From Flavobacteriales bacterium (lineage in GTDB: Bacteria; Bacteroidota; Bacteroidia; Flavobacteriales_D; Sanyastnellaceae), in assembly GCA_044354975.1 (NCBI GenBank), contig JBIKZA010000001.1:11094-75093 (forward strand): 64,000 nucleotides of DNA, read 5' to 3'. Both the position numbers and the translations under genes were made by a program. How positions within the stretch are numbered: the first letter of the stretch is position 1; each line of letters starts with the position of its first letter. Shown here piece by piece: positions 1-64,000 of the stretch. Below the pieces are notes generated by a model. The model was not told the DNA's origin. It saw nothing but the letters and a program-made list of their open reading frames with translations, and ran no database searches.

Positions 1-2
1 CG

Positions 3-569
3 CAAGTATTTTGCAAAGGATTCGTTCCGGGATCAATAAACATTGGATTGAAAGGCGATTTCGCTCCTTGGGTTGGAACACTAATTACAGACATGAAGCA
101 ACGCATAGCATTGGTTACAGAGCCAGGTGAAGAAGAAGAAGCCATCACCCGATTGGCTCGCGTGGGTTACGACGGAGTTGTAGGATATTTGGAAGGAGGA
201 TTTGAGTCGTGGGATAATTCAGAAAACGAGATTGATCAGATTGAAAGCATATCTGCCGAGGTATTTGCTGAATTGGCTTCTGAAAAAAAGGTAAATACCA
301 TTGACGTTCGCAAGCCAACGGAATTTGAGGCAGAGCATCTAGAGTCTGTCACAAGCGCCCCTCTTCACGAATTGAATCAGCACATGAGCGCCTTTAAATC
401 AGGAGAGAACAACTACATCCATTGCGCTGGCGGATACCGAAGCATGATCGCTGCAAGTATTGCAAAGAGCCGTGGAATTCACAATGTCATTGACATTGCA
501 GGTGGTTACAACGCTATTTCTAAGACCTCTTTACCGAAAACCAATTTCGTTTGTCCGAGTACCCTATAA
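3..569 (+). CDS. rhodanese-domain sulfurtransferase-like protein, C-terminal part (5' end lies left of the window)
   Basis: Frame of ORF 48..569 stays open back to nt 3 (..QVFCKGFVPGSINIGLKGDFAPWVG..). A second rhodanese module carries the active-site loop HCAGGYRS. Confidence 0.7.
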   Translation, partial: QVFCKGFVPGSINIGLKGDFAPWVGTLITDMKQRIALVTEPGEEEEAITRLARVGYDGVVGYLEGGFESWDNSENEIDQIESISAEVFAELASEKKVNTIDVRKPTEFEAEHLESVTSAPLHELNQHMSAFKSGENNYIHCAGGYRSMIAASIAKSRGIHNVIDIAGGYNAISKTSLPKTNFVCPSTL

Positions 570-610
570 ACTTTGGTTTGTCGTATATTTGTGCATCTAA
601 AAATTAAGTC

Positions 611-796
611 ATGGGAAAATTAGGTTGGCCAGAGATTCTTTTAATTCTAGCGGTAGTAATGTTGTTGTTTGGTGGAAAGAAAATTCCAGAAATGATGCGC
701 GGTCTAGGAAAAGGAATGAAGGAATTTAAAGACGCAAGCAAAGGCGAAGGAACTTCTTCAACGCCTTCAGAGTCTGAAAAGATTGAGAATAAATAA
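611..796 (+). CDS. tatA: twin-arginine translocase subunit TatA/E
   Basis: 61 aa with an N-terminal TM plus amphipathic helix; [32 protein letters not shown] matches the TatA pattern. Confidence 0.85.
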
Positions 797-808
797 CATC
801 TATTTCCA

Positions 809-2227
809 ATGGTGTTTCATTCATTGAAGGAAGTTCAATCTGAGCTTTCCTCAAAATCCGTTTCGTTAAAAAACGTTGTTTCTCAATATCTTCTGAACAT
901 TGAAGCTCGCATGAATTTGAATGCGTTCATCGAGGTTTGGGGAGAGGAGGCGCTTGCGCAAGCCGAGCTTATTCAACAAAAAATAGACAATGGAACTGCG
1001 GGCAAACTTGCAGGAATGGTCATTGCCATTAAAGATAACATCTGTTATAAAAATCATAAAGTTTCGGCATCATCTAAAATCCTTGAAGGATTTGAATCGT
1101 TGTACAGCGCAACAGTTGTAGAAAGAATCTTAGCGGAAGATGCCATTATCATTGGAAGATTGAATTGCGATGAATTCGCGATGGGTTCGTCCAATGAAAC
1201 ATCGGTATACGGACCAGTAAAAAATCCGTTGAATGAAAATTGTGTTCCAGGCGGATCTTCCGGCGGAGCATCTGCTGCTGTAGCGGCCGATTTTTGTTTA
1301 GCAGCTTTGGGTAGTGATACGGGGGGTTCTATTCGTCAGCCCGCTTCCTTCACCGGAATAGTAGGCATGAAACCCACGTATGGCGCGGTATCTAGATACG
1401 GACTTATTGCTTACGCATCGAGTTTCGATCAAATAGGTCCAATGACTAAGTGCGTGGAAGACGCAGAAATATTATTGAAAATTATTGGCGGTCCAGATGC
1501 ATACGACAGCACAGCTTTGTTGGAAGTTCTTCCAGCAGCGTCAGTTCGCGCAAGCAAACCGAAAATTGCATATATGAAAGAGGCGGTTGAAAGCGAAGCA
1601 GTTCATCCGGAAATTCGCAATCGCATCAATTCAATTATAGATAAACTGAAGTCGGAGGGTTACACGGTTGAACCGATATCTTTTCCGTATTTAGATTACA
1701 TGGTTCCCGCGTATTATGTGTTAACCACAGCCGAGGCCTCTTCCAACTTAGCTCGCTTCGATGGAATTAACTACGGTTATAGAAGCAAAGACGCAAAGGG
1801 GATCGATGATACATATAGAAAAAGCAGAACGGAAGGCTTTGGTCGTGAAGTAAAGCGAAGAATATTATTGGGATCATTCGTGTTGAGTTCTGGATACATA
1901 GATGCCTACTACGGCACTGGACAGCGCGTGAGACGCGTGTTACAAGAAAAGACGAAAGCAATCTTTGATCATTACGACCTCTTACTTTCACCAACGTGCA
2001 CAGATGTTGCGTTTGAATTTGGCGCAAAATCGAAGGATCCTATTGCAATGTATATGCAAGATATTTTTACGGTGCATGCAAACCTTACAGGCAACCCCGC
2101 GATATCTATTCCATGTGGAAAAGAGTCAACAACAGGCTTACCTTTTGGCATTCAGATCACCGCTCGTCACAAGGAGGACAATGATTTGTTCGTGTTTTCA
2201 AAAACGCTAGAAGCCTTATTATCCTAG
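809..2227 (+). CDS. gatA: Asp-tRNA(Asn)/Glu-tRNA(Gln) amidotransferase subunit A
   Basis: 472 aa with amidase signature GGSSGGASAAVAA and GatA-like sequence over the full length. Confidence 0.95.
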   Translation: MVFHSLKEVQSELSSKSVSLKNVVSQYLLNIEARMNLNAFIEVWGEEALAQAELIQQKIDNGTAGKLAGMVIAIKDNICYKNHKVSASSKILEGFESLYSATVVERILAEDAIIIGRLNCDEFAMGSSNETSVYGPVKNPLNENCVPGGSSGGASAAVAADFCLAALGSDTGGSIRQPASFTGIVGMKPTYGAVSRYGLIAYASSFDQIGPMTKCVEDAEILLKIIGGPDAYDSTALLEVLPAASVRASKPKIAYMKEAVESEAVHPEIRNRINSIIDKLKSEGYTVEPISFPYLDYMVPAYYVLTTAEASSNLARFDGINYGYRSKDAKGIDDTYRKSRTEGFGREVKRRILLGSFVLSSGYIDAYYGTGQRVRRVLQEKTKAIFDHYDLLLSPTCTDVAFEFGAKSKDPIAMYMQDIFTVHANLTGNPAISIPCGKESTTGLPFGIQITARHKEDNDLFVFSKTLEALLS

Positions 2228-2374
2228 GCAAAGCGAGTTTTTCCCTAACAGAGTGTTCACAATTGTGTTTTTCCGAGATTGGAAATAATACATTTTTTTC
2301 GGAAATTGTATCCGAAACGCAAGGGCAATAAACACGTTGAAACGTTGTTGCCCTATTTATAAAGGGAAATCATA

Positions 2375-3955
2375 ATGAAAAAATTAGTTACAGTATTACT
2401 GGGCGTGCTATCGGTTTGGAGCGTAAGTGCCATTGAAATTCCAAAGGACACTTTGCAAGACCGTCAGGTGGCGGGATTGAAGAAAGAGGAGATTGACGAA
2501 ATTGACAGGATGCTTGTGGCAAGTTACCTCAATCATTTTTGTTTTTCTGCGGATCCAGATATTCAAAACGCGTATGATTATCCAGCGGATCACATTCCCA
2601 ATTTTCCAGAAGAACTTACGCGCGAGCGCTTGCAGGTATTGGATAGAGAAAGTCCTTTTGATTTGGTATACAACGACAACGTACGCGACTTCATTGCGCT
2701 CTATTCAGTAAGAAGAAGAGATGTAACCGCAAAGGTTTTAGGTCTTTCTCAATTGTATTTTCCTTTGATTGAAGATGCGCTGGTGAAATATAATATTCCG
2801 CTTGAGTTGAAATATTTGGCTATTGTTGAGTCGGCTTTGAATCCAACTGCCATCTCTAGAGCAGGTGCTGCTGGACTTTGGCAGTTCATGCCTGGAACTG
2901 GAAAGATGTATGGGTTGGATATTACGAGTTATCAGGATGAGCGTTTCGATCCAATAAAGGAAACCGAAGCGGCTTGTAAATACTTGCGTTTCTTGTACAA
3001 CACCTTCGGCGATTGGAATTTAGCCTTAGCGGCCTACAACAGCGGTCCGGGTAACGTGAACAAAGCTATACGTCGTGCCAATGGCAAGAAAGATTTTTGG
3101 GCCATTAAGCAGTTCCTTCCGAAGGAAACACAAGGCTATGTTCCTGCATTTATTGCGGTGAATTACATTATGAACTATTCTACAGAACATAACATTTTTG
3201 CCAAGAAAGCGGCTATGTCTTATTTCGAAACAGACACGATTCATGTTACAGGAAGAGTAGATTTCGATGTTGTTTCCAAGAGCTTGAATCTTCCACTTGA
3301 GGAAATCACCTATTTGAACGGGACATACAAATTGAAAGAGATTCCAGATAATGGACAGGTCCATTACTTAATGTTACCCGTTGAGAAAATTGGCGACTTC
3401 TTGGCTCATGAAAAAGAGATTTATTTGGCCAGCGAGGTTAAAAAGCCAGAGCCAGAGCCTGTTGTGGCAGATACCGCATCAACCGAGGGTGATGCTGGAC
3501 AAACAACAAAGGTTATTTGGGAAGATCAATGGAAGACCCATAAAGTAAAGAAAGGCGAAACACTGAAAGGCGTTTCAACGAAATACGGAGTCTCCTCTTC
3601 TGACATTAAAAAATGGAATAAGCTGAAGTCTTCAGCATTGAAAATCGGTCAAAACTTAAAGGTTAAAGTGAAGGTGAAGAAGACTATTACGATTCCTAAA
3701 GTTACGGAGCCGGCCGATTCGACTTCAACTAATACACCGAAGGTAACACCTCCGGCAGAAGCTCCGAAACCAACGCCCCCGAAGCCCGCTACCCCAAAAG
3801 AGGAGTATGTTTATTACACAGTAAAATCAGGCGACAGTCTCTCGGGTATTGCTTCTAAAAACAAAGTTTCTGTTGATTCAATAGTGAAACTAAACAAGGG
3901 CTTAACACCGAATAAAATACAAATAGGACAGAAAATTAAAATCAAAAAGAAATGA
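2375..3955 (+). CDS. lytic transglycosylase with C-terminal LysM repeats (MltD-like)
   Basis: Signal peptide, SLT block ESALNPTAISRAGAAGLWQFMPGTG, a Pro/Thr-rich linker and two LysM modules. Confidence 0.85.
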   Translation: MKKLVTVLLGVLSVWSVSAIEIPKDTLQDRQVAGLKKEEIDEIDRMLVASYLNHFCFSADPDIQNAYDYPADHIPNFPEELTRERLQVLDRESPFDLVYNDNVRDFIALYSVRRRDVTAKVLGLSQLYFPLIEDALVKYNIPLELKYLAIVESALNPTAISRAGAAGLWQFMPGTGKMYGLDITSYQDERFDPIKETEAACKYLRFLYNTFGDWNLALAAYNSGPGNVNKAIRRANGKKDFWAIKQFLPKETQGYVPAFIAVNYIMNYSTEHNIFAKKAAMSYFETDTIHVTGRVDFDVVSKSLNLPLEEITYLNGTYKLKEIPDNGQVHYLMLPVEKIGDFLAHEKEIYLASEVKKPEPEPVVADTASTEGDAGQTTKVIWEDQWKTHKVKKGETLKGVSTKYGVSSSDIKKWNKLKSSALKIGQNLKVKVKVKKTITIPKVTEPADSTSTNTPKVTPPAEAPKPTPPKPATPKEEYVYYTVKSGDSLSGIASKNKVSVDSIVKLNKGLTPNKIQIGQKIKIKKK

Positions 3956-4398
3956 TAAAAGAAGGAGCCACCGTAGAGGTGAATTACGAACTTTTCATCG
4001 ATGATGAAAACGGAGAATTGGTAGAATCTACCCTGGAACAAGGACCAATGAGATTTACTTTCAAGGTTGATCCAATGATTGAAGGATTTGAAAAAGGATT
4101 AGCCGGATTGAATGTTGGCGATGAGTTTCGCATAAGCATTCCATGCGCAGAAGCTTATGGAGATGAGCAGGAAGAATATTACATGGAGTTTCCGAAAAGC
4201 GATTTCATGGAAGAAGATGGTGAGTTCGACGAAGATGTGTTTGCAGTGGGGGAAGTCATTCCAATGGAAACGCCAGAAGGACATCAAGTTCAAGGGGTTG
4301 TTGAAGAAGTTAAATTGAATACTGTGGTTATTGATTTTAACCATCCGTTAGCTGGAGAGAACTTGTTCTTTAAAGGACATGTGGTTTCAGTATCGTAA
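3952..4398 (+). CDS. FKBP-type peptidyl-prolyl cis-trans isomerase (SlyD/SlpA-like)
   Basis: 148 aa with an FKBP fold pattern and insert-in-flap region. ATGA overlap with the upstream gene. Confidence 0.8.
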   Translation: MIKEGATVEVNYELFIDDENGELVESTLEQGPMRFTFKVDPMIEGFEKGLAGLNVGDEFRISIPCAEAYGDEQEEYYMEFPKSDFMEEDGEFDEDVFAVGEVIPMETPEGHQVQGVVEEVKLNTVVIDFNHPLAGENLFFKGHVVSVS

Positions 4399-4403
4399 GA
4401 ACT

Positions 4404-5270
4404 ATGCAATTCGTTCGTACTTCCGCCAGCAGCATTTCCCGTATCTCTGCATTTGCAGGATCTACGTTGGTGTTGCTCATGGTTGGAATTTTTTTAGTTT
4501 TCTACTTGGTAGCATTGCAGGTTTCAGATCACATTAGATCTCAATTTACCGTGCAATTGTTATTGAATGAAGAGGCGAGCGAAGAACAAATATTAAGTTT
4601 TAAAAAGGAAATCGAGGGAGGCGGAATCGCCTCCCAAGTTTCTTATACATCAAGTGAACAAGCTGAAGCTGAATACAGCAAGGAAATTGGGGAAGACTTT
4701 GTTCAAGTCCTTGGATACAACCCACTCCCAGCATCCATAGATGTTCAAATCAATCCGGAGAAGGCAGATGGCCCAACGGTAGACGCATTCGTAGAATCGT
4801 GCAAGCTGAATCCGATTATCAAGGATGTTGGTTACGAGAAGACTCTTCTTCAATCGGTAAATGAAAACATCTCGAAATGGGGCGCCATCATTGGTGGAAT
4901 AGTCATCTTGTTTTTGATTATCTCAGCTTTCATTATCATGAATACGGTTGAATTGGCCATCTCTTCTCAACGTTTAATCATTCGAAGCATGCAGTTGGTT
5001 GGTGCTACGCCATGGTTTATTAAGCGTCCGTTTTTATGGCAAAGCCTGAAAAACGCCTTGCTTTCTTCTTCCATCGCCTGGCTTTCCATTTCAGTAATAT
5101 TATATTTTAATCAGCAATCGTTGACCGATATTATTCAAATTTTACTTGATGGTGGCGGATTTTGGAAACTCGGAGCTCTGCTCATTACATTGAGTGTGGT
5201 GGTTGGAGTTTCTAGCACCTATATAACTGTAAGCCGTTTCGTTCGTGCGAAACTGCATCAAATGTATTAA
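4404..5270 (+). CDS. ftsX: FtsX-like permease (cell division protein FtsX family)
   Basis: One N-terminal TM, an extracytoplasmic domain and three C-terminal TM helices, as in the FtsX family. Confidence 0.7.
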   Translation: MQFVRTSASSISRISAFAGSTLVLLMVGIFLVFYLVALQVSDHIRSQFTVQLLLNEEASEEQILSFKKEIEGGGIASQVSYTSSEQAEAEYSKEIGEDFVQVLGYNPLPASIDVQINPEKADGPTVDAFVESCKLNPIIKDVGYEKTLLQSVNENISKWGAIIGGIVILFLIISAFIIMNTVELAISSQRLIIRSMQLVGATPWFIKRPFLWQSLKNALLSSSIAWLSISVILYFNQQSLTDIIQILLDGGGFWKLGALLITLSVVVGVSSTYITVSRFVRAKLHQMY

Positions 5271-5466
5271 CGCCGTTCCTATAAGGAAGTCGGCCTAAAC
5301 CCAAAGAATAACAACCGAAAACAGAACCTTCGAAATAAACAAAGGGGTAATCGTTATTCTTGTTCAACGTTAACGAAACATGAAGATTTAAGTGAGGTGT
5401 TCGAAATTGAGCAAACTTTCTTATTTTCGTTGCCCGAATAAAAACAGAAAATTAATTAACACAGAC

Positions 5467-6288
5467 ATGAGCACAAAAGCAAGTCCTACAGTTAAGCAAG
5501 AAAACGGCTTTAACTTCAGTTCAATTTTTCCTTACATCGCAATTCCAATTGCATTGTTAACCGGATGGGCATTATACACCTTTATCTTAGGTGATGCTGC
5601 AAACTTCGAAGGCGGAGACGCAATTAAAGGTCATCCATTAAACGTATTAGGCACTGTTCACAAGGGTGGATTCATTGTACCTATTCTTATCGCGGTTAAC
5701 TTGATTGTAATTATCTTCTTCTTTGAGCGTTTCATTAGTTTAATGGCGGCTAAAGGAAAAGGAAGTATTTCTGCTTTCGTTCAAAACGTTCGTAAAATGC
5801 TTGCTAACGGAGATGTTAATGGCGCTTTGGCGGCTTGTGATGCGCAAAGAGGTTCTGTTGCCGCTGTTTTGCGCGCAGGTCTTTTGAAATACCGCGACAT
5901 GTCAGAGAATACAGAGTTAGATAAAGAAGCGAAAGTAACAGCTATTAAGCAAGAGCTTGAAGAAGCTACGGCTCTAGAATTGCCAATGTTGTCTAAGAAC
6001 TTGGTTATCCTTTCAACTTGTGGATCATTAGGAGTACTAGTTGGACTTTTAGGAACTGTAAAAGGTATGATTTCTTCGTTCGAAGCAATGGCAACTGCTG
6101 GTGCTCCAGACGCAACTGCACTTTCTTTGGGTATCTCTGAGGCCTTGATCAACACGTTCTTGGGTATCATGGCATCTGCAATTGCAATTATCCTTTACAA
6201 CTTTTTCAATACACGTATTGACAGCATGACATTCGCAATGGACGAGGCTAACTTCACTGTTACTCAAACATTCGCTTCGAAGCATTAA
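5467..6288 (+). CDS. exbB: MotA/TolQ/ExbB proton channel protein
   Basis: ExbB-like TM topology and conserved C-terminal TM pair. Start moved to ATG 5467 (MSTKAS..) from ORF-track 5392. Confidence 0.85.
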   Translation: MSTKASPTVKQENGFNFSSIFPYIAIPIALLTGWALYTFILGDAANFEGGDAIKGHPLNVLGTVHKGGFIVPILIAVNLIVIIFFFERFISLMAAKGKGSISAFVQNVRKMLANGDVNGALAACDAQRGSVAAVLRAGLLKYRDMSENTELDKEAKVTAIKQELEEATALELPMLSKNLVILSTCGSLGVLVGLLGTVKGMISSFEAMATAGAPDATALSLGISEALINTFLGIMASAIAIILYNFFNTRIDSMTFAMDEANFTVTQTFASKH

Positions 6289-6323
6289 TTCAAGTTTTTA
6301 CTTAATTATAAATATTTAAGAAT

Positions 6324-6980
6324 ATGTCGAAAATCAAGATGCCCAAAAGCGCTCCTAGCTTGGATATGACGCCTATGGTTGACCTTGGTTTCTTGTTGGT
6401 AACGTTCTTTATTCTCACCGCGAAGTTTCGTCCAAACGAACCTGTAATTGTAGACGTTCCTGCTGCAACATCTGAATTGTTACTGCCAGAGAAAGTGATG
6501 CAAATTACGGTTGATGACAAGGGAAGAGTTTTCTTTGACCTTGCTGGAAAGGAAATTCGCAGAGAAATGTTATCTCGAATGGTTCAGAGACATCCGGAAT
6601 TAAAACTTACCGAAGACGAGGCGCGTAAATTCGCTTTACTAGGTATGTGCGGAATGCCATTGAACAATCTGAGTCAGTACCTAGGTTCTGATGAAAAAAC
6701 AAGAGCAGCACTTGACGCACAAACCCCTGGTATCCCTACCGATTCTATCAATGGAGAATTGGGAGATTGGATTCAGAGTGGGTACGAAGCCTTTATGGCC
6801 GATGCCGAAAAACACGGTTTAGAACCGAAAGACATCAAAGGCGATAAAGCGTTACGTTACGCAATTAAAGCAGACGGAACAACAGACTACGAAAAGGTAG
6901 AGCAAGTCATTGACGTGTTCCGCGACAAGAATATTTTCCAATTTAACATGGTGACTACTTTGGAATCTGGTTCCAAATAA
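6324..6980 (+). CDS. exbD: ExbD/TolR biopolymer transport protein
   Basis: N-terminal anchor motif LDMTPMVDLGFLLVTFFIL. Confidence 0.8.
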   Translation: MSKIKMPKSAPSLDMTPMVDLGFLLVTFFILTAKFRPNEPVIVDVPAATSELLLPEKVMQITVDDKGRVFFDLAGKEIRREMLSRMVQRHPELKLTEDEARKFALLGMCGMPLNNLSQYLGSDEKTRAALDAQTPGIPTDSINGELGDWIQSGYEAFMADAEKHGLEPKDIKGDKALRYAIKADGTTDYEKVEQVIDVFRDKNIFQFNMVTTLESGSK

Positions 6981-7005
6981 TGCAACCGTATAGAACAAAC
7001 ATGTT

Positions 7006-7677
7006 ATGGCAGAAATAATAGAAGGTGGTGGAGGCCACGAAAAAGGCGGTAAAAAGAGACCCAAGAAGAGCCCGGTGCGCATGGACATGACACCAATGGT
7101 TGACTTGGCGTTCCTTCTATTGACCTTCTTCATCTTGGCAACCTCACTGAGCAAACCAAAGACACTGGAGATTGTCTATCCGAAAGATGTTGAAAATCCG
7201 GAGGATCAGACAAAATTGGATGACGATTTAGCTACGACAATTATTGTGGGTGAAACCGACGATCAAATTTTCTACTACCATGGAAAATTCAGAAAAGACA
7301 CCACCAAATTGGAGCCGTCAGATTTTTCTAAAGATGGTTTACGTGTAATGCTACTTGAAAGAAACAAACGAGTAGTAGAACAAGTAAATTCTTTGAAAGA
7401 TCAACAAAGAGATGAGTTGAGAAAGAGTAACACACGCGAAGATGACGAAAAAATAAATCTCCGATTTAAGGAGCTTATTGCAGACGCTTCGAACGATTCT
7501 CTTGCTCCTTTCGTAATTGTGAAAACAATGCCTACCACGAAGTGGAAGAATGTTGTGAATGCGATTGACGAGTTGAACATTACTAACGTGAAGAAGCGCG
7601 CCATCATGGATATGGAAGCGCGTGAAGCGTTGCTTTTCCTTTCACCAGAAAAAGTAGCGGAATTAAAATTGAAATGA
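7006..7677 (+). CDS. exbD: ExbD/TolR biopolymer transport protein (second copy)
   Basis: N-terminal motif MDMTPMVDLAFLLLTFFIL; follows exbB-exbD. Confidence 0.8.
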   Translation: MAEIIEGGGGHEKGGKKRPKKSPVRMDMTPMVDLAFLLLTFFILATSLSKPKTLEIVYPKDVENPEDQTKLDDDLATTIIVGETDDQIFYYHGKFRKDTTKLEPSDFSKDGLRVMLLERNKRVVEQVNSLKDQQRDELRKSNTREDDEKINLRFKELIADASNDSLAPFVIVKTMPTTKWKNVVNAIDELNITNVKKRAIMDMEAREALLFLSPEKVAELKLK

Positions 7678-7724
7678 ACGATTGATGTGTAGTCCTGTAC
7701 TGCACATTATAAAAGCAAACCATT

Positions 7725-8630
7725 ATGTCAGCAGTAACTGATTTTCTTAGCAACCACTCAGACTTGGTGGCTGTAGCTACAGCAGCAGCTGCGGTTACAT
7801 TCCTTGGTTTTGAAGCGGGCTGGAATAGCATTATGGCCCCAGAGCGTAATGAGCAGGTATTCGAAAACAAAAACAAAGCATACGGAGCCTATAGAATTCG
7901 TTCTAGGTACGGCAGCGTTCTGGCTATAGCATTGTTTTCTGGTATTTTCTTGGTATCTGGTGCGCTAATTGTGCCAGTCATTTTAGCCAAAGGCGAAAAG
8001 AAAGAGAAAGAGGTGAAGGTGGAAATGAACACAGAAATGATTGCGCCGCCACCAACGGATCCAAACGAGCCGCCACCGCCACCGCCACCGCCGCCACCAC
8101 CGCCACCACCGCCACCAACGGTTCGTCAAATTCAATTTACATCGATTGTTATTGAAGAGAACGTAGAGACTCCTCCACCATCTCAAGATAAATTGAAAGA
8201 TGAAAAAATTGCAGACGAAACCACCGAAGGCGATGACGGTCCAATGGGCCCATCAGATGCAATAGCGGTTTACACTCCAGTCGATAACAAAAACGACAAA
8301 GACGCCCCTTTGCAATTCGTGCAGGAAATGCCGGCTTACCCGGGTGGGGAGAAGGCGTTGTATGAGTTTTTGTACAACAACATTGCATACCCTGAGCAAG
8401 AAAAATCTCAGAACATTGAAGGAACCGTTTTCGTAAACTTCGTTGTTGAGAAAGATGGAACACCGACTAACTTCACCGTAACACGTGGTGTAGAAGGTGG
8501 AAAAGGATTGGATAGAGAGGCATTGGGAGCTTGTAAGAAATTAGGCAAGTTCAACCCAGGAAAGCAAAACGGGGTTTCTCAACGTGTATTCTTGACCATT
8601 CCGATTAAATTTACTCTTGCAGATAATTAA
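7725..8630 (+). CDS. tonB: TonB-family energy transducer
   Basis: TM anchor, poly-Pro spacer (about 20 consecutive P) and a C-terminal TonB domain (YPGGEKALYEFL..EGTVFVNFVVEKDG). Confidence 0.8.
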   Translation: MSAVTDFLSNHSDLVAVATAAAAVTFLGFEAGWNSIMAPERNEQVFENKNKAYGAYRIRSRYGSVLAIALFSGIFLVSGALIVPVILAKGEKKEKEVKVEMNTEMIAPPPTDPNEPPPPPPPPPPPPPPPPTVRQIQFTSIVIEENVETPPPSQDKLKDEKIADETTEGDDGPMGPSDAIAVYTPVDNKNDKDAPLQFVQEMPAYPGGEKALYEFLYNNIAYPEQEKSQNIEGTVFVNFVVEKDGTPTNFTVTRGVEGGKGLDREALGACKKLGKFNPGKQNGVSQRVFLTIPIKFTLADN

Positions 8631-8650
8631 TCGATAAATACTTACTGAAA

Positions 8651-8677
8651 AGGGTTGGCTTGGGTCAACCCTTTTTT
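8651..8677 (+). terminator. rho-independent terminator after tonB
   Basis: Hairpin agggttg/caaccct followed by a T6 run. Confidence 0.7.
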
Positions 8678-8690
8678 ATTTTTGAATTGA

Positions 8691-9287
8691 ATGTTACCCT
8701 TTCACACAGATAGCAACGAAGCGGGTTTAGATGAAGCCGGAAGAGGCTGCCTCGCAGGCCCAGTGGTTGCTGCTGCAGTTATACTTCCTGAAGGATTTTC
8801 ACATCCTTGGTTGAACGATTCGAAGCAAATGAGCAAGAAGCACAGAGATGAGCTTCGTGTTATCATTGAAAAAGAAGCGATAGCATGGAACGTAGAGTTT
8901 GTTTCACCACAGGAAATAGATGAGCTGAATATCCTTCGCGCTTCAATAACAGCAATGCAACGTGCAACCATGAAATTGAAGAAAAAACCTTCTCATCTTT
9001 TAGTTGATGGAAATCGATTTTATGCCATGGAAGGGTATGCGCATACCTGTATGATTAAAGGCGATGCGCGCTTTATGAATATTGCCGCGGCTTCGGTTTT
9101 AGCGAAAACACATCGCGATGAATTCATGTTGAATCTGCACGAAAAACACCCGCATTATAAGTGGGATCGAAACATGGGATATCCAACGAAGGCACATCGT
9201 GCAGCAATTTCAGAATTCGGGGCGTGTGAGCATCACCGCATGACCTTCGCTCTTTTGCCAAGGTCGTTGCAAATAGAAGCGCTTTGA
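8691..9287 (+). CDS. rnhB: ribonuclease HII
   Basis: 198 aa with [17 protein letters not shown] catalytic motif. Confidence 0.9.
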
Positions 9288-9303
9288 TGCCTATTTTCGC
9301 ATT

Positions 9304-10038
9304 ATGCAGTTAAGAGCTGAAAACATTCAAAAGATTTATGGAAAGCGCACGGTTGTAAAGGACGTGTCGTTTCACGTTGAGCAAGGCGAAATCGTTGGAT
9401 TACTCGGTCCGAATGGTGCGGGTAAAACGACGAGTTTTTACATGGTAACCGGATTAATTCAACCCAATCATGGAAAAGTGTTGCTCGATGATAGTGAGAT
9501 TACGCATATGCCTATGTTTCAACGCGCGAAGATGGGTGTTGGCTATTTGCCGCAAGAAGCTTCTATATTTCGCTCGTTATCCGTTGAAGACAACATTAAA
9601 GCTGTGCTTGAATTGACGGGGCTTTCAAAGAAAGAGCAAACGGAAAAACTAGATGCGTTATTGGAAGAATTTGGTCTTACCGAAAGAAGAAAATACATTG
9701 GCCACCACCTCAGTGGCGGTGAAAGAAGACGGACTGAAATTGCTCGGGCATTGGCAACGGACCCGAAATTTATTTTGTTAGACGAACCCTTTGCAGGCGT
9801 TGATCCCATTGCCGTTGAAGACATTCAGCGAATCGTTTGGAAACTGAAAGAACGCAACATTGGAATTCTCATTACCGACCACAATGTGCAAGAAACACTG
9901 ACCATTACGGATCGTGCTTACCTCTTATACGACGGAAATATTTTGAAGTCCGGAAGCGCGGAAGAGTTGGCTTCCGACGAGCAAGTGCGTCGTGTTTATT
10001 TGGGTCAAAACTTCGTTTTAAGAGCCCGAAAAGAATAA
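9304..10038 (+). CDS. lptB: LPS export ABC transporter ATP-binding protein
   Basis: 244 aa with Walker [10 protein letters not shown] and signature LSGGERRR; LptB-like length and C-terminus. Confidence 0.88.
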
Positions 10039-10040
10039 GC

Positions 10041-10058
10041 CCCCGAGAGTCTCGAGGG
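10041..10058. terminator. GC-rich hairpin between convergent lptB and sod (candidate bidirectional terminator)
   Basis: ccccgag-agt-ctcg(a)ggg stem, with T-rich sequence on both sides when read on either strand. Confidence 0.45.
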
Positions 10059-10080
10059 CCTTAGTATTTATTTGGAAGAA

Positions 10081-10680
10081 TTACTTCGCGCTGTTGTAGC
10101 GAGCTTCAACCACTTCCCAATTGATAACATTGAAAAAAGCTTGAATGTAATCTGGACGTCTGTTCTGATAGTTCAGGTAATACGCGTGTTCCCACACGTC
10201 TAAACCTAAAATTGGAAATCCAGAGCAGCCAACATTTGGCATCAATGGGTTGTCTTGGTTTGGAGTTGAGCAAACTTCAAGTTTTCCGTCTTTCACACAC
10301 AACCAAGCCCATCCTGAACCGAAGCGAGTCATTGCAGCCTTAACGAACAGTTCTTTGAATGCGTCGAATGATCCGAAAGCCTCGTTAATGGCGGCTTCCA
10401 TAGTTGGAGTTACTGTTCCGCCGTTTGGCGAAAGCAATTCCCAAAATAGGTTGTGATTGTAAAATCCACCACCGTTGTTTCTAACCGCAGGGGTGTCGAA
10501 ACCTTTCACCATAACTTCTTCGATAGAAAGATTTTCTAAATCGGTTCCAGCGATAGCGTTATTTAAGTTTGTTGTGTAAGCAGCATGGTGCTTACTGTGA
10601 TGTATTTCCATCGTGCGAGCATCGATGTTTGGCTCAAGGGCATCGTACGAATAAGGTAAATTTGGTAGTTCGAATGACAT
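10081..10680 (-). CDS. sodA: Fe/Mn superoxide dismutase
   Basis: 199 aa; [28 protein letters not shown] and DVWEHAYYL signatures. Confidence 0.95.
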
Positions 10681-10761
10681 AGTTATTTTTTTGCGAAATT
10701 AACCCAAAACAAACGCCACAAAAAAATTCTTCTCAATTCGTTAATATGCTTGATGCGCGCT

Positions 10762-10769
10762 TATCTTTG
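10762..10769 (+). promoter_or_regulatory. candidate Bacteroidota -7 promoter box (TATCTTTG) for mreB
   Basis: Exact TAnnTTTG match 50 nt upstream of the mreB ATG. Confidence 0.35.
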
Positions 10770-10818
10770 TAACTCTATCGAAGCGTTTTCAATTAACCTA
10801 TTTTAAAGAAGGAAAAGC

Positions 10819-11844
10819 ATGGGACTTTTTAGTTTCCTAACACAAGAAATTGCCATTGACTTGGGCACGGCAAACACAATCATTATCATGAACGATAAGG
10901 TTGTTGTAGATGAACCATCTATCATTGCTCGCGACCGAGTTTCTGGTAGAACCGTCGCTGTTGGTCGATTAGCGCAACAGATGCATGGTAAAACGCACGA
11001 GAATATCAAGACAATTCGTCCATTGAAAGACGGTGTAATCGCCGATTTTCACGCTGCAGAAGACATGATTAAAGGGTTAATCAAAATGATTAACAAAGGC
11101 GGAAAAATGTTTCAACCTTCTTTGAGAATGGTAATATGTATTCCATCTGGAATTACTGAAGTTGAAAAACGCGCGGTTAAGGATTCTGCAGAACACGCAG
11201 GTGCGAAAGAAGTTTATTTAATTCACGAGCCAATGGCCGCTGCAATTGGTATTGGTGTTGACGTTGAAGAGCCGATGGGAAATATGATTATTGACATCGG
11301 AGGTGGTACATCTGAAATTGCAGTTATTGCTTTGGGTGGAATTGTAACAGACAAAAACATTCGTGTAGCTGGAGATGAACTTACACAAGACATCGAAGAT
11401 TACATGCGTCGTCATCACAACATTTTAATTGGAGAGCGAACAGCAGAACAAATTAAAATTGAGGTTGGTGCTGCAATTGACGACCTAGAGGTTCCGCCAG
11501 CTGATTACAGCGTTCGCGGACGTGACTTGGTTACAGGTATTCCAAAAGAAATTATGGTTTCCTACAAAGAGATTGCTCATGCTTTAAACAAATCAATTTC
11601 TAAAATTGAAGAAGCAATCATGAGTTGTTTGGAAAATACACCGCCGGAATTATCAGCAGATATTTTCAAGACCGGTATTTATTTAGCCGGTGGTGGGGCA
11701 TTGCTCCGTGGATTAGATGTGCGGATCAATCGCAAAACGAAATTGCCTGTTCATGTTGCCGACGATCCGTTGCGTGCAGTAGCAAGAGGTACAGGAATTG
11801 CGTTGAAAAACATCAATCGCTTCCAATTCTTAATGCGCGAGTAA
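10819..11844 (+). CDS. mreB: rod shape-determining protein MreB
   Basis: 341 aa actin-like ATPase with DLGTANT and DIGGGTSEIA motifs. Confidence 0.95.
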   Translation: MGLFSFLTQEIAIDLGTANTIIIMNDKVVVDEPSIIARDRVSGRTVAVGRLAQQMHGKTHENIKTIRPLKDGVIADFHAAEDMIKGLIKMINKGGKMFQPSLRMVICIPSGITEVEKRAVKDSAEHAGAKEVYLIHEPMAAAIGIGVDVEEPMGNMIIDIGGGTSEIAVIALGGIVTDKNIRVAGDELTQDIEDYMRRHHNILIGERTAEQIKIEVGAAIDDLEVPPADYSVRGRDLVTGIPKEIMVSYKEIAHALNKSISKIEEAIMSCLENTPPELSADIFKTGIYLAGGGALLRGLDVRINRKTKLPVHVADDPLRAVARGTGIALKNINRFQFLMRE

Positions 11845-11864
11845 TTCGTTAACACGAAAGCAGA

Positions 11865-12704
11865 ATGGGTAATCTTTTAGCATTGTTGCAACGATTTCAT
11901 GTGCTTTTGTTGTTCTTAGTGCTTCAGGTTTTTTCAATGATTGTTTTATTTTCTGAAAACAATTTTCACCGAAAAGAATTCATTCGTCACAGTTCTGACT
12001 TCGCCGGATACATCTACGAAAAACGTGATGAGTTCACGAGTTATTTAAGGCTAGCAGAAATTAACGATCAACTGGCTATTGAGAACGCAGCCTTGCGAAG
12101 CCTTCTTCCAGAAAATTATATTACTTCAGACACAGCAACGTTTAAAGCTCAAGGCGTTCGTCAGCAATACACATACACCCCCGCGAAGGTTGTTAACGCG
12201 ACTGTAAGCAGAAAGCGAAATTACTTAACCTTGAATAAGGGATACGCAGAGGGTATAGGTATTGAAATGGGAGTCATTGCAAATGGAAGTATTGTTGGAA
12301 TTGTGAGTAGTGTAAGTGAAAACTATTCGATAGTGATGCCTGTTTTGCACACGAAATTTCAAGGGTCTGTTAAGATGAAAGGAACAGGAGAGTTTGGAAT
12401 TTTAGAATGGCCCGGTGGGGATCCACTTTTTGCGTTTGTAAAAGAAATTCCAAAACACGTTTATGTTAATGTTGGTGACACCGTAGTGACAACAGGCTTT
12501 TCAAGCCATTTTCCAGAAGGAATGTTAATTGGAAGTGTTGAAACATTGGAAGATAAGCCCGAAGAAAATTTCCATCGAATTAAAGTGAAGTTGGCAACTG
12601 ATTACCGAAAGGTAGCGTGGGTGCAGGTGGTAAAGAACCTTCAGAAAATGGAGATTGACTCTCTTCAACAACAACAAATTATTGCGGACGGAGGAGCAGA
12701 ATGA
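11865..12704 (+). CDS. mreC: rod shape-determining protein MreC
   Basis: N-terminal TM, coiled coil and beta-rich C-terminal domain; position between mreB and mreD. Confidence 0.85.
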   Translation: MGNLLALLQRFHVLLLFLVLQVFSMIVLFSENNFHRKEFIRHSSDFAGYIYEKRDEFTSYLRLAEINDQLAIENAALRSLLPENYITSDTATFKAQGVRQQYTYTPAKVVNATVSRKRNYLTLNKGYAEGIGIEMGVIANGSIVGIVSSVSENYSIVMPVLHTKFQGSVKMKGTGEFGILEWPGGDPLFAFVKEIPKHVYVNVGDTVVTTGFSSHFPEGMLIGSVETLEDKPEENFHRIKVKLATDYRKVAWVQVVKNLQKMEIDSLQQQQIIADGGAE

Positions 12705-13207
12705 TGAACTATTTGCGCATATTTTTATTCGTACTCGTGCAAGCCTTGGTGGTTAGTCGAATTCAATTGTTTGACGGTCTGGTTCTGCCGTTCATCTACA
12801 TATTTAGTTTGTTGATGTTTCCATTCGATACCCCGCGTTGGCTGTTGTTGTTGATAGGATTTTTTACTGGAATACTAATGGATTTATTCACAGGACCTCC
12901 GGGACTACATACGTCTGCTTGCCTCCTCCTTGCTTTCTTGCAGCCCTTGGTGCAAAACATGTTGGCGCCAAGAGAAGGGTACGATTCAAGTCTGAAACCG
13001 ACTATACCAAAAATGGGATTTGCATGGTACGCGACCTATGCGGGAATTCTGACACTGGTGCATCATTCGTGGCTTATCTTTTTTGAATTTTTACGTTGGG
13101 ACAAATTTTTCTTTCAATTGTTTCATATTTTGTTAAGTTCTATTGCAACTTTATTGCTTATGATTTTGGCGCAACTCTTAATTTCGCCAAATAAGAAAAG
13201 CAGCTAA
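12701..13207 (+). CDS. mreD: rod shape-determining protein MreD
   Basis: 168 aa polytopic membrane protein; ATGA overlap with mreC and conserved gene order. Confidence 0.7.
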   Translation: MMNYLRIFLFVLVQALVVSRIQLFDGLVLPFIYIFSLLMFPFDTPRWLLLLIGFFTGILMDLFTGPPGLHTSACLLLAFLQPLVQNMLAPREGYDSSLKPTIPKMGFAWYATYAGILTLVHHSWLIFFEFLRWDKFFFQLFHILLSSIATLLLMILAQLLISPNKKSS

Positions 13208-13212
13208 TTACC

Positions 13213-15021
13213 TTGAACAACGACAATCGCCGGTACACCTTCTTGTTTATTGTGGGAACCATCTGTGTCATATACATAGTGCGTCTTTTCGCGCTCCAGG
13301 TTGCCACCAGCGAATGGAAGAATAAAGGTTCGCGATTAACGGAGAGAGAAGTAGTTGTTTATCCTTCACGAGGAAACATCTTCGACCGTAACGGAAAAGT
13401 TTTGGTAACGAATCAAACCGTATACGACCTGATGGTTTTGCCGAAAGAAGTTTTGCCTTTCGACACGCTTGAATTCTGTAAGTTGGTGAATCTACCTTAC
13501 GACGAGTTGAAGGAAATCTTAAAAAAATCAACTACCTATCCGAACGTTAAGTACAAGCCCTCTCCGGTTATTAAACAAATGCTCCCGGAGGAGTATGCCC
13601 TTTTCGCGGAGCGGTTGTATAAATTCCCTGGCTTTTTTGTTCAAGCGAGAACTTTACGCACTTATCCCGAAAGCTTAGGATCGCTTTTATTGGGCGATGT
13701 CGGAGAAGTGAACAAAGACATTCTGGAAAAGCATCCAGACTATCGCAAGGGCGATTATATTGGACTGAATGGAATAGAAAAGTCATACGAGAAAGAGCTT
13801 CGTGGAAAACGCGGAATTAAATATGTGTATCGCGATAATCTGGGAGTTGAGCACAGCGTTGCGAACGGGCAACTCGATAGTGCCGCGCAAGAGGGAGTGG
13901 ATTTGTATGCGACAATTGACGCTGAGTTGCAGAAGTATGGTGAGCAGTTAATGCAGAACAAGCGAGGTTGTATTGTAGCCATTGAACCTTCAACAGGTGA
14001 AATTTTAGCGCTAGTTTCGGCCCCAACCTTTGATCCTAATTTGTTGGTTGGAAGAGCGCGCGGACAAAACTTCTCGGCCTTAGCTAAGGACCCGATGAAG
14101 CCGCTTTTCAATCGCGCTACACAAGCACAATACAGACCGGGATCTATTTTCAAATTGGCGCAATCGCTTACGGCGTTGCAGCTGGGATCCATAACCAAGG
14201 ACACACGTATTCCATGTAACAGAGGGCTTATTGGTTGTCACGGGGCACATAGCATGGACGATTTAGAAATGGCTATTGTCCACTCCTGCAACCCCTATTT
14301 TAGAGGCGTGCTGCAACGTGTCGTTGAAGCGAACAGAGATCCAAACAGCCGTGCGAAAGACGCAGCTATTGGACTATCAATTTGGAATGAACAAATTCGA
14401 AAGTTGGGCTTCGGTTCGAACTTGGGAAGTGACCTTCCTGGAATGAAAAAAGGGAATGTTCCAAGTGCTGAATATTACAACAAGAAATACGGAGTGGAGG
14501 CTTGGAATTTCGCAACCATTTATTCCATTGCAATTGGTGAAGGTGAGATGTTGATTAACCCCGTTCAAATGTGCAATCTTGTCTGCATCATTGCAAATCG
14601 GGGCTTCTATGTTCCCCCGCACACCGTAAGACAAATTGGAAGAGACGGATCAGCACGTGCCGAATATGTAACGCGGGTAGATGTTGGAGTAAAACCAGAA
14701 TATTTTGAAACCGTAGTAAACGCTATGGAAAAAGTAGTTGGCCCCGGCGGAACGGCCAATAGCATTAAGCTTTCTGATATTGTTATTTGTGGAAAAACAG
14801 GAACGGTTCAGAACGAACCCCGCGAAGACCACAGTGTGTTCGTTTGCTTTGCTCCGAAAGAGAATCCGAAAATTGCATTGGCTGTTTATGTGGAATATGC
14901 AGGATTTGGAGGAACGTGGGCGGCTCCTATTTCAAGTTTAATGATTGAAAAATATTTGAAGGGAGGAACCACGAATAAGGGAAGAGAAGAGTTAATTATG
15001 AACGCGAAAATTTTGAACTAA
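13213..15021 (+). CDS. mrdA: penicillin-binding protein 2 (elongasome transpeptidase)
   Basis: 602 aa with TM anchor, PBP dimerisation domain, and transpeptidase motifs SIFK and KTGT. TTG start. Confidence 0.9.
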   Translation: MNNDNRRYTFLFIVGTICVIYIVRLFALQVATSEWKNKGSRLTEREVVVYPSRGNIFDRNGKVLVTNQTVYDLMVLPKEVLPFDTLEFCKLVNLPYDELKEILKKSTTYPNVKYKPSPVIKQMLPEEYALFAERLYKFPGFFVQARTLRTYPESLGSLLLGDVGEVNKDILEKHPDYRKGDYIGLNGIEKSYEKELRGKRGIKYVYRDNLGVEHSVANGQLDSAAQEGVDLYATIDAELQKYGEQLMQNKRGCIVAIEPSTGEILALVSAPTFDPNLLVGRARGQNFSALAKDPMKPLFNRATQAQYRPGSIFKLAQSLTALQLGSITKDTRIPCNRGLIGCHGAHSMDDLEMAIVHSCNPYFRGVLQRVVEANRDPNSRAKDAAIGLSIWNEQIRKLGFGSNLGSDLPGMKKGNVPSAEYYNKKYGVEAWNFATIYSIAIGEGEMLINPVQMCNLVCIIANRGFYVPPHTVRQIGRDGSARAEYVTRVDVGVKPEYFETVVNAMEKVVGPGGTANSIKLSDIVICGKTGTVQNEPREDHSVFVCFAPKENPKIALAVYVEYAGFGGTWAAPISSLMIEKYLKGGTTNKGREELIMNAKILN

Positions 15022-16343
15022 TGGCAGCGTCAGGGAAACAGAACTTACAACTCGACTGGGGCACTATTGCGCTCTACGGGACGTTGGTTTTGTTCGGATG
15101 GCTTTCTATTTATAGCGCTGCGTTTAATCCGCTACTGCCAAGTCCGTTCACGTTTTCCGAAGAGTACGGAAAACAGTTGGTATGGATAGGGGCTTGTATC
15201 TTTTTAATCGTAGTCATCCTTTATTTAGACGCGGAGGTGTTCAATAAACTAGCCGTTTACATTTACTTCTTTTTTGTGCTTTTGCTCATGCTCGTCTTGG
15301 TCATAGGAAAGGAAGTAAATGGAGCGAAGGCGTGGTTTGGAATTGGTGATTTTGGAATTCAGCCGAGTGAGTTTTCTAAAATTGGCGTCGGGCTATTTCT
15401 GTCCAAATTTATTTCCAGCTCCGGTTTGCAGTTGAAGAATTTGCGAATGCGTATTCAGGCTTTTGCAATCATTGGATTACCGGCGTTTTTGATTTTGCTT
15501 CAACCCGATGTGGGTTCGTTATTGACTTTCCTTGCTTTCATTTTGGTGATGTATCGTGAAGGGATGTCGGGCACTGTCCTGATCGCAGGATTTGCCAGTG
15601 TGGTCATTGGAACTTTAAGTATTGTTATTGGCGCGGGCAGAACGACTTACCCTTATTTCGGAGAGATGAGTTCTATTTGGACTTTTATTGTTTCCCTTTT
15701 CGCGTTATCAATTCTTGCTTTGATTTTCGTTCGGAATTTTGTTGTCCCACGATCAAGAAGATTGCTTTATTCTGTGGTTGTCATCTCGATGGTGCTAGCC
15801 TCGAGTCTAGCTTTTTCGATTAACTACATCGTAGATAACGTGCTTGAAAAACACCACAAAGAGCGTATTTACGTTATGCTTTCACTTCCGGTTGAACGAC
15901 AAGATGCGACCTACAATTCCGAGATGGCGAAAATTACAGTAGGCTCCGGGGGATTAATTGGAAGAGGGTTTCATCAAGGACCAATGACCCAAAATAATTA
16001 CGTGCCTGAGCAATGGACCGACTTTATTTTTAGTGCAGTCGCAGAAGAGTGGGGATTCCTTGGAAGTGTAACTGTAATTCTTATGTTCTTCACCCTTATA
16101 TACCGATTGGTGGTATTGGCAGAGCGGCAACGTTCTCAATTTTCTAGGGTGTACGGCTATTGCGTAGCAGCAATCATTTTTATGCACCTCCTCATTAATA
16201 TTGGAATGGTGCTCGGGTTAGCGCCTATTATTGGTATTCCTCTGCCCTTCTTTAGTTACGGCGGATCTTCGCTTATGGCGTTTACGATTCTACTCTTCAT
16301 TATGATTCGTTTGGACGCTGAGCGGCTCAGCATCTTTAGATGA
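15021..16343 (+). CDS. rodA: SEDS-family peptidoglycan polymerase RodA
   Basis: 440 aa FtsW/RodA/SpoVE-type polytopic protein; TAATG overlap with mrdA. Confidence 0.9.
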   Translation: MAASGKQNLQLDWGTIALYGTLVLFGWLSIYSAAFNPLLPSPFTFSEEYGKQLVWIGACIFLIVVILYLDAEVFNKLAVYIYFFFVLLLMLVLVIGKEVNGAKAWFGIGDFGIQPSEFSKIGVGLFLSKFISSSGLQLKNLRMRIQAFAIIGLPAFLILLQPDVGSLLTFLAFILVMYREGMSGTVLIAGFASVVIGTLSIVIGAGRTTYPYFGEMSSIWTFIVSLFALSILALIFVRNFVVPRSRRLLYSVVVISMVLASSLAFSINYIVDNVLEKHHKERIYVMLSLPVERQDATYNSEMAKITVGSGGLIGRGFHQGPMTQNNYVPEQWTDFIFSAVAEEWGFLGSVTVILMFFTLIYRLVVLAERQRSQFSRVYGYCVAAIIFMHLLINIGMVLGLAPIIGIPLPFFSYGGSSLMAFTILLFIMIRLDAERLSIFR

Positions 16344-16413
16344 TGACCCTTCGGGATGACCACTTCGTGGATGACGCTGCGCGATGACCCTTTGGGATGA
16401 CGCTGCGCGATGT
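16339..16413 (+). repeat. mini-hairpin array, ATGA linker (5 units)
   Basis: tga|ccc-ttc-ggg|atga|ccac-ttc-gtgg|atga|cgc-tgc-gcg|atga|ccc-ttt-ggg|atga|cgc-tgc-gcg|atg. Starts on the rodA stop codon. Confidence 0.85.
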
Positions 16414-16513
16414 AAGGCATAGTTAACATTTCAACGTTTGTAAGGTTTGTAAGAACGTTTTCTTCTGTTGTAACCTAATTTCTACTTTAGCGTAATATCG
16501 AATATACGCGCAC

Positions 16514-19500
16514 ATGAAATCTCTACACACATTATTCCTTTCAGTTTTACTTGCACTCACTTGCAGCTTAGCATTAGCAAATAATTCTTTTTTCATTGAA
16601 AACAAGGGGCAGGTAAAAAACGAAAAGGGGATTCCGGATCGCTCCGTATTGTATACATACGCGACTTCTGAAATGGATGTGTTCATTCGCAAGACAGGTT
16701 TAACCTATCAATTCAAGCGTTATAACAACGACGGGGTTTACGCGGAACGTGTAGACGTGAATTGGAAGGGGTGTTCTGAGGGCTCTGTTGCGAAAGGATT
16801 ACAAGAGTTGGGTTACACAGAGAATTATTTTGTTGATGGAAAATCAAATTCGGCAAACGCGTTTCAAGAAGTGCGCGTTTCGAATATTTATCCGGGCGTG
16901 GATTGGAGAATGTACATTACTGAAGCTGGATTGAAATACGAGTTCATTGCGGAAAGCGGCCAAGCTGCAAAACAAATTAGCATGCAAGTTGAAGGGGCGG
17001 AAGAATTGGAAAAGTGTTCCAACGGCAGCATTCGAATTAAAGGTGAAATGGGACAAGTGAGCGATGCGAAGCCGGTTTATTTCAATCAAGAAAAAAGTAT
17101 TGAAGGAAATTTTATTGTGAATGGAAAGTCAATTCAATTTGAAATTCCTTCCAACACCGTTGGTGCAATTGTTTTAGACCCAGAGGTTATTTGGACTTCT
17201 TACTACGGCGGGACAGGCCTAGATGATTCACGTGGAATTTTCACTGACGCGAATGGCGATTATTATTTGACAGGCGCCACCAATTCAACCACATTAATAT
17301 CATACTTGGGTTATCAAGGGTTATTGGGAGGGAGCAATGATGTGTATGTAGTGAAGTTCAACGCGTTGAATCAACGCTTGTGGGCAACATACTACGGCAG
17401 AACGGGTAACGATGTTGGAAACGATATTGTTGTTGATCCTTACGGAGGAATTTATGTAGCAGGAAGCACAAGTTCAATGTCCGCATTCGCGGTGAATAGT
17501 CAGCAGACTGTTTATGGTGGCGGCCCGAAAGATGGATTTGTTTTGAAATTGTTTCCAGACGGAACGTTGGAGTGGTGCTCTTATTACGGCGGCAGTGGCG
17601 ACGAGCAATTGACATCGTTGTCTGTCGGATTTCAAGGCGAGGTCTATTTCATTGGAGAAACGAGTTCGACTGATTTGATTACTTTGGACGCCTTGCAAAG
17701 TGCATATGGCGGAGGTGCAAGTGATTTTTATTTGGGGATGATAGATCCGGGAGGGTTCCTTCTTCGCTACACTTATTTTGGTGGCACCGGGGCGGAATTG
17801 GCGGGAGACCTTGTTGCGACAAGCGATATCAATTTGTATTTCACGGGAACTACAAGTTCTGCTGCAGGAATGGCTGCAGGTGGCGCACAGAACACATACG
17901 GCGGCGGGGCGTATGACGGCTTCTTTGCTAAGATAAACAGTGGGAATTTAATTGAATGGGCTTCCTACATAGGTGGAGCCAGTGAAGACAGAGCGGAAGC
18001 CATTCATGTTGCGGGCGACCAGCTTTACATAGTTGGAAAATCCGGCTCAATAAGTGGAATTTCTACCCCCGGTGCTGCGCAAGTGTTCAATGGAGGAGGA
18101 AGTTTCGACGGCTTCTTAGCTTCTTATATGATTGATGGAATGGTGAATTGGAAAACCTATTACGGCGGTTCTGGAAACGAATCGCTTTGGGGAGTTACAA
18201 CAGACGCTGCAGGAAGTGTTTTCATTACTGGGAATTCAACCTCTTCCAATATGGGAGATAATGGTTTTCAGAATGCCAATGGCGGATTAACCGACATTGT
18301 TTTTGCAGGATATTCTATTGATGGTATTCGTTATTGGAGTTCGTATTTAGGCGGAATCGCTGATGAGTCGGTGAGTGACCTTGTGATTAATTCAAATCAG
18401 GAAATGTATTTTGCTGGAAGTTCGGCATCTTCAAATCTTGCTGTAGGTGGGTACGAAGCCACGAACAATGGCGGTGGTGAAGCGTTCTTCGGGAAGTTGA
18501 AAAACTGCGATTATCCTTATTTAACCGTTCACATTACCGGCGACACTATATTCTGCGACGGTAAGTCTGCTATTTTATGCGCAGGTGGTGCCGATCATTT
18601 CCTGTGGTCAACAGGCGACACAACAGCGGCAATAGAAGTAGACGCGCCTATGGTTGTTTATCTTATTGGAACAAACACACCTGGCTGCAGCACACGCTCC
18701 GACGATTACACCTTTACCGTTTTGCCACAACCAACGATTAATGTAACTGCAGATGGTCCTTTAACGTTTTGTGGTGATGTTTCCGTAAATCTTACTGCCT
18801 CTGGAGGTATTGGCTATGAATGGAACAGTGGTCCAACAACGGAAACAATCACTGTTAATGAGTCTGGAAATTACGCGTGCACTGGAATAAATGAATTCGG
18901 GTGCGAAGGAAGTAGCAACCAGTTGAGTGTTGAAGTCTTCGATTTGCCAGAAGTTGCCATGGGACTTTCCACCGACAGTATTTGTATATCGGCCGATCCG
19001 GTGGGAATTGTAGGACTGCCATTGGGCGGCACTTATGTAGGAGATGGAATAGTTGGAAACTCAATTGACCCCGGTTTAGCTGGCGGTGGAGCGCACCAAG
19101 TTTATTACACATTTACAGATGCGAACGGTTGTTCGAATTCGTCTGATGTGTTCGACTATTTCGTGTTATTCGAGCCAACAGTTCTTTTCCTTTCGCAAGA
19201 CACGGTAATGGCTGGAGATCCTCCGGTTGAAATGACAGGAATTCCTTCAGGCGGATATTACACCGGGTTTGGGGTAAGCGGAAATTTATTTTATCCTGAA
19301 TTAGTAGCCCCAGGATTTTATCAGGTTACCTATAACTATGTAGACGATAATGGCTGTACCAATAGAGACACACAGGTTATTTATGTTTGTTGTGTGGGAA
19401 TAGATGAATTTGCATCGGTAGAACCGAAGTTATATCCGAATCCGACTGAGGGGTTGTTGAATTTCACTTTGGGAACTCATTCTGCCCGTGCGTATCGCAT

Positions 19501-19651
19501 TTATGATCTTTCGGGAAGGGTGGTTCAACAAGAAAATTTATTTTTAGAGCAAAGTTCTCTGAATGTTTCGAATTTGGCGAATGGTCAGTATTTACTGAGG
19601 TTTGAAGGCGATGAAGTCTTTATTCCGATTCCATTTTCCGTTTCGAAATAA
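16514..19651 (+). CDS. large secreted SBBP-type beta-propeller repeat protein with T9SS C-terminal sorting domain
   Basis: Signal peptide, many YYGG(T/S)G.D..... repeats, Cys-paired Ig-like modules and a C-terminal KLYPNPTEGLLNF.. Por tail. Confidence 0.8.
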   Translation: MKSLHTLFLSVLLALTCSLALANNSFFIENKGQVKNEKGIPDRSVLYTYATSEMDVFIRKTGLTYQFKRYNNDGVYAERVDVNWKGCSEGSVAKGLQELGYTENYFVDGKSNSANAFQEVRVSNIYPGVDWRMYITEAGLKYEFIAESGQAAKQISMQVEGAEELEKCSNGSIRIKGEMGQVSDAKPVYFNQEKSIEGNFIVNGKSIQFEIPSNTVGAIVLDPEVIWTSYYGGTGLDDSRGIFTDANGDYYLTGATNSTTLISYLGYQGLLGGSNDVYVVKFNALNQRLWATYYGRTGNDVGNDIVVDPYGGIYVAGSTSSMSAFAVNSQQTVYGGGPKDGFVLKLFPDGTLEWCSYYGGSGDEQLTSLSVGFQGEVYFIGETSSTDLITLDALQSAYGGGASDFYLGMIDPGGFLLRYTYFGGTGAELAGDLVATSDINLYFTGTTSSAAGMAAGGAQNTYGGGAYDGFFAKINSGNLIEWASYIGGASEDRAEAIHVAGDQLYIVGKSGSISGISTPGAAQVFNGGGSFDGFLASYMIDGMVNWKTYYGGSGNESLWGVTTDAAGSVFITGNSTSSNMGDNGFQNANGGLTDIVFAGYSIDGIRYWSSYLGGIADESVSDLVINSNQEMYFAGSSASSNLAVGGYEATNNGGGEAFFGKLKNCDYPYLTVHITGDTIFCDGKSAILCAGGADHFLWSTGDTTAAIEVDAPMVVYLIGTNTPGCSTRSDDYTFTVLPQPTINVTADGPLTFCGDVSVNLTASGGIGYEWNSGPTTETITVNESGNYACTGINEFGCEGSSNQLSVEVFDLPEVAMGLSTDSICISADPVGIVGLPLGGTYVGDGIVGNSIDPGLAGGGAHQVYYTFTDANGCSNSSDVFDYFVLFEPTVLFLSQDTVMAGDPPVEMTGIPSGGYYTGFGVSGNLFYPELVAPGFYQVTYNYVDDNGCTNRDTQVIYVCCVGIDEFASVEPKLYPNPTEGLLNFTLGTHSARAYRIYDLSGRVVQQENLFLEQSSLNVSNLANGQYLLRFEGDEVFIPIPFSVSK

Positions 19652-19728
19652 AAAAAATAAAGTTTTTTTGAGAAAAGTGTAACCTTTTTAGGTCGATAGG
19701 GGTAAAAGAAGCATAACCTATTTGACTT

Positions 19729-20226
19729 ATGAAAAACTCAATCACAATCTCCATCTTCGCAGCAGTTCTTTCTCTAAGCCTTGTGTCTTGTCAGAAAGAA
19801 TTCTACATGCCATCTGCACCGGTATCAGCAGCCGACACGACCACAACTGTTTCGAATTCAGAAATAACTGGCCCTACAGCTGTTTTAGGTGAAGATGTTG
19901 CTAAGTTGAACTTCGTATGGCTTCAGCCAGAAGGCTCAAACGCAAATCTTCAAGGGGTGAAGATTGAAATTGCAGACAAGAGTGGTCAAATCGTGTTTTC
20001 AGCAATAGATGTAATGGCAGCTGGTGACGATATGTTTCAGTGGTATCCTGGAATTATCCTTCAAGCAGACGAGTATACTTTCACCATGAAATCAGCGTCT
20101 GGCAACGTATTGAGTGTTTCAACACTAAATGTTGCAGAAGCTTTCCAACAAGACGAATACATTCACCAAGCAAACGGAGCGAAGTTTTTCCTTCAAATGA
20201 CTTGGGAAAAAGCTTCAGAAATATAA
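19729..20226 (+). CDS. hypothetical lipoprotein
   Basis: Signal peptide with lipobox LSLVSC; no recognisable family. Confidence 0.55.
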   Translation: MKNSITISIFAAVLSLSLVSCQKEFYMPSAPVSAADTTTTVSNSEITGPTAVLGEDVAKLNFVWLQPEGSNANLQGVKIEIADKSGQIVFSAIDVMAAGDDMFQWYPGIILQADEYTFTMKSASGNVLSVSTLNVAEAFQQDEYIHQANGAKFFLQMTWEKASEI

Positions 20227-20250
20227 GCTTAGGTTAGTTAGGTATGAGAC

Positions 20251-20276
20251 AACCCCTTCTCGCGAAGGGGTTTTTT
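20251..20276 (+). terminator. rho-independent terminator
   Basis: aaccccttc-tcgc-gaaggggtt hairpin followed by a T6 run. Confidence 0.8.
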
Positions 20277-20291
20277 CGTGAAATAAATAAT

Positions 20292-20324
20292 GCAGTTTGT
20301 GTACCTATATAAGCAGTTTGTGTA
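20292..20324 (+). promoter_or_regulatory. perfect 12-bp direct repeat GCAGTTTGTGTA x2 with 21-bp period upstream of the hybrid kinase gene
   Basis: Copies at 20292-20303 and 20313-20324, 16-48 nt upstream of ATG 20340. Confidence 0.4.
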
Positions 20325-20339
20325 TAAATTAGCAAGCCC

Positions 20340-22322
20340 ATGACTCAAGAAGAAGAAATAGATTATTTACGTCAACGCGTCGCTGATTTGGAGGAATCTT
20401 GTCGAATGGCCGAAAAGCTATTAGTTAATCGTGAAGCGAAGTTCAAGGGTATTATAGATAATTTTCGTTTAGGATTATTAGAGGTTGAGCCGAGCGGTGT
20501 TATTATTGACGCAAACGAATCGTTTTGTGAAATGAGTGGTTTTAGTATTGATGAACTGTTTGGAAAGGACGGTGGTGAGATGTTGTTAGATGAGTTTGAG
20601 AAGGAACGTATGAAGGAGCGCAACGCCTCACGAAGTGAAGGTGAAACAGATGTTTATGAGTTGCGCGTATTAAATAAGAATGGAGAAACGCGTTATTGGC
20701 TGGTGAGTGCTGCGCCGTTGTTAGGCGATGATGGAAATATACACGGTTCTATTGGTATTCATTGGGACATTACCGAAATGAAGCAATTGGAATTTGAGTT
20801 GAAGGGAGCCCGTCAAAAAGCAGAAGAATCGTCGAAAGCGAAGGCTATGTTCTTGGCGAACATGAGTCATGAAATTCGCACCCCTCTGAATGGAATTGTG
20901 GGCATGGCCGAGCAGCTGTCGCAATCGCAGCTCGATGCGGACCAGCGATATTTCACCGATATCATGCGATCAGCGTCTTCTACCCTGCTTTCGATTATTA
21001 ATGACGTGTTAGACATTTCGAAAATTGAATCTGGAAAATTTAGCATTGAAACGACCCCTTTCAACTTAAACGAAACCATTCGAAGAACACTTAGCATTTT
21101 TGGAGAGAAGGCTAAACAAAGCAATTTATCGTTGGACATTGAGCTAATGGACGATCGGGGAATTATGCATCTGGGAGATCCACACCGCCTAAGTCAGGTG
21201 CTTTTCAACATTGTTGGAAATGCAATGAAGTTCACTCAAGTAGGATACGTGCGAGTTACCTCACAACTTGCTCGAGGAGAAAACGATATGTGCTTCGTTT
21301 CGTTTTCAATTGAAGACACGGGGGTTGGAATGGATATGGCTTATTTGACAAAGGTGTTTGAAGCGTTTACCCAAGAAGACGCGAGCGTTACTCGAAAGTT
21401 TGGAGGAAGCGGCCTAGGCTTGAGTATCGCGCGAAACATTGTGCACATTATGGGAGGCACCATTGAAATTGAAAGCGAAAAAGGGAAAGGTACCCGGGTT
21501 AACATTCGCATTCCAATGAGAATATCGAATGAAAAAACGAAACAGGATATAGTAGAAATTACAGATTTACAAAAATCGCTTAAAGGTCTTCGCGTCTTAG
21601 CTGTTGAAGACAATGAGCTGAATCGCATGGTTCTTCAAGTTATCTTAAAAAAGTGCGAAGTTGTTTTAACCATTGCGCATAATGGTCAAGAGGCCATTGA
21701 TCTTATTCAACAACAAGAATTTGACCTTGTGCTAATGGATGTTCAGATGCCAATCGTTGATGGATTAGAAGCCACGAAGTACATCCGGAATGAATTGAAA
21801 ATGATCATCCCGATTATTGGATTGAGCGCAAACGCCATGCGTGAAGAGGTTGAGATTTGTAAGCAGGCGGGTATGAACGATTATTTGGTGAAACCTTATT
21901 CAGAACGAGTGTTGGTGGAAATAATGAAAAAGTGGAGTACTGAAGTGATGGCGACAGAATCTAAAAAGGATGGGAATGAAGTTGCGGAAGAGTTAGATCT
22001 TTCCGTTTTGAAACAATACGTAGGAAATGATATTGACGCATTGAGAGATGTTGTTACCGGATACCTAAAGCACCTTCCCCCACAATTGGACCGACTGGAA
22101 TTGGCTTTGGTTGGTTCAGATGTTTTGGCTTTGCGTCACGAGCTTCATCAGTTGAAAGCGAGCATGGAAATTATAGGTGTCAGACCAGACGGACTATCTT
22201 TTGCAGCCATTTCGAACGAATTAAAATCAGATGGTTTATCTGACCTTGTGAAAACTGCCATTAACTCTGTTATTACAAAAGGAAAGGACGCCATTATTAG
22301 TCTACGCAAGACCGTTGAATAG
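20340..22322 (+). CDS. hybrid sensor histidine kinase/response regulator (PAS-HisKA-HATPase-REC-Hpt)
   Basis: PAS region, H-box SHEIRTPLNG, G-boxes, receiver (DLVLMDVQMPIVDG) and a C-terminal Hpt-like HQLKASMEIIG. Confidence 0.9.
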   Translation: MTQEEEIDYLRQRVADLEESCRMAEKLLVNREAKFKGIIDNFRLGLLEVEPSGVIIDANESFCEMSGFSIDELFGKDGGEMLLDEFEKERMKERNASRSEGETDVYELRVLNKNGETRYWLVSAAPLLGDDGNIHGSIGIHWDITEMKQLEFELKGARQKAEESSKAKAMFLANMSHEIRTPLNGIVGMAEQLSQSQLDADQRYFTDIMRSASSTLLSIINDVLDISKIESGKFSIETTPFNLNETIRRTLSIFGEKAKQSNLSLDIELMDDRGIMHLGDPHRLSQVLFNIVGNAMKFTQVGYVRVTSQLARGENDMCFVSFSIEDTGVGMDMAYLTKVFEAFTQEDASVTRKFGGSGLGLSIARNIVHIMGGTIEIESEKGKGTRVNIRIPMRISNEKTKQDIVEITDLQKSLKGLRVLAVEDNELNRMVLQVILKKCEVVLTIAHNGQEAIDLIQQQEFDLVLMDVQMPIVDGLEATKYIRNELKMIIPIIGLSANAMREEVEICKQAGMNDYLVKPYSERVLVEIMKKWSTEVMATESKKDGNEVAEELDLSVLKQYVGNDIDALRDVVTGYLKHLPPQLDRLELALVGSDVLALRHELHQLKASMEIIGVRPDGLSFAAISNELKSDGLSDLVKTAINSVITKGKDAIISLRKTVE

Positions 22323-22346
22323 GCCTATAATTTCAGCCTAAAACAA

Positions 22347-22379
22347 ACGCAGATTAAGAATTATAGTTTAATCTTGCGT
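22347..22379 (+). other. intercistronic stem-loop between kinase and REC-PP2C genes
   Basis: 11-bp stem acgcagattaa / ttaatc(t)tgcgt with a 10-nt loop and no T tract. Confidence 0.35.
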
Positions 22380-22395
22380 CGTAAATCCACACCAA

Positions 22396-23649
22396 TTGAG
22401 AAGAGGAAAACGATACATTATTCTTGTAGATGATGAAGCTATTATTCTGAGCGTCTTATCGCTTCATGTAAAAAGCTTTTTACCGGAAGGAATTGAATTG
22501 CTAACCGCTCATTCAGGCGAAAGTGCGTTAGAAAAACTAACCCCCTTACTTGAAGAAGGCGGAGAACTTTTGTGTGTTATTAGCGACTATATGATGTCTC
22601 CAATGAGAGGCAGTGAATTGTTGGGTCAATTGGAAATACTTTCACCGGCGAGCAAAAAGATAATGCTAACGGGTCAGGCTGATTTACAGGCGGTTTCAGA
22701 AGTCTTAGGTAAAGCTCGATTGTTTCGATACATAGAAAAACCTTGGGAGCCGAAGGACTTGGAGCTTACGGTGCTCGAGGCCATTAACATGTATGACAAC
22801 GAAACGGAATTAGCCAAGCGGACACAAGAGCTTGAGATTCTGCACAAGGAATTGGAGCAAAAAGTTATAGATAGAACTGCGGAATTAAATCAGAAAAACG
22901 AAGAGCTTAGGCAGGGACTTCAATACGCGCGATTTGTTCAAGAGTGCTTTTTACCAAATCACACAGATGCATGGGATGTATTGCCGAAACTGCATGTGTT
23001 TAGCACTTCGGCAGAAGCTGTTTCAGGAGACTTTTATTGGTATAAAAATTTGGGAGATTCTGTTCTTATTGCTCAAGGCGATTGCACAGGACACGGCCTA
23101 GCTGGCGCCCTACTTACTGTTTTGGTAAGTGATTTTCTTTCTGAAAAAACAAGTCACCTTGTTGGGGCGGTTAACGTGAAGGAAATTGTGAGCGGCACTG
23201 TTTACGATTTGAAGAAGAGATTGCGCAGAGATGTTCAATATTCAGATATGGTTGCAGGTTTTGACTTGGCACTTATGCATGTTAATTTAAAAACAGGCTA
23301 CGCTGATTGGGGGAGTTTGAATTCGAATCTCATGTTGGTGAATGAAAACAATCAGGTTGAAATAATTTCAAAGTCGAAGGGGTTTCTTCATTTAGACCTT
23401 GAACAAACAGATGTTGCCGGAGGGAATGTGAATATCAAAGGAAAGCGCGTTGTCATGTGTTCAGATGGACTTTACGATCAGATAGGCGAGGTTTCGAACA
23501 AGCGGCTTCGCATGAGTGGCCTTATTCAATGGATTGAAAGCGGACAGGTTTTCTTCGACAACAAATGCGGCATAGATGATTTGTTTGCTACCTGGAAAGG
23601 AGCGCAAGATCAAACCGATGATGCCACATGGGTGAGCTTTCAGCTTTAG
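22396..23649 (+). CDS. response regulator with PP2C/SpoIIE-type phosphatase output domain
   Basis: REC domain (ILVDDE.., ISDYMMSPM), coiled coil, and PP2C-like motifs VSGDFYWY, GDCTGHG, DGLYDQ. TTG start. Confidence 0.85.
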   Translation: MRRGKRYIILVDDEAIILSVLSLHVKSFLPEGIELLTAHSGESALEKLTPLLEEGGELLCVISDYMMSPMRGSELLGQLEILSPASKKIMLTGQADLQAVSEVLGKARLFRYIEKPWEPKDLELTVLEAINMYDNETELAKRTQELEILHKELEQKVIDRTAELNQKNEELRQGLQYARFVQECFLPNHTDAWDVLPKLHVFSTSAEAVSGDFYWYKNLGDSVLIAQGDCTGHGLAGALLTVLVSDFLSEKTSHLVGAVNVKEIVSGTVYDLKKRLRRDVQYSDMVAGFDLALMHVNLKTGYADWGSLNSNLMLVNENNQVEIISKSKGFLHLDLEQTDVAGGNVNIKGKRVVMCSDGLYDQIGEVSNKRLRMSGLIQWIESGQVFFDNKCGIDDLFATWKGAQDQTDDATWVSFQL

Positions 23650-23742
23650 TAAAAAACCGAAAATTTTCGAAACTTGTCAAAAGGGGCTAATCCTTTTTGA
23701 ACACCTCACATTTATTTGAATGTCCTCAATTACATTTGATGC

Positions 23743-24537
23743 ATGAAGCAGTATCACGATTTGTTGCAACACCTTTTAGATAATGGTGTGAAGAAAGAAG
23801 ATCGCACAGGAACGGGAACTTACAGCGTTTTCGGACATCAAATGCGATTTAATTTAGCGGAAGGATTTCCGCTTATAACAACGAAGAAGCTTCATACACG
23901 AAGCATTTTCGTAGAGCTTTTGTGGTTTCTAAAAGGCGACACGAACATTTCTTATTTAAAGGATAACGGGGTTTCCATTTGGGATGAATGGGCCGATGAA
24001 AACGGGAACTTAGGTCCTGTATACGGCTACCAGTGGCGCTCATGGCCGAATCCAGACGGAACTTCAACCGATCAGATTGTGAATTTGGTAAACGGATTGA
24101 AGAATAATCCAAACAGTCGCCGACACATTGTTTCTGCTTGGAACCCTTCATTCATTGAGGACATGGCTCTTCCGCCCTGCCACTGTTTGTTTCAGTTTTA
24201 TGTGGCCGATGGAAAATTGAGTTGTCAATTGTACCAAAGAAGTTGCGATACATTTTTAGGTGTTCCCTTCAACATAGCTTCATACGCGTTGTTGGTTCAT
24301 ATGATTGCACAAGTGTGCGATTTGGAAGTGGGTGATTTTGTTTGGACCGGAGGAGATGTACATTTGTATTCAAACCACGTGGATCAAGCGAAACTGCAAT
24401 TGACTCGTGAACACCGCACGCTTCCAACCTTAAAATTAAATTCAGAAGTGAAAGATCTGTTTGCCTTCACTATGGACGACATTTCAATTGAAAACTACGA
24501 TCCGCATCCACACATTAAAGCCGCAGTTGCAATCTAA
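23743..24537 (+). CDS. thyA: thymidylate synthase
   Basis: 264 aa; DRTGTGT, active-site PPCH and full-length ThyA pattern. Confidence 0.97.
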
Positions 24538-25046
24538 TGGAAATTTCAGTAATTGCCGCCATGGGCGTGAATCGGGAGATTGGGAAAGACAACGATTTAA
24601 TGTGGCATCTTCCGAACGATATGAAGTTCTTCAAGGACACTACGAAGGGTCATCACATTATCATGGGAAGAAAAAACTACGAAAGCATTCCAGAGGCTTT
24701 TCGTCCGTTTAAAAACCGTGTGAATATTGTTTTATCTCGCGATAAAAATTACGACGCTCCAGGTTGTGTGGTGTTCGACGAACTGAGTCGAGCATTGGGT
24801 TTTTCGCGCGAAGGCGGAGAAACGGAAGTATTCATTATCGGCGGCGAGCAAATCTACGCTTGGGCTTTACGTGAAGGCTTTGTTCAGCACATTTATCTGA
24901 CGCATATTGAAGGGGAATTCTCTGGAGCCCATGCGCATTTCCCTGAGTTCGATGCGAGTTTATATTCGAGAGAGTTAATCTTGGAACAAGAGGTTGATGA
25001 GAAGCATGCGTTTGCTTTTAAAACGTTTAAGTACACTTTGGTTTAG
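24537..25046 (+). CDS. folA: dihydrofolate reductase
   Basis: 169 aa; IAAMG.NR.IG..N.LPW pattern variant and GRKTYESIP-like motif. TAATG overlap with thyA. Confidence 0.92.
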   Translation: MEISVIAAMGVNREIGKDNDLMWHLPNDMKFFKDTTKGHHIIMGRKNYESIPEAFRPFKNRVNIVLSRDKNYDAPGCVVFDELSRALGFSREGGETEVFIIGGEQIYAWALREGFVQHIYLTHIEGEFSGAHAHFPEFDASLYSRELILEQEVDEKHAFAFKTFKYTLV

Positions 25047-25280
25047 TTGCTTTGCAAGGTTCTACGAAAGATGCAATTATAAGATGCAAGCAAGATTCTT
25101 CGAAAGATGTGTTACAAGATGCTCCGCAAGATTCTTCGAAAGATGTGTTACAAGATGCTCCGCAAGATTCTTCGCAAGATGTGTTACAAGATGCTCCGCA
25201 AGATTCTTCGAAAGATGCCTTCGGCAAGTATTTCGTTAGCGTAGCTTCTTTTGAAAAATCTTACGAAGGATCTTTCAACA
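25047..25280. repeat. mini-hairpin array, AGA linker (15 plus-oriented units incl. a 36-bp higher-order repeat x3, then about 2 degenerate inverted TCT units)
   Basis: aga|ttc-ttc-gaa|aga|tgt-gtt-aca|aga|tgc-tcc-gca| repeated. Starts 1 nt after the folA stop. Centre is cttttgaaaaatctt at 25248-25262. Confidence 0.9.
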
Positions 25281-25283
25281 AAA

Positions 25284-25622
25284 CTATTTATTCTTCTTTG
25301 ATTTAGGCTTTACGAGGTCGAAGCTGTGTTGAACAAGTTCTCTCAATAACTTGTCTGAAACGTCGCTATTTGGAACGACAAGGTTCCAATGTTTTTTGCT
25401 GGTGTGATAACCGGGTTGAATGCCGTTGTATTCTTCACGAAGTTCGATTGCTCTTTCGGGGTCGCATTTGAGGTTGATTCCTTTTTCGAAGTTATCGAGG
25501 TTAACCATAGCGAAGATTTTATTTTCAATTCGAAAAACCAAAGCACTTTCGTCGAAGGGTAAATCGGAAGTTACCTCTTCACTAATGGCTTGACACGTTT
25601 CAAAAAAATCTTCTATGTTCAT
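25284..25622 (-). CDS. MmcQ/YjbR family DNA-binding protein
   Basis: 112 aa starting at MNIEDFFETCQ (ATG 25622, 1-nt overlap with the upstream stop); YjbR-like pattern. Confidence 0.7.
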   Translation of the reverse strand: MNIEDFFETCQAISEEVTSDLPFDESALVFRIENKIFAMVNLDNFEKGINLKCDPERAIELREEYNGIQPGYHTSKKHWNLVVPNSDVSDKLLRELVQHSFDLVKPKSKKNK

Positions 25623-26548
25623 CAGTCGTAAGCTGCACAAGGAACGTGATTGCGTTCTTTGAGTCCACACGCTCTGAACCCAAGGGTTATCTCGTGCGAG
25701 TTGGTAGCGGCGTAGCGCAAGCGATTTGCTGTAATGTCGTATGCGTATGCAATGGTTAAATAGGGAAGCGCATCTAATTTCACAAGGGCAGATCCGCCGT
25801 GACCGGTTCTACCTGCTATTCCAATTGCAATTATTTTTTTGTAATCAAGCATCGCCTGTCCCTCTAATGATGGTTTGCTTCTCCCAACATAATTCAACAA
25901 CGCGGCGGGTTTGAAGGTAAAGTTATCGTTCAGCTGTATGGCTTTTCCATAGGCTAAAGTAAAGTGCCTTCTCATCTGTGTGTCTGGAAGTCCTTTTACT
26001 TTGGGTTGTGTAAGTTGTCTAACAGACAGACCGAAGAAACGGTCTTTGCGGTAAAGCCACAATCCGAAATTTACCGTAGGGGCTACGATGCTTCCCAGAG
26101 AGTTTCCAATCACCGGATCTATTTCAATATCGGGCATTGAAATTCCACCTAAACCAAGGCGGTATTGCGTAAAGCCCACACCAATTCCTGAAGACAAGGA
26201 GTAGCCCTTCGTTAATTTCATATGGTAGGCGTAGTTAGCTACGAGTGAAGTGGTACCGAACGGTCCGTAGAAATCGTTTTCCACCATAACACCGAGTCCG
26301 TGAAAATTGTATCTGCGTTGCCCGAATTTGTTATGAACGTTTACATACCCTGTTGTTGGTGCACCCTGAAATCCCGTCCACTGCTTGCGGTATCCTACAC
26401 GAGCCTCCAAGCATGGCGTGCTTCCGGTTACAGCGGGATTGTAATTTAAATAGTTGTACGTGAAATTCGTGTAATGCGGAAGCTGTTGTGCTTGCACATT
26501 GGAACTGAAGATCCACAAAAGGGCGAGTATGGTCAGGATCTTTTTCAT
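25622..26548 (-). CDS. PorP/SprF-family type IX secretion system membrane protein
   Basis: 308 aa; signal peptide then QQLPHYTNFTYNYLNYNPAVTG, the typical PorP/SprF N-terminus; beta-barrel-like remainder. Confidence 0.85.
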   Translation of the reverse strand: MKKILTILALLWIFSSNVQAQQLPHYTNFTYNYLNYNPAVTGSTPCLEARVGYRKQWTGFQGAPTTGYVNVHNKFGQRRYNFHGLGVMVENDFYGPFGTTSLVANYAYHMKLTKGYSLSSGIGVGFTQYRLGLGGISMPDIEIDPVIGNSLGSIVAPTVNFGLWLYRKDRFFGLSVRQLTQPKVKGLPDTQMRRHFTLAYGKAIQLNDNFTFKPAALLNYVGRSKPSLEGQAMLDYKKIIAIGIAGRTGHGGSALVKLDALPYLTIAYAYDITANRLRYAATNSHEITLGFRACGLKERNHVPCAAYD

Positions 26549-27558
26549 CTTAATATGGAAACGATTCCGACATACGGTGGTATGTACAAGTTGTAGGTAT
26601 TCAATTCAATGACATAGTAGTACGCACCAGTAGGTAAATACTTTCCGTTGTTTGTGCCGTCCCACGGCGTGCGATATCCGAGCGATTTAAATACTTGTTG
26701 TCCCCATCTATCGAAAACACTTACCACAGCGGCTTCGAAAACGGGTCGGTCAATTCCGCCGATTGTCCACGTGTCGTCTATGTTATCGTCATTCGGAGTA
26801 AGTGCGTTGTAAATTGAAATTGGAGATAGAATATTGACGAAAATAGGAGCGTTCACGGTGCAGTCTCCGATGGTTCCAACCGCGGAAATGGAGATCGTTT
26901 GCCCCTCTTCAGTTGGATAAAAGGTCATGGTTGAATCGCTGGTTATCTCGTTGAATTCCGGCATGGGATCCCAAGTGTAAGTTGTTCCCGGGCTTCCACC
27001 TTGCGCTATGGCTGAAGTGGATTCGCCCAAAACAATTTCATAAGGAAATGTTCCTGCGGCTATATCTACCACAGTTCCCCCAATGAATAAATCGTATGAA
27101 CAAATTCCGAAAAGAGGGTCGTGATCTGAACCAACTAGAATTACATAGTCGTGATCAGGGAGCAATCCACCCACGAAAAAAACTTCACTCGAATCTGTGG
27201 AGAAACACGGACTAATAATGTTGTACGACGCTGGCAAGCACGGGTCTGAAGAAGGAATTAGTTCAGCAACCACAAGCCCCATGGTGTTGTTCCCAGAAAA
27301 ATCATCGCAATCCTGCAGCAGTAATGCCGCTTCAAGGACACCATTTGGAGTGGTTCCAGTATGAAAGCTGTAAAAATTTGTCATTGAATAACTAAAACAA
27401 CCCGTGTTGAATGGAGCCGAAACCAATTGGTTGGTCGTAACAGGCGCATCGGCGCATAACACATTGTTTTCGACAGAGGCACACGGTTGAGCCATGGCCT
27501 GCAAGGCGACGAACAATAGAGTTATGCTTAAAAACAGCTGTTTCATTTGACTATTCAA
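26545..27558 (-). CDS. secreted protein with T9SS type B (gliding-motility-associated) C-terminal domain
   Basis: Signal peptide; C-terminus ..TPNDDNIDDTWTI..VFDRWGQQVF..WDGTNNGKYLPTGAYYYVIEL. Confidence 0.8.
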   Translation of the reverse strand: MNSQMKQLFLSITLLFVALQAMAQPCASVENNVLCADAPVTTNQLVSAPFNTGCFSYSMTNFYSFHTGTTPNGVLEAALLLQDCDDFSGNNTMGLVVAELIPSSDPCLPASYNIISPCFSTDSSEVFFVGGLLPDHDYVILVGSDHDPLFGICSYDLFIGGTVVDIAAGTFPYEIVLGESTSAIAQGGSPGTTYTWDPMPEFNEITSDSTMTFYPTEEGQTISISAVGTIGDCTVNAPIFVNILSPISIYNALTPNDDNIDDTWTIGGIDRPVFEAAVVSVFDRWGQQVFKSLGYRTPWDGTNNGKYLPTGAYYYVIELNTYNLYIPPYVGIVSILR

Positions 27559-28051
27559 AAGTAATCATGACCGATCCTTTTTCAACGGCCTGACCTGCAT
27601 TCACTGAAATGCTTTTGACTATACCGTCGGTTGGACTCTTGATAACGTTCTCCATTTTCATGGCTTCTAGAATTAACAGAGGCTCGTCTTTTTTTATTTC
27701 CTTTCCGATTTCTGCACTTATTGAAAGCACAAGTCCTGGCATTGGAGATTTCACTTGTTTAATTTTTGCGTTGTTCACGGAAGAGAATCCCAGGGAATTC
27801 AACAAAGCGTCTAACGGCTCTTCTAACCTAACCTCCGTTGTTTTATTGTTGACCTTCAACACAACTTTTTTCTCTTCCTTGGAAAGAGAGATAACCTCTA
27901 CGTTCACGCTTTTTCCCTTCCAAACGAAATGCAGATGAGCCCCATTTTGCAGGAGGTCTAGCGGCAGTGATTGGTCGTTTAACAAAACGGTTTTACTGTT
28001 TATGTTCGAAGAAACTTCGAATGCGGGAGCATTATTTACAGTGGCCTTCAT
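27551..28051 (-). CDS. biotin carboxyl carrier (biotin/lipoyl attachment domain) protein
   Basis: 166 aa with the biotinylation motif EAMKMEN in a C-terminal hammerhead domain. Confidence 0.8.
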   Translation of the reverse strand: MKATVNNAPAFEVSSNINSKTVLLNDQSLPLDLLQNGAHLHFVWKGKSVNVEVISLSKEEKKVVLKVNNKTTEVRLEEPLDALLNSLGFSSVNNAKIKQVKSPMPGLVLSISAEIGKEIKKDEPLLILEAMKMENVIKSPTDGIVKSISVNAGQAVEKGSVMITFE

Positions 28052-28095
28052 TTCTTATTCGTCTTACGTACGCGAAGCTAACTAAATTCGCGCAG

Positions 28096-29202
28096 ATGAT
28101 GGGTGTCTATTTTCATATTCCGTTCTGCAGGCATGCCTGTCACTATTGCGATTTTCATTTTTCAACGAAGCTTGATGCGCAAGAAGATTTGGTAGTAGCT
28201 ATGTTGAAGGAAATGGCGCTTCGCAAAGAAGAGTTTGTGCAGCATGAAATAAGCACCATCTATTTTGGCGGAGGAACTCCTTCGCTGCTTACTGAATCGC
28301 AGCTCGGAAGAATGTTAGAAAGCTTGGGCGAAGGGATGTCTTCGGCGAAAGAAATTACGTTGGAAGCCAATCCGGAAGACCTTACACCTGAATATTTGCG
28401 GATGCTTCAGCGTCTTGGAATAAACAGGCTGAGCATAGGAGTTCAATCTTTTTATAACGAGCACCTCGAATACATGAACCGCAAGCACACCGGTGCTCAA
28501 GCGGAAGCCGCGATCAAACGCGCGCAAGACGCAGGAATCACTAACATTACGGCAGATCTTATTTTTGGAATTCCCATTGCAACGTTTTCCCAATGGCAGT
28601 CGAATGTGGAGCAATTGCTTCAGTTGGAAATTCCGCATTTCAGTGCCTATGCGCTTACGATTGAAGAGAAAACGGTATTCGGCGCTCGGCAGAAAAAAGG
28701 AATGCTAGAGCCGCAGAAAGACGAAGAGGTTGAAAAGAGTTTTTTGTATTTGCATGAAACTGCGAAGCTTCTCGGATACGAGCATTACGAGCTTTCGAAT
28801 TACGCGAAGCCAGGCTTTCGCTCTGTTCATAACGGGAATTACTGGAAAGGCATTTCCTATGTCGGTTTCGGGCCTTCGGCACATTCTTTTTCGGAAGGAA
28901 AACGTCGCTGGAACATTTCGAATAACGCGCAGTACATTCGATTGATAGAATTGAAAAAAGAATTTTTCGAGGTGGAAGAGCTTACTGAGGTGGATTGTTC
29001 GAACGAACGAATCATGGTCGGACTTCGAACATGCGAAGGAATTGAATGGAAAGATTTTCCCGACGATTGGAGGAAAGAGAACGAACGGAATTTTTTCAAG
29101 TATGTGGAAGGAGGAAATGCAGAAATGAACGAAGTTGGATTTCGACTTACGCCGAAGGGATGGCTCATTTCCGACCACATTATTTCAACATTATTTATTT
29201 AA
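28096..29202 (+). CDS. hemW: radical SAM heme chaperone HemW (HemN-like, oxygen-independent coproporphyrinogen oxidase family)
   Basis: Starts MMGVYFHIPFCRHACHYCDF (CxxxCxxC). ORF-track start 27967 rejected because it overlaps the divergent gene. Confidence 0.85.
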   Translation: MMGVYFHIPFCRHACHYCDFHFSTKLDAQEDLVVAMLKEMALRKEEFVQHEISTIYFGGGTPSLLTESQLGRMLESLGEGMSSAKEITLEANPEDLTPEYLRMLQRLGINRLSIGVQSFYNEHLEYMNRKHTGAQAEAAIKRAQDAGITNITADLIFGIPIATFSQWQSNVEQLLQLEIPHFSAYALTIEEKTVFGARQKKGMLEPQKDEEVEKSFLYLHETAKLLGYEHYELSNYAKPGFRSVHNGNYWKGISYVGFGPSAHSFSEGKRRWNISNNAQYIRLIELKKEFFEVEELTEVDCSNERIMVGLRTCEGIEWKDFPDDWRKENERNFFKYVEGGNAEMNEVGFRLTPKGWLISDHIISTLFI

Positions 29203-29211
29203 TCTTGTAAC

Positions 29212-29997
29212 ATGAAACTAACGCTGGAAAAAGACGGGCGACGCTATTCATTTCAAACCGAAAAAGGAATGGACCTTAGCATTTCTATGAATCCAAATGG
29301 TCCGCGCGCTTGGTACGTAGCGCCTATGCGCATTGAACCCGTGCGCACTGAACAATTCTTGGGTTCTGTAGCCGAAGGAGGGGCAGTGAATTTTCGTGAT
29401 GTGTATTTTAATCCACATGGACACGGCACGCACACGGAGAATGTGGGACATATCATTGATACGGATTTCCCCGTGGTGAATAGCATTGGGTCTTCGCATT
29501 TTATGGCGAAGCTGATAACGGTGGAGTTGATGAAACAAGATGCTATGCAAGATTCTACGAAAGATGTTTCACAAGATGCTTCGCAAGGGGATTGGGTAGT
29601 TAACGAGCAAAGTCTGGAGGGTTTTGATTTGAAAGTTGAAGCGCTTATTATTCGCACAAAACCGAATGATCATTCGAAAGTGCAGAGACAATACTCAGGT
29701 ACGAATTTTCCTTATTTAACAATTGGAGCTATGCAGCGTATTGTTGATGCGGGTGTTCAGCATTTGCTCATTGACTTGCCCAGTGTAGATCGCGAGGAAG
29801 ATGGCGGAGCGTTGGAGGCACATCATTTGTTTTGGAATGTTCCGGCAGAGCCGAACTTTCAGAAAACCATTACAGAGTTGATTTACGTTCCAAATGAAAT
29901 TGCAGATGGGACTTATCTGTTGAATTTGCAAGTTTCAAATTTCGCTAACGATGCTGCTCCGAGTAGACCTATGCTTTTTGATCTAGCGGAAGAATAA
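29212..29997 (+). CDS. cyclase-family (kynurenine formamidase-like) protein carrying an in-frame repeat insertion
   Basis: HGHGTHTENVGH metal-site-like motif and family-like C-terminal half. Contains the AGA mini-hairpin units at 29538-29587. Confidence 0.65.
   Translation: MKLTLEKDGRRYSFQTEKGMDLSISMNPNGPRAWYVAPMRIEPVRTEQFLGSVAEGGAVNFRDVYFNPHGHGTHTENVGHIIDTDFPVVNSIGSSHFMAKLITVELMKQDAMQDSTKDVSQDASQGDWVVNEQSLEGFDLKVEALIIRTKPNDHSKVQRQYSGTNFPYLTIGAMQRIVDAGVQHLLIDLPSVDREEDGGALEAHHLFWNVPAEPNFQKTITELIYVPNEIADGTYLLNLQVSNFANDAAPSRPMLFDLAEE
29538..29587 (+). repeat. mini-hairpin array, AGA linker, 4 units, inside a CDS and in frame
   Basis: aga|tgc-tat-gca|aga|ttc-tac-gaa|aga|tgt-ttc-aca|aga|tgc-ttc-gca|ag, encoding QDAMQDSTKDVSQDASQ. 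Confidence 0.85.
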
Positions 29998-31420
29998 CGA
30001 AGAAGGAACTTCCTTTACCAACCTGCGTTCGGAATGCGACCTTCCCGTTCATTTGTGTAACGATACTCTTTACCATTGCCAATCCAAGTCCACTGCCGGT
30101 GCTGCGCGTAGTGAAATTCGGCATGAAAATACGCTTCGAAATTTCAGGCGAAATTCCACTGCCGTTATCGCTTATTTTAATGGTGACGTGATTTTTTGAA
30201 ATGTGCAATCCGAGAGAAATGTTCTTTTCCCGATCGGTAGAAATTGACTGAATAGCGTTTGTTAGGAGGTTGTTCAATACACGAATCACGTGCGATTTAT
30301 CTCCAAAGATGAAAGCAGTGTCGTGTGTGTTTTGATAAAAGGAAATCGTTTGGTTTTCATTTTCAAATGTTGATAGAACCGACTTCACGATGTCTTGAAG
30401 ATTCAATCGTTCGTTCTTCGATTGAGGCATTTTTGCAAAGTTTGAAAACTCTTGCGCAATGTGAGAAAGCGTATCTATTTGATCGGTCATGCTCTGCACG
30501 AATTCGTTCAAGCGTGTTTGAAATTCTTCTGGATTGTCTTGCCAAGACCGCTGCAGATGCTGCATGCGTAGCTTCATGGGCGTAAGCGGATTTTTAATCT
30601 CATGTGCTACTTGCTGCGCCATTTCGCGCCAAGCTGTTTCACGCTCCTGCTGCGCTAGCTTATCGGCGCTAGCTTCCAACTGAAACAACATGCTGTTGTA
30701 TTCTTGAATAAGTTGTCCGATTTCATCGTTGCTTTTCCACTCTAACGTCTCATTCTTTTTTCCGAGTTTCAAATGATTGATGCTCTCACTTAATTTGCTT
30801 AGTGATTTTGTGAAATCTCGTGTTATAAGGAACGCAATGGCTGCTGCTAGAATGAATAGCACAATGTACGTTGTCCCAATTTCTCTCATGAAGTTCCATA
30901 GCTTCGCTTTTTCAACTTCTTTCTTTTCGTAAAGCATTCCCACTAGGGCTAAAGGTCTTCCGTAATCATCGCGGAAGCACCAATAGGCTAAATTTTGAGA
31001 GGAATTTGTTTCTGACGGAAGGATAATGGCTTTCTCTTTTGTTTCGGTTGTAATTCGTTTGGTGAGTTCAGCGCTCAACTGCATTGGAATTTTTTTAAAA
31101 TCCGCGGTATCTGTATTCATTGAAAGGCGATACCTTCCGTCTAAATGATAGATTGTAATAAAAAGATTATTTACCTCAGAAAGCTCACAGACCTTGTCGC
31201 CTAGAAGCTGGTTTATGGAATCGGGATCGATGTATCCACCGTTTTGAATAAGGAGGTATTCGAGTGATGCGCGTATAGATTTTTCTTTTTCAGCAATACG
31301 CTCTTCGTTGAAGGTAATATCATGTTCGGAGTGGTCGAGCCACGCGACAATGCCCGTTGCTACAAACGAGATGACAATGACAGAAAAAAGCGAAACGTAT
31401 ATGCGTGAGCGTAGAGTCAT
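29969..31420 (-). CDS. membrane sensor histidine kinase
   Basis: Two TM segments flank a sensor domain; HAMP-like linker, H-box AHEIKNPLTPM and HATPase G-boxes. 3' end overlaps the convergent cyclase gene by 29 nt. Confidence 0.85.
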   Translation of the reverse strand: MTLRSRIYVSLFSVIVISFVATGIVAWLDHSEHDITFNEERIAEKEKSIRASLEYLLIQNGGYIDPDSINQLLGDKVCELSEVNNLFITIYHLDGRYRLSMNTDTADFKKIPMQLSAELTKRITTETKEKAIILPSETNSSQNLAYWCFRDDYGRPLALVGMLYEKKEVEKAKLWNFMREIGTTYIVLFILAAAIAFLITRDFTKSLSKLSESINHLKLGKKNETLEWKSNDEIGQLIQEYNSMLFQLEASADKLAQQERETAWREMAQQVAHEIKNPLTPMKLRMQHLQRSWQDNPEEFQTRLNEFVQSMTDQIDTLSHIAQEFSNFAKMPQSKNERLNLQDIVKSVLSTFENENQTISFYQNTHDTAFIFGDKSHVIRVLNNLLTNAIQSISTDREKNISLGLHISKNHVTIKISDNGSGISPEISKRIFMPNFTTRSTGSGLGLAMVKSIVTQMNGKVAFRTQVGKGSSFFVILPLDQKA

Positions 31421-31424
31421 GTTT

Positions 31425-32240
31425 TTAAAAATCGAAATTTTCTGAATCGCTGGGTTTGGTATTGGCTGGAATTATACATAGCCCAATGGTCATTGGATAA
31501 ATTTCAGTTTGAAATTTATTCGGATTGAAAAGTGGAGTTAAAGATCGCGAAGCGAAAAAAGTTAGATTCTGAAACCCAACACGTACGCACGCTTCCATGT
31601 TGAATCTATTGACAGAAATGTCCTCGCTGTTTTTTCGAATGATGGTGGCTTCACTGGTCTTATGCATTTGATACGTGCTGTTCGCGTAGCGGTAGTTCTC
31701 TTGCACACCAAATGCAACATGCACATTTTTCTTGAAGGAGTTCTTGCTATTTATTTCAAACATAATTGGAACAGAAACCGAAAAAGAACGAAGTTGGTTC
31801 TTCACGTAATCGAGGCTATCTGACTGAATAAGTATTTGGCCATCTCGATTAATAAATGTGAAATTGTCTTGAAAGCCAATCTGCTGGTAGCCCAATGAAA
31901 TTCCCGAGAAAAAACCAAATCTATTTTCGAACAACTGCTTTTTATATTCCACCAGATTCAAACGTACAGCGAACGATTGCTTTGGCTGTATTGGAAACGT
32001 TGTGTTTTGAAATGATACCAAGCCGAAATCAATACCAGTGAAGAAACACATGTATCGGATATAGTCCTCGGAGTTGTAATCGTCTTCAAGAATTTGCATG
32101 GGAGCCATTTCGAAGTCTTCGATGTTAATTTCCGGAAAAGGCATGACTGTATCGGGGGGTAGAACAACGTCAAGACTATCAGTTTGTCCGAAACAGATTA
32201 TCGCAGGGAAAAAGATGAATATAAAAATCAGTCGCTTCAT
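31425..32240 (-). CDS. hypothetical secreted/outer-membrane protein
   Basis: Signal peptide and alternating beta-strand-like pattern; terminal F. Confidence 0.5.
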   Translation of the reverse strand: MKRLIFIFIFFPAIICFGQTDSLDVVLPPDTVMPFPEINIEDFEMAPMQILEDDYNSEDYIRYMCFFTGIDFGLVSFQNTTFPIQPKQSFAVRLNLVEYKKQLFENRFGFFSGISLGYQQIGFQDNFTFINRDGQILIQSDSLDYVKNQLRSFSVSVPIMFEINSKNSFKKNVHVAFGVQENYRYANSTYQMHKTSEATIIRKNSEDISVNRFNMEACVRVGFQNLTFFASRSLTPLFNPNKFQTEIYPMTIGLCIIPANTKPSDSENFDF

Positions 32241-32272
32241 GAAAAGACAATGTGATTCAAATGTAAGCTATC

Positions 32273-32280
32273 TATCTTTG
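32273..32280 (+). promoter_or_regulatory. candidate -7 promoter box (TATCTTTG) 6 nt upstream of the rlmN ATG
   Basis: Exact TAnnTTTG match. Confidence 0.3.
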
Positions 32281-32286
32281 CACGGC

Positions 32287-33351
32287 ATGAATACAAAAAA
32301 GGATTTGCGAGAATTGAGTTCGGAAGAGCTAATGTCCGAGTTGAAAACACTTGGCGCTCCTTCGTTTCGTGCGAAGCAGATTCGGGAATGGATGTGGCAG
32401 CGAGGTGCTGCAAGTATTTCTGACATGCAGAATTTGCCCAAAGAATTACGTGAGGTACTCGATGGGAAGTACTACTTATCTAAAGCCGTCTTGCATGAGC
32501 AACAAATAAGTGCTGACAAGACCATTAAATGTGCGTTTAAAGTAGACGGAGACAAGGTTGTAGAAGGGGTGTTAATTCCTTCAACAAAGCGCATGACAGC
32601 TTGCATCTCCTCGCAAGTGGGTTGTAGCTTGGCGTGTAAGTTCTGCGCTACTGGAAGACTGAAAATGTTGCGCAATTTAACAGGCGGAGAGATTTTCGAT
32701 CAGGTGAATTATTTGCGCAACGAGGCGCTTACGCGATACAAGACTCCGCTTACAAACATTGTGTATATGGGCATGGGAGAGCCCTTGCTCAACTACAACA
32801 ACATGATGCGATCCATTCAATGGATCACCAGTCCGGAAGGACTGGGCATGTCGCCACAGCGCATTACCGTTAGCACAGCGGGGATTGCTAAGATGATTAA
32901 AAAGCTTGGTGACGATAAGGTTAAGTTTAACCTAGCGCTTTCGCTGCACGCAGCGAATGACGTGAAGCGCAGCAAGATCATGGAAATTAACGATTCGAAT
33001 AACTTGGACGCCTTGTCTGAGGCTTTGAAGTATTTCCACGAAGCAACAGGAACGCGAATAACGTTTGAGTACATTATTTTCAAAGACTTTAATGATACGA
33101 TCCAAGACGCAAAGGAGTTGGCCGAATTTTGCAAGCAGCTTCCAGTTAAAATAAATATAATTGAATACAATCCGATTGATGACGGAGAGTTTCAACAGGC
33201 CAGTCCTGAGCGTGTAGAGGCTTTTGCGAAGTTCTTGGAAAGCAAGAACATGATTGTTAATGTGCGTCGCTCTAGAGGGAAAGATATTGACGCGGCATGC
33301 GGGCAATTGGCCAATAAGAACAAATCTGCCAATGAACGTGTTTTTAAATAG
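32287..33351 (+). CDS. rlmN: 23S rRNA/tRNA A2503/A37 C2-methyltransferase RlmN (radical SAM)
   Basis: Starts MNTKKDLRELSSEEL..FRAKQIREWMW; CSLACKFCATG cluster. ORF-track start 32098 rejected. Confidence 0.92.
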   Translation: MNTKKDLRELSSEELMSELKTLGAPSFRAKQIREWMWQRGAASISDMQNLPKELREVLDGKYYLSKAVLHEQQISADKTIKCAFKVDGDKVVEGVLIPSTKRMTACISSQVGCSLACKFCATGRLKMLRNLTGGEIFDQVNYLRNEALTRYKTPLTNIVYMGMGEPLLNYNNMMRSIQWITSPEGLGMSPQRITVSTAGIAKMIKKLGDDKVKFNLALSLHAANDVKRSKIMEINDSNNLDALSEALKYFHEATGTRITFEYIIFKDFNDTIQDAKELAEFCKQLPVKINIIEYNPIDDGEFQQASPERVEAFAKFLESKNMIVNVRRSRGKDIDAACGQLANKNKSANERVFK

Positions 33352-33382
33352 TAGAGTAAACTTTTAAACTAAATATTTCAAT

Positions 33383-33751
33383 ATGAAAAAATTAATATTG
33401 TTCGCTGCAATCGCATTAGGTCTCGCATCGTGCGGCGGATGGAACGACGAGAAACGCGCAGAGGTTAAATCTGAATGCGGAAAAACGGTGGGTAGTCTTT
33501 ATTCGAAAGAGGACGGTGTGAAAATTTGTGACTGCGTTTCAGCGAAAATATCAGAGAAATTTCCGAAGGCAGATTACAAACCAAGCGATGTAAACGACCA
33601 GACAAAAGAGTGCATCAAAGACGGTAAATACATAGATATTTTAACCAAGGAATTGGAAGATTCTTTCAATAAGTTGGAAAGCGATGCTGACTCTTTAACA
33701 AAAGCGTTAGAGGATCAGATGAACGAAGAAATGAGTAAGCTTACGGAGTAA
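33383..33751 (+). CDS. hypothetical lipoprotein
   Basis: Signal peptide with lipobox LASCGG. Confidence 0.55.
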   Translation: MKKLILFAAIALGLASCGGWNDEKRAEVKSECGKTVGSLYSKEDGVKICDCVSAKISEKFPKADYKPSDVNDQTKECIKDGKYIDILTKELEDSFNKLESDADSLTKALEDQMNEEMSKLTE

Positions 33752-35665
33752 ATGAAACCATTCTGCGAAGATTTATTTGGGTACAAGCGCATTAAAACGA
33801 GCTCAGTAACCATTGGTGAATTAACCATGGGCGGCGACGCGCCCATTCGTGTGCAGTCAATGACCACGGCCGACACCATGAATACCGAAGCAACCGTTGC
33901 CGAGAGTATTCGCATGATTGAAGCCGGTTGTGAGTTGGTGCGTATTACAGCTCCAAGTAAAAACGAGGCTGAAAATCTTCGCAACATTCGCGAAGAACTT
34001 CAAAAAGCGGGTTTTAACATTCCGCTGGTTGCCGACATTCACTTCACTCCGAACGCCGCAGAGATTGCAGCGCGCATTGTAGAGAAGGTTCGTGTGAACC
34101 CGGGGAACTACGCAGATAAAAAGAAGTTTGAGGAAATTGTTTACACAGATGAATCTTACGCTGCTGAATTGAAACGCATTCGCGACCGATTCATTCCACT
34201 TGTGGAAATTTGCAAAGAACACGGAACAGCGATGCGCATTGGAACGAACCACGGTTCGCTTTCAGATCGCATTCTTAGTCGCTATGGTGACACCCCTGAA
34301 GGCATGGTGGAATCTGCCATGGAGTTCATCCGCATTTGTCTCGATTGCAATTACAAGAATTTGGTTATTTCCATGAAAGCGTCTAATCCGCAAGTGATGG
34401 TGCAAGCCTATCGTTTGTTGGTTCAAACACTTTTGGAAGCGGGCGAAGTTTTTCCATTGCACTTAGGAGTAACAGAGGCGGGCGATGGAGAAGATGGAAG
34501 AATTAAATCTGCTATTGGAATTGGCACTTTGTTGGAAGACGGCATTGGCGATACCGTTCGTGTTTCATTGACCGAAGCGCCGGAAGCAGAAATGCCTGTA
34601 GCGAAATTACTGGTCGATCGTTACGCGAATAGAACTCTGGGATTACATATTCCGGCGGAAGAAATTCCAATTGATTTTTTCTCTTATTCAAGAAGATACA
34701 CACACGAAGTTTTAAATATTGGGGGAAAGAATGTCCCGCGTGTATTTGCAGATTATTCGAACCGCGAGTCGATTACTGCGGCTTCACTATTCGCAGTGGG
34801 ATATGCCTATTCAATAGATATGGACAAGTGGAATTTGTCTGATTCGGCTTGTGATTATTTGTTTGTTGGAAAGAACACGGTAAATTTTGAAATTCCCGGA
34901 ACCCTTGGTGTTGTCATGGAACACGCAACATGGCTTCAACATAAAAATAGAGACCGTCATTATCCAGTTTTATTTGCAAGCGAATACATCCAACCGAATG
35001 AACGTTCGGGTGAGTTGAATTTTGTTGAAGTAGAATTGGAAAATTTAACAGAAGAATTTTTATCTGTGTTGAAGGCAGATTCAACGGTTGTGTTGTTGTT
35101 GAAGTCTTCGCATGAGTATGTTGTGCAGCATAGAAGAACAGCTATTTTCAAATTGATGAATCACGGAGTGAATTGTCCCGTAGTTCTTTCTTCCACCTAC
35201 AACATCGAAGAAGAAGCATACACACTTTATTCTTCAACCGACGTAGGAGCCTTGTTGCTAGATGGATTAGGCGATGGAGTTCTTATTTCAAGCAGTCAAT
35301 CTTCTTTGGCGAAATCGAATGCGATTGCATTTGGAATTCTTCAAGCAACGCGCACGCGTATTTCAAGAACTGAATATATTTCTTGTCCAAGTTGCGGAAG
35401 AACATTGTTCGACCTTCAAGAAACCACGGCGAAAATTCGTTCGCGCACTTCGCATTTGAAGGGCGTGAAGATTGGAATTATGGGATGTATTGTGAACGGT
35501 CCGGGAGAAATGGCAGATGCCGATTACGGTTATGTTGGAACAGGTGTAGGAAAGATTACACTTTACAAAGAAAAGAATGTGGTGAAGAAGAACATTGACG
35601 AAGCGGAAGCTGTCGATGAGCTTATTTCACTCATCAAGGAATATGGCGATTGGGTGGAACCCTGA
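33752..35665 (+). CDS. ispG: 4-hydroxy-3-methylbut-2-enyl diphosphate synthase (long form)
   Basis: 637 aa; GcpE N-terminal TIM-barrel motifs, an inserted domain, and C-terminal CPSCGR..GCIVNGPGE Fe-S motifs. Confidence 0.93.
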   Translation: MKPFCEDLFGYKRIKTSSVTIGELTMGGDAPIRVQSMTTADTMNTEATVAESIRMIEAGCELVRITAPSKNEAENLRNIREELQKAGFNIPLVADIHFTPNAAEIAARIVEKVRVNPGNYADKKKFEEIVYTDESYAAELKRIRDRFIPLVEICKEHGTAMRIGTNHGSLSDRILSRYGDTPEGMVESAMEFIRICLDCNYKNLVISMKASNPQVMVQAYRLLVQTLLEAGEVFPLHLGVTEAGDGEDGRIKSAIGIGTLLEDGIGDTVRVSLTEAPEAEMPVAKLLVDRYANRTLGLHIPAEEIPIDFFSYSRRYTHEVLNIGGKNVPRVFADYSNRESITAASLFAVGYAYSIDMDKWNLSDSACDYLFVGKNTVNFEIPGTLGVVMEHATWLQHKNRDRHYPVLFASEYIQPNERSGELNFVEVELENLTEEFLSVLKADSTVVLLLKSSHEYVVQHRRTAIFKLMNHGVNCPVVLSSTYNIEEEAYTLYSSTDVGALLLDGLGDGVLISSSQSSLAKSNAIAFGILQATRTRISRTEYISCPSCGRTLFDLQETTAKIRSRTSHLKGVKIGIMGCIVNGPGEMADADYGYVGTGVGKITLYKEKNVVKKNIDEAEAVDELISLIKEYGDWVEP

Positions 35666-35823
35666 CGCAGAGCGTAGATGCTTTGCAAGATTCCGTTGGA
35701 AAGATGTTGCACAAGATTCCGTTGGAAAGATGTTGCACAAGATTCCGGAGGAAAGATACTTCGCAAAAATTACCTTTTGAAAAATCTTGCATAGCATCTT
35801 GTGAAACATCTTACGAAGTATCT
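35666..35823. repeat. mini-hairpin array, AGA linker (about 8 plus-oriented units, centre, 3 inverted TCT units)
   Basis: aga|tgc-ttt-gca|aga|ttcc-gtt-ggaa|aga|tgt-tgc-aca|... cttttgaaaaatctt (35774-35788) ...tct|tgc-ata-gca|tct|tgt-gaa-aca|tct|tac-gaa-gta|tct. Spans exactly from the ispG stop to the purK stop. Confidence 0.9.
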
Positions 35824-36964
35824 AGGATACAACCCTTACTTCTTTCAAGAATCGTCTGGCAATATCCTTCGCGTCTTCTAGATTCGTGTTGCACACCGTA
35901 ATGTGTCCCATTTTACGGAAGGGTTTGGTGTCTTCCTTTCCATATAAATGAATATAAGCACCTTCGGTGTGAAGGACGTCTTCTATGTTTTCGTAGCGCG
36001 CTTTTCCTTCAAATCCTTTTTCACCCAAGAGGTTAATCATAACAGCTGGAGTGCGAAGTCCTGTGCTGCCTAACGGCATGTTCAAGATCGCACGAAGATG
36101 CATACCGTATTGCGAAACGAAGCATGCTTCAATGGTGTGGTGGCCGCTGTTGTGCGGACGAGGAGCGATTTCATTCACCAATAAATTTCCATCTTCGGTG
36201 AGGAATAATTCAATGGCTAATAAACCCACGTGTTCGAGTTTGTTGGCAATCTCGGTTGCGATTTTTTTCGCGTTGATTTCTATTTCAACGTTCACGTTGG
36301 CAGGAGAGAAAATGAATTCTACTAAGTTGGCTTCCGGATTGAATTCCATTTCCACCAAAGGAAAAGTAGCCAGTTCTCCGCTTTCATTTCGAGCAACAAT
36401 AACAGCCAGTTCTTTTACGAATGGAACGAATTCTTCCAATACGCTGGGCGCATTGAAGGCCGATTTGAATTCCGCTACCGTGCGAAGTGGAGTTACTCCT
36501 TTGCCGTCGTATCCGCCTTTGCGAAGCTTCTGCATGAACGATCCCTCATCTTTAAACAACATCGCATCTTCTGTATTAGCGATCAGGTGGAAAGGAGCCG
36601 TCGGAATGTTGTTCGCTGTGTAAAATTGTTTTTGAAGACCTTTGTCTTGAATGATGCGAAGGGCTTGTGGTGTTGGGAAAACTTTCTTTCCAAGTCTTTC
36701 CAATTCTTCGAGAGCTTCAATGTTCACGTGTTCAATTTCAATGGTCAGAACATCAACTGTTTTTCCGAAATCGAGTACGGTTTGATAGTCGTTAAAATTT
36801 CCAACAACGAAATTATTCGCAAGGTCAGCGCAAGGTGCATTTGAAGAAGGGTCTAAAACAGAGATATGAATATTGAAGTTAACGGCTTCTTGAATAAGCA
36901 TTCTTCCTAATTGTCCACCACCTAAAATTCCGAGTTTAGTGGTTAGGTCTATCGTGTGATTCAT
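35822..36964 (-). CDS. purK: 5-(carboxyamino)imidazole ribonucleotide synthase
   Basis: 380 aa ATP-grasp protein; N-terminal LGILGGGQLGRM and PurK-like sequence throughout. Confidence 0.92.
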   Translation of the reverse strand: MNHTIDLTTKLGILGGGQLGRMLIQEAVNFNIHISVLDPSSNAPCADLANNFVVGNFNDYQTVLDFGKTVDVLTIEIEHVNIEALEELERLGKKVFPTPQALRIIQDKGLQKQFYTANNIPTAPFHLIANTEDAMLFKDEGSFMQKLRKGGYDGKGVTPLRTVAEFKSAFNAPSVLEEFVPFVKELAVIVARNESGELATFPLVEMEFNPEANLVEFIFSPANVNVEIEINAKKIATEIANKLEHVGLLAIELFLTEDGNLLVNEIAPRPHNSGHHTIEACFVSQYGMHLRAILNMPLGSTGLRTPAVMINLLGEKGFEGKARYENIEDVLHTEGAYIHLYGKEDTKPFRKMGHITVCNTNLEDAKDIARRFLKEVRVVS

Positions 36965-36968
36965 TTTT

Positions 36969-36976
36969 CAAAGATA
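36969..36976 (-). promoter_or_regulatory. candidate -7 promoter box (TATCTTTG) 4 nt upstream of the purK ATG
   Basis: Exact TAnnTTTG match on the minus strand. Confidence 0.3.
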
Positions 36977-37035
36977 GAATTTCTTTCGCGGATATAGATT
37001 TACATGTGTAAATTGCCGCTCATATAAACTTCAAC

Positions 37036-38106
37036 ATGAAAAAAATTCTATTTTTTGTTTTAGCCTTAAGTGCTAGTCTAACACAAGCTCAATCGTTAAC
37101 CGGCATTGAAGGAGTTGAATACGACCCGACTAATCAGATCTTTTTAGTGGGAAATGGAAACAACGTTGTGCGCATGCACAGCGATGCTATTCCACAGGGC
37201 ACATTGGGCGCGGCTAAATCGAACTACGGCATGGAAGTCATGAACGGGGTTTTATTTTCTATTGTTGGAAGCGCAGTGAAGGGTTACGATGTGACCACTG
37301 GCGCGCAGGTTATGACCATTACTCTCTCAGGTACTACATTTTTAAACGGAATGGCAAGTAACGGTACCGACAAATTGTGGGTGTCTGACTTTTCGGCGAA
37401 GAAAATTCACGAAGTGAATGTTGCAAATCTTGCTGCTCCTTCAAGTTCAATTGTTGTTGCGAATACAACCAGCACTCCAAACGGATTAACCTACGACGCG
37501 GCAAACAACAGATTGGTTATGGTGAGTTGGGGCGCTAACGCCTCCATTAAAGCGATAGATCTTGCAACGTATACGCTATCTGTTATCACGACAACTAACC
37601 TCGGCAATTGCGACGGAGTTGATCACGATTCATACGGTAATTATTACGTGAGTTCTTGGTCTCCGAATGCGATTACGAAGTTCTCTAACGACTTTACTAC
37701 AACGTCTACAGTGACTGTTGCAGGCGGAGTTTCAAGCGCGGCAGACATTTGTTATGCGGAAGAAATTGACACGCTTGCAATTCCATGTACAGGCAACAAC
37801 GTGGTGAAATTTGTAGGATTCAATCCATCGTTTGTTGTTGAAGGAAATACTTCTGAATTTCAAGCCTACGGATATCCAACGGAAGTAAAAGACATGTATA
37901 CCGTTGGCTTCGATTTGCCACAAGCTATAGATGTAAATGTTCGTGTGTTCGATGTGAACGGAAGATTGGTGAATGAGGTTATTCATCAAACTTTTCCACA
38001 AGGAAATCATCAGCTGGTTATTACAGAACTCCCTTCCGAAAGCGGAATCTACTTCGTTCAAGTTTGGGCAGGAACGCATCTTTCAGTGGTTTCATTCATT
38101 CGCTAA
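37036..38106 (+). CDS. secreted protein with T9SS C-terminal sorting domain
   Basis: Signal peptide, beta-propeller-like N-terminal part and a Por tail (..VRVFDVNGRLV..GIYFVQVW..). Confidence 0.75.
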   Translation: MKKILFFVLALSASLTQAQSLTGIEGVEYDPTNQIFLVGNGNNVVRMHSDAIPQGTLGAAKSNYGMEVMNGVLFSIVGSAVKGYDVTTGAQVMTITLSGTTFLNGMASNGTDKLWVSDFSAKKIHEVNVANLAAPSSSIVVANTTSTPNGLTYDAANNRLVMVSWGANASIKAIDLATYTLSVITTTNLGNCDGVDHDSYGNYYVSSWSPNAITKFSNDFTTTSTVTVAGGVSSAADICYAEEIDTLAIPCTGNNVVKFVGFNPSFVVEGNTSEFQAYGYPTEVKDMYTVGFDLPQAIDVNVRVFDVNGRLVNEVIHQTFPQGNHQLVITELPSESGIYFVQVWAGTHLSVVSFIR

Positions 38107-38684
38107 TGAGAGTCTTTCTTTTCTGTAGTTTTTTGTTGTTCGGGTTGAATGGCATTGCCCAGCCCGACGACTACGTGAATGCGCTTCCTTCGAATGATAG
38201 TCAGAAGGAAAATATGAATGATCTCACGAACAGAGAGCGCACAGTTGTTGGTGGGTCATTGGGCCTTGGATTAAGCTCTTCGAATGGATCAGGTATGTTC
38301 TATGGGGCCTTAACACCACTTGTTGGATATAGAGTTACGGAGAGACTTTCTGCAGGAGTTGGATTCAATTACACCTATTACAAAACACGTCTTTACGAAG
38401 AGCAGATATACGCTGGCATTGCTTGGGCACGATTTGGATTGTTCAATGGCTTATTTGCTTGCGCAGAGATTAATCAAGTGAACGCACCTACTTATTCCTT
38501 TGGAGGAATGCAAAGAGAAACCTTTCCTCTGGTATTGGCCGGAGGTGGAATATCGCAGGGGATAGGACACGGATTAGGTACGTACTTTCAGATTATGTAC
38601 GACTTTACAGAAGAAGAGCGGTCGCCTTACGGACCGCTCGTCATTCGTGGAGGAATACTTATTCCGTTAGGTCCAAGGAAATAA
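38106..38684 (+). CDS. hypothetical secreted/membrane protein
   Basis: Starts MRVFLFCSFLLFGLNGIAQ (TAATG overlap with the upstream gene); Gly-rich, beta-strand-like. Confidence 0.5.
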   Translation: MRVFLFCSFLLFGLNGIAQPDDYVNALPSNDSQKENMNDLTNRERTVVGGSLGLGLSSSNGSGMFYGALTPLVGYRVTERLSAGVGFNYTYYKTRLYEEQIYAGIAWARFGLFNGLFACAEINQVNAPTYSFGGMQRETFPLVLAGGGISQGIGHGLGTYFQIMYDFTEEERSPYGPLVIRGGILIPLGPRK

Positions 38685-38685
38685 A

Positions 38686-39786
38686 TTACATTCCCAATTT
38701 CACAGCAATTTCTTTTGGAATTGCATCTTTGTGAACAATCATGCAAACCGTTTTGTAACGGAAGTAAGGAACTGAAATGTATTGAAATCCGCCATTGGCA
38801 AGACCTTCAGTACCCCATGAGTTTTTCACTAAGTAGTAGGCATTTCCTTTTTCGTCTTTGCCAGTTCCTGTAATGTGCATGAGGTGATCGTCTGTTGTTT
38901 CGAAACTATCAAACGCTTCTTGTCTTTTAGTTTGATCAATCTTAGGTTCGTTTTGAAACGATTCAACAAAAGCGAATCCCTTTCTCGCATCAAATGTTTT
39001 TTCACTAACGTCTGCGTCCCAAGCAACAGTGAATCCTTTGCTTAAAGCGAAATCTGCAACACGTTGAAATTCGTCGAGCGGAAGGTTGTAATACGCTCTC
39101 TTCGCCCAGTTGTCTGGAACTTCCAATACGAAAGAAGAATAAAAAGGATGGTGTGAAAATGAAGTCAGGCACACATATTCTTTCGCATTGATCTTCATAG
39201 CGTCGCGAAAAGAAGCGGGCGTATATGAGGCCCCATTGTATTTGAATTCCGCTGGAACGACTCCTATCTCGCCATCTAACATGTTATTTACATTTTCTTG
39301 GTATCCACCGGTTGGAGATTGCACAGCGTCATTAACTACGGCTAAAAGTTTTTCGTCTAAAGCCGAATGATCATATTCCTTACTTCCATTCACAAATCCT
39401 GAATACGCTTCTTCGGGAACAATGCCATATTCTTCAATGATTGCAATAACGTCATGACTCAATCCGCCTGGACCGAATTGTTGTTTGCCTTGAAAACGCA
39501 CGTAGCTCTCTGCTTTTTTCGGATACGTCATTCTCACGTTGTACATTTCAGAAAGATCAACAGCCTTATTTCCTTTGCGAATCAATTCAGATTCTATGAA
39601 GGAAGTGGTAGCGAAGCTCCAGCAAGTACTGGTCTGACATTGGTTTTCAACGCTACCGTGCGCATTGTCTTTCACCACGGTGAATTGTTGAGCTGAAGCA
39701 GCCAAAGAGCCTGCTATTACTACGAAAGAAAAAAGAATTGATTTTTTCACGACAAATAATTTTTGGAAAGTTAAGGAGATTGTCAT
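38686..39786 (-). CDS. pepC: C1-family cysteine peptidase (aminopeptidase C / bleomycin hydrolase-like)
   Basis: Catalytic Cys context QCQTSTCWSFATTSF; His and Asn-Ser-Trp-Gly (VKNSWG) near the C-terminus. Exact start uncertain. Confidence 0.8.
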   Translation of the reverse strand: MTISLTFQKLFVVKKSILFSFVVIAGSLAASAQQFTVVKDNAHGSVENQCQTSTCWSFATTSFIESELIRKGNKAVDLSEMYNVRMTYPKKAESYVRFQGKQQFGPGGLSHDVIAIIEEYGIVPEEAYSGFVNGSKEYDHSALDEKLLAVVNDAVQSPTGGYQENVNNMLDGEIGVVPAEFKYNGASYTPASFRDAMKINAKEYVCLTSFSHHPFYSSFVLEVPDNWAKRAYYNLPLDEFQRVADFALSKGFTVAWDADVSEKTFDARKGFAFVESFQNEPKIDQTKRQEAFDSFETTDDHLMHITGTGKDEKGNAYYLVKNSWGTEGLANGGFQYISVPYFRYKTVCMIVHKDAIPKEIAVKLGM

Positions 39787-39806
39787 CTTTGTAAAAACAA
39801 AAACGC

Positions 39807-40775
39807 ATGAAAAATATTGCAGTGGTTTGTGGGGGGTATAGTGGCGAGTCAGTTGTTTCTATGCGCAGCGCGAAGATGGTGATGGAGAATATTGATCGTT
39901 CGAAGTTCGAGCCCACGCAGATTGTGATTGAAGAAAAGCGTTGGTATGCGTTGGTGAACGAAACGGAAGTTGCAGTTGATCGCAATGATTTTTCAATAGT
40001 TGTAGATGGAACGAAAACCACGTTCGACGGGGTGTTCATGATTGTTCATGGTACACCAGGAGAGAATGGATTGCTGCAAGGATATTTCGATACGATTGGA
40101 ATAAAATACACGACAGGCGATGTCTTGAACATGGCGTTAACGTTCAATAAGAAAGCGACTACACGTACATTAGGTGCTATGGGTTATCGCGTTGCGCGTT
40201 CAATTGTTATTCGCAAGGAAGAAGAAATTACAGCAGCGGAAGTGGTTGCGAAAGTGGGTTTGCCTTGTTTCGTCAAACCGAATTGTGGTGGAAGCTCCAT
40301 TGGCACTTCGCGCGTGAATGAAGAGGGCGGAATTATGGAGGCTATTTCTCGCGCAAGAAATGAAGACGAAGACATTATTGTGGAAGAATTTATATCTGGA
40401 AGGGAAGTCACTTGTGGCGTTATTGTTATGAATGGAAAGCCAACGGCCTTGCCTGTTACAGAGATTGTAAGCGAGACGGAGTTTTTCGATTATCAAGCGA
40501 AGTACGAAGGGAAGAGCAAGGAGATTACTCCCGCTCCAATTAGTGAATTTCACTACGCGCGTGTTCAGGAATTGTCTGCTCGTATTTACACCGATTTAAA
40601 TTGTGGCGGAATGATCCGCGTAGACTTCTTGTTACCCGACGAAGAACCTTCTGTAATTGAAGTGAACACCGTACCTGGTTTCAGCGCAGCCTCTATTATT
40701 CCTCAGCAAGCCGCGGTTATTGGAATGAGTAAGATGGAGTTGATATCAACCGTACTGGCTTCAATCACTTTGTGA
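39807..40775 (+). CDS. ddl: D-alanine--D-alanine ligase
   Basis: 322 aa ATP-grasp protein; GGYSGESVVS, HGTPGENG and NTVPGF motifs. Confidence 0.93.
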   Translation: MKNIAVVCGGYSGESVVSMRSAKMVMENIDRSKFEPTQIVIEEKRWYALVNETEVAVDRNDFSIVVDGTKTTFDGVFMIVHGTPGENGLLQGYFDTIGIKYTTGDVLNMALTFNKKATTRTLGAMGYRVARSIVIRKEEEITAAEVVAKVGLPCFVKPNCGGSSIGTSRVNEEGGIMEAISRARNEDEDIIVEEFISGREVTCGVIVMNGKPTALPVTEIVSETEFFDYQAKYEGKSKEITPAPISEFHYARVQELSARIYTDLNCGGMIRVDFLLPDEEPSVIEVNTVPGFSAASIIPQQAAVIGMSKMELISTVLASITL

Positions 40776-40931
40776 TCAATCATCTTCGATGATCAATCTG
40801 ACTTGGTCAGATCAATCACTGCGTGATCAATTGCTCTGCAATCAATCCTACGGAGTAATCGGAACGATTGATCGCAACGCGATTGATTCGAAGAATTGAT
40901 CTGACGAAGTCAGATTCAGAAGTACTGATTC
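40761..40931. repeat. mini-hairpin array, ATCAAT linker (6 plus-oriented units, then about 6 inverted ATTGAT units)
   Basis: tcaat|cac-ttt-gtg|atcaat|catc-ttc-gatg|atcaat|ctgac-ttg-gtcag|atcaat|cac-tgc-gtg|atcaat|tgc-tct-gca|.. then tcg-gaa-cga|ttgat|cgc-aac-gcg|attgat|..|ctgac-gaa-gtcag|att|cag-aagta-ctg. The outer units lie inside the last codons of ddl and glyQS. Confidence 0.88.
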
Positions 40932-42445
40932 AACGCCACAACCTTCCTAACCGCTTCATGCAAGTCTGCAATTGGAATACGCTCCTGTTGCATGCTGTCT
41001 CTGTGACGAATGGTAACGCAGTTGTCTTCCAAGGTTTCGTTGTCTACCGTTACACAAATAGGAGTTCCAATGGCGTCTTGTCTTCTGTATCTGCGACCAA
41101 TGGCGTCTTTGTCGTCGTATTGCAAGTTGAAGTCTAACTTCAATAGATCTACAATTTCTTTTGCTTTTTCAGGAAGCCCGTCTTTCTTCACCAATGGCAA
41201 TACCGCCACTTTCACAGGTGCCAAGGCCGCTGGAATGCGAAGAACCGTGCGCTCACTTCCATCTTCCAACTTCTCTTCCACAAATGAACTCGACAAAACA
41301 GCCAAGAACATGCGGTCTAATCCGATAGAGGTTTCAATGACATACGGAACAAAACTCTCGTTCGTTTCCGGATCGAAATAACGCAATTTCTTCCCACTGA
41401 ATTCTTCGTGTTTTTTCAAATCGAAATCAGTACGAGAATGTATTCCTTCCAACTCTTTGAATCCCATTGGGAAGTTGAACTCAATGTCGCAAGCCGCATT
41501 GGCGTAGTGCGCCAGCTTCAAGTGGTCGTGGAACTTGTAATTTCCTTCACCCAACCCTAGAGCATTGTGCCATTTAATACGCTCGTTCTTCCAGTAGTTG
41601 TACCACTCCATTTCAGTACCCGGCTTCACAAAATATTGCATTTCCATTTGTTCGAATTCACGCATGCGGAAAATAAACTGACGTGCAATAATTTCATTGC
41701 GAAATGCTTTTCCAATTTGTGCAATTCCGAATGGAAGTTTCATTCTTCCCGTCTTTTGAACGTTCAAGAAATTCACGAAAATTCCTTGCGCTGTTTCCGG
41801 ACGTAAATAAATAATTCCAGCTTCGCCGCTAACTGCACCGAGTTCTGTTTTGAACATGAGGTTAAACTGACGAACATCTGTCCAGTTGCGCGATCCAGTC
41901 TCTGGATCTGCAATTTCACAGTCTTCAATCAATTGCTTCAATCCTTCTAAATCACTCGCTTCCAACGCCACTTTCATGCGCGTTTTCACAGCATCTATTT
42001 TCTCTTGTGCACGAAGTACATTCGGATTCGTTGCACGGAATTGCTCTTCGTCGAATGCATCGCCAAAACGACTTTTCGCTTTCTCTATTTCTTTGGTGAT
42101 TTTCGCTTCGCTTTTCGCCATGTAGTCTTCCAACAACACGTCTGCACGGTAGCGTTTCTTACTGTCTTTGTTGTCAATCAACGGATCGTTGAAAGCATCT
42201 ACGTGTCCGCTTGCTTTCCATGTGGTCGGATGCATGAAGATCGAAGCATCAATTCCCACAATGTTCTGGTGCATGCGCGTCATAGCGGTCCACCAGTAGT
42301 TCTTGATGTTGTTTTTCATTTCAACACCCAACTGACCGTAGTCGTAGGCAGCCGAAAGGCCATCGTAAATTTCAGAGGAAGGAAATACAAATCCGTATTC
42401 CTTTGCGTGCGAGATTACCGCTTTTAATTTGTCTTCTTGTGCCAT
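40916..42445 (-). CDS. glyQS: glycine--tRNA ligase (dimeric class II)
   Basis: Starts MAQEDKLKAVISHAKEYGFVFPSSEIYDGL; class II motifs and an anticodon-binding C-terminus. ORF-track start 42538 rejected. Confidence 0.95.
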   Translation of the reverse strand: MAQEDKLKAVISHAKEYGFVFPSSEIYDGLSAAYDYGQLGVEMKNNIKNYWWTAMTRMHQNIVGIDASIFMHPTTWKASGHVDAFNDPLIDNKDSKKRYRADVLLEDYMAKSEAKITKEIEKAKSRFGDAFDEEQFRATNPNVLRAQEKIDAVKTRMKVALEASDLEGLKQLIEDCEIADPETGSRNWTDVRQFNLMFKTELGAVSGEAGIIYLRPETAQGIFVNFLNVQKTGRMKLPFGIAQIGKAFRNEIIARQFIFRMREFEQMEMQYFVKPGTEMEWYNYWKNERIKWHNALGLGEGNYKFHDHLKLAHYANAACDIEFNFPMGFKELEGIHSRTDFDLKKHEEFSGKKLRYFDPETNESFVPYVIETSIGLDRMFLAVLSSSFVEEKLEDGSERTVLRIPAALAPVKVAVLPLVKKDGLPEKAKEIVDLLKLDFNLQYDDKDAIGRRYRRQDAIGTPICVTVDNETLEDNCVTIRHRDSMQQERIPIADLHEAVRKVVALNQYF

Positions 42446-42467
42446 AACGGCTGCAAAGATAGGACTA

Positions 42468-43154
42468 TTAAATTCTTTCGAGAAGTGCTTCGAAGATTTC
42501 TCTTCCGTCGGTGTTTTCCAATTCGAAATCGGCTGCACGCTCCGGGTGAGGCATCATTCCAAACACATTTTTACCTGCATTGCAAATACCCGCGATGTTG
42601 TTCAACGAGCCATTCGGATTGAAGTCTTCATTTACCACACCGTCTGCAGAGCAATAGCGGAATAACACTTGATCATTGTCTTCGATTTGCTTCAACACAT
42701 CGGCTGGAGCAAAGAAGTTTCCTTCTCCGTGAGCAATTGGAATTTGAAATGCTTTTTCGCGATCCAATCCGGCGGTTAAAACCGCGCTGGTTGAAGCCGC
42801 TTTTAAGTGAACATTTTTACAAATAAATTTTCTAGTAGTGTTGTGCAACAAGGCTCCTGGAAGCAATTTCGCTTCCGTTAAAATTTGAAATCCGTTGCAA
42901 ATTCCCATCACATATCCACCGCGATTTGCGTGTGCTACTACTTCTTCCATAATTGGAGAAAAGCGCGCAATGGCTCCGCTGCGTAGGTAATCGCCGTAGC
43001 TGAATCCGCCAGGAACAAACACGAAATCGCAACCTTGAAGGTCGCGGTCTTTGTGCCAAAGTTTTACCACTTCTTGTCCCATGATGTGCGACATGGAATA
43101 CACCAAATCTTCATCACAATTGCTACCTGGAAAAACTACGACACCAAATTTCAT
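42468..43154 (-). CDS. purQ: phosphoribosylformylglycinamidine synthase subunit PurQ (glutaminase)
   Basis: Starts MKFGVVVFPGSNCD; nucleophile context GICNGFQ; HPER near the C-terminus. Confidence 0.93.
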   Translation of the reverse strand: MKFGVVVFPGSNCDEDLVYSMSHIMGQEVVKLWHKDRDLQGCDFVFVPGGFSYGDYLRSGAIARFSPIMEEVVAHANRGGYVMGICNGFQILTEAKLLPGALLHNTTRKFICKNVHLKAASTSAVLTAGLDREKAFQIPIAHGEGNFFAPADVLKQIEDNDQVLFRYCSADGVVNEDFNPNGSLNNIAGICNAGKNVFGMMPHPERAADFELENTDGREIFEALLERI

Positions 43155-43169
43155 AGAAGAGAATTTTTG

Positions 43170-43177
43170 CAAAAGTA
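43170..43177 (-). promoter_or_regulatory. candidate -7 promoter box (TACTTTTG) upstream of purQ
   Basis: Exact TAnnTTTG match on the minus strand, 15 nt from the ATG. Confidence 0.3.
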
Positions 43178-43188
43178 AGCTAAACTTT

Positions 43189-44193
43189 TCACCACTGAAA
43201 CACAGGAATGAGTTGTGTTTGTTCAATCAATATCCAAAGGCTTATAGCCACTGAGATGTAAAAGAATGCTGGAGCGAAAAGCGAGACGCGATAATTGGAA
43301 TACCAGTAGGAAAGACATAAAATAAGTCCGAGTCCAACCCCTTCAATAATAAGCTGATTCAAGAATAGCCATCCAGCTGTTACCGAACCAAGCATGGCGA
43401 AGCACATGAAGACAATGATCCATTTCGAGTTTCGGTTTTTGTTGGTGTTTCGGTCGCCGGAAGCAATAAGAGACAGCATAGAGAGCAGTAACGACAAGGC
43501 GCACAGGGCGTAGAATGATAATTTCGAGTAGGAATGAATCATCCAATTGTCTTGCGAATTCAGACTAATAATGCGCTTGAACAAATAGAAATTCCAATTA
43601 TCCATAAACAAATACTGCATGGAAAAGCAATACATGATAGGGAATACAAATCCAGCCAAGGGCATAATGTATTCTCTAAAATTATATCCTCTGGTGAAGA
43701 TTACTGCAACAAGCAGCATCGGGAACAAAGTCAGATACAACGGGAAACAAAGCGCAGCTAATCCGAACCAAAATCCAGCACGGAAGTACGGGTCTAGCGC
43801 CGTTTTTTGTCGGTACACTTCCAACAAACGATTCGCTCCCATGGTTAAAAAAATCTGCGCGAAGAGAAAAGTAATGCTATGATTGAGAAGGAAAATAACA
43901 ACGAAAAGATTCGAGAAAACAAGCGCTGGGACGTAGGTTGGACCGTTGTGTAGCTCGTGTCTGTTGTACACCCAATTGAATAATATGGCACCCAAGGTTA
44001 TCACAACCCACGCAATACCTGCACCCAGCCAAGGAGTGAGGACACATTCCAGATTAATAATATCGAAGGGAAACTGCTGCGGCACCTCAGGAATAACATA
44101 TCCGCAAAGGCACGGCACGAAAACCAGAAGGTTTAGGAATGGCAATACAAACAGAAGGTAAGGTTGATTGCTTGAAAATTGCCGTAGGATCAT
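43189..44193 (-). CDS. hypothetical polytopic membrane protein
   Basis: 334 aa with about 9-10 hydrophobic helices; no catalytic motif recognised. Confidence 0.6.
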   Translation of the reverse strand: MILRQFSSNQPYLLFVLPFLNLLVFVPCLCGYVIPEVPQQFPFDIINLECVLTPWLGAGIAWVVITLGAILFNWVYNRHELHNGPTYVPALVFSNLFVVIFLLNHSITFLFAQIFLTMGANRLLEVYRQKTALDPYFRAGFWFGLAALCFPLYLTLFPMLLVAVIFTRGYNFREYIMPLAGFVFPIMYCFSMQYLFMDNWNFYLFKRIISLNSQDNWMIHSYSKLSFYALCALSLLLSMLSLIASGDRNTNKNRNSKWIIVFMCFAMLGSVTAGWLFLNQLIIEGVGLGLILCLSYWYSNYRVSLFAPAFFYISVAISLWILIEQTQLIPVFQW

Positions 44194-44276
44194 GGATTTG
44201 TTATTGCAGCAAAATTGAGGCGAAATGTTCCATATTCAAAAGGATTGCTTAAATTCGCCATGAAAATAATTCAATC

Positions 44277-44465
44277 ATGAACTTACAAACTATCCTTGCA
44301 CCAATCGTAGACATTTCACAATGGTTCTTCCGTAACGTTATGGAGCCACTTGGAAACACCTTCAGTATCATTTGTATTTGCGGTGCGTTCTTCGGAATTT
44401 ACTTGTGGATTAGCATGCAGAAGCGTTTCACAGCCGAAGCAAAAAAGAACGGTACAATAATCTAA
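44277..44465 (+). CDS. hypothetical small membrane protein
   Basis: 62 aa with a single TM (FSIICICGAFFGIYLWI). Confidence 0.4.
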   Translation: MNLQTILAPIVDISQWFFRNVMEPLGNTFSIICICGAFFGIYLWISMQKRFTAEAKKNGTII

Positions 44466-44471
44466 GAAATA

Positions 44472-45479
44472 TTGGCTTCGGCCCACCTAAACATATTGAA
44501 ACCCCGCTGGTTCGAGAATTTTCGAATCGTTGGGGTTTTTCTTTTTCTTTTTTTTCTAGTTGGAAGTGGATCGTTCGCGCAGTTGGAAAATCGTTTGGGT
44601 TATTTCGAATTGGATCAAACACTGCAGACTACCACGGGCGAATTATCTGGAACGCTTACGGTTCCCATCTTGAAGGGAACCTTTCCGGTTGCCTTGATCA
44701 TAGCGGGTTCCGGACCTACAGACCGCAACGGGAACAACGCGCAAATGAAAAACAATTCATTGCTCCTTTTGGCGCATGAACTCGCTGCGCAAGGAATTGC
44801 ATCGCTTCGTTACGACAAGCGGGGCATTGGGAAGAGTGCTTCAGCAATGATCTCCGAAGAACAATTGCGTTTCGAGAATTATGTGGAAGATGCGAAGGCT
44901 TGGTCTGCTCAATTGAAAACCGATCCTCGTTTTGGAAAGCTCATTGTTATTGGACACAGCGAAGGATCGCTTGTTGGAATACTGGCCTGCGAGCAAGCCG
45001 ATGTTTTTGTTTCGCTAGCAGGCGCAGGAAGGTCCATTGATGTTATATTGAAGGAACAACTTGCTGTTCAGTTGAAAGGAAAGAAGAAACTTCTCCGCGC
45101 AGCGAATGAGGGCCTTTCGAAGCTCAAAGAAGGCAAGTTGGTTGAAAACACACCGGCAGAGTTGTTTGGCTTGTTTAGCCCCTCTGTTCAGCCTTACATG
45201 ATGTCTTGGATGAAATATGATCCGGCGGTTGAAATTTCGAAATTGAAAATTCCGATTGTCATTGTCCAAGGCACTACCGACCTTCAGGTTCAAGTGAAAG
45301 ACGCTGAATTGCTTCATGCCGCTTCCGTAGGTTCTCGATACATTTTAATTGAAGGCATGAATCACATTTTCAAAATGGCTCCTTCAGATCGAGAGAAAAA
45401 TATTGAGACGTATAGCAAGCCGGAATTACCAATTGTACAAGAATTGATTCGGGCAATATGTAATTCTGTTCAGGGCTGA
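44472..45479 (+). CDS. alpha/beta hydrolase
   Basis: Signal/TM segment, nucleophile elbow VIGHSEGS and C-terminal GMNH. The TTG start is uncertain. Confidence 0.75.
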   Translation: MASAHLNILKPRWFENFRIVGVFLFLFFLVGSGSFAQLENRLGYFELDQTLQTTTGELSGTLTVPILKGTFPVALIIAGSGPTDRNGNNAQMKNNSLLLLAHELAAQGIASLRYDKRGIGKSASAMISEEQLRFENYVEDAKAWSAQLKTDPRFGKLIVIGHSEGSLVGILACEQADVFVSLAGAGRSIDVILKEQLAVQLKGKKKLLRAANEGLSKLKEGKLVENTPAELFGLFSPSVQPYMMSWMKYDPAVEISKLKIPIVIVQGTTDLQVQVKDAELLHAASVGSRYILIEGMNHIFKMAPSDREKNIETYSKPELPIVQELIRAICNSVQG

Positions 45480-45491
45480 ATGAAAAAACAC

Positions 45492-47315
45492 TTATTTATC
45501 GGAAATTTTTACAATACGCCTGGGGTTTGAATTTGAGACGATTGAGAAAAAATAAACACCATCAGTCAGGTTTTGCAATTCAAATGTGTTGCTAAGCGTT
45601 TGAATAACTCCAGACTTAACGGCTCTTCCCGCGGAGTCGCGAATGAAAAAAGACTTGCCTAGGTCACCCATTGTGACATTAACAGCTAGATTATCATTGA
45701 ACGGATTAGGGTACAAGGAGAAGGTGGCTGAGGGGTCGTCTTCAATTTCGATTGTGCTCGTTAGCGTCAAGGTTGTTATGAGATTGCAACCGTCGGCGCT
45801 CTTTTCGGTGAACGTATAAATTCCCGGAGACAAAAGGGTGTCTCCATTAAATATATATGGGAATACAGCGGTTGAAACATTTACACTTGTTGAAGAGCTG
45901 AAATTGAGGGTCAAATCAAGATGAATTACAGAGTCGCAACCTAAATTATTTGTGGTAACAAATACAGCGGTGTTGTTAGATGTGATGTAGGTGACCCCAT
46001 CTATCCACGTATAACTGTCGCAAGCAGAGAGACTGTCTATACTTGTTTGGGGAAGTATGACGGTAAGATAAAGCGTGTCAACAACGTTAAGCGGCGTTGT
46101 ATATGTGTACACTCCAGAACTTTGGTAATTCTGCCCATTCCACAAATAAGGAAGTGTATTAGAGCAAATTGAATCATAGGTTGTTAATGGGAGACCCGAA
46201 CAATTAACTAGGTTAAGTATGTTTGAATTTAGCAAAAGTCCATTACCGAGGTTCCCCGCCCCATTAGCCCCGCATGCCCAAATGCTATTATCGTTTTTTA
46301 AAGTAACCGAACGTAAAAAACTGGCACTAATAGAAGTCCATAAACTACCGACCCCGAGACTAACGGGGATGTTAGAATCTGTGTTCGTTCCGTTTCCGAG
46401 CTCACCCGCTGGGTTTCTGCCCCAAGACCACATACTACCGTCGTTTCTCAACCCAAGAGAATGCTGATAACCGGCACTTATTTTAGACCAATTCGATACC
46501 CCGGGAATTTGAACAGGGATAAAACTGTCCGTGTTGGTACCGTCACCAAACTGCCCATACAGATTACTTCCCCATGCCCACAATGTCCCGTCGTTTTTGA
46601 CAGCCATACAATGAAACACCCCAGAGGCAATGTCGGTCCAGACACCTGACAAGATTTGAGTTGGAGTATTAACAGGTCCAAAAAAGATCGGAGAAATAGC
46701 TTGCTGACCCTCCAAATTTATACCCCAAGACCAAACGGACCCATCATTTTTTATAGCAAGAGAATGGTAACCCCCTCCGTTGATTTTAAACCAATCTACG
46801 GCATTGCCTATTTGCGTCGGGATTGTTTTCGTTATGAAGGTGCCGTCTCCTAATTCTCCACTTAAGTTATTGCCCCATGCCCACAATTCGTTATTTACCG
46901 TGAGAGCCAAACTATGATATAATCCAGGGCTTGCATTTAACCAATTTGTTGCTGATCCTATTTGAACAGGAATGTTTTTATTGATCAACGTCCCATCACC
47001 AAGCTGTCCCGAGGTGTTTTGACCCCATGCCCAAAGCGTTCCGTCAGTTTTAATAGCAACGGAGTGATGATAGCCAGCACTTATGCTAGCCCAATTGTTT
47101 CCAACACCAATTTGAATAGGGGTATACTTGTCGATCAATGTTCCATCGCCCAATTGCCCGTATTGATTACTTCCCCATGCCCACAATGTCCCATCATTTT
47201 TTATAGCCAATGAGAAAAAACCACCAGAGGTCAGACTTTGCCAACATTGGCAATTCCCGGTTAAAGGAAGTGTTAAGCCGCAAATTAAGAGCAGCGAAAA
47301 AACAAATTTACCCAT
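45492..47315 (-). CDS. RCC1-repeat (beta-propeller) secreted protein with T9SS C-terminal sorting domain
   Basis: Signal peptide, about 7 repeats of ..DGT(L/V)W(A/S)WG.N..GQLGDGT.., and a Por tail FSLYPNPFNDNL.. Confidence 0.85.
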   Translation of the reverse strand: MGKFVFSLLLICGLTLPLTGNCQCWQSLTSGGFFSLAIKNDGTLWAWGSNQYGQLGDGTLIDKYTPIQIGVGNNWASISAGYHHSVAIKTDGTLWAWGQNTSGQLGDGTLINKNIPVQIGSATNWLNASPGLYHSLALTVNNELWAWGNNLSGELGDGTFITKTIPTQIGNAVDWFKINGGGYHSLAIKNDGSVWSWGINLEGQQAISPIFFGPVNTPTQILSGVWTDIASGVFHCMAVKNDGTLWAWGSNLYGQFGDGTNTDSFIPVQIPGVSNWSKISAGYQHSLGLRNDGSMWSWGRNPAGELGNGTNTDSNIPVSLGVGSLWTSISASFLRSVTLKNDNSIWACGANGAGNLGNGLLLNSNILNLVNCSGLPLTTYDSICSNTLPYLWNGQNYQSSGVYTYTTPLNVVDTLYLTVILPQTSIDSLSACDSYTWIDGVTYITSNNTAVFVTTNNLGCDSVIHLDLTLNFSSSTSVNVSTAVFPYIFNGDTLLSPGIYTFTEKSADGCNLITTLTLTSTIEIEDDPSATFSLYPNPFNDNLAVNVTMGDLGKSFFIRDSAGRAVKSGVIQTLSNTFELQNLTDGVYFFSIVSNSNPRRIVKISDK

Positions 47316-47324
47316 GAGACTAAG

Positions 47325-47798
47325 TTATGAAATCTTTCTTTCGTTGGGAGACATTTTCTCCAACCCCTGAAAGAAATTGCGAATCACCTGATTGTTGCAT
47401 TCGACATACTGTCGTTGCGTGGGGCTGCGAAAGAAAGCACTGAGTTCGTGCTTGCTCATTTTCATTTCGGCAAGCGACAAGATTTGAATAATATCCTCGT
47501 CAATTAAATTCAGCGCTATGCGCATCTTTCGGAAGATGAGATTATTCGTCAAGCGTTTCTCTGGAACCGGCAACGGACCGTCTTTTCGTCCGCGTTTATG
47601 AATGATAAATCCGTTTAGAAAAATGGAAAGCATCTCATCATTAATATCGAGATACTCTTCGTGATCTTCTTTCTTCAACCAATCACTCACATCGGATCGA
47701 GTAACCATAACATCTGTCAAAGCGAAAATGTCTATCATCTGCTGATCAGAGAAGTCATAAATAAATCGAATGCGACGGAAGATGCTGTTGTTGGTCAT
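47325..47798 (-). CDS. DUF1456 (YehS-like) protein
   Basis: 157 aa; two tandem halves resembling E. coli YehS (..NSIFRRIRFIYDF.. / ..NNLIFRKMRIALNL..). Confidence 0.8.
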   Translation of the reverse strand: MTNNSIFRRIRFIYDFSDQQMIDIFALTDVMVTRSDVSDWLKKEDHEEYLDINDEMLSIFLNGFIIHKRGRKDGPLPVPEKRLTNNLIFRKMRIALNLIDEDIIQILSLAEMKMSKHELSAFFRSPTQRQYVECNNQVIRNFFQGLEKMSPNERKIS

Positions 47799-47831
47799 GA
47801 GGTTAATTATTGTTCTGCGAACTTACAAACA

Positions 47832-47996
47832 GAATGCGTTGCGAAGGCGAATGGCTTTGCGAAGGCAACAAGCATTGCGAGGGTGAATTCTTCACGAGGG
47901 TCCTTCGGACGAGGGTTGCAAGCAACGAGGGTCTTCGACTTTCGCAATTACGCATCCCGATAGCTATCGGGAGGAATAAAGCCGAAGGTTTTCAAT
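47832..47996. repeat. mini-hairpin array, GAAG/GAGG linker (plus-oriented) followed by inverted GGAAT-type units
   Basis: gagg|gtgaa-ttc-ttcac|gagg|gtcc-ttc-ggac|gagg|gttgc-aa-gcaac|gagg|gtc-ttc-gac| then cccgatagctatcggg and aaagcc-gaa-ggtttt. Confidence 0.85.
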
Positions 47997-48147
47997 CAGG
48001 GAGTCTGTCGTATTCTTCTAAAATTTCTCTACTTGACTCGGATACCAACTGCGATTCATTCACCAATTGATTTCGCAAGCTATCTCGATTGCGATTCTCT
48101 TTTTCCAAAAAAACGTGGTTGTTAAGTTTTCGAGAACGATTTTTCAT
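47992..48147 (-). CDS. possible small ORF (51 aa), hypothetical
   Basis: ATG..TGA read by hand (MKNRSRKLNNHVFLEKENRNRD..EEYDRLPD). Its stop lies inside an inverted array unit, as at the other arrays. Below the ORF-track cut-off. Confidence 0.25.
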   Translation of the reverse strand: MKNRSRKLNNHVFLEKENRNRDSLRNQLVNESQLVSESSREILEEYDRLPD

Positions 48148-48189
48148 GGAACAAAAATAAGATTTGCTAGTGAACTTTGTTATTGGATA

Positions 48190-48252
48190 ATCATAAAATA
48201 GGAATTACGAATCCCGATAGCCATCGGGAGGAATAAAGCCGGAGGTTTTCAA
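48190..48252 (-). repeat. isolated copy of the GGAAT-type unit pair
   Basis: ggaattacgaatcccgatagccatcgggaggaataaagccggaggtttt is near-identical to 47945-47995. Confidence 0.8.
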
Positions 48253-48349
48253 AGTTATGCGTAATAATCTCAACAATAACAGTCATTACAGAAGATTCAA
48301 CGCATAAGCGTTTCTTGACTTCCTCAAGACTTATTCTTCTTTTTGCTGG

Positions 48350-48787
48350 ATGGAAGGAAAAGAAATTTACCATTTTTGGTATTTTGATGATAGGTACTTT
48401 ATTAATTGCCCAACGAAATCAGGTTGGATAATTAAAAGTATTTTATTCAATAAGCTTGACGAAGAGTGTTTATTCAATTTAGCTCTTTTTGATTATTTAC
48501 CCGAAGAAAAAACATGGTCCGACACCAATAGAAGTCAACCGAATAAACTTACAATGCTGTTTTTTACGATTAGTGAAATTGTTTTAGATTTTTTGAATAA
48601 TCACCCCGAAGCTGTAGTTTCTTTTCAAGGTAATACTCAGAGTAAATCAAGACTTTACAGCATTTTCATTTCTCATCACTTAGATTTCATTGCTGATAAG
48701 TTTCAGGTGCTTGGTGAAACTGAGAATGAAATTGAAAGGTTTCAAGCCAATAAAAAGTATTTAACAATATTCATTCTGAGGAAATAA
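48350..48787 (+). CDS. hypothetical protein (resembles a small Bacteroidota family I recall as DUF6934; unverified)
   Basis: 145 aa; C-terminal pattern ..FQGNTQSKSRLYSIFISHHLDFIADKFQVLG..; A+T-rich. Confidence 0.5.
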   Translation: MEGKEIYHFWYFDDRYFINCPTKSGWIIKSILFNKLDEECLFNLALFDYLPEEKTWSDTNRSQPNKLTMLFFTISEIVLDFLNNHPEAVVSFQGNTQSKSRLYSIFISHHLDFIADKFQVLGETENEIERFQANKKYLTIFILRK

Positions 48788-48804
48788 ATCAATAAATTAG
48801 ACTA

Positions 48805-48969
48805 ATGGAAAAAACGTCATTACAAAATAGCACCCCAATCCCTGCAGAGGTTATTTCAACGCCTATTCCCACTTCCGAAAAATTTCAGGAAGCGAAAAAA
48901 AGATTGCCAGAAACACTGGCAAAACTTAAAGCTTTTAATGAAAAGCAAAAGCTTGAGCAGAAGAGTTAG
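48805..48969 (+). CDS. possible small ORF (54 aa), hypothetical
   Basis: MEKTSLQNSTPIPAEV..KLKAFNEKQKLEQKS read by hand. Its stop codon is the first nt of the GAAT array. Confidence 0.3.
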   Translation: MEKTSLQNSTPIPAEVISTPIPTSEKFQEAKKRLPETLAKLKAFNEKQKLEQKS

Positions 48970-49165
48970 AATGTCTTCGACGAATGTGCAAGCACGAATG
49001 TTGCAGGGCAACGAATGTTCTCTGAACGAATGCCTGCGGCGAATGTCTTCGACTGTCATTCAACAACGCAGTTCTAATTACGAAGTAGGAATTATGAAAT
49101 AGGAATTACTTAGTTCCAATTACGCAGTAGGAATAAAACCGAAGGTTTTCCAATAACGCAGTTAA
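48969..49165. repeat. mini-hairpin array, GAAT linker (6 plus-oriented units) then inverted GGAAT/CCAAT-linked units (about 6)
   Basis: gaat|gtc-ttc-gac|gaat|gtgc-aa-gcac|gaat|gttgc-agg-gcaac|gaat|gttc-tct-gaac|gaat|gcc-tgc-ggc|gaat|gtc-ttc-gac ... aat|tac-gaa-gta|ggaat|tat-gaa-ata|ggaat|..|aaaacc-gaa-ggtttt|ccaat|aac-gca-gtt. The last unit overlaps the rlmF stop. Confidence 0.88.
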
Positions 49166-50049
49166 TACTTCCAAGCAACCACTCGACTCGATTTATTTCC
49201 GATGTTCATCGGAAGAATCCGCATATCGCGGGCATCGACGTATTCGAGTTTGAGTTGAATTTTTTTGAGTGTGCTTTCTTTTGAAACGAGTGTGCTGAAC
49301 CACTCGACTTGATTTGCATAGACTGCGCTTTGAAGAATCATTTTTTCAATGAAGGTTTCTTCTCCGCCTTCGCACCAGAGCTCGGTTCCTTGTCCACCGA
49401 AATTCAATTGCACTTTCGCGTTTCGTGAATTTTTCAGGTTTCTGTTTTTTCGAAGGTTTCCTTGCTGCGCTTCCTGAAGTGAAGCGTGGAAGGGAGGATT
49501 GCAAACGGTTAGCTGGAATTTTTCTTCGGGAAGAATAATTCCGTGAAAGATATCGTGCGCATTTTTTTGATGACGCAATTCTATTTTATGTTGAAGGGAA
49601 TCGTTCTCGTCGACAATTTTTTGTGAAGCCGCAATGGCTTTTTCATCGATGTCTGAACCCACGAAATTCCAGTTGTATTCGTGAACGCCAATGATGGGGT
49701 AAATGCAGTTCGCGCCCACACCCACATCGAGCACACGAATGTTGTTTCCTAATTTTTTATCTTGAAGGAAATTCGGATTGTTCTTGTAGAGCAGATCGGC
49801 TATTTGGTGCAGATACTCAGCTCTTCCCGGGATGGGAGGACACAAATAATTTTCGGGAATATCCCAATTCGCCACTCCGTAATTTTTCTTCAGCAACGCC
49901 TTATTCAGCAGCTTCACGGCCTCCGCATTGAAGAAATCGATGCTCTCATTTCCGTATGCATTCATTTTCACAAACGCCCCTAACTCGGGAATGGCTTGAA
50001 TGAGTTCTGGGAAGTTGTATTTGTCGTTATGTTGATTTCTTGGATGCAT
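49162..50049 (-). CDS. rlmF: 23S rRNA (adenine1618-N6)-methyltransferase
   Basis: 295 aa; N-terminal HPRNQH..Y.F..LI and catalytic NPPFH. Confidence 0.9.
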   Translation of the reverse strand: MHPRNQHNDKYNFPELIQAIPELGAFVKMNAYGNESIDFFNAEAVKLLNKALLKKNYGVANWDIPENYLCPPIPGRAEYLHQIADLLYKNNPNFLQDKKLGNNIRVLDVGVGANCIYPIIGVHEYNWNFVGSDIDEKAIAASQKIVDENDSLQHKIELRHQKNAHDIFHGIILPEEKFQLTVCNPPFHASLQEAQQGNLRKNRNLKNSRNAKVQLNFGGQGTELWCEGGEETFIEKMILQSAVYANQVEWFSTLVSKESTLKKIQLKLEYVDARDMRILPMNIGNKSSRVVAWKY

Positions 50050-50195
50050 TTTTTGTCAATGTTTGTTGAGTTCTTCGTTCAATTGTAACCTGAACTTCCG
50101 CGTCAATTCGGGACTTTTCAGAAACTTGCTGAAAGGTAGCTTTACCCTGTTTCCTGACTTCCCGAAGAGTATATGCCATGCTTTTTATAATTCGA

Positions 50196-50203
50196 CAAAC
50201 CTA
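50196..50203 (-). promoter_or_regulatory. candidate -7 promoter box (TAGGTTTG) upstream of rlmF leader
   Basis: Exact TAnnTTTG match on the minus strand, 17 nt upstream of the small-ORF ATG at 50179. Confidence 0.3.
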
Positions 50204-50211
50204 GTCAAAAA

Positions 50212-50247
50212 AGAACAAAAAAAATGACCCGCGTTTCGCGGGTCATT
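50212..50247 (-). terminator. rho-independent terminator after the 665-aa T9SS cargo gene
   Basis: atgacccgcg-aaac-gcgggtcat hairpin followed by a T8 run on the minus strand. Confidence 0.85.
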
Positions 50248-50268
50248 AGTTGATTTGCTAAGGCGGAA

Positions 50269-52266
50269 TTATAATTTAATAATACGCTCTTTATAAGTTG
50301 TATTACCAGCAATAATTTGCACGTTATAAATTCCTGACTTTAAGTCCGACAAATTAATACTCAGTGGTGAGCTTAGGTATTTAATTTTCTCATTTTTAAC
50401 TACTCTACCAGACATGTCATAGATTACAAGATCTAGATTATTTTCTTTGAAGTTGGTAGTTTCAATGAACAATTGATCAGCTGTAGGATTTGGATAAACT
50501 CTAATTTGGTTGTTTACCGTTGCTAATTCTGACACCCCAATACTTGGCTGAACATTCATGCTGAAATTACAAATTTGACCACCGAAATCAATCGAGAAAC
50601 TAGCGGTTCCCGACGTGGATGGTGTTCCTGTAATTGAAATGGCAATAATACCGTTACCATTAGCAAGCACCCCTTGGCTAATGTTTGCAGTTAATCCAGT
50701 AACTCCTGTAGAGGCAATGTTAATAGCATTGTAATTCCCTCCGTTTCCACCGGAATATGGAAGAGTCGCAGAAACAGCAGATGCTACAGTGCCTTGGGTT
50801 AAGCTGCCTGAAGTTTGAACATTTGCGCAATCCAAAGATGCAACTGAGGCAGATGTTGGAATTGGGGGTTGACCCGCATTATATTCAATGTTAAATGAAG
50901 AAAGCATAAAGACAGGTGGTTGAGCAGCTCCGAAAATATAATATCCCGTGGCAACTTGAAACGGTAGGCTAAACGAATAGGTTTGAGGATAGTTGTAATC
51001 AAATACAAAGTCGAACTGTGATGTTACCGCAGTTGCTCCGGCGGCTATTGGGTTAGGTGTGTCTTGAAAATAGTTATACCAACTAATAGGATATACTGGA
51101 CCGGAAGTTCCTACATCACCCCACCAGATATGAATATCGCCAATGTTATTGTAATAGCTTGTGCCATCGAAATAAAATAGCCCTCCCTGAACAAAATTAG
51201 CATCAAATTCAGAGTTGTTATTTATTTTAATGAACGTTTCAATCTGTTCATTTGGCTCAACCAGCCCATCTCCGTCTCCCACGCTATCTGGGTTATCGTC
51301 GTCATCAACTGTGCGTGAGTGCATTGAAATCGCCTTAATGGGTATAGGAATACAAGGGGTAGAATACTCAATCCCATCTTCAACAACGACAACCTCGAAA
51401 TATGCAGTGAAATTTTGGGTTACAGTATCATGAACCATGAATTCAAATTCATTGGTCGACCATGCGTTATTGTTCCAAGCCACATTGTTTAATCCTGCCG
51501 TGCTGTCGGTAATAGTGATTTGAGTGTTGTTTGTTCTTAATTTACAAGAACCAGAAACAATGCTTTGGCCATTTATTTTTCTGTTCTGAGTTTGAAATTT
51601 AAAACGAATAGGCACGCCTACATTGATTAGGTTAGCAGGGTTGTTTGGGTTTTCATTTATAGAAGCCGGTAATACATTAATGGCATTGCCTTGATCATCA
51701 AATATATTGGCCCCGTTGTAGACATAATCAAAATAGGTGTTACCTAAGTTCGTAAGCGTCTGTTGATCAACGAAAGCAATGTTGGTCAAATAAACTTCTG
51801 AGTTTGGCACACATGGGTCAGGTGGTGGTGGTGAAGTAACGCAAAAACTCCAAACGTTAGGGTTTCCGTTACCGTTAAGAGGAGCACCTACTGCATTGCC
51901 GTCAGCATAAACTTGAAAAGTTGCACCACCGTCTGTATAGTCATCTACATAAATCAGATCAAAACAAGAACCGGTTGTTAAACAACCTACAGACTCAGTA
52001 ACAACAGTGTTACTTGCATAGGCACCTGGGTCACCTGGTGATGCAATTTGTGCATTCGACCCTGCACATCCAACGTTTGTGTTACCAAAAGTTCCGATAA
52101 TACCGTTGCCGCAGCCAGCTCCAGTATTGGTGATTTGCCAAAAACACTCGTAACCATATTGGTCAGTTGTGACATCTACGGTTACGTTTTGTTGTCCTGA
52201 GGGACATTGAGCTAGAGCGCCGAGACAGACGCTTAGAAAAGTAAGAAAAGTAAAGGTTTTTTTCAT
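50269..52266 (-). CDS. large secreted protein with T9SS C-terminal sorting domain
   Basis: Signal peptide, Cys-rich N-terminal module and a Por tail IRVYPNPTADQLFIE... Visibly more A+T-rich than neighbouring housekeeping genes. Confidence 0.8.
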   Translation of the reverse strand: MKKTFTFLTFLSVCLGALAQCPSGQQNVTVDVTTDQYGYECFWQITNTGAGCGNGIIGTFGNTNVGCAGSNAQIASPGDPGAYASNTVVTESVGCLTTGSCFDLIYVDDYTDGGATFQVYADGNAVGAPLNGNGNPNVWSFCVTSPPPPDPCVPNSEVYLTNIAFVDQQTLTNLGNTYFDYVYNGANIFDDQGNAINVLPASINENPNNPANLINVGVPIRFKFQTQNRKINGQSIVSGSCKLRTNNTQITITDSTAGLNNVAWNNNAWSTNEFEFMVHDTVTQNFTAYFEVVVVEDGIEYSTPCIPIPIKAISMHSRTVDDDDNPDSVGDGDGLVEPNEQIETFIKINNNSEFDANFVQGGLFYFDGTSYYNNIGDIHIWWGDVGTSGPVYPISWYNYFQDTPNPIAAGATAVTSQFDFVFDYNYPQTYSFSLPFQVATGYYIFGAAQPPVFMLSSFNIEYNAGQPPIPTSASVASLDCANVQTSGSLTQGTVASAVSATLPYSGGNGGNYNAINIASTGVTGLTANISQGVLANGNGIIAISITGTPSTSGTASFSIDFGGQICNFSMNVQPSIGVSELATVNNQIRVYPNPTADQLFIETTNFKENNLDLVIYDMSGRVVKNEKIKYLSSPLSINLSDLKSGIYNVQIIAGNTTYKERIIKL

Positions 52267-52369
52267 TGTATTTTGTTTTCCACAAAATTGAACAATTATT
52301 ATTTTGAACCGTACAGGCTATAGCTGTAATTAACAAATAATTATTGTAATTATTTACAAAAGACAATTA

Positions 52370-52377
52370 TATATTTG
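52370..52377 (+). promoter_or_regulatory. candidate -7 promoter box (TATATTTG) 5 nt upstream of the HTH gene ATG
   Basis: Exact TAnnTTTG match. Confidence 0.3.
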
Positions 52378-52382
52378 CTTAA

Positions 52383-52742
52383 ATGGAACCGATTGATCTT
52401 GCATCTAATATTCGGCTTATTCGGGAAGCTAGATCTCTAAGCCAGGAATATGTAGCAGTGCAATTGAACATTACACAGCAGGCCTATTCAGCCATTGAAA
52501 AGAAACCTGAAAAGGCTACTTTGAAACGTCTAAAAGATATTGCCGTTATTTTCCAAGTGCCCATGATTACTCTGTTAGGAGAGGATGAGGAGGCGCTTCA
52601 ACAGAATTTCAACCAAGCGGGTGGAAATGCAGGGACAAAATCAAAAAATATCTATACAAACGCAGACGTTTTGGAAAGGCTTGTTGCTGAACTGAAGGAT
52701 GAAATTAATTTTCTAAGGTCTGCTCTTTTGAAAAAAAAGTGA
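52383..52742 (+). CDS. XRE-family helix-turn-helix transcriptional regulator
   Basis: N-terminal HTH_3 pattern (IRLIREARSLSQEYVAVQLNITQQAYSAIEK) and a C-terminal coiled-coil-like tail. Confidence 0.8.
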   Translation: MEPIDLASNIRLIREARSLSQEYVAVQLNITQQAYSAIEKKPEKATLKRLKDIAVIFQVPMITLLGEDEEALQQNFNQAGGNAGTKSKNIYTNADVLERLVAELKDEINFLRSALLKKK

Positions 52743-52805
52743 ATGTATTTGTTTTTTCACTAGAAATATTTGTGAAGAATTTTTTAGTTATGAGCATATA
52801 ATTCT

Positions 52806-52833
52806 CAAACAAAAAGCTTTCCGTAGAAAGCTT
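52806..52833 (-). terminator. rho-independent terminator after tRNA-Pro
   Basis: aagctttc-tacg-gaaagctt hairpin then TTTTTGTTTG on the minus strand. Confidence 0.7.
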
Positions 52834-52842
52834 AAATTTTAG

Positions 52843-52915
52843 TCGGGATGACAGGACTTGAACCTGCGACCACACGCCCCCCAGACGTGTACTCTACCAA
52901 CTGAGCTACATCCCG
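52843..52915 (-). tRNA. tRNA-Pro (anticodon GGG)
   Basis: Hand-folded cloverleaf: acceptor cgggatg/catcccg, D arm gctc-agttggta-gagt, anticodon arm cacgt-ctGGGgg-gcgtg, T arm gcagg-ttcaagt-cctgt. Confidence 0.9.
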
Positions 52916-52998
52916 TTTTTGAAGAGGAGCAAAAGTAAGAAAATTCTAAGCCCTCCCCCTCGCGTTTGTCTTTATTTTTGCAGTCTAACTCGCGCGAT

Positions 52999-55416
52999 AT
53001 GAAAATCTCTTACAAACTTCTTTCACAATTGGTTCAACCCCTGCCGGCCCCAGAACTAGTGGCTGCAACCCTTACCAGAACCGGTCTTGAAGTGGAAGGC
53101 ATTGAAAGCGTAGAGAAAATTCCAGGCGGATTGAAAGGCGTGGTAGTCGGACATGTACTCGAATGCGAAAGACACCCCGATGCCGATCGCTTGTCAATTA
53201 CAAAAGTGAATCTCGGTGAAGGCGAGCTCGTTCAGATTGTTTGTGGTGCGCCGAATGTGGCTGTCGGACAAAAAGTGTTGGTTGCTACTGTTGGAACAAC
53301 TTTGTATCCCTCATCTGGCGAGTCTTTCACCATTAAAAAAAGTAAAATTCGCGGAGCAGAATCTATAGGCATGATCTGCGCGGAAGACGAACTAGGCCTC
53401 GGTGCTTCACACGACGGTATTCTTATTCTTCCAGCAGAAACAGTGGTTGGAATTCCGGCTGCTGTTGCGCTCAACATAGAAAGCGATGCATGCCTCGAAA
53501 TTGGTATTACTCCGAATAGAACAGATGCTCTTTCACATGCAGGTGTGGCGCGCGACTTCGCTGCTGCGTGGAATTTGGAAAACGAAAATAAGGTTGCGCT
53601 TTCAAGCACCACCGCCCCAGCGATTTCCTTCCAACCGAAAAATTGGAAATTAGATCTTCACGAAAACACAGAGTGCACGCGCTATGCGTTCGCGGTGATT
53701 AGCGGAATTGAAAATCAAGAGACTCCTACTTTCATCAAAGAAACATTGGCTGTTATCGGCGTGAAGAGCGTGAACCTGTGTGTAGACGTGACCAACTTCG
53801 TTCAACACGAATTGGGACAGCCGCTGCATGTGTTCAAGGCGAATGATTTTCCGAATCAGACCATCACGGTTCGAAATGCAAATACAGATGAAGCGTTAGA
53901 AACCCTCGACGGTGTTTCGCGCAAACTCACCAGCGAGGACGTGGTTATTTCCAACCAAAACGAAGTGCTTTGCATGGGTGGTGTTATGGGTGGAATAAAT
54001 GCGGGCGTGAGCGCTGAAGATTCGTTCGTTGTTTTTGAAAGTGCGTGCTTCAATGCGGTGCGTGTGCGCAAGAGCGCGAAGCGTCACCAGATTCATTCCG
54101 ATTCTTCGTTCCGCTTTGAACGCGGAGTTGCGGTTGATGGAATTCCGAATGCGTTAGCGCGTGCTTGGGAATTAATTCAAGCAGAAAATCCAAATGCGGT
54201 GCTGGTGGAAGCAGAAGATATTTATCCGGTTGCACTTCCGAAAACCGAAATTGAAGTCAAGGAAAGTTATTTGAAATCGCTTTTAGGAATTGACATTCCA
54301 AGCGAAATTGTTGTTTCCATATTGAACGATTTACAGTTCGAAGTTTCAACTGTTGAAGGTGGTTGGAAAGTGCTTGTGCCTTACAACCGTGTGGAAGTAA
54401 CGCGTCCGGCCGACGTGGCGGAAGAGGTGCTTCGCATCTACGGATACGACAAAGTTGAATTGCCTTCGCGCATGACGCTTTCTTTGAATACCAAAGGAAA
54501 AACAGAGAGTCTGCATTTCCGTTTGGCCGACCTGCTTGTTGCAGAGGGCTACACCGAAATCATGAACATGTCGTTAACGAAAAGCAAGTACGCTGAAGCG
54601 TTCGATGCGGCCTTGGGTGTGAACAGTGTTTCATTGTTGAATCCGTTGAGCAAAGATCTTTCGCACATGCGTAGTTCGTTGTTGTTCGGTGGAATGGAAA
54701 GCATTTCGTTGAATGAAAAACACAGAGCAACCGATCTTCGTTTGTTTGAAATTGGAAAGGAATACCGCAAGACGGAAAACGGATATAAAGAGAAGCGCAA
54801 ATTAGCGTTGTGGTTGTGTGGAAAGGAAAGCGCAGAATCATGGAAAAACCCTTCGAATGCTTCGTCATTAGCGCAATTGCGAGCGGTGGTTGAAAAAATT
54901 TTGAATGCATTGGGCATTCAGCAATGCGATATTGTTTCGCTTCAAGACTCTCCCATTTTCGCATACGGAATGGAGCTTTCTTCTCAGAAAAAATCGTTGG
55001 TGAAGTTGGGACGTGTGAATCCAGAAATTCAAGAAGCAACCGATGTTGAGCAAGAAGTATTCTATGCTGAATTCGATTTCGACACATTGGAAAAATTGAG
55101 AACGCAGCAGCGCAATGCCTTCCAACCGTTGAATAAATTTCCTTGGGTGCGTCGCGATTTATCGCTGTTGTTGAACAAGGAAACTACGTTCGAAAGTCTT
55201 CGTCAGTCTGCCTTAAAAAGCGAAAAGAAATTATTGAAGGAAGTGAATTTGTTCGATGTTTACGAAGGCAAGAATCTTCCAGAAGGCAAGAAATCTTACG
55301 CTCTGAAATTCATACTTCAAGACGCGCAGCAGACCTTAACTGATGAGGTTGTAGAGAAGAGCATGCAGCGCATTTTGCAAGGCTTGCAGACGGAGTGTTC
55401 GGCGGAGTTGAGGTAG
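52999..55416 (+). CDS. pheT: phenylalanine--tRNA ligase beta subunit
   Basis: Starts MKISYKLLSQLV; tRNA-binding, B3/4, B5 and FDX-ACB domain order. ORF-track start 52966 rejected. Confidence 0.95.
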   Translation: MKISYKLLSQLVQPLPAPELVAATLTRTGLEVEGIESVEKIPGGLKGVVVGHVLECERHPDADRLSITKVNLGEGELVQIVCGAPNVAVGQKVLVATVGTTLYPSSGESFTIKKSKIRGAESIGMICAEDELGLGASHDGILILPAETVVGIPAAVALNIESDACLEIGITPNRTDALSHAGVARDFAAAWNLENENKVALSSTTAPAISFQPKNWKLDLHENTECTRYAFAVISGIENQETPTFIKETLAVIGVKSVNLCVDVTNFVQHELGQPLHVFKANDFPNQTITVRNANTDEALETLDGVSRKLTSEDVVISNQNEVLCMGGVMGGINAGVSAEDSFVVFESACFNAVRVRKSAKRHQIHSDSSFRFERGVAVDGIPNALARAWELIQAENPNAVLVEAEDIYPVALPKTEIEVKESYLKSLLGIDIPSEIVVSILNDLQFEVSTVEGGWKVLVPYNRVEVTRPADVAEEVLRIYGYDKVELPSRMTLSLNTKGKTESLHFRLADLLVAEGYTEIMNMSLTKSKYAEAFDAALGVNSVSLLNPLSKDLSHMRSSLLFGGMESISLNEKHRATDLRLFEIGKEYRKTENGYKEKRKLALWLCGKESAESWKNPSNASSLAQLRAVVEKILNALGIQQCDIVSLQDSPIFAYGMELSSQKKSLVKLGRVNPEIQEATDVEQEVFYAEFDFDTLEKLRTQQRNAFQPLNKFPWVRRDLSLLLNKETTFESLRQSALKSEKKLLKEVNLFDVYEGKNLPEGKKSYALKFILQDAQQTLTDEVVEKSMQRILQGLQTECSAELR

Positions 55417-55421
55417 TCTAT

Positions 55422-56531
55422 TTAGTCCACCTTCCATTTCTTTACTAGTTCGTAGTTCACACTGCGTCCGCCTTCTTTGGTTTGTTGTAATATTCTTTTT
55501 TCTACGAGATCTTTAATATCGCGCAAGGCAGTGTCTGACGATGTTTTATTGATTTTCGCCCATTTCGAACTTTGTAATTTACCATCGAAATTGTCAAGCA
55601 GCATGTTCAATATTTTTCTTTGTCTTTCGTTAATTGAAGTCTTTTCGTGGTGTTTCCAGAATGCTGATTTTATGAGAATTTGTTGCATTGTCTTTTCTGT
55701 TGCAAGCATTGCGTTTTTAAGACAATGAAGAAACCAGTTGATCCATTCTGTTATGTCATTCTTGCTGTGTTGAACTTTTTGTAAAACAGTGTAATACATT
55801 TTTCGTTCTTCTAATATTTGGCTCGACATGCTGTAAAAGCGCTCTCCGCTGCCTTCAGCGCGTGCAAGTACCATATCGGTAAGAGCACGAGCCATGCGAC
55901 CGTTACCATCGTCGAACGGATGGATAATGATAAACCAAAAGTGTGCTATAGCTGCTTTTAGGACTGGATCAAGTGAATTGTCTTTATTAAACCAGGTGAT
56001 GAATTTCTTCATTTCTGCTTTTACGAACTTTGGCTTAACTGCTTCATAATGTACTTTCTCTTTTCCCATTGCACCTGAAACAATTTGCATTTCTCCAGTG
56101 CGATAACATCCAACTTCTATGGTATAAGGTCCGCTAAATCCGGTTGGGAAGAGCGCTGCATGCCAGCCGAACAAACGTTTTTCAGTTAATGGTGAATCAA
56201 ATCGTTGTGTAGCATCAAGCATCATCTCCACGATCCCTTCAATGTGACGACTGCTTTTAATTAGACCTGCTGAATTAATTCCTAATCGTCTGGCAATGGA
56301 AGAGCGCACTTGATCATAGTTGAGCAGTTCACCTTCTATTTCCGATGATTTAACAACATCGAGTGTTAATGCGTTAAGCGTTGCATCTTCTTTTGCCGAA
56401 AATCCAAGAGCATTCATCTGTCCGATGATTTTTCCTTGCCTCAATCGTACGTCTCCGAATATGGAATTAATCTCTGATTCACGCCAAGTGAAATCAGTCC
56501 AGTTTTTGTATTCGTAGATGTATTTTGCCAT
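55422..56531 (-). CDS. Fic-family protein (AMPylase-type, with in-cis inhibitory helix and C-terminal winged-helix region)
   Basis: Fic motif HPFDDGNGRMARAL; upstream SSEIEG matches the (S/T)xxxE(G/N) inhibition motif. Confidence 0.9.
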   Translation of the reverse strand: MAKYIYEYKNWTDFTWRESEINSIFGDVRLRQGKIIGQMNALGFSAKEDATLNALTLDVVKSSEIEGELLNYDQVRSSIARRLGINSAGLIKSSRHIEGIVEMMLDATQRFDSPLTEKRLFGWHAALFPTGFSGPYTIEVGCYRTGEMQIVSGAMGKEKVHYEAVKPKFVKAEMKKFITWFNKDNSLDPVLKAAIAHFWFIIIHPFDDGNGRMARALTDMVLARAEGSGERFYSMSSQILEERKMYYTVLQKVQHSKNDITEWINWFLHCLKNAMLATEKTMQQILIKSAFWKHHEKTSINERQRKILNMLLDNFDGKLQSSKWAKINKTSSDTALRDIKDLVEKRILQQTKEGGRSVNYELVKKWKVD

Positions 56532-56563
56532 AGCCTCTAAGTTATCTGCGGCAAATATAGGAA

Positions 56564-57187
56564 TTATTCACCGCATATTTGCGGCGAATAGAACTGTTTT
56601 TCACCGCAAGAGGTTTGAAGCGAATAGTATTGACGAGTGTAAAAAATCGAAGAAATTACTCTCGTTTCTGAAATAAGAGTAATATTCACCCGCGAAATAT
56701 CCAATGCCGTTGTCCCACTATTCCTGACCACTTTCCTGGGATTTTGGTCGTAATCTTTCTGTTGAATATTTACGACGAAGTCTCCTTTTTGGAATTGCGT
56801 TTGGAAAAAGACCATTCCCTTAGCGTTGTTAATGATAAGATTCATGGTGTCGCGCCGATCTCTAATTATCTGAAGTCTTGCATGGTTTTTAATGGTTGAC
56901 GTGCAATAATAATTATCCATTGACAAACGCCGAAAGCCAACACTTGACTCACTCAAATCATTTATTCGATAGTTTTTAATTCGAAGTTTCTCTATTCGGG
57001 GACTGTGATGGATGAACTTTTTATCAATCACAACAGTGTCACCCTCGGTTACTTCAATAATACTGAAATATAAATATTCATTGCCAACAGGTTGGGCCTG
57101 TGCGACAAAGGCGAGAAGTAAAAACAAGAATGAAATCAGGTATTTCAAGCCTTTATGGCGGAGTTGAGAGTTTATCTTTCTCTCCAT
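56564..57187 (-). CDS. hypothetical secreted protein
   Basis: Signal-peptide-like LISFLFLLLAFVAQAQ; A+T-rich; no family recognised. Confidence 0.45.
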   Translation of the reverse strand: MERKINSQLRHKGLKYLISFLFLLLAFVAQAQPVGNEYLYFSIIEVTEGDTVVIDKKFIHHSPRIEKLRIKNYRINDLSESSVGFRRLSMDNYYCTSTIKNHARLQIIRDRRDTMNLIINNAKGMVFFQTQFQKGDFVVNIQQKDYDQNPRKVVRNSGTTALDISRVNITLISETRVISSIFYTRQYYSLQTSCGEKQFYSPQICGE

Positions 57188-57432
57188 TTGTTTTCAAGGC
57201 TCATGAAATCTTCAAGATGGTAAACAGCATCTGAATAGTTGAACAAGATTGTTCGATCATCTACAATTGTGTATTTCTTTCTTTGGGCTACTGAAAGTTT
57301 TTGAAGCTCTGGAAAATATTTCAGAGGTACAATGATTATCCTACCATCTTGAAGTTTTAAAGAGATTTTTCCAATTAAATCGAAATTCAATTTTTCAATA
57401 CAGATCGTAGAGTTTTGAAGTGGCGTTCCCAT
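57172..57432 (-). CDS. DUF2442-like small protein
   Basis: 86 aa; pattern ..LKLQDGRIIIVPLKYFPELQKLSVAQRKKYTI..; 16-nt overlap with the downstream ORF. Confidence 0.5.
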   Translation of the reverse strand: MGTPLQNSTICIEKLNFDLIGKISLKLQDGRIIIVPLKYFPELQKLSVAQRKKYTIVDDRTILFNYSDAVYHLEDFMSLENKWRER

Positions 57433-57470
57433 ATTATTTGAATATTCAACTTGTCAAGTTTTATTTTGAG

Positions 57471-57600
57471 GTTGCTTATAACGTTTGGCAGCTACCCGAA
57501 GGTGGCGATTTCGGAGCACTTAACTGTCACCAAGCACAAACTTTGATGGAAGCACATAGCTTGATTTAAACCCTGAGCCGCCACTTTTGGGTAGGTGCTG
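57471..57600 (+). repeat. structured inverted-repeat element, copy A (candidate ncRNA or MITE)
   Basis: 15-bp stem tacccgaaggtggcg/cgccacttttgggta plus cagc/gctg and tcgg/ctga extensions. All pairs are canonical or G:U on the plus strand. Confidence 0.6.
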
Positions 57601-57661
57601 TTAGCGTTTCGTTTGCTCAATATGTGTTGATTATTAACTGTTATTCAATTCTCAGAAATCC

Positions 57662-58648
57662 CTAAAAGGATCGAACTGCGCGTACCCTTTTGGGACTATT
57701 TTTGTTGTAACTGGCGTTTGCGTATGTAATACCTGAACCGAAATCCACTCCCCATGAAGAATCATTATCATATTCTGAACTACTCCAATAACCACTAGGA
57801 TTTAATACCGTAGCCCCAGGAATTTGTGAAAAAGTCATTGAAACATTAAAATAATTATTCCAAAGCATATTTAATTCTTGTATAGATGGCAAGTACCAAT
57901 CATTCTGACCACTGCTAGATGAATTCAAACATAAAACTGCAGCGCTACTTGTATGTCCGATTTGCGAAACAATAGAATTCGAGTTGCCTAATCCATTCCA
58001 ATAACTTTGAGCAGATAAACCTATTAAGGTGTTGTCAACATTACTCCATCCAGACGCTCCACTTAAATCATTTAAATCAACCACAAGTCCGTGTTCTGCT
58101 CCTGAATTATCTTTCCATAAATGGAAAATAACTCCTCCGCCAAATACTTCACCTATATAATGTACGAAACCTCCTACACCTGCTGGTCCTTGTGGACCCG
58201 TTGCGCCCTGTGGACCTGCTGCACCCTGAGGTCCTGACATGGAACTTCCAGAGTTTGCTGCATATAGTGCATATGGCACACTAAGTAATTGACTTGTGCC
58301 AGTTATACTGTAGCTTGATCCTCCCGATGGGTCTGTTTCTGTTTTTAAAAAATAAGGTCCGTTAGCCCAGTCAATTGTTGCGAAGTTACCCGAGACAACA
58401 GTTCCTCCACCAATTTCAATACTTACTAGACCATTGGTATTGGTTGTAGAGGTTTGAGTTTCCACGAAAATAGCAGTGCCACTTGGTGAAGTTTGTAAAA
58501 TGCTAATTCGCATTCCAACGGTAGAGCTTGTTACTAGTGCATTTGATGTATTACGAATTACTGCTTGATAGCTCATTTTGTTTGGTACTTGAGCAAAAAC
58601 ATTTGCAGTCATTAAAATTGCTGCACAAATTGTAATTATTCGTTTCAT
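57662..58648 (-). CDS. secreted protein with short collagen-like G-x-y run and C-terminal DUF1566 (Lcl-type) domain
   Basis: Signal peptide, GPQGAAGPQGATGPQGPAG, and a C-terminal ..DWYLPSIQELNMLW.. pattern. Confidence 0.7.
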   Translation of the reverse strand: MKRIITICAAILMTANVFAQVPNKMSYQAVIRNTSNALVTSSTVGMRISILQTSPSGTAIFVETQTSTTNTNGLVSIEIGGGTVVSGNFATIDWANGPYFLKTETDPSGGSSYSITGTSQLLSVPYALYAANSGSSMSGPQGAAGPQGATGPQGPAGVGGFVHYIGEVFGGGVIFHLWKDNSGAEHGLVVDLNDLSGASGWSNVDNTLIGLSAQSYWNGLGNSNSIVSQIGHTSSAAVLCLNSSSSGQNDWYLPSIQELNMLWNNYFNVSMTFSQIPGATVLNPSGYWSSSEYDNDSSWGVDFGSGITYANASYNKNSPKRVRAVRSF

Positions 58649-58654
58649 GATTTC

Positions 58655-59143
58655 TTAATTTTTAATGATTTTAAATGATTGAACTTTCTTGTTTTCTTGG
58701 TTTACAACATTTATGAAGTAAGTAGCTGCCGGTAAACTCGCGGTGTTTATTTGAGTTTGCTGAGCTGTTACTGGACCACTGGTTAACAATTTACCTTGCA
58801 AATCATAAAGCTGAAAGGCTAACTTCTCGTTGTTGTAATCGCTTATTTGCAAGGTTAAATTCTCTGAAGTCGGGTTTGGAAAAGTAATGAGCGAAAAGTT
58901 CAATGTTGTTTCCTCTATGCCTACAGTGAAAATTTCGTAAGCATGTTGAACACCTTGGGCTTGACTACCCGAACTACCTGTGTTGGTGGAGTATACTACC
59001 TGTCCGATACTGTATGCAACGGTTCCTCCGCTGCCTGTGGCATTTCCTCCACTGGCGTTTGCTGATTCCTGGGCTTGTGCCAAGCCTGCCCATAGCAATC
59101 CTGTTAATAGAAGTAAAATGGGTCTTGATTTGTTTTTAGTCAT
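58655..59143 (-). CDS. small secreted protein with T9SS C-terminal sorting domain
   Basis: Signal peptide, Gly/Ser-rich segment and a Por tail FPNPTSENLTLQI.. Confidence 0.75.
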   Translation of the reverse strand: MTKNKSRPILLLLTGLLWAGLAQAQESANASGGNATGSGGTVAYSIGQVVYSTNTGSSGSQAQGVQHAYEIFTVGIEETTLNFSLITFPNPTSENLTLQISDYNNEKLAFQLYDLQGKLLTSGPVTAQQTQINTASLPAATYFINVVNQENKKVQSFKIIKN

Positions 59144-59208
59144 TTTTTGTTTTACTTGTTAATACTCGCTTTTACTTGTTTTCTGGCTCGTTTCGGTTTT
59201 TACAATGA

Positions 59209-59343
59209 ACGCTAACGTTTTGCAGCTACAAGAAGTTGGCGATTTCGGAGACGAAAACTGTCTGCCACCACAGAACTTGATACGAAGCACAAAACTTCAT
59301 TTAACCACTGAACCGCCAATTTCTTGTAGGTGCTGTTATGTGT
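59209..59343 (+). repeat. structured inverted-repeat element, copy B
   Basis: Stem tacaagaagttggcg/cgccaatttcttgta. Shares gcagctac, ggcgatttcggag, aactgtc, gaagcaca, atttaa and gtaggtgctgtta blocks with copy A. Confidence 0.6.
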
Positions 59344-59360
59344 AGCCTTTCTTTGGTCGG

Positions 59361-59939
59361 CTAGTAAATACATACTTGTCCTTGTCCAATTGGTAAAACA
59401 GATGCAATAACGTCTTCCCTAACTTTGTTGTCGTAAAGTTTTTCAATTGCCCAGCCAACTAAGTCAACTGCTGCCAAACAACCTGCTGCTGTCCCAACAT
59501 TACCACGTGTTACCAAATGTTTGTCTTCAAGGACGTCAACGCCATAATTTTTCAAAGCTTCAAAGGCAGTCGGATAAGTTGTTGCGGAAAGTCCAGTTAG
59601 ATGTCCAAGTGCTGCAATTATTAAAGCACCAGAACACATTGAACAAATTATTTGTCGGCTTGGGTCAAGGTTAAAGCGTTTTAAATAAAGTTCGTCCTTG
59701 ATAACGTTTCTTGTCCCAGGTCCGCTACCAAAAAATACCAGGTCCGAATCATTGCATTCTTCAATAAGTCCGTGAGTTTTTAGGTCAAGCCCACATACAG
59801 ATTTATGGGTCGTTTCTGTCCCAACAATTTTTACTTGAAATTCTTTGTCACGAAATTTAACTCGGTTAAGTAAGTCCCAAGCTAAAAAAATATCAATGTC
59901 CGTGAACTTGTCAAATGCTACTATTACTGCTTTTTTCAT
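59361..59939 (-). CDS. DJ-1/PfpI family protein
   Basis: 192 aa; nucleophile-elbow Cys context IICSMCSGALIIA. Confidence 0.85.
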   Translation of the reverse strand: MKKAVIVAFDKFTDIDIFLAWDLLNRVKFRDKEFQVKIVGTETTHKSVCGLDLKTHGLIEECNDSDLVFFGSGPGTRNVIKDELYLKRFNLDPSRQIICSMCSGALIIAALGHLTGLSATTYPTAFEALKNYGVDVLEDKHLVTRGNVGTAAGCLAAVDLVGWAIEKLYDNKVREDVIASVLPIGQGQVCIY

Positions 59940-59973
59940 GTTATAATTGTCTGTTTTGTTGTCGTCATAAGGT

Positions 59974-60057
59974 TACACATAACTAGCTTATACGCGCTAC
60001 AAACGTGCCCAATACATGTCATTGTAGCGCGATAGGCGCAGGTTTGTTGCGGTTAGC
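59974..60057 (-). repeat. possible shortened, inverted relative of elements A/B
   Basis: tacacataac(t)agc matches the reverse complement of the B 3' end. ctacaa/ttgtagc and gttagc blocks are retained. 10-bp stem cgcgctacaa/ttgtagcgcg. Confidence 0.35.
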
Positions 60058-60121
60058 TAAAGGTAATAGTTTTATTTACAAATCGTCAAATGGTGACCGG
60101 ACTTGTCTAATTTGTATTGCC

Positions 60122-60175
60122 ATGCAACTCATTTTGCAAGGCTTGCAGAGTGAGTGTTCGGCGGAGTTACGCTAA
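60122..60175 (+). pseudogene. orphan copy of the last 17 codons plus stop of pheT
   Basis: Encodes MQLILQGLQSECSAELR*, against MQRILQGLQTECSAELR* at the end of the intact pheT. Confidence 0.75.
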
Positions 60176-61336
60176 AGAAATTTCTTTCGCAATCCCCCTC
60201 GCTTCCGCATCACTCGCAATCAACTCTTCCAACGAAGGCTTCGCGATGAACGTTGCTTTTTGAAGGGTCTTCTCAACGGTTTCGGCAATTTGAAGGAACT
60301 TGATTTCGTCGTTTAAGAAACGAGCAACAGCAATTTCATTTGCAGCATTCAAGATGCAAGGTGCATTGCCGCCTTGTTCCAAAGCTTCGAAAGCAAGACC
60401 CAAACAACGGAACACTTCAATGCGTGGCTTCTCAAAAGTAAACTGCGGATAATCCATGAAGTTGAATCGTGGCCAGTCTGTCTTTACACGCTGCGGATAA
60501 GCCATGGCGTATAAGATTGGCAATTTCATATCGGGTAATCCCAACTGCGCTTTCATGCTGCCGTCTTCAAACTGAACCAAGCTGTGAATAATGCTTTGCG
60601 GATGAACCACCACGTCTATTTGCGACGGCTTCAAATTGAATAACCACTTCGCTTCAATCACTTCCAACCCTTTGTTCATAAGGGTTGCAGAGTCAATGGT
60701 AATCTTCGCGCCCATGGTCCAATTCGGATGCTTCAACGCTTGCGCCTTCGTCACCTCTGCCAACTCTTCAGCAGGCTTTTGTCTGAACGGACCACCACTC
60801 GCGGTAAGAACAATCTTCTCAATAGGATTGTGCCACTCGCCAGCCAAACACTGGAAAATAGCGCTGTGCTCGCTGTCGACCGGATAAATATTCACCCCGT
60901 TTTCTTTCGCTAACTGCGTAATAATTTCTCCAGCAACTACCAAGGTTTCTTTGTTCGCGAGTGCAATGTTTTTCTTCGCAAGAATAGCGCGAACCGTTGG
61001 CGGAAGTCCCGCTGCGCCTACCAATGCGGTTAGCACAATGTCTATGCTGTCCATCTCTACAATCTGCTCCAACGCTTGCTTTCCCGCATACACCTTAATG
61101 TCTGTGGAAGCGAGACCTTCCTTCACTTCAGCGTATTTCGATTCGTCGGTAATGACAACGGCATTCGGATTGAATTTCAAGGCTTGCTGAATAAGCAGCG
61201 TGCTGTTGCTGTGCGCCGTTAACACTTCCACACAAAATTGATCGAGATGTTCTTGAATCACTTCAAGAGTTTGTGTACCTATGGAACCGGTTGAACCGAG
61301 AATAGCAATGTTTTTCAATGCGAATATTTTTTGCAA
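60167..61336 (-). CDS. dxr: 1-deoxy-D-xylulose 5-phosphate reductoisomerase
   Basis: 389 aa; ILGSTGSIG NADPH motif and Dxr signature throughout. TTG start at 61336, or alternatively TTG at 61318. Confidence 0.95.
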   Translation of the reverse strand: MQKIFALKNIAILGSTGSIGTQTLEVIQEHLDQFCVEVLTAHSNSTLLIQQALKFNPNAVVITDESKYAEVKEGLASTDIKVYAGKQALEQIVEMDSIDIVLTALVGAAGLPPTVRAILAKKNIALANKETLVVAGEIITQLAKENGVNIYPVDSEHSAIFQCLAGEWHNPIEKIVLTASGGPFRQKPAEELAEVTKAQALKHPNWTMGAKITIDSATLMNKGLEVIEAKWLFNLKPSQIDVVVHPQSIIHSLVQFEDGSMKAQLGLPDMKLPILYAMAYPQRVKTDWPRFNFMDYPQFTFEKPRIEVFRCLGLAFEALEQGGNAPCILNAANEIAVARFLNDEIKFLQIAETVEKTLQKATFIAKPSLEELIASDAEARGIAKEISLA

Positions 61337-61345
61337 ATTAAGAAT

Positions 61346-61377
61346 AAAAAAAGCCGCTTCATTGAAGCGGCTTTTTG
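61346..61377 (-). terminator. rho-independent terminator after tRNA-Gln
   Basis: aaaagccgcttc-aatg-gaagcggctttt hairpin followed by a T run on the minus strand. Confidence 0.8.
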
Positions 61378-61381
61378 ATCG

Positions 61382-61452
61382 TTGCCCGAACAGGATTCGA
61401 ACCTATATAAACTGCACCAAAAACAGTTGTCCTGCCATTAGACGATCGGGCA
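61382..61452 (-). tRNA. tRNA-Gln (anticodon TTG)
   Basis: Hand-folded cloverleaf: acceptor tgcccga/tcgggca, anticodon arm actgt-ttTTGgt-gcagt, T arm atagg-ttcgaat-cctgt. Confidence 0.85.
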
Positions 61453-61552
61453 ATCTCACTTCTCCTTCGAAAAGCGACTGCAAAATAAATACTTTCTTTT
61501 CATAACACCAAGTATTTTTCTGTTTCTATCTTCGTTTTATAATAATAAGCCT

Positions 61553-63001
61553 GTGATTTCACTTCAGAACTACATCAACGGAGAATTCGTTTCTGCCGTT
61601 TCGGGAAAGACCCTTGATAACGTAGATCCTTCTACCGGCAAGGTTTACAGCCTTATTCCGCGCAGCGAACAAGCCGATATAGATGCGGCAGTTACGGCCG
61701 CTGAAGGAGCCTTTCCTTCGTGGTCGAATCTTTCTGTAGAAAATCGCTCCGAGGTGCTTATTCGCCTTGCAGATCTTATAAAATCCAATTCTGAAGCCTT
61801 GGCGCAAGCCGAATCACTCGACAACGGAAAACCCATTTCGCTTTCTCGAGCAGTTGACATTCCGCGTGCTGAATCAAATATTCGCTTCTTTGCGACAGGT
61901 ATTTTGCACTTCGCTAGCGAGGCGCATCCGAATACTGAATACATTAACTACACCTTGCGCAAGCCCATTGGTGTTGTCGGATGTATTTCTCCCTGGAACC
62001 TTCCGTTGTACTTGTTCACTTGGAAAATAGCACCTGCTCTAGCTGCGGGAAACTGTGTGGTAGCCAAGCCTTCAGAGATTACTCCTTATACTGCTTATTT
62101 ATTTTCAAAACTTTGCGCTGAGGCCGGAATGCCTGCTGGAGTTTTGAATATTGTTCACGGATACGGCCCTGAAGCCGGAGAAGCCATTGTTCAGCACGAC
62201 GGGATTAAGGCCATTTCATTCACGGGCGGCACGGCAACCGGTGCCCACATTGCTTCAGTGGTAGCACCGAAGTTTAAAAAGATGTCGTTGGAGTTGGGTG
62301 GAAAAAATGCGAACATCATCTTCAACGATTGCGATTTCGATGAAGCGCTTTCAACCTCTGTTCGCACATCCTTCGCAAACCAAGGACAGATCTGTCTTTG
62401 CGGATCTCGCCTCTACGTGCAAAGCGGCATTTACGAAAAATTCAAGACGGCTTTAATCGAAAAAGTTTCGCGCATTGTTCCTGGAAATCCGTCCGAAGAC
62501 AAAACGAAAATGGGCGCTTTAGTGAGCGAACCACACCTGAATAAAGTGCTTTCTTTTGTTGAATTGGCGAAGCAAGAAGGCGGCACCGTTGTTTGCGGTG
62601 GTGAACGTGTTCTACTCGAAGGCGAAAACGCAGGCGGATACTTTATGCAGCCCACGATTATCGAGGGATTGAACGCTTCATGCAGAACCAATCAGGAAGA
62701 AATCTTTGGGCCAGTTATTACCCTTCAACCCTTCGAAACGGAAGAAGAAGTTCAAGCACTCGCGAACAGCACGAAATACGGATTAGCAGCGAGCATCTGG
62801 ACCACCAACGTTACCGTGGCGCACCGACTTGCTGGAAATCTTCAAACCGGAATTGTGTGGGTGAACTGTTGGTTGGAAAGGGACTTGCGCACACCTTTCG
62901 GCGGAGTGAAACAATCGGGCGTGGGCCGCGAAGGCGGATGGGAAGCACTTCGTTTCTTCACCGAAGCACAAAACGTATGTATTTCCATTCCGAAAAAATA
63001 A
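61553..63001 (+). CDS. NAD(P)-dependent aldehyde dehydrogenase
   Basis: 482 aa; ELGGKN and catalytic Cys context GQICLCGSR. GTG start. Confidence 0.92.
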   Translation: MISLQNYINGEFVSAVSGKTLDNVDPSTGKVYSLIPRSEQADIDAAVTAAEGAFPSWSNLSVENRSEVLIRLADLIKSNSEALAQAESLDNGKPISLSRAVDIPRAESNIRFFATGILHFASEAHPNTEYINYTLRKPIGVVGCISPWNLPLYLFTWKIAPALAAGNCVVAKPSEITPYTAYLFSKLCAEAGMPAGVLNIVHGYGPEAGEAIVQHDGIKAISFTGGTATGAHIASVVAPKFKKMSLELGGKNANIIFNDCDFDEALSTSVRTSFANQGQICLCGSRLYVQSGIYEKFKTALIEKVSRIVPGNPSEDKTKMGALVSEPHLNKVLSFVELAKQEGGTVVCGGERVLLEGENAGGYFMQPTIIEGLNASCRTNQEEIFGPVITLQPFETEEEVQALANSTKYGLAASIWTTNVTVAHRLAGNLQTGIVWVNCWLERDLRTPFGGVKQSGVGREGGWEALRFFTEAQNVCISIPKK

Positions 63002-63047
63002 GTGGCAAACAAATTCGTTTGTATCTTTCAATGCTGAAAAAAGTAGC

Positions 63048-64000
63048 ATGAACGCATACGAACAACTCATACAACGCTTAGACGACTTCATTCGGAAGTA
63101 CTACAAGAACCGCATGGCTCAGGGTCTTCTCTACGTAGCTGCGCTTTTCTTAGGGTTGTATTTGATTCTCGTTACTCTGGAATTTTTCGGCCACTTCGGT
63201 CCAACGGTTAGAACCTTTTTCTTCTTCGGATTTTTAGCATCTGCTGCTTACTTCTTCGTTTCGAGAATTGCATTGCCATTTTTTTCTATGTTGAAATTGG
63301 GCAAGCACATTTCCTATGAGCAAGCCGCTTCGATTATTGGAAGGCACTTCCCCGACGTTGACGATCGCTTGTTGAATACTCTTCAACTTCAATCACAACT
63401 CAACGAACATGCGGAAAGCAGTTTGCTTCAAGCGAGCATCGCACAGCGCATGCAATCGCTTCGTCCTGTACCGTTCACCGCAGCCATTGATGTGAAGAAG
63501 AACAAAAAATATTTGCGCTACTTGCTTCCTTTGGTGTGTGTTTTCGGGGTGTTGTTTTTAATTACGCCTTCCTTCATTCTGAAACCTACCGACCGTCTGC
63601 TGCGCTACAACGAGATCATTGAAGAGGAGGCGCCTTTCACCATGGACATGTTGAACGACACGCTAACTGCGATTGAAAACACAGACTACGAAGTGCGCAT
63701 GCAAGTGACAGGAAAAGAAATTCCTTCGCAGGTTTTCATTGAAGTAAACGGACAGAAATTTCAGATGGTGAAGAAGAGCAACATTGACTTTTCTTACACC
63801 CTTTCGAATGTGAAGGAAGATGCGGTGATTGTTTTCTATGGTGGAAAATTTCATAGCAATGGATATAACCTCGACGTGCTTCAAATGCCGAAGCTGACTC
63901 AGTTTCAGATCGAAGTGAATTATCCTAGTTACTTGAAAAAAGAAAACGCTGTAGTGAACAACACCGGCGATCTATTGGTTCCCGAAGGCACACAACTCAC
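63048..64000 (+). CDS. hypothetical membrane protein, N-terminal part (3' end beyond the window; resembles large DUF4175-type Bacteroidota proteins, unverified)
   Basis: Hand translation from ATG 63048 stays open to the window end (MNAYEQLIQRLDDFIRKYYKNRMAQG..) with two or three TM segments. Absent from the ORF track because no stop is reached. Confidence 0.6.
   Translation, partial: MNAYEQLIQRLDDFIRKYYKNRMAQGLLYVAALFLGLYLILVTLEFFGHFGPTVRTFFFFGFLASAAYFFVSRIALPFFSMLKLGKHISYEQAASIIGRHFPDVDDRLLNTLQLQSQLNEHAESSLLQASIAQRMQSLRPVPFTAAIDVKKNKKYLRYLLPLVCVFGVLFLITPSFILKPTDRLLRYNEIIEEEAPFTMDMLNDTLTAIENTDYEVRMQVTGKEIPSQVFIEVNGQKFQMVKKSNIDFSYTLSNVKEDAVIVFYGGKFHSNGYNLDVLQMPKLTQFQIEVNYPSYLKKENAVVNNTGDLLVPEGTQL

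Follow-up and report, generated by a model that had tools for sequence, protein, structure and literature searches.

In classical integrons, the IntI-specific insertion contacts extrahelical bases. The pdif sites of Acinetobacter are 28-bp duplexes which lie in alternating orientation and are served by host XerC/XerD. Surveys carried out with IntegronFinder report almost no integrons in Bacteroidetes (PMC9024848). A resistance gene of Riemerella with a 27-bp 5′ flank and a 140-bp stem-loop as its 3′ flank, the latter called attC-like by the authors, underwent homology-free integration after natural transformation (PMC13148043), and 'XerD' is found repeatedly beside catB, tet(X) and aadS in Chryseobacterium and its relatives (PMC11194056).

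We analysed a 64-kb stretch of DNA from a Flavobacteriales bacterium (hereafter the window; 64,000 nucleotides) in which an earlier note had described two related hairpin elements, copies A and B, as a candidate structured RNA or MITE. The note was partly supported: the structure is real, but neither proposed identity fits the wider evidence. Most probably, both copies are recombination sites similar to attC and belong to an integron-like system of gene cassettes that occurs across Bacteroidota, and the recombinase running this system is most likely not a classical integron integrase.

Two hairpin copies in the window

Copies A and B were found at the positions given in the earlier note (Table 1) and share 78% identity across 126 nt (blastn E 2e-23); all of the shared blocks which had been listed were found again, and there was no third copy of this element in the 64-kb window. 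Both copies fold with a 16-bp closing stem and with an outer stem of 3-4 bp. As had been claimed, the two stems differ, as read from the sequence, by two changes of C:G to A:T, one of G:C to T:A and one of G:T to G:C. The RNA fold z-scores of copies A and B were -4.2 and -4.9 on the + strand and -2.0 and -3.8 on the - strand. The part of the earlier strand claim which held is the better fold of the + strand, antisense to the genes; its identification as a plus-strand RNA is poorly supported. Compensatory changes together with strand asymmetry are what would be expected of a single-stranded DNA hairpin recombination site, as in the bottom strand of integron attC.

The - strand also beats its shuffles, and the sites lie between co-oriented genes with which they would be co-transcribed, as would suit a gene-sense element working in cis within the cassette mRNA (for instance as a terminator between cistrons, a stabiliser or a leader), its covariation kept for RNA folding. 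We consider this highly improbable: the strand asymmetry points the opposite way, the - strand has no U-tract after the stem and no terminator-like match, and the junction complementarity and recombinase linkage reported below would be unexplained, although such a role may exist as a secondary effect.

Copy B overlaps a 46-aa ORF on the + strand (59205-59345), and in many loci start codons seemed to lie upstream at a constant spacing. A small-ORF reading is poorly supported, as are the MITE and plus-strand sRNA readings: in copy A a 1-nt deletion shifts the frame and brings an early stop, other copies contain 1-nt indels and nested insertions, and in anchored, ungapped flank profiles the apparent start codon belongs to a semi-conserved cassette arm. 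The -7 promoter motif of Bacteroidota is TAnnTTTG. An invertible promoter between inverted repeats was rejected because no conserved TAnnTTTG was found inside the element, and the arrays and junction logic also speak against it. A diversity-generating retroelement (TR/VR pair) was rejected because the differences between A and B are not adenine-specific.

A family of hairpin elements in Bacteroidota

Further copies were abundant: in exact-pattern scans the same element was found in metagenomes and species-representative genomes, among the matches listed, and the hosts, again among the matches listed, represent every major order of Bacteroidota and include Flavobacteriales, Chitinophagales, Sphingobacteriales, Cytophagales and Bacteroidales. 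The usual setting is a same-orientation array with copies 0.4-3 kb apart; all copies were in a single orientation in 83 of the 84 multi-copy loci. Of 176 cassettes, 172 had a longest ORF that runs antisense to the element, and the median cassette length was 1128 bp. Group II introns occur inside arrays, on the opposite strand, and assemblies frequently break at the element.

From the outside in, a site consists of an R box, a constant unpaired GKTTT bulge, an inner box (GCAGC / GCTG in the A/B subfamily), a long, freely covarying stem and a loop of variable length; its ends are YAAC ... GTTR and its internal loops are conserved. Sites range in length from ~60 to 145 nt, with loop sequence and length differing between subfamilies and the ends and stem geometry alone conserved. 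Short sites of ~60 nt and other sequence families also exist.

Covariation was strong across the family. The stem was paired in 94.8% of cells compared with 68.6% after shuffling (0 of 500 shuffles as high), double changes were found in 16 of the 21 stem pairs, and the covariation score was 0.634, compared with 0.18 for shuffled alignments and 0.09-0.16 with the partners slid. When RNA parameters were used, the + strand, antisense to the genes, folded better in 157 of 204 copies; DNA parameters raised this to 191 of 204. The aligned sequences themselves show the anatomy of the site, its covariation and strand asymmetry, and the polarity of the arrays.

This covariation, the better fold of the + strand and the presence there of G:U rather than C:A pairs would all suit a structured non-coding RNA encoded on the + strand, opposite to the cassette genes, and acting in trans or as an antisense regulator. 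We nevertheless consider such an RNA very unlikely. No known structured RNA family in Rfam 15 matched over either copy, at the gathering score or at E values up to 10, and no promoter-like or terminator-like site was found beside A or B in a scan which does not cover Bacteroidota promoters. The restriction of conservation to ends and stem geometry, with loops that differ between subfamilies, also argues against it, and the additional ttcgg/ctga stem of the earlier note showed no covariation and was not borne out, being 56.4% paired family-wide compared with 54.5% after shuffling (128 of 500 shuffles equal or higher). An RNA gene would furthermore leave unexplained the flank complementarity between neighbours and the fixed recombinase-side position described in the next section. 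A weak folP match (E 0.43) was inside a coding region and was dismissed as chance.

Probable cassette junctions and the linked recombinase

Neighbouring copies are tied together by their flanks: the 9-10 nt after GTT in a copy and the 9-10 nt ahead of AAC in its successor are exact reverse complements. Exact, GTT/AAC-anchored complementarity of at least 9 nt between the right flank of copy n and the left flank of copy n+1 was present in 65 of 101 adjacent pairs, compared with 7 of 250 when the two flanks of a single copy were paired and 1.3% of random pairs, and TAAC or CAAC in the next copy changes in step with the fourth position (GTTA or GTTG). Both cassettes in the window show this complementarity, which is the signature of circularisable integron cassettes with a crossover at G|TT. 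It was absent from 36 of the 101 'adjacent' pairs; we attribute this to sites missed by the profile, which are suspected because of the short sites and other sequence families mentioned above, and some cases remain. Hybrid sites with non-matching arms also exist, which would not be expected from plain exchange at G|TT. In the generic cassette search a relaxed pattern worked, and an 11-mer combined with a strict tail had next to no yield.

The cassette also behaves as a unit between genomes. In a cassette common to two genomes (L144 and L240), homology extends over query positions 198-857, compared with called cassette boundaries of 201-855, taking in the downstream site and leaving out the upstream one. 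In a metagenome locus (L027) the DJ-1 gene and site B of the window are found again adjoining a different neighbouring arm; cassette-exact homology rests on the L144/L240 cassette family and this DJ-1 case.

The multi-copy hairpin, its high conservation across hosts and the assembly breaks would suit a MITE or REP-type selfish palindrome spreading by transposition into intergenic DNA. This is extremely unlikely, since the polarity of arrays and cassettes given above is non-random and no target-site duplication was found for the MITE proposed in the earlier note, with 2.03 of 8 flank positions identical in a direct-repeat comparison, which is the chance value. In addition, the inter-copy segment holds both halves of the outer stem, so that flanks pair with those of the neighbour and not with their own; homology between genomes stops at cassette borders and not at element borders; and no transposase or RAYT-type gene was recurrently linked, the recurrent neighbour being a tyrosine recombinase.

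This linked recombinase is Xer/XerA/IntI-like. It runs in the same direction as the cassettes, and its N-terminus bears an additional domain of ~100 aa. It matches NF040815 above the cut-off, while TIGR02249 gave 195-211 bits, under its cut-off of 265, with the match split in two. Alignment to VchIntIA (2a3v) likewise fell into two blocks (query 104-280 to 9-185 and query 298-371 to 245-318), with 17 aa replacing a 59-aa segment of VchIntIA, and the closest solved structures were XerA 4a8e and 5hxy. As the recombinase is without the IntI-specific insertion, its recognition of sites must differ from that in classical integrons.

The array starts ~100 nt past the recombinase stop codon, with a short hairpin site in between. 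All 17 recombinase-bearing loci contained an exact partner of the last copy's arm, and in 12 of them this partner was located 27-182 nt from the recombinase stop, then came a short hairpin. Four further loci were fetched via recombinase homologues (L248, L250, L251 and L252, of which L250 and L251 encode the same recombinase protein); all four have the hairpin and then ...TATATAC(A/T)A|GTTR, and three have an exact 10-nt partner downstream. The chromosomal array L252 has at least 10 cassettes, exact partners for nine and near-identical sites within the array, and a Chryseobacterium plasmid (L254) has the same hairpin and a GTTG junction. Strains whose platform is intact include Pedobacter glucosidilyticus DSM 23534, Flavobacterium daejeonense, Flavobacterium sp. 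TSSA_36 and Arundinibacter roseus. The recombinase was present in only ~11% of element-centred loci, and its assignment to the sites, which is by linkage, is a probable one. Junction complementarity, recombinase linkage and cassette-exact homology between genomes are all apparent from sequence comparison.

We propose that a cassette would consist of one or a few co-oriented genes and then one site, with its first 9-15 nt (TTRnnnnnn...) complementary to the stretch that immediately precedes the conserved YAAC of the site. Once such a cassette is circular, its two ends would meet and complete the outer R box (nnnnnnYAAC / GTTRnnnnnn). The gene-antisense strand would fold as single-stranded DNA and be recognised in this form by the tyrosine recombinase, and strand exchange at G|TT would insert or excise cassettes at the short hairpin site ~100 nt past the recombinase gene. 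From the features described above we infer that the DNA folds as a single strand, which enzyme is the catalyst and precisely which bond is cleaved.

Alternatively, the sites could be real cassette sites on which a different enzyme acts, such as the housekeeping Xer recombinases of the host, as for pdif in Acinetobacter, with the linked recombinase having a different role. The Xer-like nature of the linked enzyme, with its XerA structural relatives, and the many arrays (the window included) without an intact linked recombinase would fit this. We think it unlikely, because the first junction lies at a fixed ~100 nt past the linked recombinase stop, behind a dedicated hairpin, in diverse hosts, and the sites are one-orientation hairpins of ~60-145 nt and not alternating 28-bp dif-like sites. 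We prefer the linked recombinase as the probable enzyme of the cassette system.

The features of the window are listed in Table 1. The gaps holding A and B had been thought to be the only sizeable intergenic gaps of the island, which is wrong: a third gap contains a different, shorter hairpin site. This hairpin is of the proximal type, lies 92 nt upstream of cassette 1 and has the same architecture and 92-nt distance from the recombinase stop as the sites downstream of intact recombinases elsewhere. No recombinase ORF was found in the 64-kb window at E below 1e-10, only a 3′ remnant, which ends ..RSPFDDL* where intact homologues end ..LQQIRSPFDDL* or ..IQQIKSPFDDL*. The ends of cassette 1 are complementary (GTTATGTGTAGCCTT, 59335-59349, versus AAGGTTACACATAAC, 59969-59983), as are those of cassette 2 over 9 nt (GTTAGCGTT, 57600-57608, pairs with AACGCTAAC, 59208-59216). 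No partner for the proximal arm of the distal region, GTTATAAGCAACC, was found anywhere in the window, so this region is not a complete cassette. The two copies of the direct repeat at the island borders are 92% identical. As part of the same overall explanation, the window can be said with good confidence to contain a decayed platform made up of a recombinase end, a proximal hairpin site and two cassettes, one encoding a DJ-1/PfpI protein and the other a T9SS-sorted protein and an Lcl_C protein.

Table 1 Features of the putative cassette island, in positions of the window.
Feature	Positions	Strand	Description
48-nt direct repeat, copy 1	55362..55409	+	pheT 3′ end; left border of island
Region distal to last site	55417..57481	-	DUF2442 gene 57172-57432, 207-aa gene 56564-57187, Fic/DUF4172 gene 55422-56531
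Site A, putative attC-like	57479..57603	+	Better-folding strand, antisense to cassette genes; TAAC, GTTTG bulge, 5′ arm GCAGCTACCCGAAGGTGGCG, ~75-nt loop, 3′ arm CGCCACTTTTGGGTAGGTGCTG, TTA
Putative cassette 2, 1734 bp	57482..59215	-	- strand start TTAGCGTTC, end at G opposite C57482; 162-aa T9SS-sorting-domain gene 58655-59143, 328-aa Lcl_C-domain gene 57662-58648, site A
Site B, putative attC-like	59213..59338	+	Commonest subfamily (ACAAGAAGTTGGCG ... CGCCAATTTCTTGT)
Putative cassette 1, 767 bp	59216..59982	-	DJ-1/PfpI gene (59361-59939) and site B
Putative recombinase-proximal attI-like hairpin site	59983..60075	-	Third gap, 59940-60120; - strand ...CGCAACAAACCTGCGCC-TAT-CGCGCTACAA-loop-TTGTAGCGCG-TATAAGCTA|GTTATGTG
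Tyrosine recombinase 3′ remnant	60076..60114	-	Frame IQIRQVRSPFDDL*; last 11-13 codons only, rest of gene missing
48-nt direct repeat, copy 2	60121..60168	+	Between dxr stop codon and recombinase remnant; right border of island

Significance and comparison with known systems

Full-text searches of the literature found no description of the present cassette system. On balance, we favour a broader reading in which Bacteroidota may carry a phylum-wide integron analogue, where an Xer/XerA-like recombinase without the IntI insertion both captures cassettes and shuffles them via folded hairpin sites in sedentary chromosomal arrays, in conjugative elements or plasmids, and in decayed arrays like that of the window. 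The same system may be the route of homology-free resistance-gene gain in Flavobacteriales and the original context of tet(X3), later moved by ISCR2 into Acinetobacter with a truncated recombinase copy ('tpnF'). We count the 140-bp Riemerella element as independent support and as a candidate member of the Bacteroidota site family; flanks of this length accompany aph(3')-IVb, lnu(H) and blaRATA.

If this is true, the capture of cassettes through hairpin sites had its origin, or became diverse, outside the clade of IntI. The near-absence of integrons from Bacteroidetes surveys (PMC9024848) would be accounted for by an abundant parallel system that relies on another recombinase. Such a system would also provide a testable mechanism of resistance-gene capture for the Riemerella insertions (PMC13148043) and the 'XerD' neighbourhoods (PMC11194056), and would connect the tpnF-tet(X3) unit, often reported from Acinetobacter plasmids, with a cassette platform of Bacteroidota. 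In this phylum, which is dominant among the microbes of the gut, of freshwater and of marine particles, cassette mining and cassette-targeted PCR could rely on the conserved ends (YAAC-GKTTT ... TGTTR) together with the complementary arms.

Like MITEs and REP/BIME palindromes, the elements are short, multi-copy, intergenic and hairpin-forming. They differ from these in neighbour-copy arm pairing, in having no linked transposase, in their fixed polarity, where a MITE inserts in either orientation, and in that no target-site duplication was found beside them. With the pdif modules and Xer-dependent integrating elements (IMEX; CTX phage) they share a Xer-type tyrosine recombinase and small gene modules between recombination sites, and the hairpin attP of CTX phage is likewise used as a folded single strand. 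The Bacteroidota sites are, however, long hairpins of single orientation in an array with a dedicated linked recombinase, and not pdif-type duplexes. The window resembles a CALIN (at least two clustered attC without an integrase) in combining a pair of sites and a pair of cassettes with the lack of a functional recombinase. The distance between A and B is 1.7 kb and, if Bacteroidota sites are taken as attC, they fit that definition by analogy. It differs from a CALIN in that its sites belong to the Bacteroidota family and in that a recombinase remnant and proximal site are still there.

The closest likeness is to integrons, including sedentary chromosomal arrays such as those with Vibrio VCRs. 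As in attC, the sites are imperfect hairpins of ~60-145 nt with only the ..AAC and GTT.. ends conserved, an unpaired spacer, internal mismatches, a covarying stem and a variable centre, and the ORF-antisense strand folds better. As in integron cassettes, there is one site at the 3′ end of each, sites and ORFs are all co-oriented, and the cassette start is complementary to its own site's inverse core, implying a crossover at G|TT, a boundary to which the 65 complementary pairs and the L144/L240 homology both point. The near-identical sites of L252 recall sedentary integron arrays, and in both systems the array start adjoins a tyrosine recombinase and group II introns lie on the opposite strand. 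The Bacteroidota recombinase differs from the integron integrase in lacking the additional IntI domain within the catalytic fold and in having an extra N-terminal domain, and it lies upstream of and co-oriented with the cassettes, where the integron integrase is divergent. Its proximal site, the counterpart of attI, is itself a hairpin, and the sites differ from integron attC in having a one-sided 5-nt bulge as spacer and an outer paired box of 9-15 bp, compared with 7 in attC.

Two folded copies and a widespread element family

Copies A and B were found to share 78% identity across 126 nt (blastn, E 2e-23), both on the + strand, with no third copy elsewhere in the 64-kb window. Each folds into a 16-bp stem with an outer closing stem of 3-4 bp (RNA fold z-scores: + strand -4.2 and -4.9; - strand -2.0 and -3.8), which bears out the earlier note's description of two ~130-nt copies with a long stem. 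Direct sequence reading also gave exactly the four stem differences which it listed (two C:G to A:T, one G:C to T:A and one G:T to G:C); the extra ttcgg/ctga helix which it described is not kept across the element family. The neighbouring genes all lie on the - strand, antisense to the copies as had been reported, in the order Fic/DUF4172, 207-aa ORF, DUF2442, copy A, Lcl_C-domain protein, T9SS-sorting-domain protein, copy B, DJ-1/PfpI and dxr. A search of Rfam 15 with A and B returned zero matches, whether at the gathering score or at E values up to 10. A 46-aa ORF (MNANVLQLQEVGDFGDENCLPPQNLIRSTKLHLTTEPPISCRCCYV) spans copy B, but was rejected as a real gene since its frame is broken by a 1-nt deletion in copy A and frameshifted in other copies; we judged it to be a by-product of the repeat.

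Further copies, which the earlier note had proposed looking for in related genomes, were found by pattern scans at ≥ 120 loci in metagenome contigs (GCAGCTACN{7,9}GGCGATTTCGGAG) and ≥ 120 loci in species-representative genomes (ACGKTTTGCAGCTACMMGAAG). The hosts cover most of Bacteroidota, including Flavobacteriales (Flavobacterium, Chryseobacterium, Bergeyella and Crocinitomicaceae), Chitinophagales, Bacteroidales, Sphingobacteriales (Pedobacter glucosidilyticus DSM 23534) and Cytophagales (Algoriphagus and Arundinibacter), and an nhmmer search with the 116-nt core as profile added more diverged copies. The stems are of at least 8 different kinds with constant ends, TAACGKTTT ... CTGTTA; A and B fall in two common subfamilies, and their "compensatory" differences are those between the subfamilies. 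All copies were co-oriented in 83 multi-copy loci, and 1 locus was mixed. Several metagenome assemblies of near-identical strains of the window's organism (L001, L002, L005 and L006) break in or beside site B, which is consistent with the element being multi-copy in that genome outside the window.

We aligned 33 diverse copies to examine covariation. The RNAalifold consensus contained 21 pairs, 16 of which showed changes on both sides; 94.8% of cells were in a standard pair, compared to 68.6% after shuffling (0 of 500 shuffles as high) and 38.5-51.6% when partners were slid. The covariation score was 0.634, compared to 0.18 and 0.09-0.16 respectively, so the stem covariation seen between A and B extends to the wider family. 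Pairing is interrupted in the same three ways throughout: by a 5-nt bulge on one side (GKTTT), which separates the outer TAAC/GTTA box from the inner one, by a 2x2 internal loop and by another mismatch higher up the stem. The + strand was the more stable fold in 157 (RNA parameters) or 191 (DNA parameters) of 204 unique copies, a trend rather than an independent count since the copies are related. The + strand, antisense to the genes, stands as the favoured folding strand; its reading as an RNA is poorly supported. In integrons the recombinogenic strand of attC is the "bottom" strand, and by analogy the + strand here would occupy the matching position.

Some sites are hybrids, combining the 5' arm of one stem subfamily with the 3' arm of another so that the stem cannot form (see table). 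These suggest recombination in the conserved loop or between sites, beyond the simple prediction of G|TT exchange. The loops of some other copies hold inserted small GC-rich palindromes (e.g. CCCGATAGCTATCGGGA and CCCGCCTTTGCGGGA), as if they were a second, tiny nested hairpin element.

Coordinates of features in the window and in comparison loci (L-numbers)
Feature	Sequence	Position	Strand
Site A	window	57479-57603	+
Site B	window	59213-59338	+
46-aa ORF	window	59205-59345	+
Partner of arm after B	window	59969-59983	
Stop of recombinase remnant	window	60078-60076	-
48-nt repeat, first copy	window	55362-55409	
48-nt repeat, second copy	window	60121-60168	
Adjacent 33-nt repeats	window	56543-56608	
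Hybrid site	L010	about 3145-3270	
Hybrid site	L053	5446-5550	
Hybrid site	L058	7863-7963	
Hybrid site	L084	about 239-370	
Palindrome-bearing loop	L050	about 1993-2120	
Palindrome-bearing loop	L053	585-697	
Palindrome-bearing loop	L126	about 4105-4290	
Palindrome-bearing loop	L055	8735-8877	
Recombinase	L250	10001-11044	
Recombinase	L251	8011-9054	
Group II intron reverse transcriptase	L248	14422-15612	
Group II intron reverse transcriptase	L248	20101-21044	
Group II intron reverse transcriptase	L254	15765-17081	
Group II intron reverse transcriptase	L066, L112, L117		
Group II D1-D4 RNA match	L248	15820-16012	-
tet(X3) locus	L253	5004-7140	

Junctions of the proposed cassettes

The 9-10 nt after the right-end GTT of one copy, when reverse-complemented, were found to be identical to the 9-10 nt before the left-end AAC of the next copy. 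Complementarity of ≥ 9 nt was present between the right flank of one copy and the left flank of the next in 65 of 101 cases, compared to 7 of 250 for the two flanks of a single copy and 1.3% of random pairs from different loci. It mostly picks up again past a mismatch of 1-2 nt, as in GTTACCTGC-TG-GCGT vs ACGC-TT-GCAGGTAAC. Covariation extends to the fourth base, GTTA or GTTG going with TAAC or CAAC in the next copy, which places the exchange point at or before G|TT. Integron cassettes show just this signature at their junctions. Both halves of an outer stem lie in the DNA between two sites, and the stem is completed only in the circular cassette. The window shows the pattern twice, GTTAGCGTT (after A) being complementary to AACGCTAAC (before B) and GTTATGTGTAGCCTT (after B) to AAGGTTACACATAAC.

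The cassettes have a median length of 1128 bp and their longest ORF is antisense to the + orientation of the element in 172 of 176. No site core precedes the first cassette, at the recombinase-proximal junction, though both arms and a 3' site of its own are present. A cassette common to two genomes (L144 and L240) aligned at 85% identity over query positions 198-857, the predicted boundaries being 201-855; this homology takes in the 3' site, while the upstream site and the DNA past G|TT differ. The window's DJ-1 gene with site B matched locus L027 at 99% identity, and the neighbouring arm differed exactly at the variable positions. Three lines of evidence thus agree that a cassette is an arm, its gene(s) and the downstream site, as in integrons.

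No target-site duplication, as might be expected of a MITE, was found in the flanks, where 2.03 of 8 positions were identical, the chance value. The two structured elements are confirmed as observed, and the structural part of their earlier interpretation holds, but their identification as an RNA gene or MITE is poorly supported; a single-stranded-DNA recombination site accounts best for the structure, and we consider it likely that A and B are attC-like sites of an integron-like cassette system. A single strand would fold in vivo and be cleaved at a predicted bond, with a linked recombinase as the putative catalyst.

The linked recombinase and a probable decayed array

When all ORFs of the metagenome loci were clustered, the largest cluster was a tyrosine recombinase of about 280-380 aa. 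It scored 230 bits against NF040815 ("site-specific tyrosine recombinase/integron integrase", cut-off 220) and fell under the cut-off of the integron-integrase model TIGR02249, matching in two pieces. Its nearest solved structures are archaeal XerA (4a8e and 5hxy). Compared with VchIntIA (2a3v), 17 aa stand in place of the 59-aa segment of IntI, so the IntI-specific insertion is absent, and the N terminus carries an extra domain of about 100 aa. At least 7921 homologues were found with E values of 1e-60 or below, annotated simply as "XerD" or "site-specific integrase".

Homologues are present in about 27 of roughly 240 loci. All 17 recombinase loci examined contained an exact partner for the right arm of the last copy. 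In 12 the partner was 27-182 nt from the stop codon of the recombinase (about 100 nt as a rule), and after it came another kind of hairpin, short and with TATA-rich shoulders. In all four loci fetched via the recombinase (Flavobacterium daejeonense L248, Sphingobacterium kyonggiense L250, metagenome contig L251, encoding the same protein as L250, and Flavobacterium sp. TSSA_36 L252), a hairpin and then ...TATATAC(A/T)A|GTTR lie about 100 nt past the stop codon, with an exact 10-nt partner 0.6-2.6 kb downstream in three. TSSA_36 carries at least 10 cassettes in succession, 9 with exact partners; its sites are about 120 nt long and come from a different sequence family, but their ends are identical. 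A Chryseobacterium plasmid (L254) has the same hairpin and a GTTG junction downstream of its recombinase and, elsewhere, a copy of the window's element.

In L250 and L251 the recombinase and first cassettes lie inside a CTnDOT-like conjugative region (RteC, topoisomerase and DUF3945), and the genes up to the next RteC block include HxlR, NmrA, ArsP and a TetR-family regulator; such loci would be a mobile equivalent of the arrays on chromosomes. Inside arrays, reverse transcriptases of group II introns were also found, opposite the cassette-gene strand where orientation was checked.

In the window, the - strand frame upstream of a third hairpin ends ..IQIRQVRSPFDDL*; the ending in intact recombinases is ..LQQIRSPFDDL* or ..IQQIKSPFDDL*. 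From this remnant's stop it is 92 nt downstream to the first cassette junction (G opposite 59983), and the hairpin between them has the architecture of a proximal (attI-like) site. The - strand order is therefore recombinase remnant, proximal site, cassette 1 (DJ-1/PfpI and site B), cassette 2 (T9SS-sorted protein, Lcl_C protein and site A) and a distal segment (DUF2442, 207-aa ORF and Fic), for whose arm no partner was found within the window. The whole 4.7-kb island is bracketed by two direct copies of a 48-nt stretch, the 3' end of pheT (92% identity between them); GAGTT ends both copies, the second lies just after the dxr stop and one directly adjoins what is left of the recombinase gene. 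Two 33-nt direct repeats lie side by side (76% identity; TATCTGCGGCAAATATAGGAATTATTCACCGCA and TATTTGCGGCGAATAGAACTGTTTTTCACCGCA), starting in the space that separates the Fic start from the 207-aa ORF and reaching into the 3' end of the latter.

On Acinetobacter baumannii plasmid p34AB (L253; NZ_MK134375.1), tet(X3), a gene for tigecycline resistance, lies directly downstream of a truncated homologue (54% identity to the recombinase), the "tpnF" of the tet(X) literature, which is found on about 50 Acinetobacter plasmids. After the recombinase gene there is a hairpin (TATACGCCATTTGGCGTATA-GCCACTT|GTTATGTGCC), with the tet(X3) ATG 8 nt on; the stop of tet(X3) is followed by GGCTACTAAC-A-AGCAG... 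and by a loop motif resembling that of the window's element (nhmmer E 0.03), after which the site is cut off. The link to a cassette platform is suggestive only, because the two arms are not complementary.

Comparison with known systems

We found no prior description of this system in the full-text literature searched, which omits many subscription papers, so an earlier account may exist. The IntegronFinder 2.0 survey lists Bacteroidetes with only In0 elements, plus one complete integron in Salinibacter (PMC9024848). A recent (2026) paper reports that naturally transformed Riemerella takes aph(3')-IVb into its chromosome without homology, the gene travelling with a 27-bp 5' flank and a 140-bp stem-loop 3' flank which its authors call attC-like, leaving the mechanism unresolved (PMC13148043). 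Primers around the Riemerella catB genes G148_1769 and G148_1772 (TTTGCGAAGAAGCGGGCTAA and TACTTAACCCGCCATTTTGCCA; primer table of PMC5331189) are closely similar to stem arms of the element family (cf. ...GCACTTAACCCGCCATTTTGCCAAACTGCTGTTA in L074), and this likeness hints that catB may also be a cassette.

[quoted passage not shown] Classical integrons also differ in layout: here recombinase and cassettes point the same way, a hairpin serves as the proximal site, the outer box has greater length and the bulge is confined to one side. The group II introns in the arrays recall the group IIC-attC introns of classical integrons. The logic of attC-like sites and G|TT cassette boundaries is shared with the integron, and the counterpart of the window's array is the CALIN.
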